Below the pieces are notes generated by a model that saw only the letters and a program-made list of their open reading frames with translations, was not told the origin of the DNA and searched no databases. This document shows positions 1 to 64,000 of a stretch of DNA of 64,000 nucleotides, piece after piece. The DNA comes from Octopus vulgaris (lineage: Eukaryota). Every line of letters starts with the position of its first letter. Within the stretch, counting starts at the first letter, position 1. The stretch spans positions 90,830,001 to 90,894,000 of the forward strand of contig OX597816.1 of assembly GCA_951406725.2 (NCBI GenBank), given 5' to 3'. Position numbers and translations under genes: made by a program.

Positions 1-724
1 ATCCTGTTGATATTTGGAATGCTAAATACTTTTGCAATCTTAGTCAGAATATTTAACGAATGTTCACTAGAAACTTAAAGTGATTGGAAATCAGTAAGAA
101 TGGTTGTTACGGTCAGTACTAATAAAAGACATTAATAATTGTTATGATTTATATTCGAAGAAGAACAAACATTGAGAGAGTTGTTGCTTGAGTGATGTTT
201 GAGGTGATAAATGAAGAGAGTGGCTGTTTATGATTGTTCTTTGAAGAAAAGACAAATGTATATGATCTCTTAGAGTTCATCAGAGTTCTTCTTAAGCATC
301 ATTGTTGATCAAGAGATACCTGTTGACAGTACCAATAAACACTCAGTAGTGACGATGATGATGATGATGATGATGATGTTGGTTGTGGATTTTGACATAG
401 GCATGGACCACAAATGATGCAGGGAACCAAATCGACCTCATGAGTCAGTTGGTGTATATTCTATTCAGCTCAGTTGAGCACTGGAGTCGATATTATCGAT
501 TTATCCCCTTCCCCCGAAATTGCTAGCCTTGTGCAAAAACTTGAAACCAATATTTATTAACATTTTTAGTCGAATAAATAGAAATCAGTGTACCAGTCAT
601 TCTATATTTGACCAACTCTTGAGTGATGAAAAGGTAAGGATGAAGTCAAGGAATCTAAAATCCGATGTAGGGGGATGAGTTTAAATATAGTGACTTCTGT
701 TTTTGCCGCTCAATTCATATCAAT

Positions 725-793
<69 letters not shown>

Positions 794-807
794 GTAATAA
801 TAATAAT

Positions 808-1340
808 CCATTCTAGTGGATCTCAAATTTGGGTGAAGGGAATAAGTCGATTACATCGACTCCAGTACGCAACTGGCACTTAATTTATCGATCCCGAAAG
901 GATGAAAGGCAAAGTTGACTTCAGCAGAATTTGAACTCAGAACGTAAAGACAGACGAAATACCCATTTCTTTACTGCCCACAAGGGGCTACACACTGAGG
1001 GGACGAACAAGGACAGACAAACGGATTAAGTCGATTATATCGACCCCAGTGCGTAACTGGTACTTATTTAATCGACCCCGAAAGGATGAAAAGCAGAACG
1101 TAGCGGCAGACGAAATACCTATTTCTTTATTCCCCACAAGGGGATAAACACAGGGGGAACAAACAAGGACAGATAAATGGATTAAGTCGATTACATCGAC
1201 CCCAGTCCGTAACTGGTACTTAATTTACCGACCCCGAAAGGATGAAAGGCAAATTCGACCTCGGCGGAATTTGAACGACAGACGAAATACGGCTACGCAT
1301 TTCGCCCGGCGTGCTAACGTTTCTGCCAGCTCGCCGCCTT
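808..1340 (-). mobile_element. tRNA-derived SINE family A, nested/tandem trimer between (AAT)n tracts
   Basis: The minus strand reads AAGGCGGCGAGCTGGCAGAAACGTTAGCAC (A-box-like head), TTCAAATTCC (B-box-like) and three versions of the central block GCCTTTCATCCTTTCGGGGTCGATAAATTAAGTACCAG. The same block recurs many times in the window. Confidence 0.85.
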
Positions 1341-1529
1341 AATAATAATAATGATAATAATAATCTCACAGAAATAATAATCTGCAAATCTCACAGAAAA
1401 TCACGGTTTCCCTGACTACTTAGGCAAGGGCTTCCTCTCTCTCTTACTCTACTCAGAAGCGCATGCTCAGAGCGGGCCGGTTCACATGAATCCTGCTCGC
1501 CACTCTTATCCACCTTTCAATAAATATAT

Positions 1530-1851
1530 TGATCACGAGCAGAAGTAGTGGGAGAGCATCATAGCCATGTGTTGAAAGGAATTCTTTGGAGTTTAGATAA
1601 TTCACCTTTGGAAAGATGGGCGTTTCGTTCAACATCCTTAAACAACCCTTATTCAGGGACCTTTTGAATGGAATGGGCTTTTCGACCTGAAGAGAATTCT
1701 AACTGGGCCCCACCTACAATGCGATGCGCTGTTATTTCGCGCATATATGGTTGTAATGCATGTGCCTGGTGTAACCTTAACTGATGGGTATACTGGGCTT
1801 CGTATGTTTTACCCCAGTGTCACTTTGATGGCATGCACTGCTCTCTCACTC
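1530..1851 (+). mobile_element. 5'-truncated copy of an (AAT)n-tailed retroposon, probably a LINE 3' UTR or a non-autonomous derivative
   Basis: Aligns with about 2107-2460 (GATCACGAGCAGAAGTAGTGGG...CTGCTCTCTCACTC) and ends in (AAT)n. Confidence 0.7.
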
Positions 1852-1904
<53 letters not shown>

Positions 1905-2460
1905 GTGCCCTGATGCAGTACCAGGCAGTGGCTCTCATGGCTTCTGATCTTAACTGATTGGAAGTGTTATCATGTACATTGTTTTGTCTTGGTATAAAAG
2001 ATGGGCTACAGCAAATATTCTGCTCAATACCACAGATTTGCTTGTCAGTTGTTTGACATTAACCAGTTTAGCATGTCCCTTAGTGGCTGACGATATGTGC
2101 ATCTCTGATCACGAGCAGAAGTAGTGGGGGAGCATCATAGCCATGTGTTGAGAGGGATTCTTTGGGGTTTGAATAGTTCACCTCTGGAAACATGGGTGGT
2201 TCTTTCAACATCCTTAAACAATCCTTATTCAGGGACCGTTTGAGCGGGATGGGCTACTCAACCTGAAGAAAATTCTAACTGGGCCCCAGCTGCAATGTCA
2301 TGTGCTGTTTATCTTGATATGAGATCACCATGTCGCGCACATATGGTTGTGATGCATGTGCCTGGTGTACCTTTATCAGACGGGTAGTCACGATGGGTAT
2401 ATTGGGCTTCGTATATTTTACCCCAGTGTCACTTTGATGGCATGAACTGCTCTCTCACTC
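1905..2460 (+). mobile_element. Longer copy of the same (AAT)n-embedded retroposon
   Basis: Flanked on both sides by (AAT)n. It shares its 3' end with the upstream copy and has no convincing ORF. Confidence 0.7.
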
Positions 2461-2516
<56 letters not shown>

Positions 2517-2579
2517 AAAAGTCGCCACGATAGGGTAGGACAGTATTTACATTTGAAAATATGTAAACACTGCAAAATC

Positions 2580-3156
2580 AACACTCCTGCTTACTTGTAT
2601 GAACATCATCCTGAACCAGTCGTTGAACTTGGAATTTTCCAGTCAATACCGACAGAACAATCCAGGTTAATCGACCAGACATGGTCCTTAAAATCAGGGA
2701 AGAAAATACTTGTAAACTAATAAATGTAAGTGCTCCCACCGAAAAAAATATATCTGTTGAGGAATTTGACAAATTAAGTAAATATATGGACCTGGAAATT
2801 GAAATACAAAAGCTGTGGCATCTTAAAACCAGAACTGTTCCTGTTATTGTGGGTGCACTTAGTATGATAAGAAAGAGATGTCAAAAGCATCTAGATAATA
2901 TACCATGAGAACCATGTCTCACAGAAATCCAAAAGATTGTGTTGACAAGTACTGTCCTCATCCTTAGAAAAACCCTATCCATTTGAATGTCTGTGTTGTA
3001 TTACATGAAGATATTTCGCTACTGCTCCTGCCACTTCTCTCTCCTCTCTCCTCCCCAAGCTTTCAGTCATACTCTAACATCTCTTATTCTTCACCTGTCC
3101 TAGGACGCTGAGTGTTTCTCGGCAAGAGATTGTAACAAACATGAAGATTAAAAGTA
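2580..3156 (+). mobile_element. R4/Dong-type non-LTR retrotransposon 3' end (restriction-like endonuclease relic plus 3' UTR)
   Basis: Translation WNFPVNTDRTIQVNRPDMVL...KLSKYMDLEIEIQKLWHLKTRTVPVIVGALSMI...*EPCLTEIQKIVLTSTVLILRKTLSI* has the RLE motifs (RPD, K..KY, PVIVGALG-like). One internal stop at 2906-2908. Followed by (AAT)n, the known Dong target. Confidence 0.88.
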
Positions 3157-3215
<59 letters not shown>

Positions 3216-3239
3216 TAACAATAATAAATAATTAATAGA

Positions 3240-3615
3240 AGGAATATATCCACAGTCATAACAATGCAACAGTGTATCTGCACTAGAAAATACGCAGGAG
3301 TTGCAAGATACGCAGGAGTTGCAAGTCTGAAAAGTCACTGACAAATTGACCAGTTACAAAAGCCTAAAGACCAAAATCAGAAGGATGTCAGATATGAAGT
3401 CTGAAACAATACCAGTACATTTCAGAACTCTAGGACAAATGAAAAAAGGCATGGAAATTTTCATCAACTTATGCGAACATTATGCTCCCAAACACCGTTC
3501 TACTGGATATATACGATATACTACTGTCATTCGAGAAACATGTTTCCTATAGCACTCCAAGGCCTTGCTTGGACTCGGTTCCAGAACAGGTAAACTAAGA
3601 ACAAAAGGAATAATA
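3240..3615 (+). mobile_element. Second, more decayed R4/Dong-like RLE fragment
   Basis: ORF 3346-3552 (SYKSLKTKIRRMSDMKSETIPVHFRTLGQMKKG) parallels KYxDLxxEIxRMWxxKTETIPVIVGALGxIKK. It directly follows an (AAT)n tract. Confidence 0.6.
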
Positions 3616-4220
3616 TTGGTAACTCTCTTTAGTAAAGGGATAAAGTCAGCTACATCATAACCCGTATTCAACTAGTGATATATTTTATCGACCTCGGAGA
3701 ATGAAAAGCCAAAGTAACTTCAAGGGATTTGAACTCAATATATAAAGAGTTGTAACGTTCTGTCTAGTTATAAAAATTCTACCAATGTTCTGCCATGCTA
3801 AATACTATAATAGTTTCTAATACATGCACAGGAACAGAAGTTTGGAAGGAGTATGCTACACGATTAAATCTGCTCCAATACTTGACTGGTAACTTATTTC
3901 ATTGATACCATACAGATAAAATGCACAGTTGATCTCGGCGAGATTTGAAATCAAAACGTAGAGTGAGAAGAAAGAATGCAAGATATTTTATTCAACGCCT
4001 TAACACTTCAGTCAATCCATTGTCCCCAAATAACCATTTCTGTTATGGTTACAGGAGGTAAAATTTAGGGTAATGAGTGGGTTAGTGACTTACATTGAAT
4101 CCAATATTCGTCAGGTACTTTAATTATCGACTTCGGAAAGATAAGACGCAAAGTTAATACCAGCAAGATTAGAAGTCAGATCGTAAAATGACGTAATCAA
4201 AGCTAGTTCTAACAATAATA

Positions 4221-4425
4221 ATGGTTTCAGATTTTGGTACAAGGACAAGTTCAGGGAGGGGTAAGTTGATTACATTGATCCCATGCTCAACTGGTACTTA
4301 TTTTGTCGACCCCAAAAGAATGAAAGGCAAAGTCGACCTCGGAGGAATTCGAACTCAGAACGTAAAGACGGACGAAATGCTGCTAAGCATTTTGCTCGTC
4401 GGATAACGATTCTACCAGCTCGCCA
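4221..4425 (-). mobile_element. SINE family A copy
   Basis: GAAAGGCAAAGTCGACCTCGGAGGAATTCGAACTCAGAACGTAAAGACGGACG...CCAGCTCGCC is the reverse complement of the family A head and core. Confidence 0.8.
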
Positions 4426-6589
4426 TTGTCAGCTCTAACAAATTTCAATATATTTGATATGATATTACTAATCAATAAATGTATATTTTTAACTGATCAG
4501 GGTGATCGTTACCGGAAGTTGGAGCGCCCGCCTCCTAGGTTTTTGCAGTATTTAGTTCCCATCCTATATGTTCCCAGTTCAATTTCAGCTATCAATTCCG
4601 ATAAAATAAGTTCCAGGCAAATACTTTGATAGCTGTGATCAACTGTAACACCGAATCTCTTTCATTCGAAATTTCTGGTTGTATTTATCTTAGAAACCAA
4701 TATTTTCAATTGTACAGCAAGCCAGTAGAATATGATGTAAAATCTCAGCGACATAGGACCGCGTCGCAGCTTTCATTTCAAAGCTGAAGTCATTTTGCTC
4801 CATTTACGCTAGTAATGTTTTTGAAGTGGTCATGAATGTATTATGTTTCACATAACACAATAATTTTCTATCTTGTTAAAATAAACCAATATTTGTTGCT
4901 CGATCCAGTTCTGTTCAACATACCATGAATATATCTATAAAGCTGTCAGTAAAGAAACGTAAATAGATAAACATAATGTAGTAAGTATAATGTACGAAGA
5001 AATCATTGTGAGGAATAGACTATTAAAGTATCGATGGCTTTTAGATGATGTTATACATGAGTGCACACGATGAATAATGAAACTGCTCTATATATTCCTA
5101 TCAGCTAAATATATGTAGTATATACGATATTATATTGATATCGCCGTTAATCGATACAGCTGCATTGCTTTTTAATATATGTAGTCTATACTCTTGTACT
5201 TTATATGTTAGATATTAATATCACATTAATGTGTTTCTATCAGTTATTGGTAATCATTTCTGTTATTTAGTTAAGAATTCAGGAAAACTATGCTAAAGGG
5301 GTCATTACTAATGAGAGTAGAAAAATAATATATTTTTACACAATAAAATAAAAGCCTTTCAAGAGAGCATGTTTAATATGATAATATATCATAGAACTGA
5401 AGCTAATTGTATCAAACCTGTCCAGAGGAATTTTTAAGTTGCATTCAACAAGTTTGAAATCGAAATCACTGCATATCTACCATTATGCAAATATCACATA
5501 CATCCAAAGCGCACTCATACGTATATGTTAATCACTTGATGGGTACTTACAAACATACAAACACATAAAGACATATATACATACATATACATTGCATACA
5601 CGCACGCACACATAATCATGTATTGAGTTCCAATTATCCCGTTTTTGTCACCTTCTGACACCGACATACACCCATACATACATACTTACGCACTTATGTA
5701 TGTATGCACGCATACATATGTACGTACGTATGTATGTATGTATGCAAGCATACATATGTACGTACGTATGTGTGTATATATGTGCATGGGTTTGCATATT
5801 GCGTAAAAATCATACATAAAGACAATGAACATCAACTGAATGAACAATCATTTAAGTAGAGTAATAATTTTTGGGGTTTTGAAACATTCCTTGTATACAC
5901 ACACACACACACACATACCTATATATACATAAATATGTGTCTGTGTAAGTCTGTGTGCGTGCCTGTGTGTATGCTGTGTGTGCATACGAACGCGCAGGCA
6001 CACACATGTATAAAATATGCCGTCAGTGTCGACGACATAAAATCCAATTTTTCTATCAACTGAACTGCTTACTTATTGTATTATAATGTAAGTGGTTAAG
6101 TATCGTAGAGACACGTGTATGCTTAATGTAATTTTGAGGCTGAACCAGTGACAGCGTGTGGCAAAGTCGATCCTTTCAATTGCAGGTACAAACAAATTAC
6201 AGTATAGGGCCAAACTGTTGTGAGACACCCAGATATAACATCACATCTGATTCAACTGAGTATTGTCAAAAATAATGCAAATATCAGTAGCGATGAATAG
6301 TGCTCTTAATACTGTATCCTAATTCACCAGGTCTACTAACTATTATATATGTATATGGGATATGTGATAACATATCTAAGTTATGTAAATGTTTGTAGTC
6401 AAAATTTTCCCAATATCATTTTCAAGTTAAACTATTACAACCGTGCGTAATTCGTACGTTTTCCCGTAAGTCGCAAAGTATCTTAGAAATAATTTTATAA
6501 TTGATTAAATCGTCAACGTCTGCTTTAAAATTATATGAAGGAAAAATTTGGTAGATGACATGATATGAACGGTTGCAACCTAAATGAAC

Positions 6590-7100
6590 TTTGTATCTTT
6601 GGGAAGAACTAATTTTGGAAAGAGATGAATGGAGGAAGCGTGTAAAGGATGGTTGTAAAACTTTTGAAGAGAGTCGCTTTGAGCCCGAAGGCCGAAATTG
6701 TTGACTTCGGAGGAGCTGTTATCAGAACGTTAATGAAAACATAAAATGCTGGAGGTGTGAAAGCGTGGCTGTGTACTCCTTTCTCAGACAGCGTATGTTA
6801 ACCATCTGAAGTTCCATGGAAGATCAACTGTATGCAACGTCCTTCCCTCTAGGCCCGATGATTCGACTTATGTAAAAGGGATTGAAGAAGCATATGGTGG
6901 TTCACAGTTATCATGTCTCACAGAGGCATCCGATCAATCTAATGGAAGTTACAAATTTCGTCTGTCACCTAGGCTTCAAGCTATGCAGTAAGCAGCGAGC
7001 CTGAATAGGCATCTGAGAGGTCATAGACGGAATGTCAGAAATGCCATTGACAATAAGGAAGTTCAGACAGACGGCAACCATTTATGAAGATGGTGCAATC
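6590..7100 (+). mobile_element. RTE-clade LINE 3' remnant with decayed C2H2-like fingers
   Basis: LWEELILERDEWRKRVKDGCKTFEESR matches the RTE/BovB C-terminal motif WE..A.DR..WR..V..G...FE..R. Frameshifted His-ending finger remnants follow (YVNHLKFH, LKKHMVVH, LNRHLRGH). Ends at a (CA)/(TA) tract. Confidence 0.65.
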
Positions 7101-7108
7101 ACACACAC

Positions 7109-7140
<32 letters not shown>

Positions 7141-7479
7141 TATACATACTTGCACACACACACATACATGCGCGCACACATATATATACACACACATTTA
7201 TACATATAAGTACAGGTATACAGCTAGATAGATAGGTAGCTAGCTAGTTGTATGAATACAATGAAGACGCAACTCCATCGATGCTAAGTCTAATTCATTA
7301 AAAACTTTCCATATTTCTCTATGAATATTTTTGTTTAGTTTTGAAGAATATTGATACTAAATCTATTAATGTTTCAAAGATTTCCTGACATCATCTTCTG
7401 AATATGTTTGAAATAAAAGTTGTCATCTACATAGACTCATATATGGATACAAACAAACAAACAAATATACAAACATACA

Positions 7480-10257
<2,778 letters not shown>

Positions 10258-10834
10258 TGCAATATATCGACGTTGGTATCTTCGAGTTCGGGCGTGCAAC
10301 ACTGGACCGTCAGTTAAAGCAAGCATAACCAGATATAAATAATGTATTTTCTATTATTGTTTAAACATTAATGTCAAATGCAGATACAGTAGTCAGAATA
10401 AAAAGTTGTCATATAGTTCTCGTTTCGATCCCACTTAATGCAAAAAATTTTTGTCATAATCTTCTGTTCCCTCATAGATTTTAGATGAGAAAAAGTATTT
10501 GTACGCCTGTCCAGTAGAATTTACATGAAATTTAAACTGGCAAACATGTCGTGCGCTATCTTACATTGAGTAGGCCTTAATAGTGTTTAAATTCTCCACT
10601 TTCACCACACAAATAAGTGCTTACGTTTATCAGTTGATCGAAATAAATCATCGTTGAAATCGGTGGAGGACCGTTCACATAAACGCATATCCATATATAT
10701 TGATGCATATATGTGCATACACACAGATACACACATACATACACACACATATACGTGTATGTATGTGCGCGTGCATGTACGTATAAATATGGTAATAAAA
10801 ATTTACAGATAAAAGAACAGTAATTATTTGCATT

Positions 10835-10915
10835 AGCTTAAAGCCGTTTCTGCTATAAGGAAACGTGCATCACATGTGAAGTGCTAGTGCGACAACTCAT
10901 AACTCCTTCGGAACC
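10835..10915 (-). ncRNA. Decayed type I hammerhead ribozyme motif
   Basis: Minus strand: GGTT-CCGAAGG-A-GTTATGAG...CTTATAGC-A-GAAA-CGGCTT-TA-AGCT. Stem I (4 bp) and stem II (8 bp) pair with G-U. The core and stem III each differ at two positions from CUGAAGA and ACAGCUGU. Confidence 0.5.
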
Positions 10916-10961
10916 ATTTTAAAGAATACTAATACTGTGGAATGCGCACGCGTGTATGAAC

Positions 10962-11001
<40 letters not shown>

Positions 11002-11956
11002 ATTAGGGAAATTCAGTACCTTTCAGTTTAATGTTTTTCTTTAAAGATATAACTTGACATAAAAACAAACATTAATACATGTGTGTGTGTGTGTGTGTGT
11101 GTTTGAAAAGTGAATATGGTTATATCATATTTGAAGCTGCTACTTCACAAATTGCTGCTGTAAGTTTCTCACTCCGATTTTTGGACGATAACGGGTTGCT
11201 GAAACTTTTCATGCGTATACTCACTCACTCCACCGACACTTTGATTACTATTGCACGTGTATAAAAGAAATCAGCAATACACTGGCGTACATATAAAGTC
11301 CAGATGCAAACAGAATAAACCTGTTGCAGATTACAGCATTAGAAAACACTACAGCTGTGGTGCGGAAACACTGACAGGCGAATCAATCAATTAATTAGTT
11401 AAGAATAAAAGAAAACGAGAATTCCAACTGGCGCGTTGGCTTGTATTGGCTGAATGACTTCTTTAATACACACACACACACACACACACACATACACACA
11501 CACAGAGTGTAAGTCATTCTTACAGACATACACATACATTCATTCATTCATACAAACACACATATCTGTTTGTATACATACATAAACACACACATACACA
11601 TCTTTAAACCCTTCCCCTGGAGGTCTTTAAAGACGGTCATGTGTTCCAAGCTTCCTACGCCGATAAATAATATATTCCTATACATACTCATATAGTTCTA
11701 TATAACATGACATTCAACTATATCAATATATACATACATTCACTATGTGTATGTGTGTTTACGTATGTTTGTGTGTGTGTGTATAGGTTAGATGAGTTAG
11801 AGGTTAAAATAACCGTCTCAGGGATAGAAGTAGCCATTATACTACCGGTATGTTACCTATATTTAACCATGGGCATACATACGCAAACATATTATATTCA
11901 TAAGTTATAGGTAAAGACAAGGATAAACATGGGTTTATCAAGAATCGAAATTTAAA

Positions 11957-12449
11957 ATTTAAAGAAATCGGAAAATGGAAAAGTATTAATGAACCACAAT
12001 TGACTTCCATCAATCATTATTTATTAAATCAATGCAAATAGACTGCATCCCATCTAACAGCTGTTTCTGCTTCCAATGTTGTATGGTATTGCCACTGATA
12101 TGCAAAAATATGCAAATATATGTAAAAATATTAGTCATATTTGGTAAGAAAACCGATTTGAAACAAGGAACTTAATAAAACCGAAACAAGGAGGCTCATC
12201 CCTTTTTCTTCTGTATGCTCTTCTTTATCTATTTTTCACTCTGATGAAGCTTCTTGTTTCAGATCGGTTTTATTACCAAATATGATTAATACTTTTACGT
12301 ACTTTTGCATATCAATGGCAATACCATACAACATTGGAAGCAGAAACAACTGTTAGATGGGATGCAGTCTATTTGCATTGATTTAATAAATAATAATTGA
12401 TGTAAGTCAATTGTTGTTCATCAGTACCTCTCCATTTTCTGTTTTCTTT

Positions 12450-12454
<5 letters not shown>
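11957..12454. mobile_element. Fold-back element with imperfect inverted arms of about 215 bp, carrying a hammerhead motif; probably PLE-derived
   Basis: About 11957-12172 is the reverse complement of about 12245-12454 (e.g. AAATCAATGCAAATAGACTGCATCCCATCTAACAG vs CTGTTAGATGGGATGCAGTCTATTTGCATTGATTT). The right end abuts (TA)n. Confidence 0.85.
12237..12358 (+). ncRNA. Type I hammerhead motif with a long loop II
   Basis: CTGATGA (12241-12247), stem II GCTTC...GAAGC, GAAA (12343-12346), CAACTG (palindromic CAGCTG in the other arm), GUU site. Stem I is weak. Confidence 0.6.
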
Positions 12455-12539
<85 letters not shown>

Positions 12540-12727
12540 CTTTTATCACGCTGGGGCACTGCCTTGAAGAACCCTAACCCCCACTACTTACTTTTTAAAG
12601 CCTGGTACTTCTATTGGTCTGTTTTGCCAACATGCTAAGTTACACGGGCATAAAGACACCAACCCCGACTCTCAAGTGATAGTGGGAACAGAAACAAAGG
12701 CGCAAACACGCACGCACGCACACACAC

Positions 12728-12806
<79 letters not shown>

Positions 12807-12960
12807 TGACGCACTTTCAGTTTCCGGCTACCAAATCCACTCACAAGTCTTTGGTCAGTCCGATGTTATAGTAGAAAACTCTTGCCCACGCAATGGGACT
12901 GAACCCAGAACCATCTGGTCGGAAAGCAAACTTTTTACCACACAGCTAGTACGCCTGTGC
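12540..12960 (-). mobile_element. tRNA-derived SINE family B with internal (CA)n
   Basis: TTTCAGTTTCCGGCTACCAAATCCACTCACAAG...GGGACTGAACCCAGAACCAT...ACCACACAGC matches the other family B copies in the window. Confidence 0.8.
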
Positions 12961-12980
12961 CTACCCCCCCACACACAAAT

Positions 12981-13041
<61 letters not shown>

Positions 13042-13329
13042 TATAAACGCACCACACATTGATAGTCGCATATACACACCACACATTGATAGTCGCATAA
13101 ACACACAAGCAAACACTTAAAAATATGTAGAATCATATATATGTAAACTTGCATATCATTTGCCTCGTATCATGTCTCAAGAACATATAAATATTTAGCA
13201 GGTCATACCCCGTATGATTTAAGATACTTTCAATGTTAAAGGTAACACTTATAATTACCATTAGGTGTAGAAATACCAAATATTTTCTGAGAGGCATTGA
13301 CCTTGCAGGATTCTAAGCTCGGTATTACA

Positions 13330-13900
13330 TTGTCGTCATATATTAGTTTTCAGTCATATACTTCTAAGTCATAAGTAATTTTGTGTAAGTAATATTTTAC
13401 AAACTGTCCTATATTACTATCTTAGTGAAATATTTCTCAATCATATATTATTCGTATCAAAATGATATATCTTAACGTCATAAGATTCTGTTTAAGTAAT
13501 CTATTATAACGTCATGTATCGTAGTCTAAGACATATCGCTGTCTGAGTCATATATTACTAATATACATCTCTGATAGGAATATAAGACTTTTATACTCAT
13601 TTATGCGTACATCAGTCATATCCTATTTTAAATCCTGTTTAAACTGATTCATATATTCCTATTATTATACAAGTCATACATTACTAGGTCGTATATCATT
13701 TTCTAAGTCCTACATGACTCTAAAGTCATAACTCAATATCTTTGTCATATGATACTCTCTCAGTCATAAATTAATATTTCAATCATATATTAATACCTCA
13801 TTTATGCAATATCAAGTCCTATAATTTTATGTGTCTATAACGTAATCGCTGAGTTATAAGTTACTATCTGGGTTGGTCATATATAACTGTCTGAAACAAT
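13330..13900. repeat. Highly degenerate minisatellite, unit about 16-20 bp (roughly AGTCATATATTACTATCT)
   Basis: GTCATA, ATCATA, GTCCTA and GTAATA variants recur at roughly regular spacing over about 570 bp. Confidence 0.65.
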
Positions 13901-14443
13901 ATCCAATGGAGCTGGTGGTTGTCTGTACTGGCAAAACGTGTATTTATTGGTATAGGATTTGTAAGCACTCAAGTTGGTATTCTACTGTTGTGCGAAGAGC
14001 TTCCCACGTTTCGGACAAAGTACTTTACGGAGAATGTAAAAATTTTACTTTGACCTTACTCTACGAGAGATTGGATTTAGTAGAGAATGACAGGATATGG
14101 CAGAGTGTAGTAGTTGCACAGTTGCGCATGTGTGGGCCAAATGTGTGTGTGTGTGGGGGACAGAGTGGAGAATTTTGGAACAAATGAGAGAGAGAGGAAG
14201 GAGAAAGGGAGGGAGGGAGAGAGAAAGACTAAGAGTGATAGGAAAGGGATGGTAAAGTTGGAAGGAATGGTCAGTAAAAAGCAAGCGGAATGGGGATTTT
14301 CTTTGTTAGTAATTTCAGTAATTTTCACGCGAGGCTCCTCAACTGTATTACACTCACACACATGCGTGCGCACCTGTATACATAGGATCCATTAAAATCA
14401 AAGCTGTTCGCTTGTAGAGTTTACCCAGGAACACACACATACA

Positions 14444-14480
<37 letters not shown>

Positions 14481-15875
14481 GCATAAATGCTTGCGCATTC
14501 AGATCGTAGAAGTGCAGATACAAATATATACTTGCTGTCAAACATTGAGAGAGTGGAGCCTGTGCTCTCGGGCACGCTCTGTTTCAACAACAAAGAGCAG
14601 AGTTAGCATGTGATGTATTATATGATGTTCGTGGACGGGAACATCATCGTTGCTCGGTATTGAATTTAGATCGGTGTAGTTTCAGCGTTAGTGATGTAGG
14701 CACATTTATTGTTCCTACAGTGAGCAAACTTGAAATTACCGGTTTGGGTATGACTGAGGGATCGAGAGATTCTAAGCAAAAGCTTGAAGAAATTCTTATC
14801 GCTTGTGGAAGAGAGGAAAGGTGGTGTGCCAAAGCTTGGAGCGGTTATGCATTCAGAAAAGTTTCGGAGAAGTGTATGTTTCAATGGAAGATTGTTCGGA
14901 GGTGGAGACAAAGGAGAAAGATATACGGTCGCTGGCTTTCGCCAAGCTAAGTGCAGAATTCAGATCCGATCGAGTTCACCTTCCACTGAAGTGCAGCATT
15001 TCTTTCTTTCTTTAGTCCAAAGTCCAAATCGATGTTGTACCGTCGGCGAAATAAAAGGAATTATGAGAATACAAGGAAATATGAGAACGGAGTTGCGGGT
15101 TTGATGTATAGTGGTGAGGGTGGTAGTGGTATATCAAAGTTAAGCGTGGGAGTCTGCGAATTGGTAGTGGACGGAGGTCGATAAGCATAGGTGATCGATA
15201 GAGACGGATATATCAAGAAAGCTAATTCTATAATTGTTTAAGCAGGTTTTTATAGAGTACTGTATTTCATATACTTTACTATATGTGAATAACAACTTCC
15301 TACCAATGCGTAATATAAATATATATATATGTGTGTGTGCAAGCACACACATACAGAGATATGTGTGTGTGTGCGCGTTATGTGTGCGTGTGTGTGTGGA
15401 TACACACACACAAACTCTCACGCACACACAGATATATCCTTTCTAATATGTGCACAAAGCCTGAAATTTTGTGGGAAAGGGACTAGTCAATAACATCAAC
15501 CCTAGTGCTCAACTGGTACTAACTTCATCCATCCGAAATGTTGGAGGGGAAAGTGTGTTTATGTATACGTACACACACACACACACACACATACACATCA
15601 AGATGATCTTTCATGCCATAGTGGCAGCCATTACTAAAAGTTTCACGCCAGTTTGTTCTGTCAAGATGTAAAGAATAGAAAACTAGATGGCGGGAAACTT
15701 ACCGGCTGCAATCGTTTTAAAACCTGCTTTCATAATGTATACTTCTTCAATAATACATATTTAACAGATGTCTTTAATGCCTCCGTTGCAAGCATTCACA
15801 AGTACACTATATTAGATTGTATAATACAATATGAACTAGTATATTCTGTACTTATAGTACTATGTATACTTATAA

Positions 15876-15911
<36 letters not shown>

Positions 15912-16329
15912 ATGTATGTATGTATGTATGTATGTATGTATGTTGTATAAATATAATATATATATATGTTGTATATACTTATAATACTATATACATATGT
16001 TGTATATAGTATTATAAGTATTATAAAACATGCATGTATATGTATATATATATCTATATGTATGTATGTATGCATGTGTATGGATGTGGGTGTGTATGTG
16101 TTTCTACATCTATATATCATATATGCACGTATTTATGCGCCTCTGAATAAGTGTGAATGTTTGAGCACCCACACATGTACACACACGCACACACACACAC
16201 ACACACACACATATTTATCTATGAATGTGGGCCCATAAATATACATGCATATGCATAGATATATGTGTATACCTAACTATATTCATATATGTTATGTATG
16301 TCTGTGTTTCTACAAATACAATGTGTCTA

Positions 16330-16399
<70 letters not shown>

Positions 16400-16460
16400 A
16401 GTATATGACACTATATATGCGTATGGCACACATACGCATACATGTACACACACATACTTA

Positions 16461-16495
<35 letters not shown>

Positions 16496-16595
16496 ATATA
16501 TATATATGTTTCTATGTATAGTTTCTATGTATATATGTATGTATATTGATCGTTGCCCAACGAACTTAAAGTCATATCAGCAGGCAAAGAAACTT

Positions 16596-16636
<41 letters not shown>

Positions 16637-16697
16637 ATACATACATACATACATACATACATACATACATACATTTATATATATATGCGTGTGTCCA

Positions 16698-16754
<57 letters not shown>

Positions 16755-17177
16755 GGCTATACATGAATATATACATATACATTCACACACATATACAATC
16801 ATACGTGGAATACATGTTGATAAGAAATTCATATTTCAACACACTTATATACAACTTTATGCAGAGCATGCTAATCTCAATGGTTAAATTTAACTTTAAT
16901 TTAATCCAATTTAATCCTTCATCTGATTTTTCCATTTAATTAATTTTTTGCAGCAATATCACTATAACACTAAAATAAATTTCAACCTCCAATTATTTCT
17001 TGCTCTATGCTATAAAGACGGAAATTGTGAGATTTATATTGAGTAGCTTCAATAACTTCATATGTGGTATTTCACCCTGAAACAACGTTTTACTAATTTA
17101 TGAATTATGAGTGTGTCTTATTTTCTAATGAAAAGAAAAGTTTTTGTTACTGGACAGGAAAATTACTTGATGCGTGA

Positions 17178-17216
<39 letters not shown>

Positions 17217-17258
17217 TATGTATTTGAAAATATATATATATATATATATTGAGAGAGA

Positions 17259-17302
<44 letters not shown>

Positions 17303-18916
17303 TATATATAGATATATAGATAGATGTATGATACAAAGATTTGATATTCATTCGGAAAACTATTGTTGAAATGTATTCTTGTTTTCTATTCTAGGTTAAG
17401 TAGTTAGAATATTTTAATAATATTCAAATACATTGTTTATTGGAAAGTAAATGGCATCAATGGGGAAAGTACGTTAAGTCTTTAGTGACCGTACATAGGA
17501 CACATGTCGTCAACATTATAATAAACTGAAAATGCATGTGTTTAGTATTCTGTTTAATGCTGTTGTACTGTATGTAGATTAGCAAAAGTGTAAGAGGGTG
17601 CAATGAATCAATTTAAAAAATAAAACTAAACCTGCATTTAATGATATGCTTTCAGTATTAGATTATTTGAACATGCTGCAGAAAGCATTTACACTTATTC
17701 AACTTTCGTGTTTATTTTTACAAAAGATTTGTATGCATTTTCATCTGAAGTTTTCTAATAGGGTTTGTCTAAATTTTGCTTCTTTCTTTGTTTCGTACGA
17801 ATAATGAGCGAACTCCGACCCAGACAGTACTACATTTCAAAAAATATTCGTATCCGGGGAAAAAAAAAAAGTAGTAATCATAAAATGTCGGATAGTGGCT
17901 CTCTATTCTACAGATAACTCAAAGAAAATGGCTTCCCTTCCTTTGGAAACCTTCCGCATTTTAAACTAAAACGCAAAGCACACCAACTAACAATGTGATC
18001 ATGATCCTCTTATGTAGTTAATATTTATATAAATGACGTAAGTGGCAGCCAAATATTAAATTAATTAAGGATATTCATAATAGATGTTGAATAAAACGAT
18101 TTCAAGAGTTTTGGGCTAGAAGTTTCGTCTTTCACTCTAACACCATCTATGGTATTGATAGGCAAATGTATAGCTTTGATATGTCTCATCTCTTTACCTT
18201 TAGTAAGTCCAAGAAAACGCATATAAACTAAGCCATTAAATTATGTATTATGATAAACAAAGTTGAATTCTTCATTTAAGTATAAGAAGATTAAACTCTT
18301 AACTTCCTGTAAGACACAGAACCACACGAGGCTACATCGGTCAGTTACGATATCGTACTAAACTTGTTTACGTTCATTTTAAGGAAGTGAGATTCTCCAA
18401 TATGAGGAAGAAACCTCAAATCCTTCCATTTTTTCCCCTCTAGCAGAATTATTGCGGGACTGGGCTTTTGACTGAGAGAATTTTGAATAGGATGTTAAAA
18501 GTTAAGTTGAATATCATAGTAAGATATTTAAGCTCTGAGCAAATTATAAGAACGAAACACAAGGCTAGAGAAATTGTTATTTTAAAAAACACAATAAGGA
18601 TCTTTTAGGAGCTTTGATGTTATCGGATAAATATTGTATAAATAACTTTTAAAATATTTTGTTCCTATGCATATCTATATTGATTTTTAGAGTGAAATTT
18701 GTTTTGCGAAAAAATCATAACTCTTTATGAATATACTACGGACATTAGGAATAGATTTCAATCCCAACCTTTAATAAGCGAGTTCAAATTTGAGTTAAGA
18801 TGCGTTCTTGTGAAGGTGCATCTTATCCTAAATATATGTAGAAGACTATACGAAAGTTAACATGAAACGTTTCAAATAATTCTGAATATCTCTGCTAGTA
18901 TAATCTTCCATCTTAA

Positions 18917-19312
18917 ACTTGTTTCAGCCATTAAACTGCGGTCATGCTGGAGCACCGCCTTGAAGCAGTTTAGTCGAATGAATCTACTCCAATACTTTGT
19001 TTCAAGCCTGGTACTTATTCTGTAGATCTCTTATACCGAACCGATAAGTTACGGAGATGCAAACACACCAACACTGGTTGACAAGCGGTGATGGGGGAAC
19101 AAACATAGGTACCAAGACACACACACACACACATATATATATATATTCGACGGGTTTCTTTCAGTTTCCGTCTACCAAATCTACTCACAAAGCTTTGGTT
19201 AGCTCGAGGCGAGAGTGGAAGACACTTATGCAAGATGTCATGCAGTGAGATTGAACCCAGAACCATGTGGTTGGGAAGCAAGTTTCTTATCACACAGCCA
19301 CACCTGCGCCTA
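18917..19312 (-). mobile_element. SINE family B, near full length
   Basis: On the minus strand: head GGCGCAGGTGTGGCTGTGTG...GGTTCAATC, an internal (TA)/(TG) tract, and tail GGCGGTGCTCCAGCATGACCGCAG...TGAAACAAGT. Confidence 0.85.
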
Positions 19313-19759
19313 TAATACGTATCTTGTCATAAAAAGAATTATATTAATTTACATATGCGTCAGCTGCTTAAAGTCATAAAAACATTTTCTTAAGATTTGT
19401 CTTTTGTCTTAATCGTACGGAAATTTCCCCTTTTCTCGACTTCAAAAACTTGAACAATTTACTTGTTTCAGCATATGATAATGCTGTTTGACAACTACTG
19501 CTACTGTTGTTCCTGTAGTGCATTGTTTTGTGGTTTTTGTTGTTGCTAATTTTGTATATGAAGTGTGCTAAGATTGTTGAAAGTGTCGTTAAGTTCGTTT
19601 TTGTTTTGTTTTGACCGACTTAACATTATTATCTTTTATATATAATTACAGGTAGTATAAATATGATCGTCATCATCACTATCACCATCATCAGCATTCT
19701 TTAATTCTTTCTTTCTTTCTTTCTTCTTTTCGTTAGAATAAGTGTTTAGTCATATTTCT

Positions 19760-22680
19760 TCACGTTCCTGTGTTCAAATCATGCTTAGGTCGACATCACC
19801 TTTTATCCGTTCAGTAAAATAGTATTAGCCGTGGACCGAGGTCGATTTCTTTTTCCAAAGTATGATGACTTATGTCTGTGTCAGAAATTATTATTATTAT
19901 CATTATTCGTCTGCGCTACGTTCTGAGTTCAAATTTCGTCGAGATGACATTGCCTTTCATCCTTTCGGGATCGATGAAATAAGTACAGATTACGCACTGG
20001 GGTCAGTGCAACTGACTTAATCCCTTCCCCCAAATTTGAGGCCTTGTGCTTCCAGTAGAAAGAATTATTATTATTATTATAAGGGCGGCGAGCTGGCAGA
20101 AGATTCTGGTTTCGATTCCTGAACCGGGTGATGCATTGCGTTCTTGAGAAAATCCAATTCATTTCACGTTACTACATTACTATCGGCTGGCAAAAATGAA
20201 TAATCCTGCGTTGGACCAGCATCCCGTCCTGCGGGAGGGACATATGTCCCCTACAGAATTCGAGAAACCGGCCTTATGAGCCTATGAATCGGAAAAGATA
20301 TTTGATCCCTTTTTAATGTGGCGAGCTGGCCGAATCGTTAGTATGCCGGGCAAAATGCTTAGCGCAGTTTCGTCCGTCATTACGTTGTGTGTTCAAATTC
20401 TACCGAGGTCAGCTTTGCTTTTCACCCTTCCAGGGTCGATAACTACTAGTTGAGCACTGGGGTCGATGTCATCGATTAGCCTTTTCCTTCAAAAATTTCA
20501 GGCCTTGTGCCTATAGCTGAAAGGATCATTATTATTTGGGGTCCTAATCCCGCCCATGTTTGCTTTCTCCTTATACTTCTGAGGTCGATAAATTAAAACC
20601 AGTTAAATACTATCTCGATTTTTTTATCATGAATTTGTGGACTTAGTTTCTAACATAGGCATAAGACCACAGTTTAGGAGTACGGGTGATTGGATCGAAG
20701 GCAAACTGACTTAAGCGGGATTTAAACTCAGAATGAAAAGGTCCGTAACTAAATATCCCAATGATTTTTTTGTGTGTTTTGTTTCGTTGATACTCTAACG
20801 ATTCTGGCAGATTAATATTATTATTGGTTTCAAGTTTTGGCACTAGGCCAGCAGTTTAAGGCGAGGTAGCTAGTTAATTACATCGGACACAGTACTCAAT
20901 TGATACGTATTTTATCGACCCCAAAAGGATGAAAGCAATTTCGACCTCGGTGGAATTTGAACTCAGAACGTAATGACGGGCTAAATGCTGTTAAGCATTT
21001 TATCCGGTGTGCAAACAACTTTGCCAGCATCAGTATTATTATCATAGGTTTCAAATTTTGGCACAAGGTCAGCAGTTGCGGGGAAGTGGATAAGTTGATG
21101 ATATGACCCCAGTACTCAATTGACACTTATTTTATTGTTTTCTACTCTTGGCACAAGGCCCGAAATTTTTGGGGAAGGGACCAGTCGATTAGAACGATCC
21201 CAGTACACAGCTGGTACTTAATTTATCGGCCCCGAAATGATGAAAGGCAAAGTCGACCACGGCGGAATTTGAACTCAGAATGTAAGGCCGGACGAAATGC
21301 CGCTAGCCATTTTGCACGACGTGCTAACAGTTCAGCCAGCTCGCCACCATAATCAGTATTATTATTATTAATAATAATTAAGGCGTGCAAATTGGTAGAA
21401 CCGTTACCGTGCCGGAAAAAAATACTTAGCGGTTTTTCTTCCGGCTTTAGGATCTAAGTTCAAATGTCGCCGAAGTCGACTTTACTTTTCATCCTTTCGG
21501 AGTCAATGAAATATGTTCCAGTAAAGTACCGAGGTCGGTGTAATCAATTTCAGGTCTTGTACTTATGGCTGAAATAATATTGATTGTTTCTGATTGCGGC
21601 ACACTGGCAACATTTTGGGAGCAAAGTGTTAGCTGCCACCAACACCAGTACTTGATTGGTACATTATTTTATCGACTTCACAGAAAGGCAAAACTGATTC
21701 CAACGAGATTTGAACTCAGAATGTAAAGAGTCGTAATTATACATAACAAAACACTCTAACGGTTCTGCCAAATCAATTATATCCTTACATATAATAAGCA
21801 TTTTTAATGTCATAAATCTAGGATCAAAGGTTAGTCGGATTATATCGATTGGGAGCAGTAGGGTTAGACTAGTACTAGACTGGTACTTTATTTGATCGAC
21901 TACAAAAGAATGAAATCAATGGAATTTGACCTCAGAATATCAAAATCGATAAGTATATTTGTTATGGCCCTATATATTTTGTATTCATATCCCTATGAGG
22001 TCGACTTGGTCTTTTATCTTTCCGGGATCGATAAAATAATATAGTAGCGCTACAATAGATCTAAAGGACTTCGACTACGCCCTCTCCACTCAAATTTCTG
22101 GCCTTGTGCCTTTCTTTCATATTACTATTATTATTAAGGGCGGTAGATTGACCGAATCATTAAAACGTCAGACAAAGTGCTTTGGAGATTTTGTTCCAGG
22201 AGTTCAAATCCTACCGAGTTTAACTTTGCCTCTTATTCTTCCGGAGTTAATACGATAAAGTGCTAGGCAATACTGGTGTAAATATAAGCGACCGTTGCTT
22301 TCTCCACCTATTGATTTCTGGCCTTCTTATGTGAGAAAGTACAGGGCACTGGCAGGGATAATCAAAGCATCGGACAAAACGGCTTGCAGTATTTATTCAG
22401 ACACTTCAGGTTCTGAGTTCAAATCCTTCCGGTATTGAGAACTTAGAGTATGGGTCAAATAACGTAAAGTCAATATAAACAACCATTTCCCACTGCTTAT
22501 GCTAGAAACAACTGTGATCCTGTACTTTACATTCTGAGTTCAAATCTCGTCGGAGTCAACTTCGTCTTCCATTCCACCCGAGGCTGATAAAATAAAGTAC
22601 AATGAAATATTGAGGTCGATGTATTCGACTAATTTTTCCCTTTCAAAAATACTGGCCTTGTACCTAAGTTATAAACCATT
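19760..22680. mobile_element. Cluster of many SINE family A copies and fragments in both orientations, separated by (ATT)n
   Basis: Repeated GAGTTCAAAT / ATTTGAACTC B-box and CTTTCATCCTTT / AAAGGATGAAAG core motifs of varying divergence. Confidence 0.85.
20103..20305 (+). mobile_element. SINE family D fragment with a V-SINE-like domain
   Basis: B-box-like GGTTTCGATTCC, then CCTGCGTTGGACCAGCATCCCGTCC...GAAACCGG. A related copy lies at about 42135-42320. Confidence 0.5.
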
Positions 22681-23494
22681 GGTGTGCGTACTTTTATTTC
22701 TAATTTTTATTCTACGCATCAATTATGAGACGGATTTGAATAAAGAGGCACAAAAAAAAGGAAGGAAAAGAAAAGAGGTACACTGACATAAGGGTATCTG
22801 CTTGAAACTTTCCGAAGGTCCCTGAATGTATGTCACGTGCAAACATTTATGTGTCGTCTGTGAAGTAGATAGCGTATATGAGTGTGGGTTTGTGATTGTG
22901 CCTCAGACGGAGCATGTATGAATATACACGACTGTTATTGGGGTGGGACAAGATATATATTGTGTGTTTACGTGTGCATGTCTATATGTGGCCGTGAGAT
23001 GAGTGCCTTTACGTTTGTGCGTGTGTGTATGTGTGTGTATATGTGTGTGTGTGCGTGTGTGTGTGTTATAAAAGAAGAAGGCCTCAATTTCTTCCACGTG
23101 TAAGTTACAAAGACAAGAAATAGTCTTCATCATGTACATTATATACAACTGTCACATCAATAACATTAACTGTAGTTAGTATAAGTAAGACAAGTGAATA
23201 TTTCTTTGAGAAGGAATACCATAGGCTGGGTGTGATGGTGGTGGTGGGGAGTGCATTAAAAGCGGCGAACAATTCAGATATATAAAAAATAATTCATACA
23301 TCGATCTTTCTGTCTGACTAGCTGTTTTGGTATGTATGTATGTATGTATGTATGTATGTATGTATGTATGTATGTATGTATGTATGTATGTATGATGTAT
23401 GTATGTATGTATGATGTATGTATGTATGTATGTATGTATGTATATGTACGTATGGATAGATATATCTGTGTGTGCGTATATGTATGTATGTATG

Positions 23495-23550
<56 letters not shown>

Positions 23551-23609
23551 CACACGTATGTATATACATATACACACATATATATACATATACTCATACA
23601 TGTGTGTGG

Positions 23610-23671
<62 letters not shown>

Positions 23672-23948
23672 TATACATGTATGTGTATGTGTATATATAT
23701 ATATGCATATTTATGGCTACTCTTTCACTGGTTCCAGCCTGAGGCTGAAGTAATGCTGGGACACCGCCGGACACTTAAATACACATGTGGCGTGCATATG
23801 TGTATGTATGTATGTATGTATGTATGTATGTATGTATGTATGTACACACACACATACGTAGATATATCTACTTACTGATATGGGTTATATAATTCATCTA
23901 CTATATAATTCATTTACCCTATGTGCCTGTCTGCGTGTGTATATATAT

Positions 23949-24019
<71 letters not shown>

Positions 24020-24376
24020 CACACACACACATATATATATATATATACACACATGAATGCGTATACATGTACATACACACACACACATCACGCATACACA
24101 AACATGTACACACCATGTATAGCTATGTTTGTATAGATGTAAGTAAAAATACATGGTTGATGTATTTGCTTTTGTTTACATGCCTTTCTGGTTCAGGCTA
24201 TGTGTGTGTGTGTTTATAAAGTTTTAAAGGTCCCTTTGCATACGTGGTAAATGTATAGGTACAGTCATGGTATATACGCATTTGGTGGAATAAGAGTATA
24301 CATATATCAGCCGGATACTATAAGTATTTGTATTTATGAATGTATTTGTGTATACACATGTACATGATTTATATGC

Positions 24377-24449
<73 letters not shown>

Positions 24450-24459
24450 TGTATGTATG

Positions 24460-24537
<78 letters not shown>

Positions 24538-24753
24538 CGTGGGGTTGCTGAAAAGTTCCTGCTGTAAGAGTATCGCAGAAGACCTGGTTCCTGGTTCCGA
24601 CTTCCGAGTTCTTTTACAGGGCTTAGAAAAACTGAAGGACCCCTGCAATAAGTGTTTGAATCTGAGACGGGAATATGTTGAATAAAATCATAATTAACAG
24701 ATCGTCCTGTATTTTCTATTACCAAAAACCGGGAACTTTTCAGCACCTCCACG
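24538..24753 (+). mobile_element. Mariner (Tc1/mariner) MITE
   Basis: TIRs CGTGGGGTTGCTGAAAAGTTCC / GGAACTTTTCAGCACCTCCACG with TA on both sides. The interior encodes a mariner-type transposase C-terminus, [22 protein letters not shown]. Confidence 0.85.
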
Positions 24754-24805
24754 TATGTGTATATGTATATGTATTTATATATGAACATATATAGTTTACC
24801 TAAGA

Positions 24806-24913
<108 letters not shown>

Positions 24914-25134
24914 ATGTGTGTACAAAGATAGCACATATACATACGTACATTATATGATACTCCTTACATGAACACAATCCCATTTACAAGATTTTGTTAT
25001 AATAATGTTGATAGTTATATTTTCACAGGATGTCATACATTGATACAATATTATAACTTCGTATATAATAAAGAATATAGTAATCAATTAACGCAGATAC
25101 TTTTGGTATGAATGTGTGTGTACGTGTGTGTGTG

Positions 25135-25180
<46 letters not shown>

Positions 25181-25470
25181 GCATACATACACACACTAAT
25201 GAATACTATGTGTATTAATTCTGATATAAGCGATCATAGAAAATATCTATACATGTGTGTGTGTATGATTGATAGATAGATAGATAAATTATCCATGTAA
25301 ACAACTATTTTCTCACATTTGTAATATACGTGTAGATGTGTATGTACGTGTTTGTATAATCATAACGCAGGTCCCATAAATGAACAGGGGAATTACTAGT
25401 GATGCATCGTTTGATTAGGGACAAGCTTACGCACAGTCGCGGATTCTTATACATCTTTATTTCAGCCTGT

Positions 25471-25563
<93 letters not shown>

Positions 25564-25608
25564 CACACACGCATATACATATTGGTGTGTGTGTATATAC
25601 ATACATAT

Positions 25609-25644
<36 letters not shown>

Positions 25645-28519
25645 CATACACATACATACATGCATACACATGTCTGTATGTATAGAAAAAGAGAGAGAAT
25701 GAGAGAGAGAGAGAAATAGCTGGATGTATATATTGAGACAGACAGGTAGCTATATACAGAGTGAGAGAGAAGTGTATGTGACTAACAATATGTTTTTTTG
25801 CATAAAATTCATAAAACATATATACTCATAAAATATATATACTTTGTCATTATGTATAGTATGTGTGCGTGCAGGTGCTTGTGTTTCTAGGTCTGTGTTT
25901 ATGTCATGCATCGTATACGTGTGCGTGTGTGTTTATGTTAGCATATGTGTGCTTGTAAGGGAGAAAGAATTTGCTGAAATAAAGTTATATATGGCAGAAA
26001 TGTCTAGGAAAAAGTTAATCGATGAGATGATAATATTTGGTAGTGAAAAGTGTACTTACCACCACATTCCAGTTGTGGCTGACGGCTCTATCACACTGTA
26101 TATACAAAAACAAGCGAAAATAATGGAGACCGGCGAAAAAACTGATCTGCCATTCCACATAACAGAACTTTGGGCCATTTCTCCGACGATCTTAAGAAAT
26201 CCTGGTATTGTATAGTCGGTGCTTGGTGTTATATCTGCCTTCTATATAATGTTTTAGTAGTTGTGTTTAGTAAGTTTTATTCCGAATTTACTATTATATA
26301 ATAATATTAATTAACTTATTTAATCCTTTTTCATCCATCACACATTCAAAAATCCATAAATATATATTTACATAAGTATAAATAGAACTACATATATAAA
26401 AAATATATACATATATGTATGTGTGTGTGTGCGTGTACGTGCGCGCTCATGTAAGTGTGTGCGTGTGAGCGTTCGCGCGTGTGTGTTTGTGAGAAGAGAG
26501 AGGGGAAAAGTATGATATTGGAAGGGAAAGAAATATAGAAGAGAGACTTGTCTATTTACAGATTGTGCACTTATAAATAAATAGATTGATGTATTGACAA
26601 ACGTGAAGTCAAAGTGATAGATAAATAGATAGACAGATAAGACAGAGAGAGGGAGAGAGAAGGAGGAGGGAAGAGAGTAAGATAGATGGATAGAGAGATA
26701 GCTGTACACTGTATTCAACACAGCGTATTTGTTGCTAATGCTCTCTTGAATTTAATGATGATAAAAGTACAAGTAGGATTAATTTATAAGTAGGAAGAAC
26801 TTAACTATGAAGTATATCTCTCAGCACACGCAAATACGCGAGTAATATTTTAAGTTATTCTTAAGAAGCTTGCATAGGTATTTTTAATGGAATTTTGAAC
26901 CAATGGATAAATGCACCAGTAAAATTGTCTTTTGAAGATATAATTATTTCAACTCAATATATAATCATGTATGCATGTATGTATGTATGTATGTATGTAT
27001 GTATGTATGTATGTATGTATGTATGTATGTATGTATGTATGTATGTATGTATGTATGTATGTGTGTGTGTGTGCGTACGTATGTGTGTATTTATGTATGA
27101 ATGTATATATGTGCCTATTTATTAATATACTTATATACAATATATACAAACGTGCTTATATCAAATTTAAATATTTTTGTGTTGATTGGTGTATGGCTTA
27201 TAAACAGATAAATTCTGTGTAAATATGTTTGCTTTTCCTTTCTTTACATTTAAATGTATTGTATTTTTCTCTAGAATTTCGATAGTTCTACTCCTAAAAC
27301 AACTTTTTGCTGCCAAAACATTTTCTCGCGTTCTCTTTTACTTTCATCTCTTACTTTCTCCTTTTTCTCTCTTTCTTTCTCTCATACACACACACACAAG
27401 CCGAGACACTCACACACGCATACATACACACACTTTTTCTCTTTTCCTTTTTACCTTCTCCTTCTCTTTCTTTCTCCCTAAATTTTTTTTTCTCTCCCCC
27501 CTTTTTTTTTCTCTCCTCTCTTTCTTTTGCTACTTTTCTTTAAGCGTTGTGTCTCAACACGTTCGGTTTCACGTTGCTCTTCCTCTTTTGGTATAACAAT
27601 CCTTTAATATAGCAAACACTTCCTTGGATGCATCCGCGTCTGTCCGGTCACGCTGTACAGCAGTAACTTGCTTCAATGAACTTTTCTTAAGTAATTACTT
27701 ATTCCTTTATTCTGGTTATCATAATTCTTTTTTTTTTTTTTACAACAAAAATAATCAACAACAGTAATAACAACCACAAAATCAACAACTACAACGTTCG
27801 CTAATGTTATTGTAACATGCTTTGTGTCAAAGGATGTTTTGCTGGGTTTTTAACTTATCGTTGTTAAGCTATTGGCATCGTCGCACTGCCTGTCCCGTGT
27901 TTCTTTGATAATTTCATTTATTCTTTCAAATTATTCATAATTGTTGTTGTTCTTTTAGAGGAGTGTCTTTAAAGTAAAAATAGGCGTTTTGGTTTCGTTG
28001 TTGCTGTTGTTGTTGTTTGATTCAGTATGTTTTCTAATTGGTTTGTCGATAATATCTAAAAACTTTCTCCTACAATAAGCTCCTTTTCTATCAGTTTGTG
28101 GGAGCCAGCTGGGCAGTTGTTAGGGCCGAGTTTGGTTGCCGAGTGGAGAGCCGAGGTATGACGCTCGGTACTGAGAGACTGATGGAACATCATAGCCTTA
28201 GAGAAATTAGAAACGAGGAAGTAAGGGAGGGGAAGAAAGAGGTTAGGCCCAGACGACAATATAACTACTGCTGCTGCTGTTGCTGACACTGGTGTTTCCC
28301 TTTGGGTTGTTTTTACTGCTGCTACTACTACTCATGTCGCTTATTGCTAGTGACGGCAGAAACAACGAGTAAGAAGAACAGCATATCAACCACACTACTA
28401 CTACTACTACTACTACTATTATATAGCAATAACAACAACAATAGCTATTGCTAGTGCGCGACCAGAAAGGAACCAGTAAAACAAACGACAGACATAACGA
28501 AGGCTCGCTAAAGCTGCTG

Positions 28520-28586
28520 CTGCTGTTGTTTGCTGCTGCTGCTGCTGCTGCTACTATTGCTGCTGCTGCTGCTGTTACTGCTGCTA
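28520..28586. repeat. (CTG)n-rich trinucleotide tract within a trinucleotide-repeat-rich block
   Basis: Read directly; (CTA)n, (GTT)n and (CAA)n tracts lie nearby at 27930-28450. Confidence 0.9.
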
Positions 28587-30432
28587 TGTGTGCAGGAGGC
28601 GGCGACAGTTTGTCGGCCTAAGGTTGTGTTTCCCCGCCTTTTTTTCCATTCTGAAACAGAAACTTTGCAAAAAAAAACAAAAAAAGAAGAAAAAAAAGAG
28701 CTTATAACACACACACACACACACGGTCAATGACGTTGTCGGCCGTATATCTTTTGCATACGTACATACAGAAACACACACACACGCGCACACACATACA
28801 TGCGCGGCGCGTACACACGCACATGCACACAGAACACAGTGAGTGATAAAATCAGATTTATCTGCAAAGCTGGGGCAATCTTAGCGCTGGATGGAAGTCG
28901 ATCTGGATGAGATGTGGCCGAGTGGAAAACTGCAATAAGTCATCGAAAGGGAACGATTTAAGTTATGAAAACCTGCATTTGCTGGGAACTACCGTCCATT
29001 ATCAAGTAAAAAAAAAAAGCAAAAACAACAACAGCAAAGCTAATTGATTCATAACAATTTCAGGTGATATATAAATACATACGTACATACATACACACAC
29101 AAACATATGTATCCATACACGCATATATATATATGTGGTTATATGTGTAAGGTGAGTATAGGGGTTCAAAGCTAATCTTTCTTTTTTCCTATTTTCTTTG
29201 TTATTTAGCAATCACCACCACTACCAACACCACCCCACATTACCATCATCATCATTCGCATCATCCTTAACGTAACCACCGCCAACACATCCATCATTGT
29301 CGCCGTCGTCAGTTACAATTGTAGTAGTAGTAGTAACATTTTTTTTTCTTTGCAAATTCAAGCATGTTTGGGTCAGTGGTGTGTTTTTATATTTATGCGT
29401 GTAATGTGCCCGGGTGTGTGTGTATGCATGTATTTATCTATGTCTAAATATAATGCGTTCGTTACATGTAATTTTTATATTTATCATAATTTTAATCAAG
29501 AATTTCATTTGGGTTGTGACTTAATCTATCTGGGAATATGTATGTTTGTGTATACACTTATACACAAGAAGTATAAGAAGTTGCATTTACTGCTTGTAGG
29601 CCGACTCAAGACTAGCACCCCTCTTGCATGCTATCTGTTTTTAATGCGATTGTACGAAAGTAACCGAGGTAGTATGCATTCTTTTGGTGGCGGCAAGCAA
29701 GAAAAGGAAATAGAAATATACAGCCTCTGAGTTTTAAATCTCTCTAAAGTGAATTTAAAATTAATATTTATACCTCCATTTTGTACACAGATTTGTTTAA
29801 TGGATGTTAGAAGTAGGCAGAAAGTTTGCCTTCATACATTACTGAATCTGGTTTGAGGTTCGTGTTTATCAAAAACAATCTCGTCCTATCACAGATACTG
29901 CCTTCTAAACACGGGATTGTAGAATATACATGGATGTTTGGTGTTGATTTAATGTACAAAACCGTCTCTTGTTGTGAAATAGGCTTTGTTGTTAGTCAAA
30001 ATATATAAATTATTGTTGGATTAATAAAATAATTTCGTCAAATATATGAATTTATGTTTGCTGGTCGATTCCTGTGTGTAATATATGATGAAGTCTTTCT
30101 TATGAGAATTCTAAACGAATTAATCAAAATCTACAAGCACACACATATACACACAACCCTCCTCATACACATGTTCATGTCCCACAAGAATATCTTGCAA
30201 AATTACATACATGCGAGTACGTGCATGTAAATATGTTTTTCCTTTTTTTTTCCTTGAAGCCAAATACAATCATGCACGGCTGGAATTATTTTGTTTGTAC
30301 TGCGTTGAATTGTGTTGTTGTATAGTATTGTGTGTGTAGAGAGAGAGAGATGTAAGACCAGAACTGTAAACTAGAGCCAACAACAACTTTTTATTTTCTG
30401 AAGGATAAAAAGGAAAAAAACGCAACCAAATA

Positions 30433-30644
30433 CGCGGGGGTACTGAAAAGGTCCTGTCTTTGGGTAAAAGAAAATACAGGTCGACCAGTTAATTATGGTT
30501 CTAATCAGCATATTCCCGTCTCAGATTCACACACGAATTGCAGCGGTCCTTCATTTTTTATAAACCTTGTAAAAGAACTCGGAAGGTTGAACCTCGAACC
30601 TTTCGTGATGCCCTTTAGGCCAGGAACTTTTCAGCACTCCCTGG
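30433..30644 (-). mobile_element. Mariner MITE, second copy in the opposite orientation
   Basis: TIRs CGCGGGGGTACTGAAAAGGTCCTG / CAGGAACTTTTCAGCACTCCCTGG, flanked by TA. The interior is the reverse complement of 24538-24753 (ATATTCCCGTCTCAGATTCA, GTAAAAGAACTCGGAAG). Confidence 0.85.
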
Positions 30645-30666
30645 TACAGATTTCGGATATTCACGA

Positions 30667-30876
30667 CTGGCAGAAACGTTAGCACGCCGGGCGAAATGCG
30701 TAGCCGTATTTCGTCTGTCGTTACGTTCTGAGTTCAAATTCCGCCGAGGTCGACTTTGCCTTTCATCCTTTAGGGGTCGATAAATTAAGTACCAGTTACG
30801 CACTGGGGTCGATGTAATCGACTTAATCTGTTTGTCCTCTCTGTGTTTAGCCCCTTGTGGGTAGTAAAGAAATAGG
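30667..30876 (+). mobile_element. SINE family A (long-tail subfamily) with TSD
   Basis: Consensus-like body. TSD GGATATTCACGACT (30655-30668) / GGATATTCACAACT (30875-30888). Confidence 0.9.
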
Positions 30877-30919
30877 ATATTCACAACTTCATCGCATCGG
30901 CGCACATTTATTCCCACGT

Positions 30920-31142
30920 CTTTTATCTTTTACTTGTTTCGGTCATAGGGCTACGGCTATGCTGGAGCACCGCCTTGAAGGGCTTTTTTTTTATTCGAAC
31001 GAATCGACCACAGCACTTATTTTGTTAATGCCTGGTACTTATTCTATCGATATCTTTGGCCAGTTACGGTGGACGTAAACAAACCGACACCGGTTGTCAA
31101 TCGGACAACACAAAGATACACAGAGACAGATACATACATGCA

Positions 31143-31198
<56 letters not shown>

Positions 31199-31325
31199 AG
31201 TTTCCGATTACCGAATCCACTAGGAAAAACTTCGGTCGGCCCGGGGCTATAGTGGGACACACTTGCCCAAGATGCCATACAGTGGGACGGAATCCGTAAC
31301 AATGCGATTGAGACTCTTCTTACCA
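30920..31325 (-). mobile_element. SINE family B with internal (TATC)n
   Basis: TTTTACTTGTTTC...GCTGGAGCACCGCC...GGTCGGCCCGGGGCTATAGT...ACTTGCCCAAG. Confidence 0.8.
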
Positions 31326-33546
31326 CACACGTACATTCATAAACGAAAATGATATACATAAATGCATATATAATACAAACGTGCGTGTAAGTATGTCATT
31401 GTCTTGCTCCATATCAGCTCTTATCAAGAAAAGGCCTATGCTCAAAGGCGTTCCAGTCATGGGTGACCTAACTTTAGTATATCAGGCATTATATTGTTCA
31501 ATTTAGCCTTATGAGGGACATTTGACAATTATTTCGAGCAGGTCTAGCACGATGTAGAGGTTCCCTCTCCCCTGTACATATATATATATATATATATATT
31601 TGTGCATGCGTGAGTGTATCTGTGTAAAGGCATTAGACGCGGGTTTTTGAATGAAGCCGATAGTAATATAAACGTGATATTGAAAATGTTTGACACGTTT
31701 CCTATCCACTTAGAAAAGTATTTACACTTTTATCACATGAAGTAGTTTTTTTCTTATAGAAATAAAACGATCCGTCTGTGTCACTCTGTATGTATGTATG
31801 TATGTATCTATCAATCTACCGAAAGACAGATAGGTATGTTTGTATGCAATGTATGCACAAGAACGTGTATGTATAAAAATAATTGCTCGAATGTGCGTAC
31901 ATATTATACACAAATATGTTCACACCCGGTGTATAGAGACGCGCAAAATACACGCACGCACTCTCACACATGCATTATTTATTTCTGATATTGTGTATGA
32001 TGTTTATAATACATAAATACATACATACATACATATGTATAAATACATGCATACATGCCTATGTATGCACACATACATACATATGTATACATACATACAT
32101 TTATATATATTTATATATATATATATATATATATATACTTGTGAACAGGGTGGACGTTGTCTCACAAACATAAGTGTTAGTAAATGTAGTCGGATTGAGC
32201 TAAAAATTTGCACACCTATGTTAAAAGTGCTGGGGAGTTTGCATGGCAACTTTGAGTTTGCTCAGTTGAAAGGTGTGACCTCTAGGGCAAAATGCCTCAT
32301 CTTTAAAATGTGGCCCAAGTATATACAGGAGTGGTGTTTGTTGCTATCGTTTAACATTAGAGGCGGGCTAGCATCATGTGCATCTTTTTAAGATACTAAG
32401 TGAAATTTTAGGGAGATATTGTGTGTTATTTCTACCCGGTAGTGTGATTATGTATAGATCATTTCTTGTGAATTCCTGGGACAGCCCCACCTCCAATGTT
32501 AAATCAGTGCCATAGACTGAATTCGAAACACGAATCTATTATTTTGCCCTTATCAACCCTAATATGTATTAAACATTTATCATTACAAGCAGACGAACTG
32601 AAGGTGGTGGATTGGCAGACTCAACGGAGCATCGAGCAAAAATTTTTCGAGGTATGTTTTTTTTAAATTTATATTTTGAGTTCAAATTACCGTGGGATCA
32701 TCTTTACTTTTGTTTCCTCCGGGATCAGTAAAGTAAGGTTTTTTTCCTCCGGTGTCAGTAAAGTGAGGGTCGATTTAAGCGAATAAGCCCTCGCACAATA
32801 TTTCAGCTACTGTCAAGGATGATACATTTGTAGGATCTTATAGTGTGTCCCACTTGAGTTCAAATTCTGCCGGAATCATCATTGACTGTCATACTTCACT
32901 GCTTGATAGAAAAAAGTACCTGTCAAGTACTGAGGTCAACATTATTAACTATGCAGCTCCACCCAAATGAATTTAAGGCTTCATGCCTATATTAGAAAGT
33001 ATTAGTATTTCTTTTGAGTAAATGAACAGACATTTGTCTTTTTAAAGCACACTCACTTCCAAACGATTTTTCTAATGGCTTTAAGATAGTTGTTCTAGTT
33101 GGTGAATGTATAAAATTATTTCCTCTTTTAATGCTTATTGGTTGTGGTTATGTGCCATCGAAAGTAAAAGTCTGTTCCTCCCTACCCCTAAAAATCTTCG
33201 CCTCTTTGTTCATAATGTATATTCTTTCAATTTTTTATTGGTTCCAGTCAGATGGAACTGCTTCTATAATCTCCCAGGAAACGTAATTTATTTATAATAT
33301 GTTTAATTTATATTCATTTTGTTTTTTCCTAAAATGCATGAAAACATCACTGTATTTCACAGAACTATTTTGATCTGTGCCCTATATTTCAATAAATTTT
33401 CTTTGTCATTAAGTTTCGGTTTAGCACATCAAACTCTACAAAGACTCATATAAGGAAAAAGCAGTTGAATTTTGTAAGGTTGGTGCCCGTTTCGAAGCCA
33501 TTTGTCATACGTAAAGTGAAATGAATTGAATGAGAATCAGACTGGC

Positions 33547-34106
33547 GGATCTAAGACAATTCTCCGTAATGCATTTCGCTGTAGGACTATTTGCCGTTAG
33601 ACATTTTGCAATAAAAAAAAAATAATAATGAGGGTCATACACTTTATCTAAAAACATGAAAGTCATACACTTTATTTAAAAAGTTAAGCTAAAAAATCAA
33701 AAAGTTAAAAATCATGTAAGTTCATTACAATTGCACGCAAATAATGTTCTTGATTTTGATCGTAACCTCTGACAATGCTTAGTATGCTCTTATAAATATC
33801 TTTGTATTTTTTCTTGATTGCTGTTTCTCCTCTTACTGCATAGTTCACCTATTTTTTAGAAAGTGGTTTTCTCAAGACATTGAAAAATGATCTTTCTCAC
33901 ATTTAAACGACCTTTCTCTTTTTAAATTATCATTTTATCAATTATCAAAAATAACTGCTGTAAATACTGTTCCTTTATCTACCTTATTTAATTAACAACG
34001 CAATTTCAAGTTTTTGAGCTTTACGGCAAAATGTCCTTGCAGTAAAATATCCATATGACGAATAGTCCCACAGCTATTTTGTTTACGGCAAATTGTCCGG
34101 TCATCC
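33547..34106 (-). mobile_element. MULE/MuDR deletion derivative
   Basis: TIRs GGATCTAAGACAATTCTCCGTAA / TTACGGCAAATTGTCCGGTCATCC with ~15-bp subterminal tandem repeats. 8-bp TSD AGACTGGC / AGACTGGT. The minus strand encodes KKKYKDIYKSILSIVRGYDQNQEHYLRAIVMNL, typical of MULE transposase C-termini (YLRAIAHNL-like). Confidence 0.75.
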
Positions 34107-37100
34107 AGACTGGTAACCTGTCTATTCCAGACCTCAACTTTTTCAGTTATAGTAATGTTGTCAGTTTCTTCATTCTAATTCCTTAAAACTACTTATCCAA
34201 CAAGCAGGTCCTACACACACACTCACACTCTCTTATTCACATAATACAAAGGTAGGTGCATTTATAATCACTAATTACACTCATACATATTATGCGTTTA
34301 TGGATGTTGTAACACTCACGTATATACAGTTATTTATTCTTTTACTTGTTTCAGCTATGGGGCTGCTGCTGTTCTGGGACACCATCTCGAAGACTTTAGT
34401 CAACCAAGTCGCCCCTGTGCTATATGTGTGTGTATATAATTTTTTTTTATTATTTAGCAATGTGAGAAGACAGAGTTGTTGTTTAGCATCAGTCAGCCAT
34501 TTTACTTATTTTGTTCCCTATCAAATTCACTGGGAGGGCATTAATTAGTAGAGAACACCTACCCATAGTACCACGCAGTGGGACTGAATTATAGAGCTGG
34601 AGTCGTATGTTTCAGGAGAAAAACTATTTTAAAAGAATTATTTCCATATATACACTCACACGACGCTATCCGTTGTTTTATTGTGGGCCATATCCTGAAG
34701 AGACGAATGTCCATTCTGACTCACGTACAAATTAGTTTTAATGTTGCCACATTGTGGAAAATGAAGGCTGTATCACTTTAAAGGTAAGTGCTAAGTGTTG
34801 CACTATATTTTTCATGCGAAAAACAAATCAACGCTTAAATATTGGAATTTTCTTTTTAAAATTTGAATCTATTAGAAAGGAATAAAAGTTGTACTTTGAT
34901 TCTAAATTGCTCTTTCGATTCTTTATTATAAATATAGATATCTTCAGTTCTATAAAAAAACTTGTTTATATATATTTTTTGCGACTTCATATTTATGGTT
35001 TCAAATTTATTGACAGCTCATACATGATGTCATATCTAATCACATCTACTTTAAACAGAAAAAATGCGGCGAAATTCTGTTATTTAAATGTTATACATAA
35101 TAATGGACTAAAGACCAATGTTCCTGCATATCACACAAGAAATTATGATAACAGATTTAATGGTATATATATAGAAGAAATTATTGTATAATGATATACA
35201 CATCGGCAAATGAATTCGTAAAACGGCGAAATTATCAGACAGACTTTAAAATATCGACTATCGTTACACATTTGGAATGTTCTGTTATTCAATCTCATAA
35301 ATACTAATGTTCCATCTAAATATATAAAGCTGGTAATTCCCTTGCACACCCCATAAGTTTTGTTTTAGAGAACTGAGACCCTACTTCATTCCACTTTGAG
35401 ATAAGATACAAACTACTGAAGTTCCTTTTACGAAGAAAGAAAAGTTGTTACTGTTCGTTCTAGATATATACTCCTTTCTGTCTCGCTGTCTGAGCTGAGA
35501 TAAGGTGTTTATATTAGCTTCTGCATCTCGTATAAAACTCAAAGATCTTTGAAGATAGAGCAATAGGTTGTTAAATGTTTTGTTGTCGTCGAGTATATTG
35601 TAAAGCAATAATCCCGAAAAGTTTTTGGATCCTTAAGTGAAGATATGTGGTGTTAATCTCGTTTAAATGTATTCTGAGTAAAGTCACACTTAGCCAAACG
35701 CTCTATGGTACACATCCTGTCACCGGTGGTGTGTTGTCATTTTGACCGGTCAGTCAAGCAGGTACTAGATGTTCTTCACCTGAAGAAGTAGATGTTCAAA
35801 TCTCTTTAGTTTGCAGTGTTATATTCAAAATTTCTCATCAACTTTCGATGATAATGGTAGTCATTAAGATTATGACTAGTCTAGTTTTTCAACTATGGAG
35901 CTTCCTGAAATTAACTCCTTTCTTTACATGGAAGAATATTGAAAAATTGGCGTTCATTTCATTCCGAAGTCTTGGTAATATGAAATAAATCTGCATCAGT
36001 AGGCATTTTAGAGTAGTTTACAGACAAACTTTCAACCTCAGAATTCTAAAATATATTCATTTTTGTCTTTTTTGATGACATACTGGAACATTTAGCCAAG
36101 ACAGTCTAAGTTTATTAGTGAAGAATTAAAGTATGTTCTGATACAAGAAATGAGATGTAGGGTGTTTTAATGTAGAAGGAGAAATAAATTTTGATAGCCG
36201 TTGCTTTAGCGAGATTATCAGTGACATAAAATAGTTTGAACTGTGGATCGAAATAGATTTGCAGACTTGTCTTTCTTTAAACTTACTTAGCTTTAGCCTA
36301 ACTCTAAAATCTCAGAAGAAACGTCCAAGAGATCAGAATTATGAAACATTAATTAAATAAAACCATATTTATAGCTTATAGAATAAAAAAGTACCCTTGT
36401 TTTAGATCACAGACCTGCAGCAGCGTTGACATAATCTTCCAAGTAGAGTGTGCAAGGCTTGATAATACCTTAGGAGTCATAACGGTAGGGACTATAGATG
36501 ATCAAAAGTTCCTTCCGTGATTGACAAACGAAAAATATTTGCAGACGCTAATTAAATCTGTTTGATAAGTGGATAAATAAAATATATTTTTCTTCAAATC
36601 AGACAGAATTGACTTCAAGTTAAATGTCCTTCAACATCAATAAAAGTATTGTAAGGTCGAGTCATTTAACTATTCTTACTCTTCCATCATATGCACTATA
36701 CTATTTATTAATGAGACACATATACATAAGTTTTTCTTTGTAATAAGTATCTTACTAGTATTGCAAAAGATCTGTCATTAGAAAGTCAACAGCTCTTGTA
36801 CCGATCGCTAATACTATTTCACCTACCACTCTCAATTCAATGTGTTAGACATCAAACAATATTTTATATCAACGGGCCAGTTCTCCTTCGCAACTTAATA
36901 CTGAACGAAATGACTAGAATACATCTCAGAACCTGTTCCTGAAGGAAATCCACCCTCCAAAGACCGAAAACTAATCGAATTTATAACTTATATTTCAAAG
37001 TGACCATTTGGTGCATCGAATGGTAGTGAAATCATTTATGTACACTTTGTATTATCGTCATCATCTATAATTCCACTGTGGTAAAATTCTCATTTTATTC

Positions 37101-37174
37101 TTTTAGGATATTTAATACCACCATATTATATACATACGGAGATGGATTAGATTAACAATATTCGCTCCCTAAAA

Positions 37175-37490
37175 AAGGCGGCGAACTGGCAGAAACGTTC
37201 TGAGTTCAAATTCCGCCGAGGTTGACTTTGCCTTTCATCCTTTCGGAGTCGGTACCAGTTACGCACTGGGGTCGATATAATCGACTTAATCCGTTTGTTT
37301 GTCCTCTCTGTGTTTAGCTTCACGTGGGTAGTAAGGAAATAGGTATTTCAGCTGTTTTTACGCCGAGGTCGACTTTGCCTTTCATGTTTTCGAGGTTCGA
37401 TAAATCAAGTACCAGCTGCTTACTGGGGTCGATCTAATCAACTGACCCCCTCCCGAAAAGATTTCGGGCCTTGTGACTAGAGTAGAAAAG
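37175..37490 (+). mobile_element. SINE family A composite (long-tail copy joined to a short-tail copy) with 18-bp TSD
   Basis: TSD AATATTCGCTCCCTAAAA (37157-37174) / AATATTCACTCCCTAAAA (37491-37508). Confidence 0.9.
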
Positions 37491-38406
37491 AATATTCACT
37501 CCCTAAAAGATATACGAAGACATAAGTTCCAGGTAAGACTTTTTAGAACAAATTCGATTCGTCATTGCATTAATTTCAACGAACGTATTTTCAAATAAAA
37601 TATTTGTTTGCTAACGCTTTTATTGGAAAAGATGTAAGGTTGTGTTGTATTTCAGCAAAACATTCAGTACAATGATGTAGCACTATCTCGGCCAATTCTA
37701 CTGCGAGAAGTCTTCTAGATCAATGCAAGAAATTTGTTAGCAAAATGTCATACTTACAAGGTATTTTGTTCTAGGATGGTCGTTCGGTGATCCAATTTGT
37801 AATTATGTAGTGCATCTGAGCCGCCACCTCTAAATATTTGTCGGTGTAGTAGTCATACAGAAAATGCAAACTCTTGGGGTTTTAGAATTACTGATGATAA
37901 TCCAATACAGAGACAAATACTAAAATTACAAGCTAAAATCGTATTCGTGTATATACTTACATGTGCTTTTAACGTGAGTAAAAAATATGTTTAAGCCAAT
38001 TAATATTACAGTTGTATTGAAAAGAAAAAGCCGTTAACTTAAAAATTTCCTGTGCATTTGATATGTATTTTTGTGTCAACTGTTTTAGTTGAACAATTGC
38101 AATCCCGCTTTTAGTAACACTCAACACAAAATGAATCAGAAATCAAAAGAAAAGCTAACAATCAAATAAACAATGAACACAACTGAAGCTAGCGGCAAAA
38201 ACAAAGTAAACTTAAAACAGAGATCATAGAGATCAAAATGTTAAAGGAAACAAACACAAATATGTAAAGCAGGTGATTTGGTATTGTTAGAAAGGTTTAA
38301 AAAAATAAGGGTATAAGTGTATATATAGCTGTATAGATGACAGGAAATATAAACTTTGCATATCGATGGCACAAGTGGTATATTATAAGGATGTTTAAGA
38401 CGAATA

Positions 38407-38821
38407 AAGTGGCGATCTGGCAGAAACGTTAGCACGCCGGGCGAAATGCTTAGTGGTATTTCATCTGCAGCCACGTTCTTAGTTCAAATTCCGTCGAGGT
38501 CGACTTCACCTTTTATCCTTTCGGGGTCAGTTAAATAAGTACCAGTTACGCACTGGGGTCGATATAATCGACTTAATCCGTTTGTCTGTCCTCGTTTGTC
38601 CCCTCTGTGTGTAGCCCCTTGTTGACAGTAAATAAATAGGTATTTCGTCTGCTGCTACGTTGTGAGTTCAAATTCCGCCGAGGTCGACTTTGCCTTTTAT
38701 CCTTTCGGGGTCAGTTAAATAAGTAGCAGTTACGCACTGGGGTCGATATAATCGACTTAATCCGTTTGTCTGTCCTTGTTTGTCCCCTCTGTGTGTAGCC
38801 CTTGTTGGCAGTAAAGAAAAA
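38407..38821 (+). mobile_element. SINE family A dimer of two long-tail units
   Basis: Two near-identical units joined at AAATAGG|TATTTCGTCTGC. Flanking repeat AAGGATGTTTAAG at 38387-38399 and 38822-38834. Confidence 0.88.
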
Positions 38822-39454
38822 AAGGATGTTTAAGTGGAATGAAATATTTTGAAAAAGAGCGAAAGCCCCTAATTTGTGGCTTTGTCATATACTATAATAC
38901 CCTGTGATGAAAATCTGCAAACCATTTGATATGGATGTTACAAAAATGAAAAATGATTCTCATTCAACTTTTCTCATTCCCTCATTGTTCTGGAATAAGG
39001 TATTTCGTGTGGACTAACAAATGTTTGAAGACCATTGGCTTTTTAAAAACTTATTTGGACAGTTGAATGGCAGAATGGTTTGTAACGGCCACTCTTTGCC
39101 TGCAAGTATCGACTTGTTTTAATATACTTAATGTGTACTGCTATGATATTTGTTTAAAATATTATAGGAGTGCCCAAGATATGCAGAGTCGTAACGGTGT
39201 CCCTACGACTTGAGAGTCCCATTACCACAACGATACGTACAAAATATTAGCATATATAAATGTGTGCGTGTGTGTGTATATATATATATATACACACACA
39301 TTTAAACATTGCAATGCTTTCAATATGTTTGTAATCTTTTTATGCACATATTTACGGTCATGTATATGCAGGGTGGTTTTAAAACACACCCATTACTACA
39401 CTACACATTAATATTTTATTTTCATTTATTAGAAAGAGACAATTTTTTTAGCAG

Positions 39455-39495
<41 letters not shown>

Positions 39496-39731
39496 GGAGA
39501 GAGAGAGAGAGAGAGAGAAGCTGTTACCTTGTCACAAAGCTATAAACTGATTTAGGGTGGAAGGGGTTGAAATTAATTTGTCTTCTGAACATACTCGCAA
39601 CGGATGTCTTTTATCAGACCCAAAGGAATGGAAATAATAATAAAAATAAACAAGGGCGTTTACTTTTTGTTTAACCATCTTGTACATATGAATGTACATA
39701 TGTCTATAAAATGTTATTAATGGTATTACTG

Positions 39732-40195
39732 AAGGTGGCGAGTTCTAGCTTGACGTCCCGAGTTCAAATGCCGCCGAGGTTGACTTTGCCTTTCATCCTT
39801 CGAGGTCGATGAAATAAGCATCAGTCAAACACTGGGTGGGTGAGGGAGGATTGATGTAATCGACTAACCTCGTGCCTCAAAATTTTAGGCCTCGTGCCAT
39901 TAGTAAAAGGGAGTTTAGTCGGTGAGATGGCGGAATGGTTAGTACGTTGGACAAAATGTTTACCGGTATATTCGGTATTTCTTTCGACTTTGCCTTTCTT
40001 CCTTTCAGGCTCGATAAATTAAGTACCAGTTACGAACTGGGGTCGATGTAATCGACTTAATCCGTTTGTCTGTCCTTGTTAGTCCCCTCTGTGTTTAGCC
40101 CCTTGTGGGTAGTAAAGAAATAGATATTTCTTTCGGCTGTTTACCTTCTCTGTACAAATCCCACCACAATCAACTTTCTTTTATTTTTTCGGGGT
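39732..40195 (+). mobile_element. Nested SINE family A copies
   Basis: A 5'-truncated long-tail copy (about 39985-40122) lies inside an older copy, with duplication GTATTTCTTTCG / ATATTTCTTTCG. Confidence 0.75.
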
Positions 40196-40197
40196 TA

Positions 40198-40540
40198 CTC
40201 TTTTACTTGTTTCAGTAATTTGAGCAAATCGACCCCAGGACTTATTCTTTGTTAGCCTAGTACTTATTCTATCGTTCTCTTTTTGCCGAACCGCTAAGTT
40301 ACGAAGACGTAAACACACCAGCATCGGTTGTCAAGCGATGTTGGGGGGACAAACACAGGCACACATACATATATATATATACATATATGCGACAGGCTTC
40401 TTTCAGTTTCCGTCTACCGAATCCACTCACAAGGCTTTGGTCGGCCCGAGGCTATAGTAGGAGATACTTGCCCAAGGTGTCACGCAGTGGGACTGAACCC
40501 GGAACCATGTGGTTCGTAAGCAAGCTACTTGCCACGCCCT
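40198..40540 (-). mobile_element. SINE family B
   Basis: Close match to the other B copies. The minus strand contains CCTTGGGCAAGT (CORE-like start) after the B box GGTTCAGTCCC. Confidence 0.85.
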
Positions 40541-42134
40541 AATGTCAACGTAATCACCTACCCTATCTTCATAACTGCTACCTTGTGACAAAAATTAAGA
40601 ATAGTTATAATTCTAAGGGCAAGGAAGCGTCTGAGAAATGTTTTGCAATATTTGTACTGCTTCTTTACATTCCGAGTTCAAATCCAGGTTAGGTTTACTT
40701 TGCTTTCACGCTGTCCAGGTCGATAAAATAACTACTAAGGTATATATAGTCAACTATGCCTTTTCCCCAAATGTAAGGACTTGTGCTTGTACTTATGTGC
40801 GAACGTATGTATGTATGCGTGGTGGAAGGAGAGGAATGGGAGATATGTAAACGAAAAAGAAAAAAGTATAATGTATAAAATTCCCATATCTATAGCAGCA
40901 GTAACGACATTTTAATGCAAATACTATCGTTTTCAGTCCTATCAAATTAACAAGTCATCTTCTGGCTTCAGGAAATTAATAGGCACTCTTGTTGAAACTG
41001 GTGAAAACACAATGGTTAAATACTTCTAATTTAACCTCTTAAAGGTATCACTTGTTCATAAGAGCTGGCCTGTTAGGTGCATGTGTCAATCAAGTTAGAT
41101 AGTGGAGGCAAAGTATATAATGAAAGAGATCAGGAAGCTACGCATAGGGTATCATGTTATCTTTAGAATTAACTCAGTTCAACTGTGCTTAATGGGTATT
41201 ATAGTAATTATAGGTGTTAAATATTGCCTTAAAAGCAGAGAGCGTCAGGAGTTGATAGAAAGATGAATAATGGGAAACGCTAAGTAAAAGAATATCATTG
41301 TAAATACTGTGGTCATGAGAGTCGTTTCATTGTAACTGCGGAAATAATTGTGTTTTTATTGAATATATAAAAGAGTCCCTAGTGTTACGATAGACTAGCC
41401 GATTTTATAATGTTTCTCGCACGTCTCCAGGTACATCGAAAAATAGTTCGTTTACTGCTTATTCTTAGTTCAACTCTTCTATTTGTGTGTTGAAGGAAAC
41501 GGATAATTACCTTTCCAGAGGATCTTGCATTAAATTACTTCCGTTTAAGTCGAAGCACCCACCAATGCTTCAATGACCAATCTCATTATACATGTTTACT
41601 GAGAGCATCCTAGGAATTCTGTGAGTATTGGAAAGAAATTGAAAGATTCACTGCAGAACAAATCGTAATTCATAAAACTAGTTTCACAAGCAAGTTTACG
41701 TAATACTTTAGCTAAATGGATGTTTGTGTACAGATAAATTTGATTTTGTCACATTATAGTTCCATTTTATAAGAATCGTTGTTTTAGTAATTTCAGTTCT
41801 GTAGTGCAGCAAGTAATTTTTGTTTGTTGTTTTGTTCCAACTTCAATTGCTATATTGAAATCGAGTTAAGCAGAAGTCTTATTTTGGAAGATACATGTTT
41901 TCTGTTAAACTGTTCATGGTATTTTATTTAAATAAATGAATAGAAACTAAATGTTGGCAAAGTTTAGTTATAGAAATTGAAACATACTGTGGTTTATTAC
42001 GTTGACGAAATGAATTTTTTTTATTAAATCATGAATACATGTTACGTTTGGATATAATATCTATGGTTAGAAAATATTTTTCATGAAGTAACAAAAACAG
42101 GTAGGTCTGTAAATTACCTGCACATCGCTGCGTC

Positions 42135-42320
42135 ATGTTCTCGAGCAAAAACACTTCATTTCATGTTGCTTCGACTGAAAATAAGTCTCAGCAATAACTG
42201 GAGTCAAACCTGCGACGGACTGGTGTCCCGTTTAGGAGAAGGAAGAATGCTACACTTTTGGTGTAAAGGAAACTGGGTTATGCTCCGGCTCTGTTGACAC
42301 GTGACAAACGTAGGACTCTC
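42135..42320 (+). mobile_element. SINE family D fragment (V-domain-like)
   Basis: CCTGCGACGGACTGGTGTCCCGT...GAAACTGGGTTATGCTCCGGC; similar to 20103-20305. Confidence 0.5.
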
Positions 42321-44582
42321 TATAAAAATGATTAATTCGACTGAATTCTGCTTGAAATAGAAAAAATGTCATTCAGAATATAATTTTCAGATCATATTTT
42401 CAGCACATTTGTTTCAATATATTGAGCATTAATGTCTTACATTAGTACTTGACTTGTAACAAGAGGATTTTATTGGGAAGAGATATGGTCAGTTCTATCG
42501 ACCTTGTAAAAGTCTTCTACTTAACGAGAGAGCATGAAAAGAAAATAAATTCAGATTATACAAGAGCAAAATTAAAGTGTAAAACATTATACACACACTT
42601 ACACACACTTGGTTTTCCGTCGGTTTCGACGATGAAAATTCAAGTGTTCAATTACTCAAATTATCTTCACAGTGAATTAAAGTGTAACTGGTTAAAAAAA
42701 ATATTAGCGCTACAAAACATTGAAACGTATGTAAAATAACACTTGGGTTCGAAAAGGAACAAGAACTTTTACAATAAACCATTAGAAAATATCTTCTCTT
42801 TGCATATCTTTATTAAACTGGCTTCGTATATGGAAACTACTTTTTAACAGTATTGACTGCATTCCAGCAAATCTGGGATAATTTACTGTATTCCAGTGGA
42901 TACTATTGATGAAGGGAATAGGATATGATGTAATGTTGTCAAGTGACTGAAATAGTCTTGAAGATTACCTTCCAGTATCAAGTATAGTCACTAGAATTGG
43001 TAGGATTGTGAAAATCTGTATCAACATTAGAAGTACGATGTGAAAAATTGAATATTTAACTAAACGAAGATTTAGTAATAAAGGAAATCAGTACTCTTGT
43101 ATTCTAAAACTGTGATGCATCAATTATTTCTACGACTAATTTAATAGCACTACGTTCGCTTTCACTTTGAACATTATACATTTTCAAATGCGATGTATGA
43201 ATTATCTACCAAGCACCTTATGTATTTAAAGGAATAAAGTGACTAACAATGCATTAAATTCTGCACGGTGTTATCATATCTATGTGGAAATGTGAAAGAT
43301 TGCAAAAGTTGGTAAAACATAATCAGTATATAAAAATAAATATCGTAGCAATATACTATACTAGTTTCAAGAATAATCCAAGAAACTGATTGAAAAGATC
43401 TAGAGTGATACAGAAACTACTGATAAATACGAACAATCGATATGTACAGATTATAGAAATTAATAGACTAGATAGTGTCCTCAACAACAGTACGAGATTT
43501 AAAGTTCAGGTTTAAAACAGACGAAAGTGCATATATGAACAACTTATGAATAATGTAAAAATTCTGTTCAGCAATAATTCTATAACCTAGAATTTATACT
43601 GGATGCATTTAATTGCTTCACATTTGTTGACGATGGAAATTTAGTCAACCAGTTTGGGTCACTTTTCGAATTTATTTAGAATTTTTGCTGCACAATGATG
43701 AAGTTGAACCTATTAACTCACAAACTACTGGATCAAACATTTTTGAGCCCACCATGGTATGCAAAATATGCTAAAGTATACATATTGTCAATTCAGCTAC
43801 ATATTGTCAACTCAGCCTTGCAGCGTAAGACAGCTTTTCTTTTTAAGTATTGTGAATATACGAGCAAAGCGATATACAGTGAAAGAACACATCAAACACA
43901 CACCTCAACACATAAACTATCAAATTTTGGCGTATGTTGTACGCACGCATGCATAAGCACGCACACACTCACTTTCTACATCATACATACTCCAGATGAA
44001 AGTTGTCATTCCTGTTTATCAGGTAGTATATATCTTGTATTTTATTTGTTCTGTTAGTGATGACAAGTGTACCAGAGAGAGACAACATCGGGACTTTAAT
44101 GTCTGATGAACAGTAAAAAACACAAAAACAAAATGCCTTCCAGGTTATCCGTGTATTCGTGCATCATACTAATTTCACATTTTTTGGTGTTCGTTTTGCA
44201 CACAATACTACTCTAATAGGTTGTAATTCTGAGTGTTGTTTGATGTAGTCAACATATATTCCAAATATATTGACCTCGGAAAAGAAAAGTCATCTCTGGT
44301 AAAAAGAACAAAAAAACAAAAATTTATATAGACATAAAAGTAGTCAATACAGATGCTTTACATATTTACCACCTATTCCTGGTGATTGTTAAATATAAGG
44401 ATTTCTTAAATGAGGTAATTAAGCTTGTGTGTGTGTGTTCTCAAAATTAAAAATAAACCGTAAAACATCACCATTTTCACATTGGTAAAAAATTAAGGCA
44501 AGTAGTTTAATATATGTTCAATAAATACACAATAGCTTATGTGAAGGCAAGTTTATTTTGTTAATTTATTATCACATTTTCT

Positions 44583-44785
44583 AAGCTGGCGAGTTGTCAG
44601 AAACGTTAGCCCGCCGGGCTTAACGGTAGTTCGTCTGTCTTTACGTTCTGAGTTCAAATTCCACCGAGGTCAACTTTTCTTTTCGGGGTCGATAAATTAA
44701 GTACCACTTTCGTACTGGGATCGATCTAGTCGACTGGTCCCTCCGAGCCAAAAATTTTGGGCCTTGTGCCTAGAGTAGAAAAAAA
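44583..44785 (+). mobile_element. SINE family A (short tail)
   Basis: Head, B box, core and tail GGCCTTGTGCCTAGAGTAGAAAA are all present. Confidence 0.85.
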
Positions 44786-46814
44786 ATACTAACGCATTTT
44801 CTGTTGAATATTTGTCTATGATTTTAACCTTAGTCTTCTTGAAGTTTACAAAGACAATCTCGTTATTTTTCTTTTATGTTTCCAGGTCGAATCGTATGCT
44901 TTCTATTTTGAAAGTTGCTGCAATCTCGGGCAAAGCAATTCAAAATATGATTATGCAAAAGTATACCATATAAAGTATCAATATACAAAGTCTAAGAAAA
45001 TCTTCATCTATTTCTTCTTTTTTTTTATATTCGTCTGATACTAAAATAACATTTCACAATAAAAGTATTTTTCTCCTTAAGCATTGTGTTCGTTAATTAA
45101 AAAAGAAGACGCTATATTCTACATCGTAATCCAATTTTCAAGCAAAACAATGTCATATCACATTTAATTATATACAGCATAAATATTCTGTAGGTGTATG
45201 GAGAAAGAGATACATATAGATCAAAATATACTCATTCTAGATTCTGTCACTCTGTCCGTCGGCCTATCTCTCTTTCTCTTCCTCCTTCCCACTCTGTGTC
45301 TATCTCGTCCTTGTTTCTGTCTGTATTCCTTGATTTCTTTCTGACATATCTCCTCCTCGCTCATCGTTTATAATAATGTCAGTATATGTTATTATTTAAA
45401 TTATTTTTGATATTACTATTAATGCCGAGATATGAGAAAGTTCCACAACTCATTTCTTAAGAAGCGTTCAAACTAATATATTTTTTATTCTTTAAATTTG
45501 AAGTTTTGTCATTGCTTAACGATTAAATAAAATATAGAATACAACCAGTGTAGAACAAGAATCATTAAAAACAAAAGCGCAAGAAATAACTATGAATTTT
45601 AAAAATTAAAATAGACGCGTGAAACAGAGAGAGATAGAAACAGAGACGGTAAGAGCTTTTAATATAAACGTTTTATGGTCGAAATTTAGAGTAATGTAGA
45701 AAAGTAATTTAGGCAAGAAATCAGGGGTCTTTCATCTTTTTATGATTAATAAAGTAATTAGCAGTCATGTCTTAGTTTGGTAACATAAATGCTAGTTTAT
45801 CTCTGTACATGTACCCCCGTAGCCAGTGGGGTTTCGAGAGGCTGGGATAAAGTCATCTGCAACTATATATAAATATAATTATGTAACATTTTATCTTCGT
45901 GTATTCGTTTGACGGCTAATGTTGGATATATCGTAATAAATGAGAACCTTGGTCGAAATCTTGGTTATATCCATTCATGCATGGCATTGTGATGATCAAT
46001 CAAGAAAGAAAAGCATCATTCAATACATATACATGCATACGTATACACATATAAATTAAGTTTTATCCGCATATCGATTCTATTAATACCCTATATAATG
46101 CCAATGAATGCTTTTTTATAAAGTTTTCCCAGGGTATTTGTTTTTATCAACCCTCCAAATTTTATCTGACGTTATAGAGAACTGGAAAAATATTGTTGCT
46201 AGAAATGTGAAAAGACTAACTGAAAGTTATGTATTCCGCAACACAATCCTGCTAATAACGATTAACTAGCCGATATGAATACCTTCTTTAAGAGCTATTC
46301 TATCCGAAGGTTTTGCGTAATTAAAAAAACAAAAAACATCAATGCAGATGAAACTTTATGCATAAACGATAAGATATAACATATCTATAGAATCGATATA
46401 CGGACAGAATTTACACTCTCCCAGGCACAACTTGTACAAATATGAGTGTAGGGGAAGGGGGAAAGTCATGTCTGTTGCTGGCTTGTTGATGCTTAGCAAG
46501 TCCGATTCGGCACATACAAGCAAGAACAAGGAGGCTGCATGAGAAGATAGGCTGGCCAATGTTCGTCGTAATATCCTTGTTTTACCTCTTTTTTTCTCTT
46601 ATCTGTAAGGATGGTCTTCTAAGGAGGCTGTTGCTCGGAAGACACACGTGTGTGTGCGCGCACACACACACACACACACACACATAAATATCGACAAAGA
46701 GACTGAATGCTCAACATCGCATTGGTGGATAAAATTTTATTTGTGCATTTGTGGTTTCATGTTAAGAAATTATCTTAATGTCTGAACAATGTTTTCAAGC
46801 TGATCGCATGGAGG

Positions 46815-48030
46815 AATGGTGTTCGTCTCCATTTTGGATGAAAACATCATTCTTCCATGTAATCGAATTGAAAATTCTATGATATTGAGATATTTTCTTA
46901 AAATAGAAATAATGATAGCCTTAATATACAATAAGCCGCAATGAAAAGCATCAACTACGGCCAAATTGTAATAGTAGAAATGCTTATGATATAGCTAACA
47001 CAGTAACAACATCGGAAAATGAATCAGAACTGCCATATATACAAATAAATATGATAAATGCTCATGCAGAGAAAAATCAAAATGCCCATTGATGAACCTC
47101 TGTATGAGTACAAATTTTGTATATAAATGTACCGTGCACACAAAGGGAGCACTGTATGTTTACAGTGGGCAGACATTGATTCATTTAAGAATCGTTATCG
47201 CAACCATGTCGCCAGCTTCAAGAGAATCAATAAGAGACATTCAACATCTTTGACCGATTTTGTACGGCGATTGAAGGAAGGTAAAATTAAGTTCAACATA
47301 ACTTGGTCCATAGTAAGGCACGTAAAACAATACAATATCATTTCCAGGAGATGCTGACTCTGCTCCGAGAAATCTGTCTATCTTGTGGACCAATGAGAAG
47401 ATCATTAATAGAATTTCTGAAAGACTCTCAAGATGACTACACGCATATAGAGGTACTTTCGAACAATGCAGTGGGAATGAATTTGAGTAACTGTTAATGT
47501 AATTTACTTTAAGGTATGGATGAATTAAGTTTAGCTTTAACCTCCCCATTTCTATAAACACCAAGTAGCTATTTAACTCACTTTGTGATCATGAGTGCAT
47601 CAAACCACGCGTGTGCGTATGCTTACATTTTCGCGGTGCTTGTATGAGCGAGTGTGTATGCACCATGCAAATTGCGCGAGGGCATTTATCCACCCATATC
47701 TGTTAACGGTCATTTTAAATATTTTTCTCGCTGTATTGCATGTTAATTTCTTTTTTGCACCTGCGATTTTATTTTTGATCTATACAAATGAAGATATTTC
47801 CTTCGTTTAGCTGCTTTTTTTCCTACATAATGAGAAGATACATTGCGGAACTGTTATTTTTACGAGTTGTATCGATTTATCACCCGATGAAACATATCTG
47901 CACTGCCGGAAGCTCCTGGACCAGTTGTTAAGTGTCCCACACGTGAGGGATCGATGCTAGATGCGTCGAAACAATTGTCGTGATTAAGAATTAAAATTCT
48001 CGTACATTCTATTTTCCGGCTTTCATTTAC
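46815..48030 (+). mobile_element. Penelope-like element 3' relic: GIY-YIG endonuclease, 3' UTR and hammerhead
   Basis: CSCREKSKCPLMNLCMSTNFVYKCTV...YSGQT from 47059, then after a frameshift SFKNRYRNHVASFK...HSTSLTDFVRRLKEGKIKFNITWSIV...RRC*LCSEK. Hammerhead at 47879-47984. Ends at (CT)n(AT)n. The 5' boundary is uncertain. Confidence 0.85.
47879..47984 (+). ncRNA. Type I hammerhead motif with one core substitution
   Basis: ATCAC-CCGATGA-AACATATCT...AGATGCGTC-GAAA-CAATTG-TC-GTGAT: 5-bp stem I, palindromic stem III ACAATTGT, GUC site. The core reads CCGAUGA rather than CUGAUGA. Confidence 0.75.
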
Positions 48031-48120
<90 letters not shown>

Positions 48121-49162
48121 ACATGAATAATATTGGTATATTGTACGAAGTAGTCAATGTTAGCGTTATTTCAAACTATATTGGCAAGTATACAACAATG
48201 CTTGGAAATAGTCGTGATGCAATTGTTGCAAGAGTAGCTTCACCCTGATAAATCTTATGACCCAATTCGTTTTTTTTGGAAAACTCCAAAATGATCATAA
48301 ACTGTACAATTTTGCATTATAACTTTTGAACATTTATATATACAGAATATATATATACACTTTCGATGAATGAAGAATATAATGCTTAACATTTTTGCGG
48401 GGTGTGCGACAAAACTGTTGCGCCTCCCTTATCCTGTCCCTGGTGATTATCAACTGAATAAAGTGTAAAACCACATCAGATAGCCACAGGAACAACCACT
48501 AGACGCTCTGCTGCCATTTAGAAAGCCTTCGCTATGGTGATGACCTGACAGTCCTCGCCTCATTCAGTTTCCGACCTTCTTCAACTTATGTTAAATGATT
48601 TCTAATCTATCTAATCTATCTATCTATCTATTGACAGTCACGATGCTGTAAGAGAGAAAAAAATCTCTTCATGGACACGTTGTCTTACAAACAATATATA
48701 TCGGGGCCAGATGAATATCATTCCAACAGCAACCCTTGGGAATGCCGGGTGTGTTTCGGCTTCTTTGAGCGTTATCAATGCCATGTCACATGCCTAGTCA
48801 CATGCCTCAGATCTCTCCTCTCTGATATACAGGAAATACATAATAATATATGGACTAAATATAAACTTATTGAACATCGACCCTATCAACAGTGTATATA
48901 CGTTAAGTATGATACATAGATGGCTATTTCAATTTAATGCCATTTCAGTTGTGTACTGCGAGTTTTATTCAGCCCTGTCACTTTCCACAACATCAGAGAG
49001 TGTATTATTCAGTTTCCTTTAAATCAGAAGAAACAGATGTCGTCTAGGTTTGTGACCAGCAAATACACGTCGTTGGCCAGCTCAAGGAAGCCGAAATGCG
49101 CTTGGCAATTTTATGGGTCACTGTTGGGGCAATTTCCGTGTAATTTCGAAACATATGGTGGT

Positions 49163-49343
49163 TCTTATTTCTTTATTGCCTACAAGGGGCTAAACAAAGA
49201 GGGGACAAACAAGGACAGACAAAGGGATTAAGTCGATTACATCGATTACCTCAGTGCGTAATTGATACTTAATTTATCGACCCCGAAAGGATGAACGGCA
49301 AAGGCGACCTCAGCGGAATTTGAACTCAGAACGTAAGGACAGA
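49163..49343 (-). mobile_element. SINE family A (long tail), 5'-truncated
   Basis: TATTTCTTTATTGCCTACAAGGGGCTAAAC...GGAATTTGAACTCAGAACGTAA. Confidence 0.8.
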
Positions 49344-49654
49344 TATGGGGTTCTGCTAACGATATCAGTACCAAAGTGTGTTGAATTGTTTGTCAAATTA
49401 ACTTGGGTTTCGAATTAATGTTTTTTTTTTTTTTCATCTATATCAGTTACTCAGCATTTTTCGATACAATGTACAGAGAATAACGCGTTAGAAATGATAC
49501 AGTATATCACCAAATTTGAAAAGTCTTATTATACACGGGAAAACAAAAACAATATTGAAACTGTTTTAAGACAGACAAGCACGAATGGCACGCGTGCATT
49601 GTACTTAATCCCACAGCAATTCGAATTATATCCCATCAAAAATATCCCACGGGT

Positions 49655-49975
49655 AGGCGTGAGAGTGAAGTATGAAGTTAGCTTCCTAACCACATAGTTT
49701 CGGGTTCAGTCCCACTTCGTGGCTCCACGTTCAAATGTTTTCTACTACAACCACGGGCTGACCAAAGCCATGTGTCTTTGTCATTCTTCCCGGCATCTAC
49801 CACTGCTTGACAGTCGGTGTTTGTTTACGGATCCATAACTTAGCGGTTCGGCAAAATGATTCAATACAATAATTACCAGACTTTAAAAAGATTCGTTTAA
49901 CTAAACGCTTCAAAGCAGTGCTCAAGCATGAATGCAGTACAAAACTGGAAAAGTGTCAAAAATAAAAGGTAAAAA
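49655..49975 (+). mobile_element. SINE family B, diverged
   Basis: GGGTTCAGTCCCAC...GACCAAAGCC...TAACTTAGCGGTTCGGCAAAA...GTGCTCAAGCATG. Confidence 0.7.
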
Positions 49976-51339
49976 GATTTAAAAAATATTGCGACTAGCT
50001 TCGAAAACTTGAGCACACCTGCAAAGAATACGCGGCACATGGAGCGTACCGAAACTCAGTGGTTGAAAACTTCTGTACTATCTGCTGTTCAGATAGTACT
50101 AGAGTCTTATCAAATTTTTCATGTATGATTTTTAATTATAGAGCACCAATGGGATATGGTAATGCATCGGATATAAAAAAAAATACACTGAGGTTAAGAC
50201 AGAATTTGTTAAAGAAGCCTCAAAATGAGATGCTAGTGAGAAAGAAATGACAATATCAATGATCCTAGTGTGTGGTAAAAAGAAATGTTTCGGATAGTTT
50301 CTCGGTATATATTTAACGGGCATATACTTGAAGATGGTAGCTTTGGAGATATAGAAAATGTGCTAAAGATATTAAATTACTGGCGCGACTTGGGAATATG
50401 TACTGGAAGACGTTAGTCTCATGTGTTCACTGCACTATCATTGCAATCTGGTTGAAGAAGAAAAGGAATTTGGGATAGATGATGTATAGTATGCTACTCT
50501 TTCAATGCTTCACTGCAAATAAAATGAGATTAGCCTTATGCTCCAGGGATTAAGGAAGTAGGAAATATATGCCTGTCTTCTACTATGTCAAACTAATGCA
50601 AATTTTACAGCCAGCATATGTGTATGTATAGGTGTGCGTACTCACGCGCACACAGACACACACACACTCGCACACTCACACACAAATACAAAAATGTATA
50701 CATATACTCGCATACATACATTATTTATACATATACTTACACACACACACACACACACAAACTCACGCATATATATCGTATGGAAAGGGAATTTATTATT
50801 GGTGACATTCATGCCTTTCCCATGAGTATTTATGATATAAGAAAGTAAAATGGCTTGAAATGGTAATAACTGAGTCATCGACTCGGAATGTAGGGACATA
50901 CTAAGGATCTCAGCAATATAACAGGGTTAACTACCTACATACGTGTACACACACACACACGCACACACACGCACACACACACACGCATTTTACATACACA
51001 TGTATACACATACACATAGACACACAAATATTTGGGATAAACAATTATATACTGAAGGTGCTGCTGCAGTCCAACTTGAAGGAGTAAATATCCCAACAGG
51101 CGCTGAAGTAGTTCTGTAGGTGTTTCAGCCCACCACTACACCGAGATCCAGGGCCACCTACTGATATATGCGATGAAACTTCTGTACAACAGCTCAAAAT
51201 TTGTTGTCAGATATTTCTGTAAAAGTCGATGCTTGAATTTATTCGAAGGGTATTCTTTATTATATTAGTCGCACCAGGTGTTGTCCCCAAATCTCTCTCT
51301 CAAGTCAGATATGGTGGTTAGCTTTCTTCACAGCTGAAA

Positions 51340-52250
51340 ATTTCATCGAAATGTATTTTCATTGCATTGTAGCTAGTACAAGACTCCTGATAAGCGAGTG
51401 GACGCTTGTTTCAAGAAATCCAATTTTCAAAGAAAGGGTTGTTGCTTTCCGTCTATTTTCGCATAAACCAGACAACTCACTGAATCTTCTGTCTTCCCTA
51501 CCAAATGTATCATTGATGTTTGTCTTCTAGCTCTGTTATTTTTACAATGTGACTAGGAAATGTCTTTCGGTTAGGAAAAAATGAGTGATATTTACCGCCA
51601 AGTTTTATTGCCACCTCCCTTGTACCCTTCCATTTTGGATTGTGCTTCTTTTTCAGAGGGACTGGGCTTTGCAGCATCTACCAGCCGAGCAAAATTTTAT
51701 CGACTAACTTTCTACTTTCTCAATTTTCGCTATGTAAATTATTTTTATTCTTTCTTCATCAGCCACTTCTCTAAGCATTATATTATACCGCCATGTGTAT
51801 CTGTATTGCAGGAGAGTAGGCAACAAGGGATTATGCACTTCATTTTTTTCAGCTTTCCCGCTTCTGCACAAACCATGCTTTATTTTCTAACGATTTAGGT
51901 TTGCCGACCCAAAGATTGATTCAGGCCATCTTTCCATCATAATTTTCATCTTCTTGAGTCACACACGCTCTCCGTTGACTACATTACATTCAATCCATAT
52001 TAATATTATTCGCACCTTCCCTATCCCTTTTCTATTCCTTGCTCATAATGTGATATAGTCTAATCTTAGAATTTCCGAGACCTTCTCTATCGGTTCGTGT
52101 AGGTTCCTCTATGTCACCATATTCTGCAAATACAACAAAATTCTCAGTCGCCTCAGATGCAATCAATTTTCTCCTACTATTAACCTCTGGTTGTCAGGAA
52201 TAAATGACTTTGTAGAGACATTATCTAACCACTGCTCGAATACTGATGGA
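51340..52250 (-). pseudogene. Possible heavily decayed piggyBac-like transposase
   Basis: Minus-strand fragments occur in the expected order: resemblances to P..LSIDE..FKGR, IYMDN.Y.S, HMGGVD, RK..KW..KIF and LTERHFL, then remnants of a Cys-rich tail. Many stops and frameshifts; no TIRs recognised. Confidence 0.4.
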
Positions 52251-52495
52251 ATAGATAATTCCAGAGGGCCATTTTTATTGTACACATGTACAGGCCTATG
52301 GTAAATTTAACCAATGGTTATTGCAATCTTTGTGAGAGCAATGTTTTGTCATTAGTGAAGAGTTCATCCTCTGTCAATTCTGAATTTGATCCCTTCACAT
52401 TTATTGTCAAATAACCTATAGTACGTCTCGCCTTGCTCTTCACAGACACATGCATACGGTAGATAAGATTTCTCTTGCAATATTCTACTTAATTT

Positions 52496-52709
52496 AAGGC
52501 GGCGAGCTGGCAGAAAGGTTAGCACGCCGGGCGAAATGCTTAGCGGTATTTCGTCTGTCTTTACGTTTTGAATTCAAATTCTGCTGAGGTCGACTTTACC
52601 TTTCATCTTTTCGAGGTCGATAGATTAAGTACCAGTTGCGAACTGGAGTCAATCTAATCGACTGGCCCCCTCCCCCCAAATTTCTAACCTTATGCCAAGA
52701 GTAGAAAAG
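52496..52709 (+). mobile_element. SINE family A (short tail), full length, with perfect 17-bp TSD
   Basis: AAGGCGGCGAGCTGGCAG...GTAGAAAAG. TSD AATATTCTACTTAATTT at 52479-52495 and 52710-52726. Confidence 0.92.
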
Positions 52710-53480
52710 AATATTCTACTTAATTTCTTTCTGCTTCCCTTTTGGTAAAGGTTATACTCCGCGATTTATTTAGGTAACCCCCAAGAGCTTGAGTGAAATA
52801 TATGTGTAAAAAGACTACGTCAGATATAAGGGCAGAAGATATTCTATCACCATTTTCGCGTACCGAAACATATACAGAAAGTAACAAAGTATGTGGCTAT
52901 AGCATCTCCAAAGAGCATTTAAAAAAGTCTTTTAGTCTTCACTTCTTTTAGTCATTGAAACATGTGCTACGTTATGCGACGTAAAGAAACAACAGTTGGC
53001 AAGCAATGCGAAGGAAAACACAGACACGCACACACAAACACTGACACATTGATACGACGGGCTTTCAAATAGTTTTAACTAACTAGATTTGCTCACAAGG
53101 CATCGGTCGGTTCGAACCATTAGGAGACGGCATATTACACGAAGCGCCACGTAGTGGAACTGAACCTGAAACCACATGATTGCAAAGCGAATTCCTTAAC
53201 CACTCAGCTGAGTATGCGCCTATGTTTAAAATTTCAAAGAATTACATCAAAAGTGACTGTTCTAAAATAAGAGAATCAAAGAGAAAGAAACATGAATTAA
53301 TAACATCACAGACAACCAATTCACTCGGAGACCGCACCCACAGGAAATTCAAAGTGGATACACATACAAAGACTTTTCTCTTTCTAAAGATTTTTACCGC
53401 GGAAATATAAATCTAAAGGTCTTGAATCTGTGATACATAGACACACATGCTACATCTCTCTACTTATAAATACAGACACA

Positions 53481-53533
<53 letters not shown>

Positions 53534-53651
53534 TCACAGCGATTCTTTAACTTCTATCACTCATTGGATTGCGGACATGCATGGATATTGCTTTGAAGAT
53601 TTTTCTTTTAGTCGATCAAACACGGCTTATTTTAGGTCTGGTACATATTGT

Positions 53652-53687
<36 letters not shown>

Positions 53688-53855
53688 GATGAGCTTCCGC
53701 CCAGTTTTCGTCTTTTAAATTTACGCACACCGGCATTGGTTGGATGGGTCTGTAGTTCTAAAAAGTTGCTCCAAGTGCTGCACAGCGCACGGTTTTACTA
53801 AATCCTACACCACAGTTGCAAAGCGAACTTCTTAGACCACTGAACAATGCCTGTG

Positions 53856-53910
<55 letters not shown>

Positions 53911-53913
53911 GTG

Positions 53914-54132
53914 CTTTTATTCTTTTACTTGTTTCAGTCATTTAACTGCGGCCATGCTGGAGCACCGCCTTTAGTCAAACAAATCGACCCCAGTTCTTAT
54001 TCCTAGTACTTATTCTGTCGGTCATTCTGCTGAACCGCTAACTTACGGGGACGTAAGCACACCCACATAATTGTCAAGCAATGGAGGGGGGACAAACACA
54101 GACACACACAGTCACACTGGGCCATTGCGCCT
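53914..54132 (-). mobile_element. SINE family B 3' half
   Basis: TTTTACTTGTTTCAGTCATTTAACTGCGGCCATGCTGGAGCACCGCC...GGGGGACAAACACAGAC. Confidence 0.8.
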
Positions 54133-55169
54133 CCACTTATATATTATATATATATAATATTAGGGAGTATAACTCCAAACTTACAGGGAAAAATTCAACT
54201 TGATATCAAATCAAATTTCACAATATAAATATATAATATATAAATTAGAGGAAAACCACTATTATGCAATTCAAACAATGATACACATAAACCAAATAAA
54301 TAAAAATAAAATATATTTTAAAGCATATAACTAGATCACAAAAGTACAAAAATGAATAAACAATATATAATAAGAAAAAAAATATGTACGTTTCATGGCT
54401 ATAGTTTAAATCCGAATTACAATAAAATTTAAATTTAATCGAAAAACAATTCAATTTGAAATTATAGTCACTCTTCAAGTTAACAATAATAACAATAATA
54501 GTTAAATAAATAAGCAAATAGAATTATACAATATTTCTTAAAGAAATAAAATCATGATTTTTTCCTATAGAAGAAACTCTATTAACTGAATTTGAGACTT
54601 AAAACATTAGGACCAGTTGCCTACAATACATTTATCATGTTAAATATTTAAGGTAAAAAAATAGAGTATATAGATACAAAAATGTATATATCTGTGAAGA
54701 TATAATTTAGCTTTAATAAGAAACATTAATAAACTATAGAATATCATTAACCTAGTTATACTCTAATATTTAATTACCAAACTATTTTACAAAACAATCA
54801 CTCTTTACATTTTTAGATTTTAGCTCACATATAATAATTATAAAATAATAAAATTATATAAAAGTACGTATCTAAAATATAATCAACAAATATAGCAATT
54901 AGAAATTCATATTTTTTCAATCAATAAACATATAAATAAATAAATATATTCCATCAATATATAAATATATATATATAATGACAACAGTCTGCAATGTTTT
55001 ACCAAAAAAGGAAAATTATAGTCTTCAGTAAATATGACGAGGGGTGTTAGAAACACCTACACTACTAGAGATAAGAGTTTAAATGCTCTAATACTGTAGC
55101 CAAAATACACGATTGCATGTATATACACTGACGGGGACTATAATCGCCTGCAAACATCGACCGTAACTT

Positions 55170-55220
55170 TCTTGTACTGACCGGTCAGTTTCGATAATTT
55201 CTAATGCTTCATCAGTAAGG
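55170..55220 (-). ncRNA. Type I hammerhead motif, antisense to and upstream of the PLE RT relic
   Basis: Minus strand: CCTTA-CTGATGA-AGCATTAGAAATTATC-GAAA-CTGACCGGTCAG-TA-CAAG. Stem III is the perfect 14-nt palindrome ACTGACCGGTCAGT, with a GUA site. Stems I and II are imperfect. Confidence 0.7.
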
Positions 55221-55399
55221 ACTGGTTCGATCACGGCAGCTTCCGAACTTAATTCAATCTCAAGCCAATCGCATGGAGAAAAGTGTTCAGCTACATCATG
55301 TCCATCGTTCAACATTTACGTATCAAAGCTTCCGACGTCAAGAAACACTGATTAAGCACTGAAACCTAATAGGGAATCAAAACAAACCGTGGAAAAACA

Positions 55400-56966
55400 C
55401 GAATTAATGACATCAACGAAAAATATTCCTATTCCACCAAGGAATCTTATCGCCAAAACAAAAATGATCTGAGGAGAATGAAATGGAAGGCCTATTTTTT
55501 CAATGAAGATGCGTGCAGCCCTCATACAAGAAGAATTACGAGTTCACATCTTATAAAATCCCGCCACATATTAAAGACCTAAAAGAATTTGAAGACGATC
55601 TTATAAAGTTAGTTAGAATGTACAATTCAACCAAAAATCCAACAAGTTTCAACGCACATTACAGATATACATCGAACCTTTCAAACATCAACGAATAGGT
55701 TTATTAAAGCAGATAAATCAAAAATTATTTACGAAGTAAACAACCAAACACACAACAAACTACTAACCGACAACATAACTAAAACATACAAGGGAACAAA
55801 CCCCACCACATATAAGTCAATTAATATAGAAGCAAAAATTCTTGCCACAAAGTTTTAAATAGAAGACAAAGTAGAAAAGCTCATTCAATGAAATCCTTTT
55901 ATAACTCTGAAAGGTCATAAAAGTAATTTCATGCAAAATCCTAGTTGTAGATTAAAAATTCCACAAAAAGAGAAATAGAAATTATTAGTAAATCGATATT
56001 AGATATTATACGACATATCAGTGTACACTCAAGTCTTACCCAATGGATATGCAGTAGTGCAACTACTGAATGATTTAAGAAAATAGAAGATAAACACAAA
56101 TGCAAATTCATATAATTCGATATTGTAGAGTTCTACCCCTGGATCTCCAAAAGCTTGCTTCAGGAGGCACTTGAATTTAATAAAACATATGTCACGATAT
56201 AAAATACTGATAGAAATATAGTCATGAACACAAGGGAGTCATTACACTTTCATAGTAATTCCTACTGTTTCAAAAAATGGAGACAAGTTATTTGACATGG
56301 CAATGGGAGCTACGACGGTGCAGAGATAACTGACTTTGTAGGCCTTTATATCCTAGATATCCTTAAATATGAAATAAAAAAGCTAACATAAGTTTATATA
56401 TGGACGATTGCCTGGGAGTAGTTCATAACAAAAAATGGACATGATATGGATAGAATATGGAAAAAAAATTTGCAAGATATTTAGCTAATTAGGCCTGAGA
56501 ACCATAATTAGTACAAACCTTAAAGAAACCAGCTTCCTAGACACTAACATGAGCCTTAACACATAAAATGTAAACCCTACCACAATCTTATGGTTCAAAC
56601 CACCTTATAGCATGAATATAGCCACTAACACAGCTAGGAAATTCTTAAAACTAATGGACAACCACTTTCCACATTCACAGAAATACCACAAGATCTTCAA
56701 CAGAAATACTGTTAAAGTTATACTTGCCTCCCCAATATAGGGCCAATAGTATTCAATCACAATAAACATAAACACATCAGAAACACCCCCGAAAGACTAT
56801 GTAACTGTAGATTCCCAAACCGCTGCCCTTTAAACAACAACTGTCTCAAGAAAAAACTCGTATACAAGGCCAAGATCACGGACCACAACGGAATAGCAAA
56901 GACATATATCGGAATGACGGGCAACTCTTCCAAGGAAAGGTATACACAACATCTGGCGTCATTCAC
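55400..56966 (+). pseudogene. Penelope-like element RT plus GIY-YIG ORF, frameshifted and 3'-truncated (possibly Naiad-type)
   Basis: Ordered motifs KNIPIP, RRMKWKAYFF, DLKEFEDDL, KADKSKN, FITLKGHK..F..NPSCRL, FDIVEFYP (~56116), GSYDGAE (~56305), LYMDDCLG (~56394, RT catalytic), FLDT, KIFNRNTVKV, CNCRFPNRCPLNNNCL (~56800), VYKAKI...YIGMTGNSSKERYTQHLASF. Confidence 0.92.
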
Positions 56967-58182
56967 ACTCTTACACTTACATATATATGTAAGTATGTCA
57001 TTATTAAAATAATGAAGACGATATCTTCAACTATATTCATGAGAAAATGTCGCAGCATGCTCTATTAAATAGTAAAAGAATGATAAAAAAAAGAACAAAT
57101 ATATTTAATGCATTCACATAGTTTTCTTATTTTTATTCGGAAGCGTCACCATGTCATTTCATTAGAGTTTCCCGGTCGTAACCGATTCCTACGGTGTGTT
57201 ACAGCCTAAGTCGCAATTCTGAAATCTGGCAAAATTAGCTTGTTTGCAAGTGTGTGTGTGCGTGCGCGCCCGCATGCGTGTGCGTATGTGTGCGTGTGCA
57301 TGTGTGTGTATGTGTGTGTGTTCTTTTCCGGTTGGTAAATCAGATAAATGAAACACTATACCATGTGCTATATATACAGGTATACCTCGATTTACGACGG
57401 AAATTGGTTTCTAAACAAGGGACTTAACCCGAAAAACGAGGTAACAATGAAAAATACTTCATTAAGAAAAAAATTATTAGCATATATGTGTTTTAATAAA
57501 TGTTTTGTACATATTTTCACGTGTATTTATTTGATAATTCCTTTTCAGTATTGGATTTTAAACGATCTGTCTAAAAAAAAAAAAAAAACTATGCATTTAT
57601 ATATGTTCACTTTCATCGGCGTAAAGTGGAAAAAGACGTAACTCGAAACAACGGTAGTTGAGGAGTACCTAAACACACACACACACTCCAAAAATTCTCC
57701 ACGTGAGATTCTTATGTTAATTAGATGCACACACTTGGGTTCATGCATCGACTATTCAACTAACATACGAACTGAACCACATATTTATAAACACCAGGAG
57801 CTCTCTTAACTCAACAAGTCGTATTGCATTGTTAACAAGCGGCTTGAACTTTTTCAAGAACTAATGAAACTGAAAGAAAAATCATACACAGGCGCAGGCG
57901 TGGTTGTGTGGTAAAAAGCTTGCTTCCAACCACGTGGTTTTGGGTTCAGTCACTACAATAGCCTCGGGCCGATAAAAGCCTTGTGAGTGGATCTGATGGA
58001 TGGAAACTGAAAGAAGCCCGTCGTATATATATATATAATTCATAAATGAGGGCAAAGGAAAAAATTTCTAATGCCAAATATGCCGAAAAATTGGACATAT
58101 TGTCCATTAACCATATAATGTTTTCACAATACGCACGTTACTCGAAAGAAGGTCGACAGAATTTTCTAAAAAATTCCATTAT

Positions 58183-58240
58183 TACCATATCGGACCGATT
58201 TCAGAGTTAGCTACTAAGAGCTCTCTCTTCATCAGTGATA
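58183..58240 (-). ncRNA. Type I hammerhead ribozyme, intact core
   Basis: TATCA-CTGATGA-AGAG...CTCT-GAAA-TCGG T CCGA-TA-TGGTA: stems I, II and III all pair; AUA site. Confidence 0.85.
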
Positions 58241-58508
58241 CATGTGGCAAAAGAAATAAATGAGATACTTACTCATACCCATGGAAGAAGCAAATACTAA
58301 GTCACGGGCACAACTAAGTACCCCAAATACATCCAAAAATAGAAATACTTCAGCCCATTCGAGGCACGTGCGATTTGAACTGAGGCTCTCACAGAGTGAG
58401 TTAGTTAGTTCGGAAGTGAACGCTTAAATTTATATCAAATTGATATAAATTTAAGCGTTCACTTCCATGGGTATGAGTAAGTATCTCATTTATTTCTTTT
58501 GCCACATG

Positions 58509-58566
58509 TATCACTGATGAAGAGAGGGCTCTTAGTAGCTAACTCTGAAATTGGTCCGATATGGTA
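58509..58566 (+). ncRNA. Type I hammerhead ribozyme, intact core
   Basis: TATCA-CTGATGA (58514-58520)-AGAG...CTCT-GAAA (58547-58550)-TTGG T CCGA-TA-TGGTA. Predicted cleavage after 58561. Confidence 0.82.
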
Positions 58567-59558
58567 ATGGAATTTTTTAGAAATTTCTGTCGACCTTTTT
58601 TCGAGTAACGTGCGTATTGTGAAAAAATTATATGGTTAATGGACAATATGTCTAATTTTTCGGCATATTTGGCATTAGAAATTTTTTCCTTTGCCCTCAT
58701 TTATGAATTGTTTATAACTTTAACCGTTAAAGGTATTTTTTAATATGCTGGCCATTGATGAAATTTTTTTCGAGAAAATATTCTTTTCGAAAAGAATTTT
58801 ATCCTCACATTTGATATATATATATATGTTTGTATGTCTGTGTTTTGTCTTCTCACAAACGCTTGACTACCGATATTGGTGTGTTTACGTCCCTGTAACT
58901 TAGCGGTTCGGCAAAGGGGTACGACAGAAAAAGTACTAGGCTTACAAAGAATAAGTCTTGGGGTCAATTTGTTCGAATAAAAGCTGGTGCTCCAGCATTG
59001 CCGCAGTCAAATGACTAAAACAAGTAAAAGCATAAAAGAATAAACACACACATACACATACACAAATAAATAAATAAAAATACGCAGCACACAAAGAGAC
59101 GAAAAATGAATTCAACGACCATCCATGCTGTTAAAACTATTCATTTAATCTTTTATATTTTACTTTACAAGCCTTCGACAGAAGGAAAGGAAGGAAGGGA
59201 TTCCCGACCTTCATTGATCGCCCAAACTACTAAGATTGATAGGGTTGTTCAGCTCCAGTCAGTCGACAGATTCAAATTAATTTTGTTGTCAACTGCTTCA
59301 CAAATGTAAGTGGATTCAGTGCTGAAATGTATTGCAGTACGGTGTGCTTTCATGGTCAGCTTATTCTTATTCATCACTTTCCTTTGTGAACTTTCTATTG
59401 TTTTTCGGAAACTAATGGTATTTTTAATTAATGATGATGAGAAAGCCAACTACTTTGAGGAGTTGAGATATATGAATTGGAGAATTGGATACGTTGTGTC
59501 AATAGTATTACAGTTCTGCTAGAAAAACAATGTTTTATCAATCTGTCTGTCTGTCTGC

Positions 59559-59628
<70 letters not shown>

Positions 59629-59706
59629 GTCTGTCTGTCTGTCTGTCTGTCTTTCTGTCTGTTTTCATATGGTTCTGTGTGTATTTATACATACATGTGT
59701 GAGTGT

Positions 59707-59753
<47 letters not shown>

Positions 59754-59799
59754 CACACAACCATATGAAGACAGACAAACATACAGACAGATATAAGTA

Positions 59800-60105
59800 G
59801 AAACGCAATGGCCCAGTGGTTAGGGCAGCGGACTCGCGGTTGTAGGAACGCAGTTTCGCTTCCCAAACCGGGCGTTGTGAGTGTTTATTGAGCGAAAAAC
59901 CTAAAGGTCTACGAGGCTCCGGCAGTGGTGGGGAGATCCCTATTGTACTCTTTCGCCACAACTTTCTCTCACTCTTTCTTCTGTTGGCCTGCTCGCTTAG
60001 CCCGCAGGGTGGCGTCATTTGAAGGCTAAAACAATGCGAAGCGCATTGTGACCAGCGATGTGTAGCAACATCTGATAGCCTGTTCGGTCACGGTGATCAC
60101 GGTGA
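59800..60105 (+). mobile_element. tRNA-derived SINE family C
   Basis: tRNA-like head GCAATGGCCCAGTGGTTAGGGCAGCGGACTCGCGG...GTTTCGCTTCCC (A and B boxes), a unique body and a tandem tail CACGGTGAT-CACGGTGAT. Confidence 0.75.
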
Positions 60106-60374
60106 TATATATATATATATTAGAAAGAATACCAGGCTTTACGCACACACACACAAAGTACTAGGGTATATTCGTATGTTTGTTTGTGTCTGTGTGTGTG
60201 TGTTTGTGTGTATGAAAGAAGTTGAAAATGTATTGGGATTCGTTTAGATATTTTATTTAAAAATTTTTAAAGAATTAACCGGTTTCATAGGTTTTTCTGA
60301 TCTTCAAAAGTTGAGATAGAAAGATGTGGAGCTATGCTTCAAATGTCTTGCTTCAGTGTACATACATACATACA

Positions 60375-60479
<105 letters not shown>

Positions 60480-60784
60480 TTTTCTCTTTTCTGGTCCTTA
60501 TTCTATCGGTTTTCGCCGAACCGGTAGGTACGGGAACGTAAACAAACCAACACCATAGTCTTAGTGGGGAAGAGACGCACACAGAAAGACGCGCGCGTAT
60601 TCGCATTTTCTTTGAGACAGTTTCCATCTTATCCCCCCAGGAGGCTAATAATGATATTTAATTACGTTAAATGCACACAAATGCATAAAAATAATATTTA
60701 ATTCCATTAGACATTCTAAAATACTATTAAATTTCATTCAATTTTAAAAAAGGTAAACTCGGACAGAACTTATGGGATGACCTG

Positions 60785-60825
<41 letters not shown>

Positions 60826-60827
<2 letters not shown>

Positions 60828-61028
60828 GGTCCCGGGTTGATTCGGGGTTAACCACAGTAAATAAGGTACTCAATACATAGCAGAGTAAAATTAATTTATT
60901 ATATAGAAGGAGCTTCTACAGGACTAGAACTGTTTCATTCAAGAGAAATCTTCAGGAAGCTCTGAAGGGCTTCCTGAAGATTTCTCTTGAATGAAACAGT
61001 TCTAGTCCTGTAGAAGCTCCTTCTATAT

Positions 61029-61033
<5 letters not shown>
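60826..61033 (-). mobile_element. Minimal fold-back element in (TA)n: perfect 65-bp inverted arms, each essentially one hammerhead
   Basis: 60896-60960 is the exact reverse complement of 60969-61033, with an 8-nt spacer. A unique ~70-bp tail at 60826-60895 has AATAAA just 3' of the minus-strand ribozyme. Confidence 0.9.
60967..61019 (+). ncRNA. Type I hammerhead motif (mirror copy on the minus strand at about 60910-60962)
   Basis: GGGCTTC-CTGAAGA-TTTCTCTTGAAT-GAAA-CAG TTCTAGTC CTG-TA-GAAGCTC: 7-bp stem I, 4-bp stem III, GUA site. Stem II has only 3 bp after a U-U pair. Confidence 0.75.
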
Positions 61034-61071
<38 letters not shown>

Positions 61072-61309
61072 CATAATTATATATATATATGTATACATAC
61101 ATATATACATACATACAAATTTATATATATACATATATACGTATCTTTATATATATATTAATATATACATACATATATATATGTATATATATACATACAT
61201 ATATATTTACATATATATATATATATATACAGATAAATATATATATATACATATATAAGCATTTATATATATGTATATATATATACATATCTATACATAT
61301 ATAAATTTC

Positions 61310-61562
61310 TTTTACTTTTCTTTTACTGGTTTCAGCCCAGGGTTGATGTATGCTGATGCATCACCTGTTGTTACTCGGTTTTGGTTCCGATATTGATTTT
61401 GGTGAAGTAGCAAGTTCAACGGAGCTGCTCTTCTTTGCGTCTCCTGCCGCAATATCTCAGATAGAAACCAGTCCAGTCGTTCCTCGAAAACTTCCATATC
61501 AACACAATGTAGATCTCTGAGTTTGCCTGGTAGGATGTTGAACGATTGCTGTCCCTTGAAAC
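61310..61562 (-). mobile_element. CR1/Zenon-like LINE 3' remnant
   Basis: FKGQQSFNILPGKLRDLHCVDMEVFEERLDWFLSEI matches the post-RT motif GP.LFN.LP..LR......FK..LD.FL.. Confidence 0.65.
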
Positions 61563-61830
61563 ACACACACACACAGACACATGTATGTATGTATATAATA
61601 TATACACAAAGTATGGGGGTTTAGTTCAGAAGTGATCTAAACGATTAGGCACGTTAGGCAAGTGCTGTGACAGATTAATAGGGCTACAATGTTATAGACT
61701 AGACAGTATCTATGGATCTACTGCAGATTTCCGATGCAGCGAATATATAATTGTTAAAGAGGATAACAAACGTAAAGGCAAGGCAAAGACTTCAAGTAGT
61801 ATACAATATTATTATTGGAAAAAATTCAAA

Positions 61831-61886
61831 GTCTTACAGCTGTTTCTTTGATATCCCCGAGTATGGGATATCCCATCATCAGAGAC
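61831..61886 (-). ncRNA. Type I hammerhead ribozyme, intact core
   Basis: GTCT-CTGATGA-TGGGATATCCC ATACTC GGGGATATCAAA-GAAA-CAGCTG-TA-AGAC: 4-bp stem I, palindromic stem III ACAGCTGT, GUA site. Confidence 0.85.
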
Positions 61887-62067
61887 AAATGGAGAAAAAT
61901 AGGGAAAATGAGCATGGTATGTATTAATGAGATGGCTATATAGAAGAAAGTTGAACTATGAACTGTTATGTTTCTTTTTTCTTCTCTCTCTTCATCTTCT
62001 TATTCCTTTACTCCCTTCCTTTTTGTCGTCATCTCATTAACATATACCATTTTCATTTTCTCTATTT

Positions 62068-62123
62068 GTGTCTGATGAAGGAATATCCCATACTCGGGAA
62101 TATTCTAGAAATAGCTATAAAAC
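62068..62123 (+). ncRNA. Type I hammerhead motif, opposite-arm copy
   Basis: GTGT-CTGATGA-AGGAATATCCC...GGGAATATTCTA-GAAA-TAGCTA-TA-AAAC. Stem III is the palindrome ATAGCTAT; stem I has a mismatch. Confidence 0.7.
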
Positions 62124-62201
62124 CTTGATTTTTTTCTAATAATAATATTGTATATGACTTGAGATGTTTGCCTTGCATTAACGTTTGTTGTCCGCTTTAA
62201 C

Positions 62202-62296
<95 letters not shown>

Positions 62297-62745
62297 TATA
62301 TACGCAATAGTGGGCATTAAAACGTTCGGACAGATAGACGACACTAAGACGGACAAGAGAAACAACAATTAGAAGGAGAGGCAAAAAAGACGGGCCATTC
62401 TTGTCTTTCTTTCATCAGTCAAGTACCAGAAGTCCCGACCATTTCGGACAGTTACACTAGAGATGGTTCGATCTGGTTGTCCCCCAAAAAGTCTAAGCTA
62501 ACATCATTAGACCCCTTTGTAAGAAAGCTAGCCAATGTCTACGGCAACAAATACGAAAGACAATCAAACAAAAAAAACGGAGAACTTGGTACACAATTAT
62601 GAATACAACAACAAGAAATAACAACAGGCGTCTTGCGACTGAGAACTATTCAAATTGTTCTGGCGTGTATGAAGTAAAAGCCTAAAGGCAGGAACATATA
62701 TATGTATATATATATATATACATATGTATATATATATATATATAC

Positions 62746-62791
<46 letters not shown>

Positions 62792-62798
62792 GTATATG

Positions 62799-62830
<32 letters not shown>

Positions 62831-63171
62831 TATGTATCTGTACATATATATACACATATCGTTGTATATATATATATATACATATATATGTGCATATATA
62901 TGTATATATATGTGTATATATGCACGAACACGATAATACTTGTCTAAGTATTAATCTTCCTTTAACCTTCTTTCTTTTCCCTCTAAGCAGTTACAACAGC
63001 GAAAGCTTATTACGTTATTCTATCTAGACTGGAACGAATGTTTTACTCGTTCATGATTAAATTTTTTGCGTTACTACAATATTTGTTACTTTTATTCATT
63101 CTCGAACTGGATGGTCATATAACAGCAAGTCAGCCGACACAAAAATTATCAAGTGAGACTTCTTTATCAAA

Positions 63172-63216
63172 ATACTAGAAGAGACTCAGGCTGATGGGTC
63201 GAAACATATGTCGTAC
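63172..63216 (+). ncRNA. Decayed type I hammerhead motif
   Basis: ATAC-TAGAAGA-GACTC AGGCTGAT GGGTC-GAAA-CATATG-TC-GTAC: good stem II, palindromic stem III ACATATGT, GUC site, damaged CUGANGA box. Followed within about 50 bp by SSRs. Confidence 0.55.
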
Positions 63217-63282
63217 CTAGTAAAAGTCTAATACGAAATCCATCTCCTACTATTAAGTAATACACACACACACACACACACA

Positions 63283-63318
<36 letters not shown>

Positions 63319-64000
63319 ATATATATATATATATATATTTATATACACACACATAATATACACACACTTGTATGTATGAATGTATGGTTCACAATTGTAG
63401 TAATGTGCAATAACACACGAGTAAATTGTTGATCCATTTTTACTAATAGCTGTGAGCTTTCGTGCGTTTATTCAGGGTACAAACTATTCCCATTAGTCTT
63501 CTTTGTCGCCTGAGTGACATAAAGGGTGACAATGTGAATCACCGTTGCGGTACGATTTTCCTAACCACACAGTCACGCTTACACCAATATCAAAGGTCGT
63601 ACGTACATAATATATACATTAAACAATATATATTGGTGGAGTGACGCTATAACACCGCGCCTAGTAACTTCTGTAATTTGCATTTTTTAGGAAATCTCTT
63701 TAAAATTCTTAAAGAAAAGAATCATTTTTATATTTTATCCTTTCATGTTATGGTAGACCCAGCCTTCAGGTAGAATTTTTCTATTGATTCTATTTATGGA
63801 ATGATATTGAAAAGCAAGAAAAATTTTAAGAAATAAATATGAACCGTGAATCTTTTACAATCAACTGGAATAAAATAACATATTCAGGTAGACTTAACGT
63901 GATTCATTTTCAACAAATTAACCACACTCTGGATAACGCCGGGTATCCGATTATATGTGTTGAGTGTGTGTGATTATATGTATGTATGTATGTATGTATG

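What the first reader, a model, noticed from the sequence alone, without database searches (positions are those of the whole stretch)
58037..58813. Young double-hammerhead fold-back nested in a SINE's (TA)n tract
Seen: ~250-bp arms with only a few mismatches and small indels, both retaining complete three-stem hammerheads. The element splits a family B SINE exactly at its internal (TA)n. Only the right arm continues into a ~100-bp tail. Inference: a recent plus-strand PLE 3' end with an inverted 5' copy. If transcribed, the long duplex would compete with ribozyme folding, a possible co-transcriptional switch.
Basis: partly seen in the sequence, partly recalled or inferred. Interest (0 to 1): 0.75.

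Follow-up and report, generated by a model that had tools for sequence, protein, structure and literature searches.

The report
Two-armed Penelope-type retrozyme insertion in SINE
This mirror-image stretch is one of hundreds of similar insertions of a small non-coding jumping element that carries a predicted self-cutting RNA motif; its shape is a known pattern, likely written when both cut DNA strands each started copying the element's RNA, and it is unlikely to be a regulatory switch.

Summary
The anatomy is real. Two 250-bp arms (96% alike) each hold an intact type I hammerhead motif, the insert splits a SINE at its (TA)n, and only the right arm has the ~104-nt tail. The hammerheads lie on opposite strands, so any transcript has one, always preceded by its own antisense; it is predicted to stay off, which is not a switch. 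The parent is a 503-bp non-coding tandem unit (retrozyme-like, hundreds of copies, no coding parent found). Of 71 position-ordered loci, 45 are head-to-head pairs with different junctions. All 36 with two canonical ends pair one tailed with one tailless end (0 like-with-like), while single arms use both ends evenly (12:14). Both ends lie beside a repeated 16-nt motif, and arms of one locus share rare variants (33% vs 5%). Best reading: a Penelope enzyme acting in trans likely primes from both strands of (TA)n at two fixed RNA sites. The layout is published, and this scan already reported the two-site rule on other DNA, including this genome. Added here: a non-autonomous case, a long tail, twin motifs, and signs that the ribozyme core is conserved.

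The parts
57891..58023 (+). 5' half of the host SINE (lacks ~29 bp present in sister copies)
58024..58036 (.). left (TA)n, remnant of the target tract
   Evidence: sequence
58037..58438 (-). left arm: unit segments B-X-A read on the minus strand, ending at the family's tailless 3' end (site A, unit position 397)
58183..58240 (-). type I hammerhead motif of the left arm; core starts at 58235, predicted cut between 58188 and 58187
58288..58411 (-). segment X of the unit, present only in the left arm (the apparent spacer)
58412..58466 (.). central perfect 27-bp hairpin with a 1-nt loop: the head-to-head junction
58440..58813 (+). right arm: B, then a jump over X at a 5-bp CTTCC repeat (58462-58466; junction unique in the assembly), then A and the tail, ending at the tailed 3' end (site T, unit position 503)
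58509..58566 (+). type I hammerhead motif of the right arm; core 58514-58520, predicted cut after 58561
58710..58813 (+). tail between the two family 3' ends; holds a predicted 20-bp stem-loop and starts with one copy of the repeated TATAAATTTAA-CG motif
58814..58827 (.). right (AT)n, remnant or duplicate of the target tract
   Evidence: sequence
58828..59045 (+). 3' half of the host SINE

Best explanation
The element is an ordinary head-to-head insertion of a 503-bp non-coding, hammerhead-bearing repeat into a (TA)n tract, likely made when a Penelope-type enzyme acting in trans cut both strands and each cut end primed copying of the same RNA at a different fixed site. Shown: the unit, its copy number, (TA)n targeting, the one-tailed/one-tailless rule, the repeated motif at both ends, and the common template of the two arms. 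Inferred: (1) the enzyme is an unidentified endonuclease-bearing PLE protein, probably a dimer; (2) one strand primes at site T and the other at site A, 106 nt upstream; (3) the two cDNAs stop at variable points and are joined head to head through short overlaps; (4) the template is a circular or multimeric RNA; (5) here segment X was lost from the right arm between CTTCC repeats, by template jump or later deletion. The copy itself is likely inert, and a transcript through it is predicted to fold as a long duplex with the ribozyme off.
For: Unit and abundance: 428 exact matches of a 22-mer, 0 for the reversed control; 203 matches of the hammerhead pattern. Rule: 45 of 71 position-ordered loci are two-armed, all head-to-head; 36 of 36 with two canonical ends are A+T, none A+A or T+T (binomial p 1.5e-11 against 50%); single arms end at A in 14 and at T in 12 of 26. 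The 9 other two-armed loci, read by eye, show no like-with-like pair. 113 of 116 3' ends abut (TA)4. Both ends lie just 5' of a 16-nt motif alike at 15 of 16 positions. Arms of a locus share 33% of non-majority bases against 5.4% (max 11.5%) in 300 re-pairings of 42 pairs. In 9 of 36 pairs each arm holds at least 20 nt that the other lacks, which one fold-back cannot make. Junction overlaps are mostly 1-4 nt, longer at RNA palindromes. In vitro a Poseidon PLE cuts and extends both strands, starts at two internal sites bounding the tail, and is predicted to be a dimer (PMC11167929).
Against: No coding parent with homology was found (32 GIY-YIG loci checked by blastn; 30 of 89 tail-to-unit junction loci checked). 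In 24 of 36 pairs the tailed arm contains the tailless arm, and the tailed arm is longer in 30 of 36; this fits fold-back equally well. This locus has a perfect central hairpin, the feature that PMC3846280 reads as self-priming. PMC11167929 saw no difference in start site between strands and no homology between start site and target, whereas here site T has ATATA homology to the target. Shared variants could also come from conversion between arms. T+T pairs with both arms under ~130 nt would escape my sampling pattern. Copies are not fully independent.
Confidence: 0.62

Rival explanations
1. Single priming at the tail end; the cDNA folds back and copies itself, and the endonuclease resolves the hairpin at site A (self-priming and resolution, the published type of model). 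At this locus X would have been deleted later from the right arm.
For: 24 of 36 pairs have the tailless arm nested in the tailed arm; perfect central hairpin here and long palindromic junction overlaps at L007, L014, L092, L093 and L011; shared variants between arms; PMC3846280 and PMC8557442 passages propose self-priming and EN-mediated resolution.
Against: 9 of 36 pairs cannot come from one fold-back; 14 of 26 single-armed copies end at site A with no tailed arm; as it stands each arm here holds sequence the other lacks.
Confidence: 0.25
2. Two separate RNA molecules in an asymmetric complex each give one arm.
For: Both arms copy the same region A, and tailed arms reach 700-800 nt, so one linear RNA would need strand displacement.
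Against: Arms share locus-private variants six times more often than random pairs, which needs the same molecule or the same source locus each time.
Confidence: 0.08
3. The fold-back is a functional co-transcriptional switch of ribozyme cleavage.
For: Both motifs have intact cores, and the duplex would indeed compete with ribozyme folding.
Against: The antisense arm always precedes the ribozyme; the penalty is 88-97 kcal/mol, also in the nascent chain; the layout recurs at 45 of 71 loci with random junctions, as a by-product would; the junction is unique to this locus.
Confidence: 0.03
4. Assembly artefact, or a MITE with long terminal inverted repeats.
For: Perfect hairpins can arise in assemblies; TA targets and inverted ends recall Tc1/mariner MITEs (recalled).
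Against: The arms differ at 6 sites plus an indel; the ends are asymmetric; junctions differ at every locus; the parent is a tandem unit.
Confidence: 0.02

Closest known systems
Insertion unit of endonuclease-bearing Penelope-like elements (PMC8557442, PMC3846280; passages read)
   Same: Partial tandem repeats, adjacent inverted 5'-truncated copy in head-to-head orientation, tail often on one end only, (TA)n preference, microhomology at the junction, hammerhead in the repeat.
   Different: No ORF; the tail is ~106 nt rather than 30-40; the one-sided tail is here a strict rule in the sample (36 of 36), where the papers say 'often' or 'optionally'.
Metazoan non-LTR retrozymes (PMC7229834, passages; bioRxiv 10.64898/2026.07.22.740005, parts 1-3 of 5)
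   Same: Non-coding, low-GC tandem unit with one type I hammerhead per unit; proposed to be mobilised by PLEs; dispersed monomers and dimers.
   Different: Unit of 503 bp (above the 150-450 bp of PMC7229834, inside the 51-972 bp of the preprint); mostly 0.1-1.8 units with inverted partners (the word 'inverted' has 0 occurrences in PMC7229834's main text); circular RNA not shown here.
Poseidon PLE of the green anole in vitro (PMC11167929; parts 1-2 of 4)
   Same: Two internal reverse-transcription start sites bounding the tail; both target strands cut and extended; AT-rich target; 5' ends not set by the ribozyme cut.
   Different: There the start sites show no strand difference and no target homology, and the ribozyme is dispensable in vitro; here the sites are used one per arm, one has ATATA homology to the target, and the ribozyme core looks conserved among copies.
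Dimer-dependent type I hammerheads of PLEs (PMC4209133; passages)
   Same: Short palindromic helix III, unstable as a monomer, extra base before helix II.
   Different: Helix III is longer here (4 bp plus 3 nt); activity untested; the two copies at this locus are on opposite strands and cannot form the tandem dimer.
L1 twin priming (recalled, no call)
   Same: Both target strands prime, giving an inverted part with 1-4 nt junction overlap.
   Different: In L1 the second primer lands at variable internal sites and the two parts do not overlap; here both sites are fixed and the arms overlap.

Membership tests
Type I hammerhead ribozyme | Core CUGANGA, GAAA and NUH with helices I-III | tested here: met
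   both arms, helix I 5 bp, II 4 bp plus inner stem, III 4 bp; 0 hits in 20 shuffles
Type I hammerhead ribozyme | Match to an Rfam hammerhead model | tested here: not met
   no hammerhead family listed, even at E<=10
Type I hammerhead ribozyme | Core conserved among copies | tested here: met
   core 10 changes against 28.4 expected (1226 bases), stems 36 against 66.4; L029 and L045 left out as older or compound; copies not independent, and homopolymer noise outside the motif may inflate the expectation
Type I hammerhead ribozyme | Self-cleavage | not testable with these tools
   folding puts the monomer active state 9-13 kcal/mol above the MFE; the helix III self-duplex is -9.7 to -13.9 kcal/mol but is not the cofold MFE
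Non-LTR retrozyme | Non-coding tandem unit with a type I hammerhead in each unit | tested here: met
   503-bp unit, no ORF of 70 aa inside it, tandem hammerhead pairs ~500 bp apart at several loci and a 3.9-unit arm at L125; this locus itself has no tandem pair
Non-LTR retrozyme | Expressed as linear and circular RNA | not testable with these tools
   no RNA holder listed; indirect only: arms run through two cut sites, 5' ends do not cluster at the cut, tandem units within an arm share variants as often as inverted arms do (31% and 33%, both 3.3% divergent)
EN+ Penelope-like insertion | Inverted 5'-truncated copy and one-sided tail | tested here: met
EN+ Penelope-like insertion | Insertion bias for (TA)n | tested here: met
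   113 of 116 3' ends
EN+ Penelope-like insertion | RT plus GIY-YIG ORF, or homology to the pLTR of a coding PLE | tested here: inconclusive
   no ORF in the unit; no convincing homology in 32 GIY-YIG loci; the search was far from exhaustive (150 of 8440 candidates scored)
EN+ Penelope-like insertion | Target-site duplication | tested here: inconclusive
   13-14 nt of (TA)n on each side against a similar-sized tract in intact SINEs; cannot be delimited in a microsatellite
Riboswitch or co-transcriptional switch | Two alternative states of comparable energy and an input | tested here: not met
   88-97 kcal/mol gap; antisense arm transcribed first on both strands
MITE | Fixed symmetric termini and a fixed interior across copies | tested here: not met

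The most novel reading that the evidence does not exclude
A 503-nt circular retrozyme RNA carries two copies of one priming signal 106 nt apart. A dimeric Penelope enzyme docks on both and writes the two arms of an insertion at once, one site per target strand, by rolling round a single circle, and the hammerhead is needed in vivo to make that circle. This would explain PLE inverted repeats, the one-sided tail and pLTR regeneration in one step, and give a minimal 503-nt substrate to test it.
Probability: 0.35. Interest if true: 0.62.

Novelty: new member of a known kind. Interest (0 to 1): 0.3.

Why it matters
The locus itself matters little: it is one passive copy of a known layout. The family is a clean natural data set on an open question, how Penelope-like elements form tandem/inverted insertions and the one-sided tail (called undefined in PMC8557442). 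It offers a short non-coding template with two near-identical end motifs that can be changed one at a time in the existing in vitro assay. The scan has reached the same two-site reading on other DNA many times, so the gain is one more well-counted case, extended to a non-autonomous retrozyme.

Tried and rejected
Rfam: no hammerhead hit. Read support: no RNA holder listed; short-read contigs of 6 runs were too fragmented to span the junction or to show an empty-site allele, so neither artefact nor polymorphism was tested directly. Coding parent: the GIY-YIG-like fragment 1 kb upstream belongs to an old, abundant family (best other copies 64-79% amino-acid identity) whose 3' ends do not resemble the unit (part's output was cut). 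An intact 806-aa ORF at L177 has its own hammerheads and (AT)n end but only a 25-nt weak match outside it. Pfam gave no significant family for these proteins, so 'GIY-YIG' and 'RT' are my reading of motifs, recalled. Idea that the ribozyme cut sets the 5' ends: rejected, no pile-up at unit position 247 among 108 arms. Idea that the whole fold-back is itself the mobile unit: rejected, its B-to-A junction occurs once in the genome. An explicit double-hammerhead energy was not obtained (crashed; one search gave only cofold MFE and helix III duplex). Literature searches listed no paper whose title or abstract start states a one-site-per-arm rule; the library lacks most subscription papers, I read only passages of four of the six papers, and I saw no supplements.

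Full report
Observation. The window holds arms at 58037-58287 and 58462-58709 that are 96% complementary, with 6 substitutions and one 3-nt indel. Each has a type I hammerhead motif with an intact core; these are the only two hits of my scanner in the window, and 20 shuffles gave none. Rfam does not recognise them. The flanks are the two halves of a SINE whose intact sisters in the window have a short (TA)n linker at this place. Only the right arm runs into the 104-nt tail. Not mentioned were a perfect 27-bp hairpin at the centre (58412-58466) and the fact that the motifs point outward on opposite strands.

The parent. The own genome (2.8 Gb) gives 3267 first-look candidates, of which 40 were scored, 428 exact matches of a 22-mer from the arm and 203 of the hammerhead pattern. 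The copies show a 503-bp unit, B-X-A-T, repeated head to tail, with the hammerhead in A. It holds no ORF of 70 aa. The left arm here is B-X-A on the minus strand. The right arm is B-A-T on the plus strand, with X skipped between two CTTCC repeats, a junction found once in the assembly. Arms reach 1.8 units, and one locus on a small contig has 3.9 units. This fits a non-LTR retrozyme, a class described as non-autonomous and PLE-derived (PMC7229834, passages; bioRxiv 10.64898/2026.07.22.740005, parts 1-3 of 5). I found no coding parent, but that search was shallow.

The layout is the family's normal product. I took all loci behind the first 100 of the 428 pattern matches, in order of position: 71 loci after merging overlaps. 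Of these, 45 have two arms, all head to head with 3' ends outward and different junctions; 26 have one arm. 3' ends fall at two places only: site A (unit position 397) and site T (503), and 113 of 116 abut (TA)n. All 36 two-armed loci with two canonical ends pair one A with one T end; none is A+A or T+T. Single arms end at A in 14 and at T in 12 cases. Adding 22 top-scoring loci gives 43 of 43. The 9 two-armed loci with one odd end, read by eye, contain no like-with-like pair: four reach site T after an internal deletion, two stop about 30 nt short of site A, one runs about 16 nt past T, one ends elsewhere, and one is compound. T+T pairs with both arms shorter than about 130 nt would have been missed. 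Both sites lie just 5' of a 16-nt motif that matches at 15 positions.

One template per insertion. In 42 loci whose arms overlap by at least 60 nt, the arms share 33% of their non-majority bases, against 5.4% (maximum 11.5%) in 300 random re-pairings. At this locus both arms carry the rare pair T203 and A296, seen together in no other sampled arm. Tandem units within one arm share variants at the same rate (31%) and the same divergence (3.3%; 21 long arms). This is what one circular monomer would give, but a young multimer or conversion between neighbours would too. Arms often run through two predicted cut sites, and 5' ends do not cluster at the cut, so the template is uncleaved or re-ligated.

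Mechanism. The inverted copy, one-sided tail and (TA)n bias are described for endonuclease-bearing PLEs (PMC8557442, passages; PMC3846280, passages), and the latter paper proposes self-priming. A Poseidon protein in vitro cuts and extends both strands and starts at two internal sites that bound the tail (PMC11167929, parts 1-2 of 4). The simplest reading of my counts is that each cut strand primes at one of the two sites and the two cDNAs are joined at short overlaps (mostly 1-4 nt). In favour: 9 of 36 pairs cannot be made by one fold-back, and tailless single arms exist. Against: 24 of 36 pairs are nested as fold-back predicts, the tailed arm is longer in 30 of 36, and this locus has a hairpin centre; if X was deleted after insertion, fold-back with cutting at site A explains this copy as well. 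I put two-site priming at about 0.6 and fold-back at about 0.25.

The ribozyme and the switch idea. Helix III is a weak palindromic hairpin, of the kind said to work as a dimer (PMC4209133, passages). The active fold is 9-14 kcal/mol above the minimum for isolated motifs and single arms, and 88-97 kcal/mol above it in the whole element, already when the chain has just passed the cut site. On either strand the antisense arm comes first, and only one sense motif is present. There is no on-state and no input, so a switch is not supported. Across copies the core shows 10 changes against 28 expected and the stems 36 against 66; variants shared within a locus are 6 of 2059 positions in the motif against 80 of 10831 outside. 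This suggests that source copies need an intact ribozyme, unlike the in vitro result, but copies are not independent and alignment noise outside the motif may inflate the contrast.

Not resolved. Short-read contigs could not span the junction or show an empty allele, and no RNA holder was listed.

Novelty. The layout and the element class are in print. I stated the one-site-per-arm reading before looking at earlier notes. The look-up then showed that the scan had reported it repeatedly on other DNA: 111 notes hold the search words, in at least 22 genomes, and one of the 8 shown is from this genome. My five paper searches did not list a paper stating the rule. Verdict: a real but ordinary insertion; a new family of a known kind with useful counts on an open mechanism.

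Noticed in passing
L125:720-3278 (G000:C55): A 3.9-unit arm with an inverted 1.4-unit partner that still follows the A+T rule; units 2 and 4 share a 28-bp deletion, as if a two-unit circle had been copied twice (or an assembly or conversion effect on a small contig).
   Followed up: partly
L177:1987-4404 and L178: An intact 806-aa PLE-like ORF (RT and GIY-YIG motifs by my reading; no Pfam hit) with an Asn-rich stretch, different hammerheads upstream (1772) and downstream (4851), both with palindromic helix III, and a short tail ending in (AT)n.
   Followed up: partly
window 55613-56979: Decayed PLE-like coding fragment with a GIY-YIG-like end, cut off at a TA run; member of an old family with 8440 first-look candidates.
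   Followed up: partly
L028, L075: Arms that jump from inside the unit straight to the last ~10 nt of the tail at CACAT/CTCA microhomology, suggesting template jumps just after priming at site T.
   Followed up: no
L045, L134: Compound loci where a young copy sits beside or inside an older, 77-83% identical relative of the same family, so an older subfamily exists.
   Followed up: no
L011, L045, L050, L105, L197: Other copies of the family also sit in or beside the (TA)n linker of the same SINE family, so splitting this SINE is not special.
   Followed up: partly
window 59799-60107: A second SINE-like family with a tRNA-like head, flanked by (TA)n, 750 bp downstream.
   Followed up: no

What the first reader, a model, noticed from the sequence alone, without database searches (positions are those of the whole stretch)
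60826..61033. Smallest unit: a perfect 65-bp inverted repeat that is almost nothing but two back-to-back hammerheads
Seen: the arms are identical, the fold-back point is immediately 5' of stem I, and the ~208-bp insert sits between two (TA)n tracts with AATAAA downstream on the minus strand. Inference: reverse transcription stopped and folded back at the ribozyme structure, or this is a minimal mobile ribozyme unit. Stem II is weak, so activity is uncertain.
Basis: partly seen in the sequence, partly recalled or inferred. Interest (0 to 1): 0.7.

Follow-up and report, generated by a model that had tools for sequence, protein, structure and literature searches.

The report
Run-off copies of Penelope retrotransposon start
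This 208-base mirror repeat is two copies of the front end of a Penelope-type jumping gene joined head to head, one of well over a thousand such inserts in the genome, and the join likely marks the capped start of the element's RNA rather than a ribozyme-caused stop or a tiny mobile ribozyme.

Summary
The 65-bp perfect inverted repeat and both hammerhead motifs are real. The insert is not an independent unit. Its minus strand (60961-60826) is 136/136 identical to the front of a full-length Penelope-like element (PLE) with a 713-aa ORF bearing Hydra-clade motifs; the extra 70 bp is the PLE 'tail'. At least 1,763 short head-to-head inserts exist, 363 with shorter centres; this exact centre occurs once. 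In 98 tail-anchored copies, 39 arms end at +1..+5 (first bases of stem I) and none at -1..-5. A TATA-like box lies 29 nt upstream, and a non-native G is enriched before +1. Either arm can be the longer (16 vs 22). Best reading: two cDNAs primed at both ends of a cut (TA)n target ran off the capped 5' end of uncleaved RNA and were joined. The start site and cleavage are untested. Back-to-back PLE hammerheads are in print; I found no paper on the cap/run-off reading, but this scan noted it before in two other genomes.

The parts
60788..60824 (.). left (TA)n target tract; its first bases also match the parent's ATAT just after the tail end
60826..60895 (-). PLE 'tail': +67..+136 of the parent, the leader between the hammerhead and the ORF (ATG at +184); present on one arm only
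   Evidence: identical to full-length copy L217; tail end fixed in the copies sampled
60896..60961 (-). long arm, +1..+66 of the parent; reaches exactly +1 at 60961
60911..60961 (-). type I hammerhead motif; core 60955-60949, GUA 60919-60917; predicted cut between 60917 and 60916 (untested)
60962..60968 (+). junction insert: 6 nt matching +7..+12 of the parent plus one G; read on minus it puts a G at -1 of the long arm
   Evidence: sequence against parent; similar templated centres in other copies
60969..61033 (+). short arm, +2..+66 of the parent, no tail
   Evidence: 0 mismatches to L217
60968..61018 (+). type I hammerhead motif; core 60974-60980, GUA 61010-61012; predicted cut after 61012 (untested)
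61034..61067 (.). right (TA)n target tract; a target-site duplication cannot be read in (TA)n

Best explanation
The insert is two copies of the first 66 and 136 bases of a Hydra-type Penelope-like retrotransposon joined head to head in a (TA)n tract, likely made when the element's enzyme primed both ends of the cut target at two internal sites near the front of an uncleaved RNA and both cDNAs ran off its likely capped 5' end. Shown: identity to the parent, the parent ORF, copy numbers, the sharp edge at +1, symmetry of arm lengths, absence of long/short mixed inserts. Inferred: +1 is the transcription start (TATA-like box at -29, pyrimidine-purine start, extra G); both target strands are primed; the two cDNA 3' ends are joined by microhomology or short templated patches; long inserts come from priming at a downstream pLTR/leader junction; the product is a promoterless dead end whose hammerheads are predicted to be masked by the hairpin.
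For: Minus arm 136/136 and plus arm 65/65 identical to +1..+136 and +2..+66 of full-length copy L217, whose ORF starts at +184 and is flanked by direct repeats. 98 tail-anchored copies: 25 arms end at +1, 39 of 68 at risk at +1..+5, 0 of 29 at -1..-5, 23 run past -115 (Fisher P 8e-9). YATAAAT lies exactly 29 nt before +1 in 21 of those 23 long arms. The native base at -1 is T or C in 74 of 74 long copies, yet 878 genomic matches have G there against 4,347 with another base, most of them native. Hand count on the first 65.6 Mb of C1: of 43 arms ending at +1, 32 are explained by overlap with the opposite arm; of the other 11, 7 have G (P 0.008 at 25%). An extra G at 5' junctions of full-length L1 insertions is read as the cap in PMC11702581 (passages). 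Paired arms: 25 long/long, 7 short/short, 0 mixed; 0 of 57 inverted partners of short tail arms pass -6. Tail-less arm longer in 22, tail arm in 16, within 2 nt in 23 of 61. The anole PLE enzyme cuts and extends both target strands, starts at two internal RNA sites that bound the tail, and uses mostly uncleaved RNA (PMC11167929, parts 1-2 of 4).
Against: No RNA 5'-end data. The bases +1..+4 (AGCT) are a palindrome, which inflates the pile at +1: 10 of the 25 tail arms ending there are such joins, and 5 of the 7 short/short pairs are pairs by construction. The G at -1 is also what one base of cDNA snap-back on the stem I complement would add, and 3 of 100 listed G junctions read as stem-I-complement joins. 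The informative G count is small (7 of 11). +1/+2 AG follows a pyrimidine-rich run and resembles a 3' splice site. D. virilis Penelope has a TATA-less internal promoter (PMC2377424, passages). The sample is the first 100 listed places on one contig, with exact tail matches only.
Confidence: 0.7

Rival explanations
1. The nascent cDNA stops at +1 because its 3' end snaps back on its own copy of the 3' strand of stem I (or on the AGCT palindrome) and self-primes; +1 is a structural hot spot, not the RNA end. This is the nearest form of the first reader's idea and of the self-priming model of PMC3846280.
For: Stem I complementarity ends exactly at +1 and would also add G at -1. 3 of 100 G junctions are stem-I-complement joins; 9 of 61 centres are the perfect AGCT palindrome. 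PMC3846280 reads junction palindromes as self-priming (passages).
Against: Independent stops would give many long/short inserts; 0 seen among 32 pairs. Fold-back of one cDNA cannot make the tail-less arm the longer, seen in 22 of 61. It does not explain the TATA-like box at -29.
Confidence: 0.15
2. +1/+2 (AG) is a 3' splice site, and the short inserts are copies of spliced RNA with a very short or lost first exon, as the D. virilis intron ends at helix I.
For: Pyrimidine-rich run plus YAG in all subfamilies listed. In D. virilis the intron end maps to the 5' end of helix I (PMC4209133, part 2).
Against: No constant exon precedes the site: only the -1 G recurs, bases -2 to -14 vary among the 100 listed. 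Arms end before the AG, keeping it, rather than after it.
Confidence: 0.08
3. A minimal non-autonomous ribozyme unit that is transcribed and spreads as the palindrome itself.
For: At least 1,763 short head-to-head inserts; hammerhead core and stems unchanged across subfamilies.
Against: Exact centre occurs once; 44 centre types in 61 inserts; the tail falls on either side of the same centre; no promoter-like sequence inside; predicted hairpin masks both motifs; no tandem monomers as in retrozymes.
Confidence: 0.04
4. Assembly artefact (chimeric fold-back reads).
For: Perfect palindromes next to (TA)n are hard to assemble; no listed contig bridged this exact centre.
Against: Asymmetric tail, fixed ends and templated centre are not read fold-backs; short-read contigs of two other runs show head-to-head joints of the same family with varied centres.
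Confidence: 0.03

Closest known systems
Hydra clade of endonuclease-bearing Penelope-like elements (Craig et al. 2021, PMC8557442; section 11, passages and supplement hits read), including Hydra-1_Obim of Octopus bimaculoides
   Same: [quoted passage not shown]
   Different: A different family from Hydra-1_Obim (other hammerhead and protein sequence, compared by eye). Unit is about 4.8-5.2 kb because of a microsatellite-rich 3' region; tail is 70 bp, not 30-40; short two-arm inserts without any ORF dominate the sample.
Poseidon of Anolis carolinensis, PAc (Frangieh et al. 2024, PMC11167929; parts 1-2 of 4 read)
   Same: Two internal start sites bounding the tail, both target strands extended, AT-rich target, uncleaved hammerhead RNA as template.
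   Different: Here both 3' ends fall at TA-like bases of the RNA that could pair with the (TA)n target, whereas PAc starts at a non-homologous site; the hammerhead lies wholly in the leader; the parts read do not treat run-off at the cap.
Dual minimal hammerheads on opposite strands of PLEs (Cervera and de la Pena 2014, PMC4209133; parts 1-2 of 4 read)
   Same: Type I motif with palindromic helix III region predicted to favour a dimer; opposite-strand pairs attributed to truncated PLEs.
   Different: There 100-700 bp apart with no fixed join described; here they abut at one base. The G10.1-C11.1 pair they call highly conserved is missing.
Retroviral minus-strand strong-stop DNA (recalled, no call)
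   Same: A short cDNA primed near the RNA's 5' end that runs off the cap.
   Different: Primed by cut target DNA, made twice, and integrated as a dead end instead of being transferred to the 3' end.
Non-LTR retrozymes (10.64898/2026.07.22.740005; part 1 of 5 read)
   Same: Short, non-coding, type I hammerhead, PLE-derived.
   Different: No tandem monomers; ends are set by the parent's leader, not by the cleavage site.

Membership tests
EN+ Penelope-like element (parent) | single ORF with RT and C-terminal GIY-YIG endonuclease | tested here: met
   713-aa ORF in L217 with YRDDG and LVY..YIG motifs; block-by-block likeness to Hydra proteins in the supplement, by eye; 1,115 homologs at E<=1e-30, a few of the 120 listed carrying PF00078 or PF01541 (RT and GIY-YIG, names recalled). 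Pfam and PDB searches of the ORF itself gave no RT or GIY-YIG hit.
EN+ Penelope-like element (parent) | pseudo-LTRs from partial tandems, inverted 5'-truncated copy, one-sided tail | tested here: met
   L212, L216/L217, L229, L230; 57 of 69 short tail arms have an adjacent inverted arm
Hydra clade | RWK motif, DKT, CxCX5C linker, CxxC and CxH, no CCHH | tested here: met
   RIRWR (R for K), LDKTK, CNCPDKTTC, CDLC, CMH, one cysteine between the GIY- and YIG-like motifs
Hydra clade | insertion into (TA)n; hammerhead present | tested here: met
Hydra clade | generally short (<3 kb) | tested here: not met
   unit period 5,193 bp in L212, about 4.8 kb in L217; described as a tendency, not a definition, in PMC8557442
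Hydra clade | phylogenetic placement of the RT | not tested
   no tree built; reference proteins were seen only in a paper supplement
Type I hammerhead ribozyme | conserved core, three helices, NUH site | tested here: met
   across 74 long copies only 5 of 52 columns vary (N7, loop II, one stem III mismatch) against 13 of 22 just upstream (the first 7 columns were fixed by the selection pattern)
Type I hammerhead ribozyme | G10.1-C11.1 pair closing a stable stem II | tested here: not met
   U at both positions, 3-4 bp stem II
Type I hammerhead ribozyme | self-cleavage at GUA | not testable with these tools
   needs an assay
Non-LTR retrozyme | tandem monomers each with a hammerhead | tested here: not met
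   single head-to-head pair; none tandem in the short inserts listed
MITE-like unit copied as a whole | copies share the same centre | tested here: not met

The most novel reading that the evidence does not exclude
Penelope-like elements routinely make a strong-stop-like cDNA from the capped front of their RNA, at both ends of the cut target, and in this family the transcript begins on the first base of hammerhead stem I. More than a thousand genomic palindromes are then a fossil 5'-RACE experiment that maps the start site and shows two-ended priming in vivo.
Probability: 0.6. Interest if true: 0.62.

Novelty: new member of a known kind. Interest (0 to 1): 0.42.

Why it matters
How PLEs make their head-to-head repeats and tails is an open question; published models are self-priming on an antisense template (PMC3846280) and internal initiation in vitro (PMC11167929). 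This family gives a large in-genome test: symmetric arm lengths, no mixed inserts and a one-base edge with a G favour two-ended priming on uncleaved sense RNA, and predict a start site that one 5'-RACE can check. It also means many 'MITE-like' or 'ribozyme' palindromes in such genomes are dead-end PLE products. The locus itself is an ordinary copy.

Tried and rejected
Rfam at gathering threshold: no match in the window. Pfam gave only a below-cutoff VtrA_C match, disregarded; PDB sequence search found nothing. I first took the parent for a Neptune element; the motifs fit Hydra. An apparent 8-kb tandem (L112-L114) is a segmental duplication, not a full-length element. The first arm-end run mis-aligned inverted arms to microsatellites in the references; it was redone with trimmed references. 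Rows dropped: of 100 places listed, one was not in the set analysed, one duplicate with identical context was merged, and one overlap of two fetches was removed, leaving 98; one 'long' arm (L118) ends near -42 by eye. RNA: no RNA holder listed; four guessed-RNA contig sets cover the region but cannot show a start, a strand or a cut, and showed no joint, so they say nothing for or against. The exact centre was not bridged in the contigs listed; presence/absence polymorphism was not tested. Look-ups of earlier findings by this sequence and near this place were blank. Paper searches for a cap or strong-stop reading of PLE palindromes returned only papers already cited or unrelated listings; subscription journals and Repbase reports are not covered, and bioRxiv supplements were not seen.

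Full report
Observation. The arms 60896-60960 and 60969-61033 are exact reverse complements over 65 bp with an 8-nt spacer. Each strand holds a type I hammerhead motif with GUA at 61010-61012 (plus) and 60919-60917 (minus). The insert sits in (TA)n. Rfam found nothing at its thresholds. The genome is 2.8 Gb in 227 contigs; an octopus is my inference from size and repeat content, not a tool result.

Family. The exact 18-nt centre occurs once, but a 23-mer of the arm occurs 6,462 times and a 35-mer of the extra 70 bp 3,578 times, with 0 control matches. Short head-to-head pairs number 363 (0-30 nt between anchors) plus 1,400 (31-60 nt); these are lower bounds from exact motifs. This locus has 48 nt, so it is not the smallest. 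Short-read contigs of two other runs show joints of the same kind with varied centres, so the class is not an assembly artefact; this locus's own centre was not bridged in what was listed.

Parent. Longer copies carry an ORF upstream of the hammerhead. A protein search led to full-length and tandem copies. L217 has a 713-aa ORF between two direct repeats. Taking the A of the 5' strand of stem I as +1, the window's minus arm is +1..+136 with 0 mismatches, the plus arm +2..+66 with 0 mismatches, and the ATG is at +184. The 70 extra bases are therefore the one-sided 'tail' known for PLEs (PMC8557442, passages). The protein shows the Hydra-clade marks listed in section 11 of that paper: RW(K/R), DKT, CxCX5C, CxxC, CxH, no CCHH, (TA)n targets. 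It resembles but is not Hydra-1_Obim (supplement, by eye). Pfam and PDB gave no useful hit; 1,115 homologs were found, a few with RT or GIY-YIG Pfam marks. No tree was built.

Where arms end. I anchored on the tail to avoid choosing copies by their hammerhead, and analysed 98 of the first 100 listed places. 25 tail arms end at +1, 39 of 68 at risk at +1..+5, 0 of 29 at -1..-5, 6 between -9 and -72, and 23 run past -115 (P 8e-9). Only 3 of 96 end at +41..+70, where an enzyme would first meet the folded ribozyme or a cleaved end. Caveat: +1..+4 is a palindrome, and 10 of the 25 are such joins.

Why +1. YATAAAT lies 29 nt before +1 in 21 of the 23 long arms. The native -1 base is T or C in 74 of 74 long copies (these were selected for that motif). 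G stands at -1 in 878 genomic matches against 4,347 others, most of the listed ones native. By hand on the first 65.6 Mb of C1, 43 arms end at +1; 32 joins are explained by overlap with the opposite arm (12 palindrome, 4 AG overlap, 13 CAGG, 3 more); of the 11 left, 7 have G (P 0.008). The window's own long arm ends at +1 with G at -1. An extra G at 5' junctions is read as the cap for L1 (PMC11702581, passages). One base of snap-back on the stem I complement would give the same G, and 3 of 100 listed G junctions are of that form, so the G alone does not decide.

One event, two primers. Among arms reaching +1, pairs were 25 long/long, 7 short/short (5 by construction) and 0 mixed; 0 of 57 partners of short tail arms pass -6. 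So both arms come from the same kind of template. The tail-less arm is longer in 22, the tail arm in 16 and neither in 23 of 61 inserts, which a single folded-back cDNA cannot give, since the tail must be on the first strand. This fits the anole enzyme, which cuts and extends both strands from two internal RNA sites and does not need cleavage (PMC11167929), better than the self-priming model (PMC3846280, passages). Both 3' ends fall at TA-like bases of the parent, so pairing with the cut (TA)n may set them (inference).

The ribozyme. Alone, each arm is predicted to fold as a hammerhead-like three-way junction (-11 to -12 kcal/mol) and two copies as a dimer through stem III (-33 to -34). Across subfamilies 5 of 52 columns vary, all at tolerant places, against 13 of 22 just upstream, which suggests selection on the parent's motif. 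The G10.1-C11.1 pair is missing, and metazoan PLE hammerheads cleave poorly in vitro (PMC4209133). In the insert the 65-bp hairpin (-126 to -130) should mask both motifs. With a unique centre, 44 centre types in 61 inserts and no promoter-like sequence, the insert is best read as a dead end.

What is known. Inverted truncated copies, tails, (TA)n targets and opposite-strand hammerhead pairs are all in print. Three searches found no paper on cap run-off in PLEs. I had written the start-site idea before looking; earlier notes of this scan reach the same reading for other PLE families in two other genomes, and two-ended footprints for other repeats in this genome. They are unchecked and not independent support.

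Verdict. Interest 0.42; the run-off reading, if confirmed by 5'-end mapping, about 0.6.

Noticed in passing
window 58030-58716: A second, unrelated pair of type I hammerhead motifs on opposite strands (58183-58240 minus, 58509-58566 plus) in a 258-bp inverted repeat, 96% identical, with a 55-bp palindrome at 58412-58466; probably another PLE family.
   Followed up: no
window 61743-62211: A third, older inverted pair (81% over 192 bp) with hammerhead-like cores at 61831-61886 minus and from 62067 plus, next to (TA)n.
   Followed up: no
window 11950-12460: A decayed palindrome of about 510 bp (79% self-complementary).
   Followed up: no
L211 (G000:C1:65704500-65714400): A composite insert: both arms reach +1 with G before it, one continues into the ORF with internal deletions and then jumps back to a second hammerhead copy again at G/+1; looks like template switching onto the RNA 5' end.
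   Followed up: partly
L068 (G000:C1:16309700-16310050): 167 nt of unrelated repeat sequence captured between two short arms, joined to +1 through a G.
   Followed up: no
L217:513-586, run X10: 10 of 16 listed differences in this guessed-RNA contig set are A>G; could be A-to-I editing of inverted-repeat RNA, but there is no DNA control.
   Followed up: no
L212, L214, L227-L230: A young subfamily (T>A at +34, making stem III more palindromic) has many near-full-length tandem copies sharing a frame break late in the ORF (506-aa plus 225-aa frames).
   Followed up: partly
L024:2235-2948: The insert there sits beside remains of an older, diverged PLE ORF.
   Followed up: no
L067:4404-7448: An apparently intact 1,015-aa frame with endonuclease and RT motifs of a LINE.
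   Followed up: no
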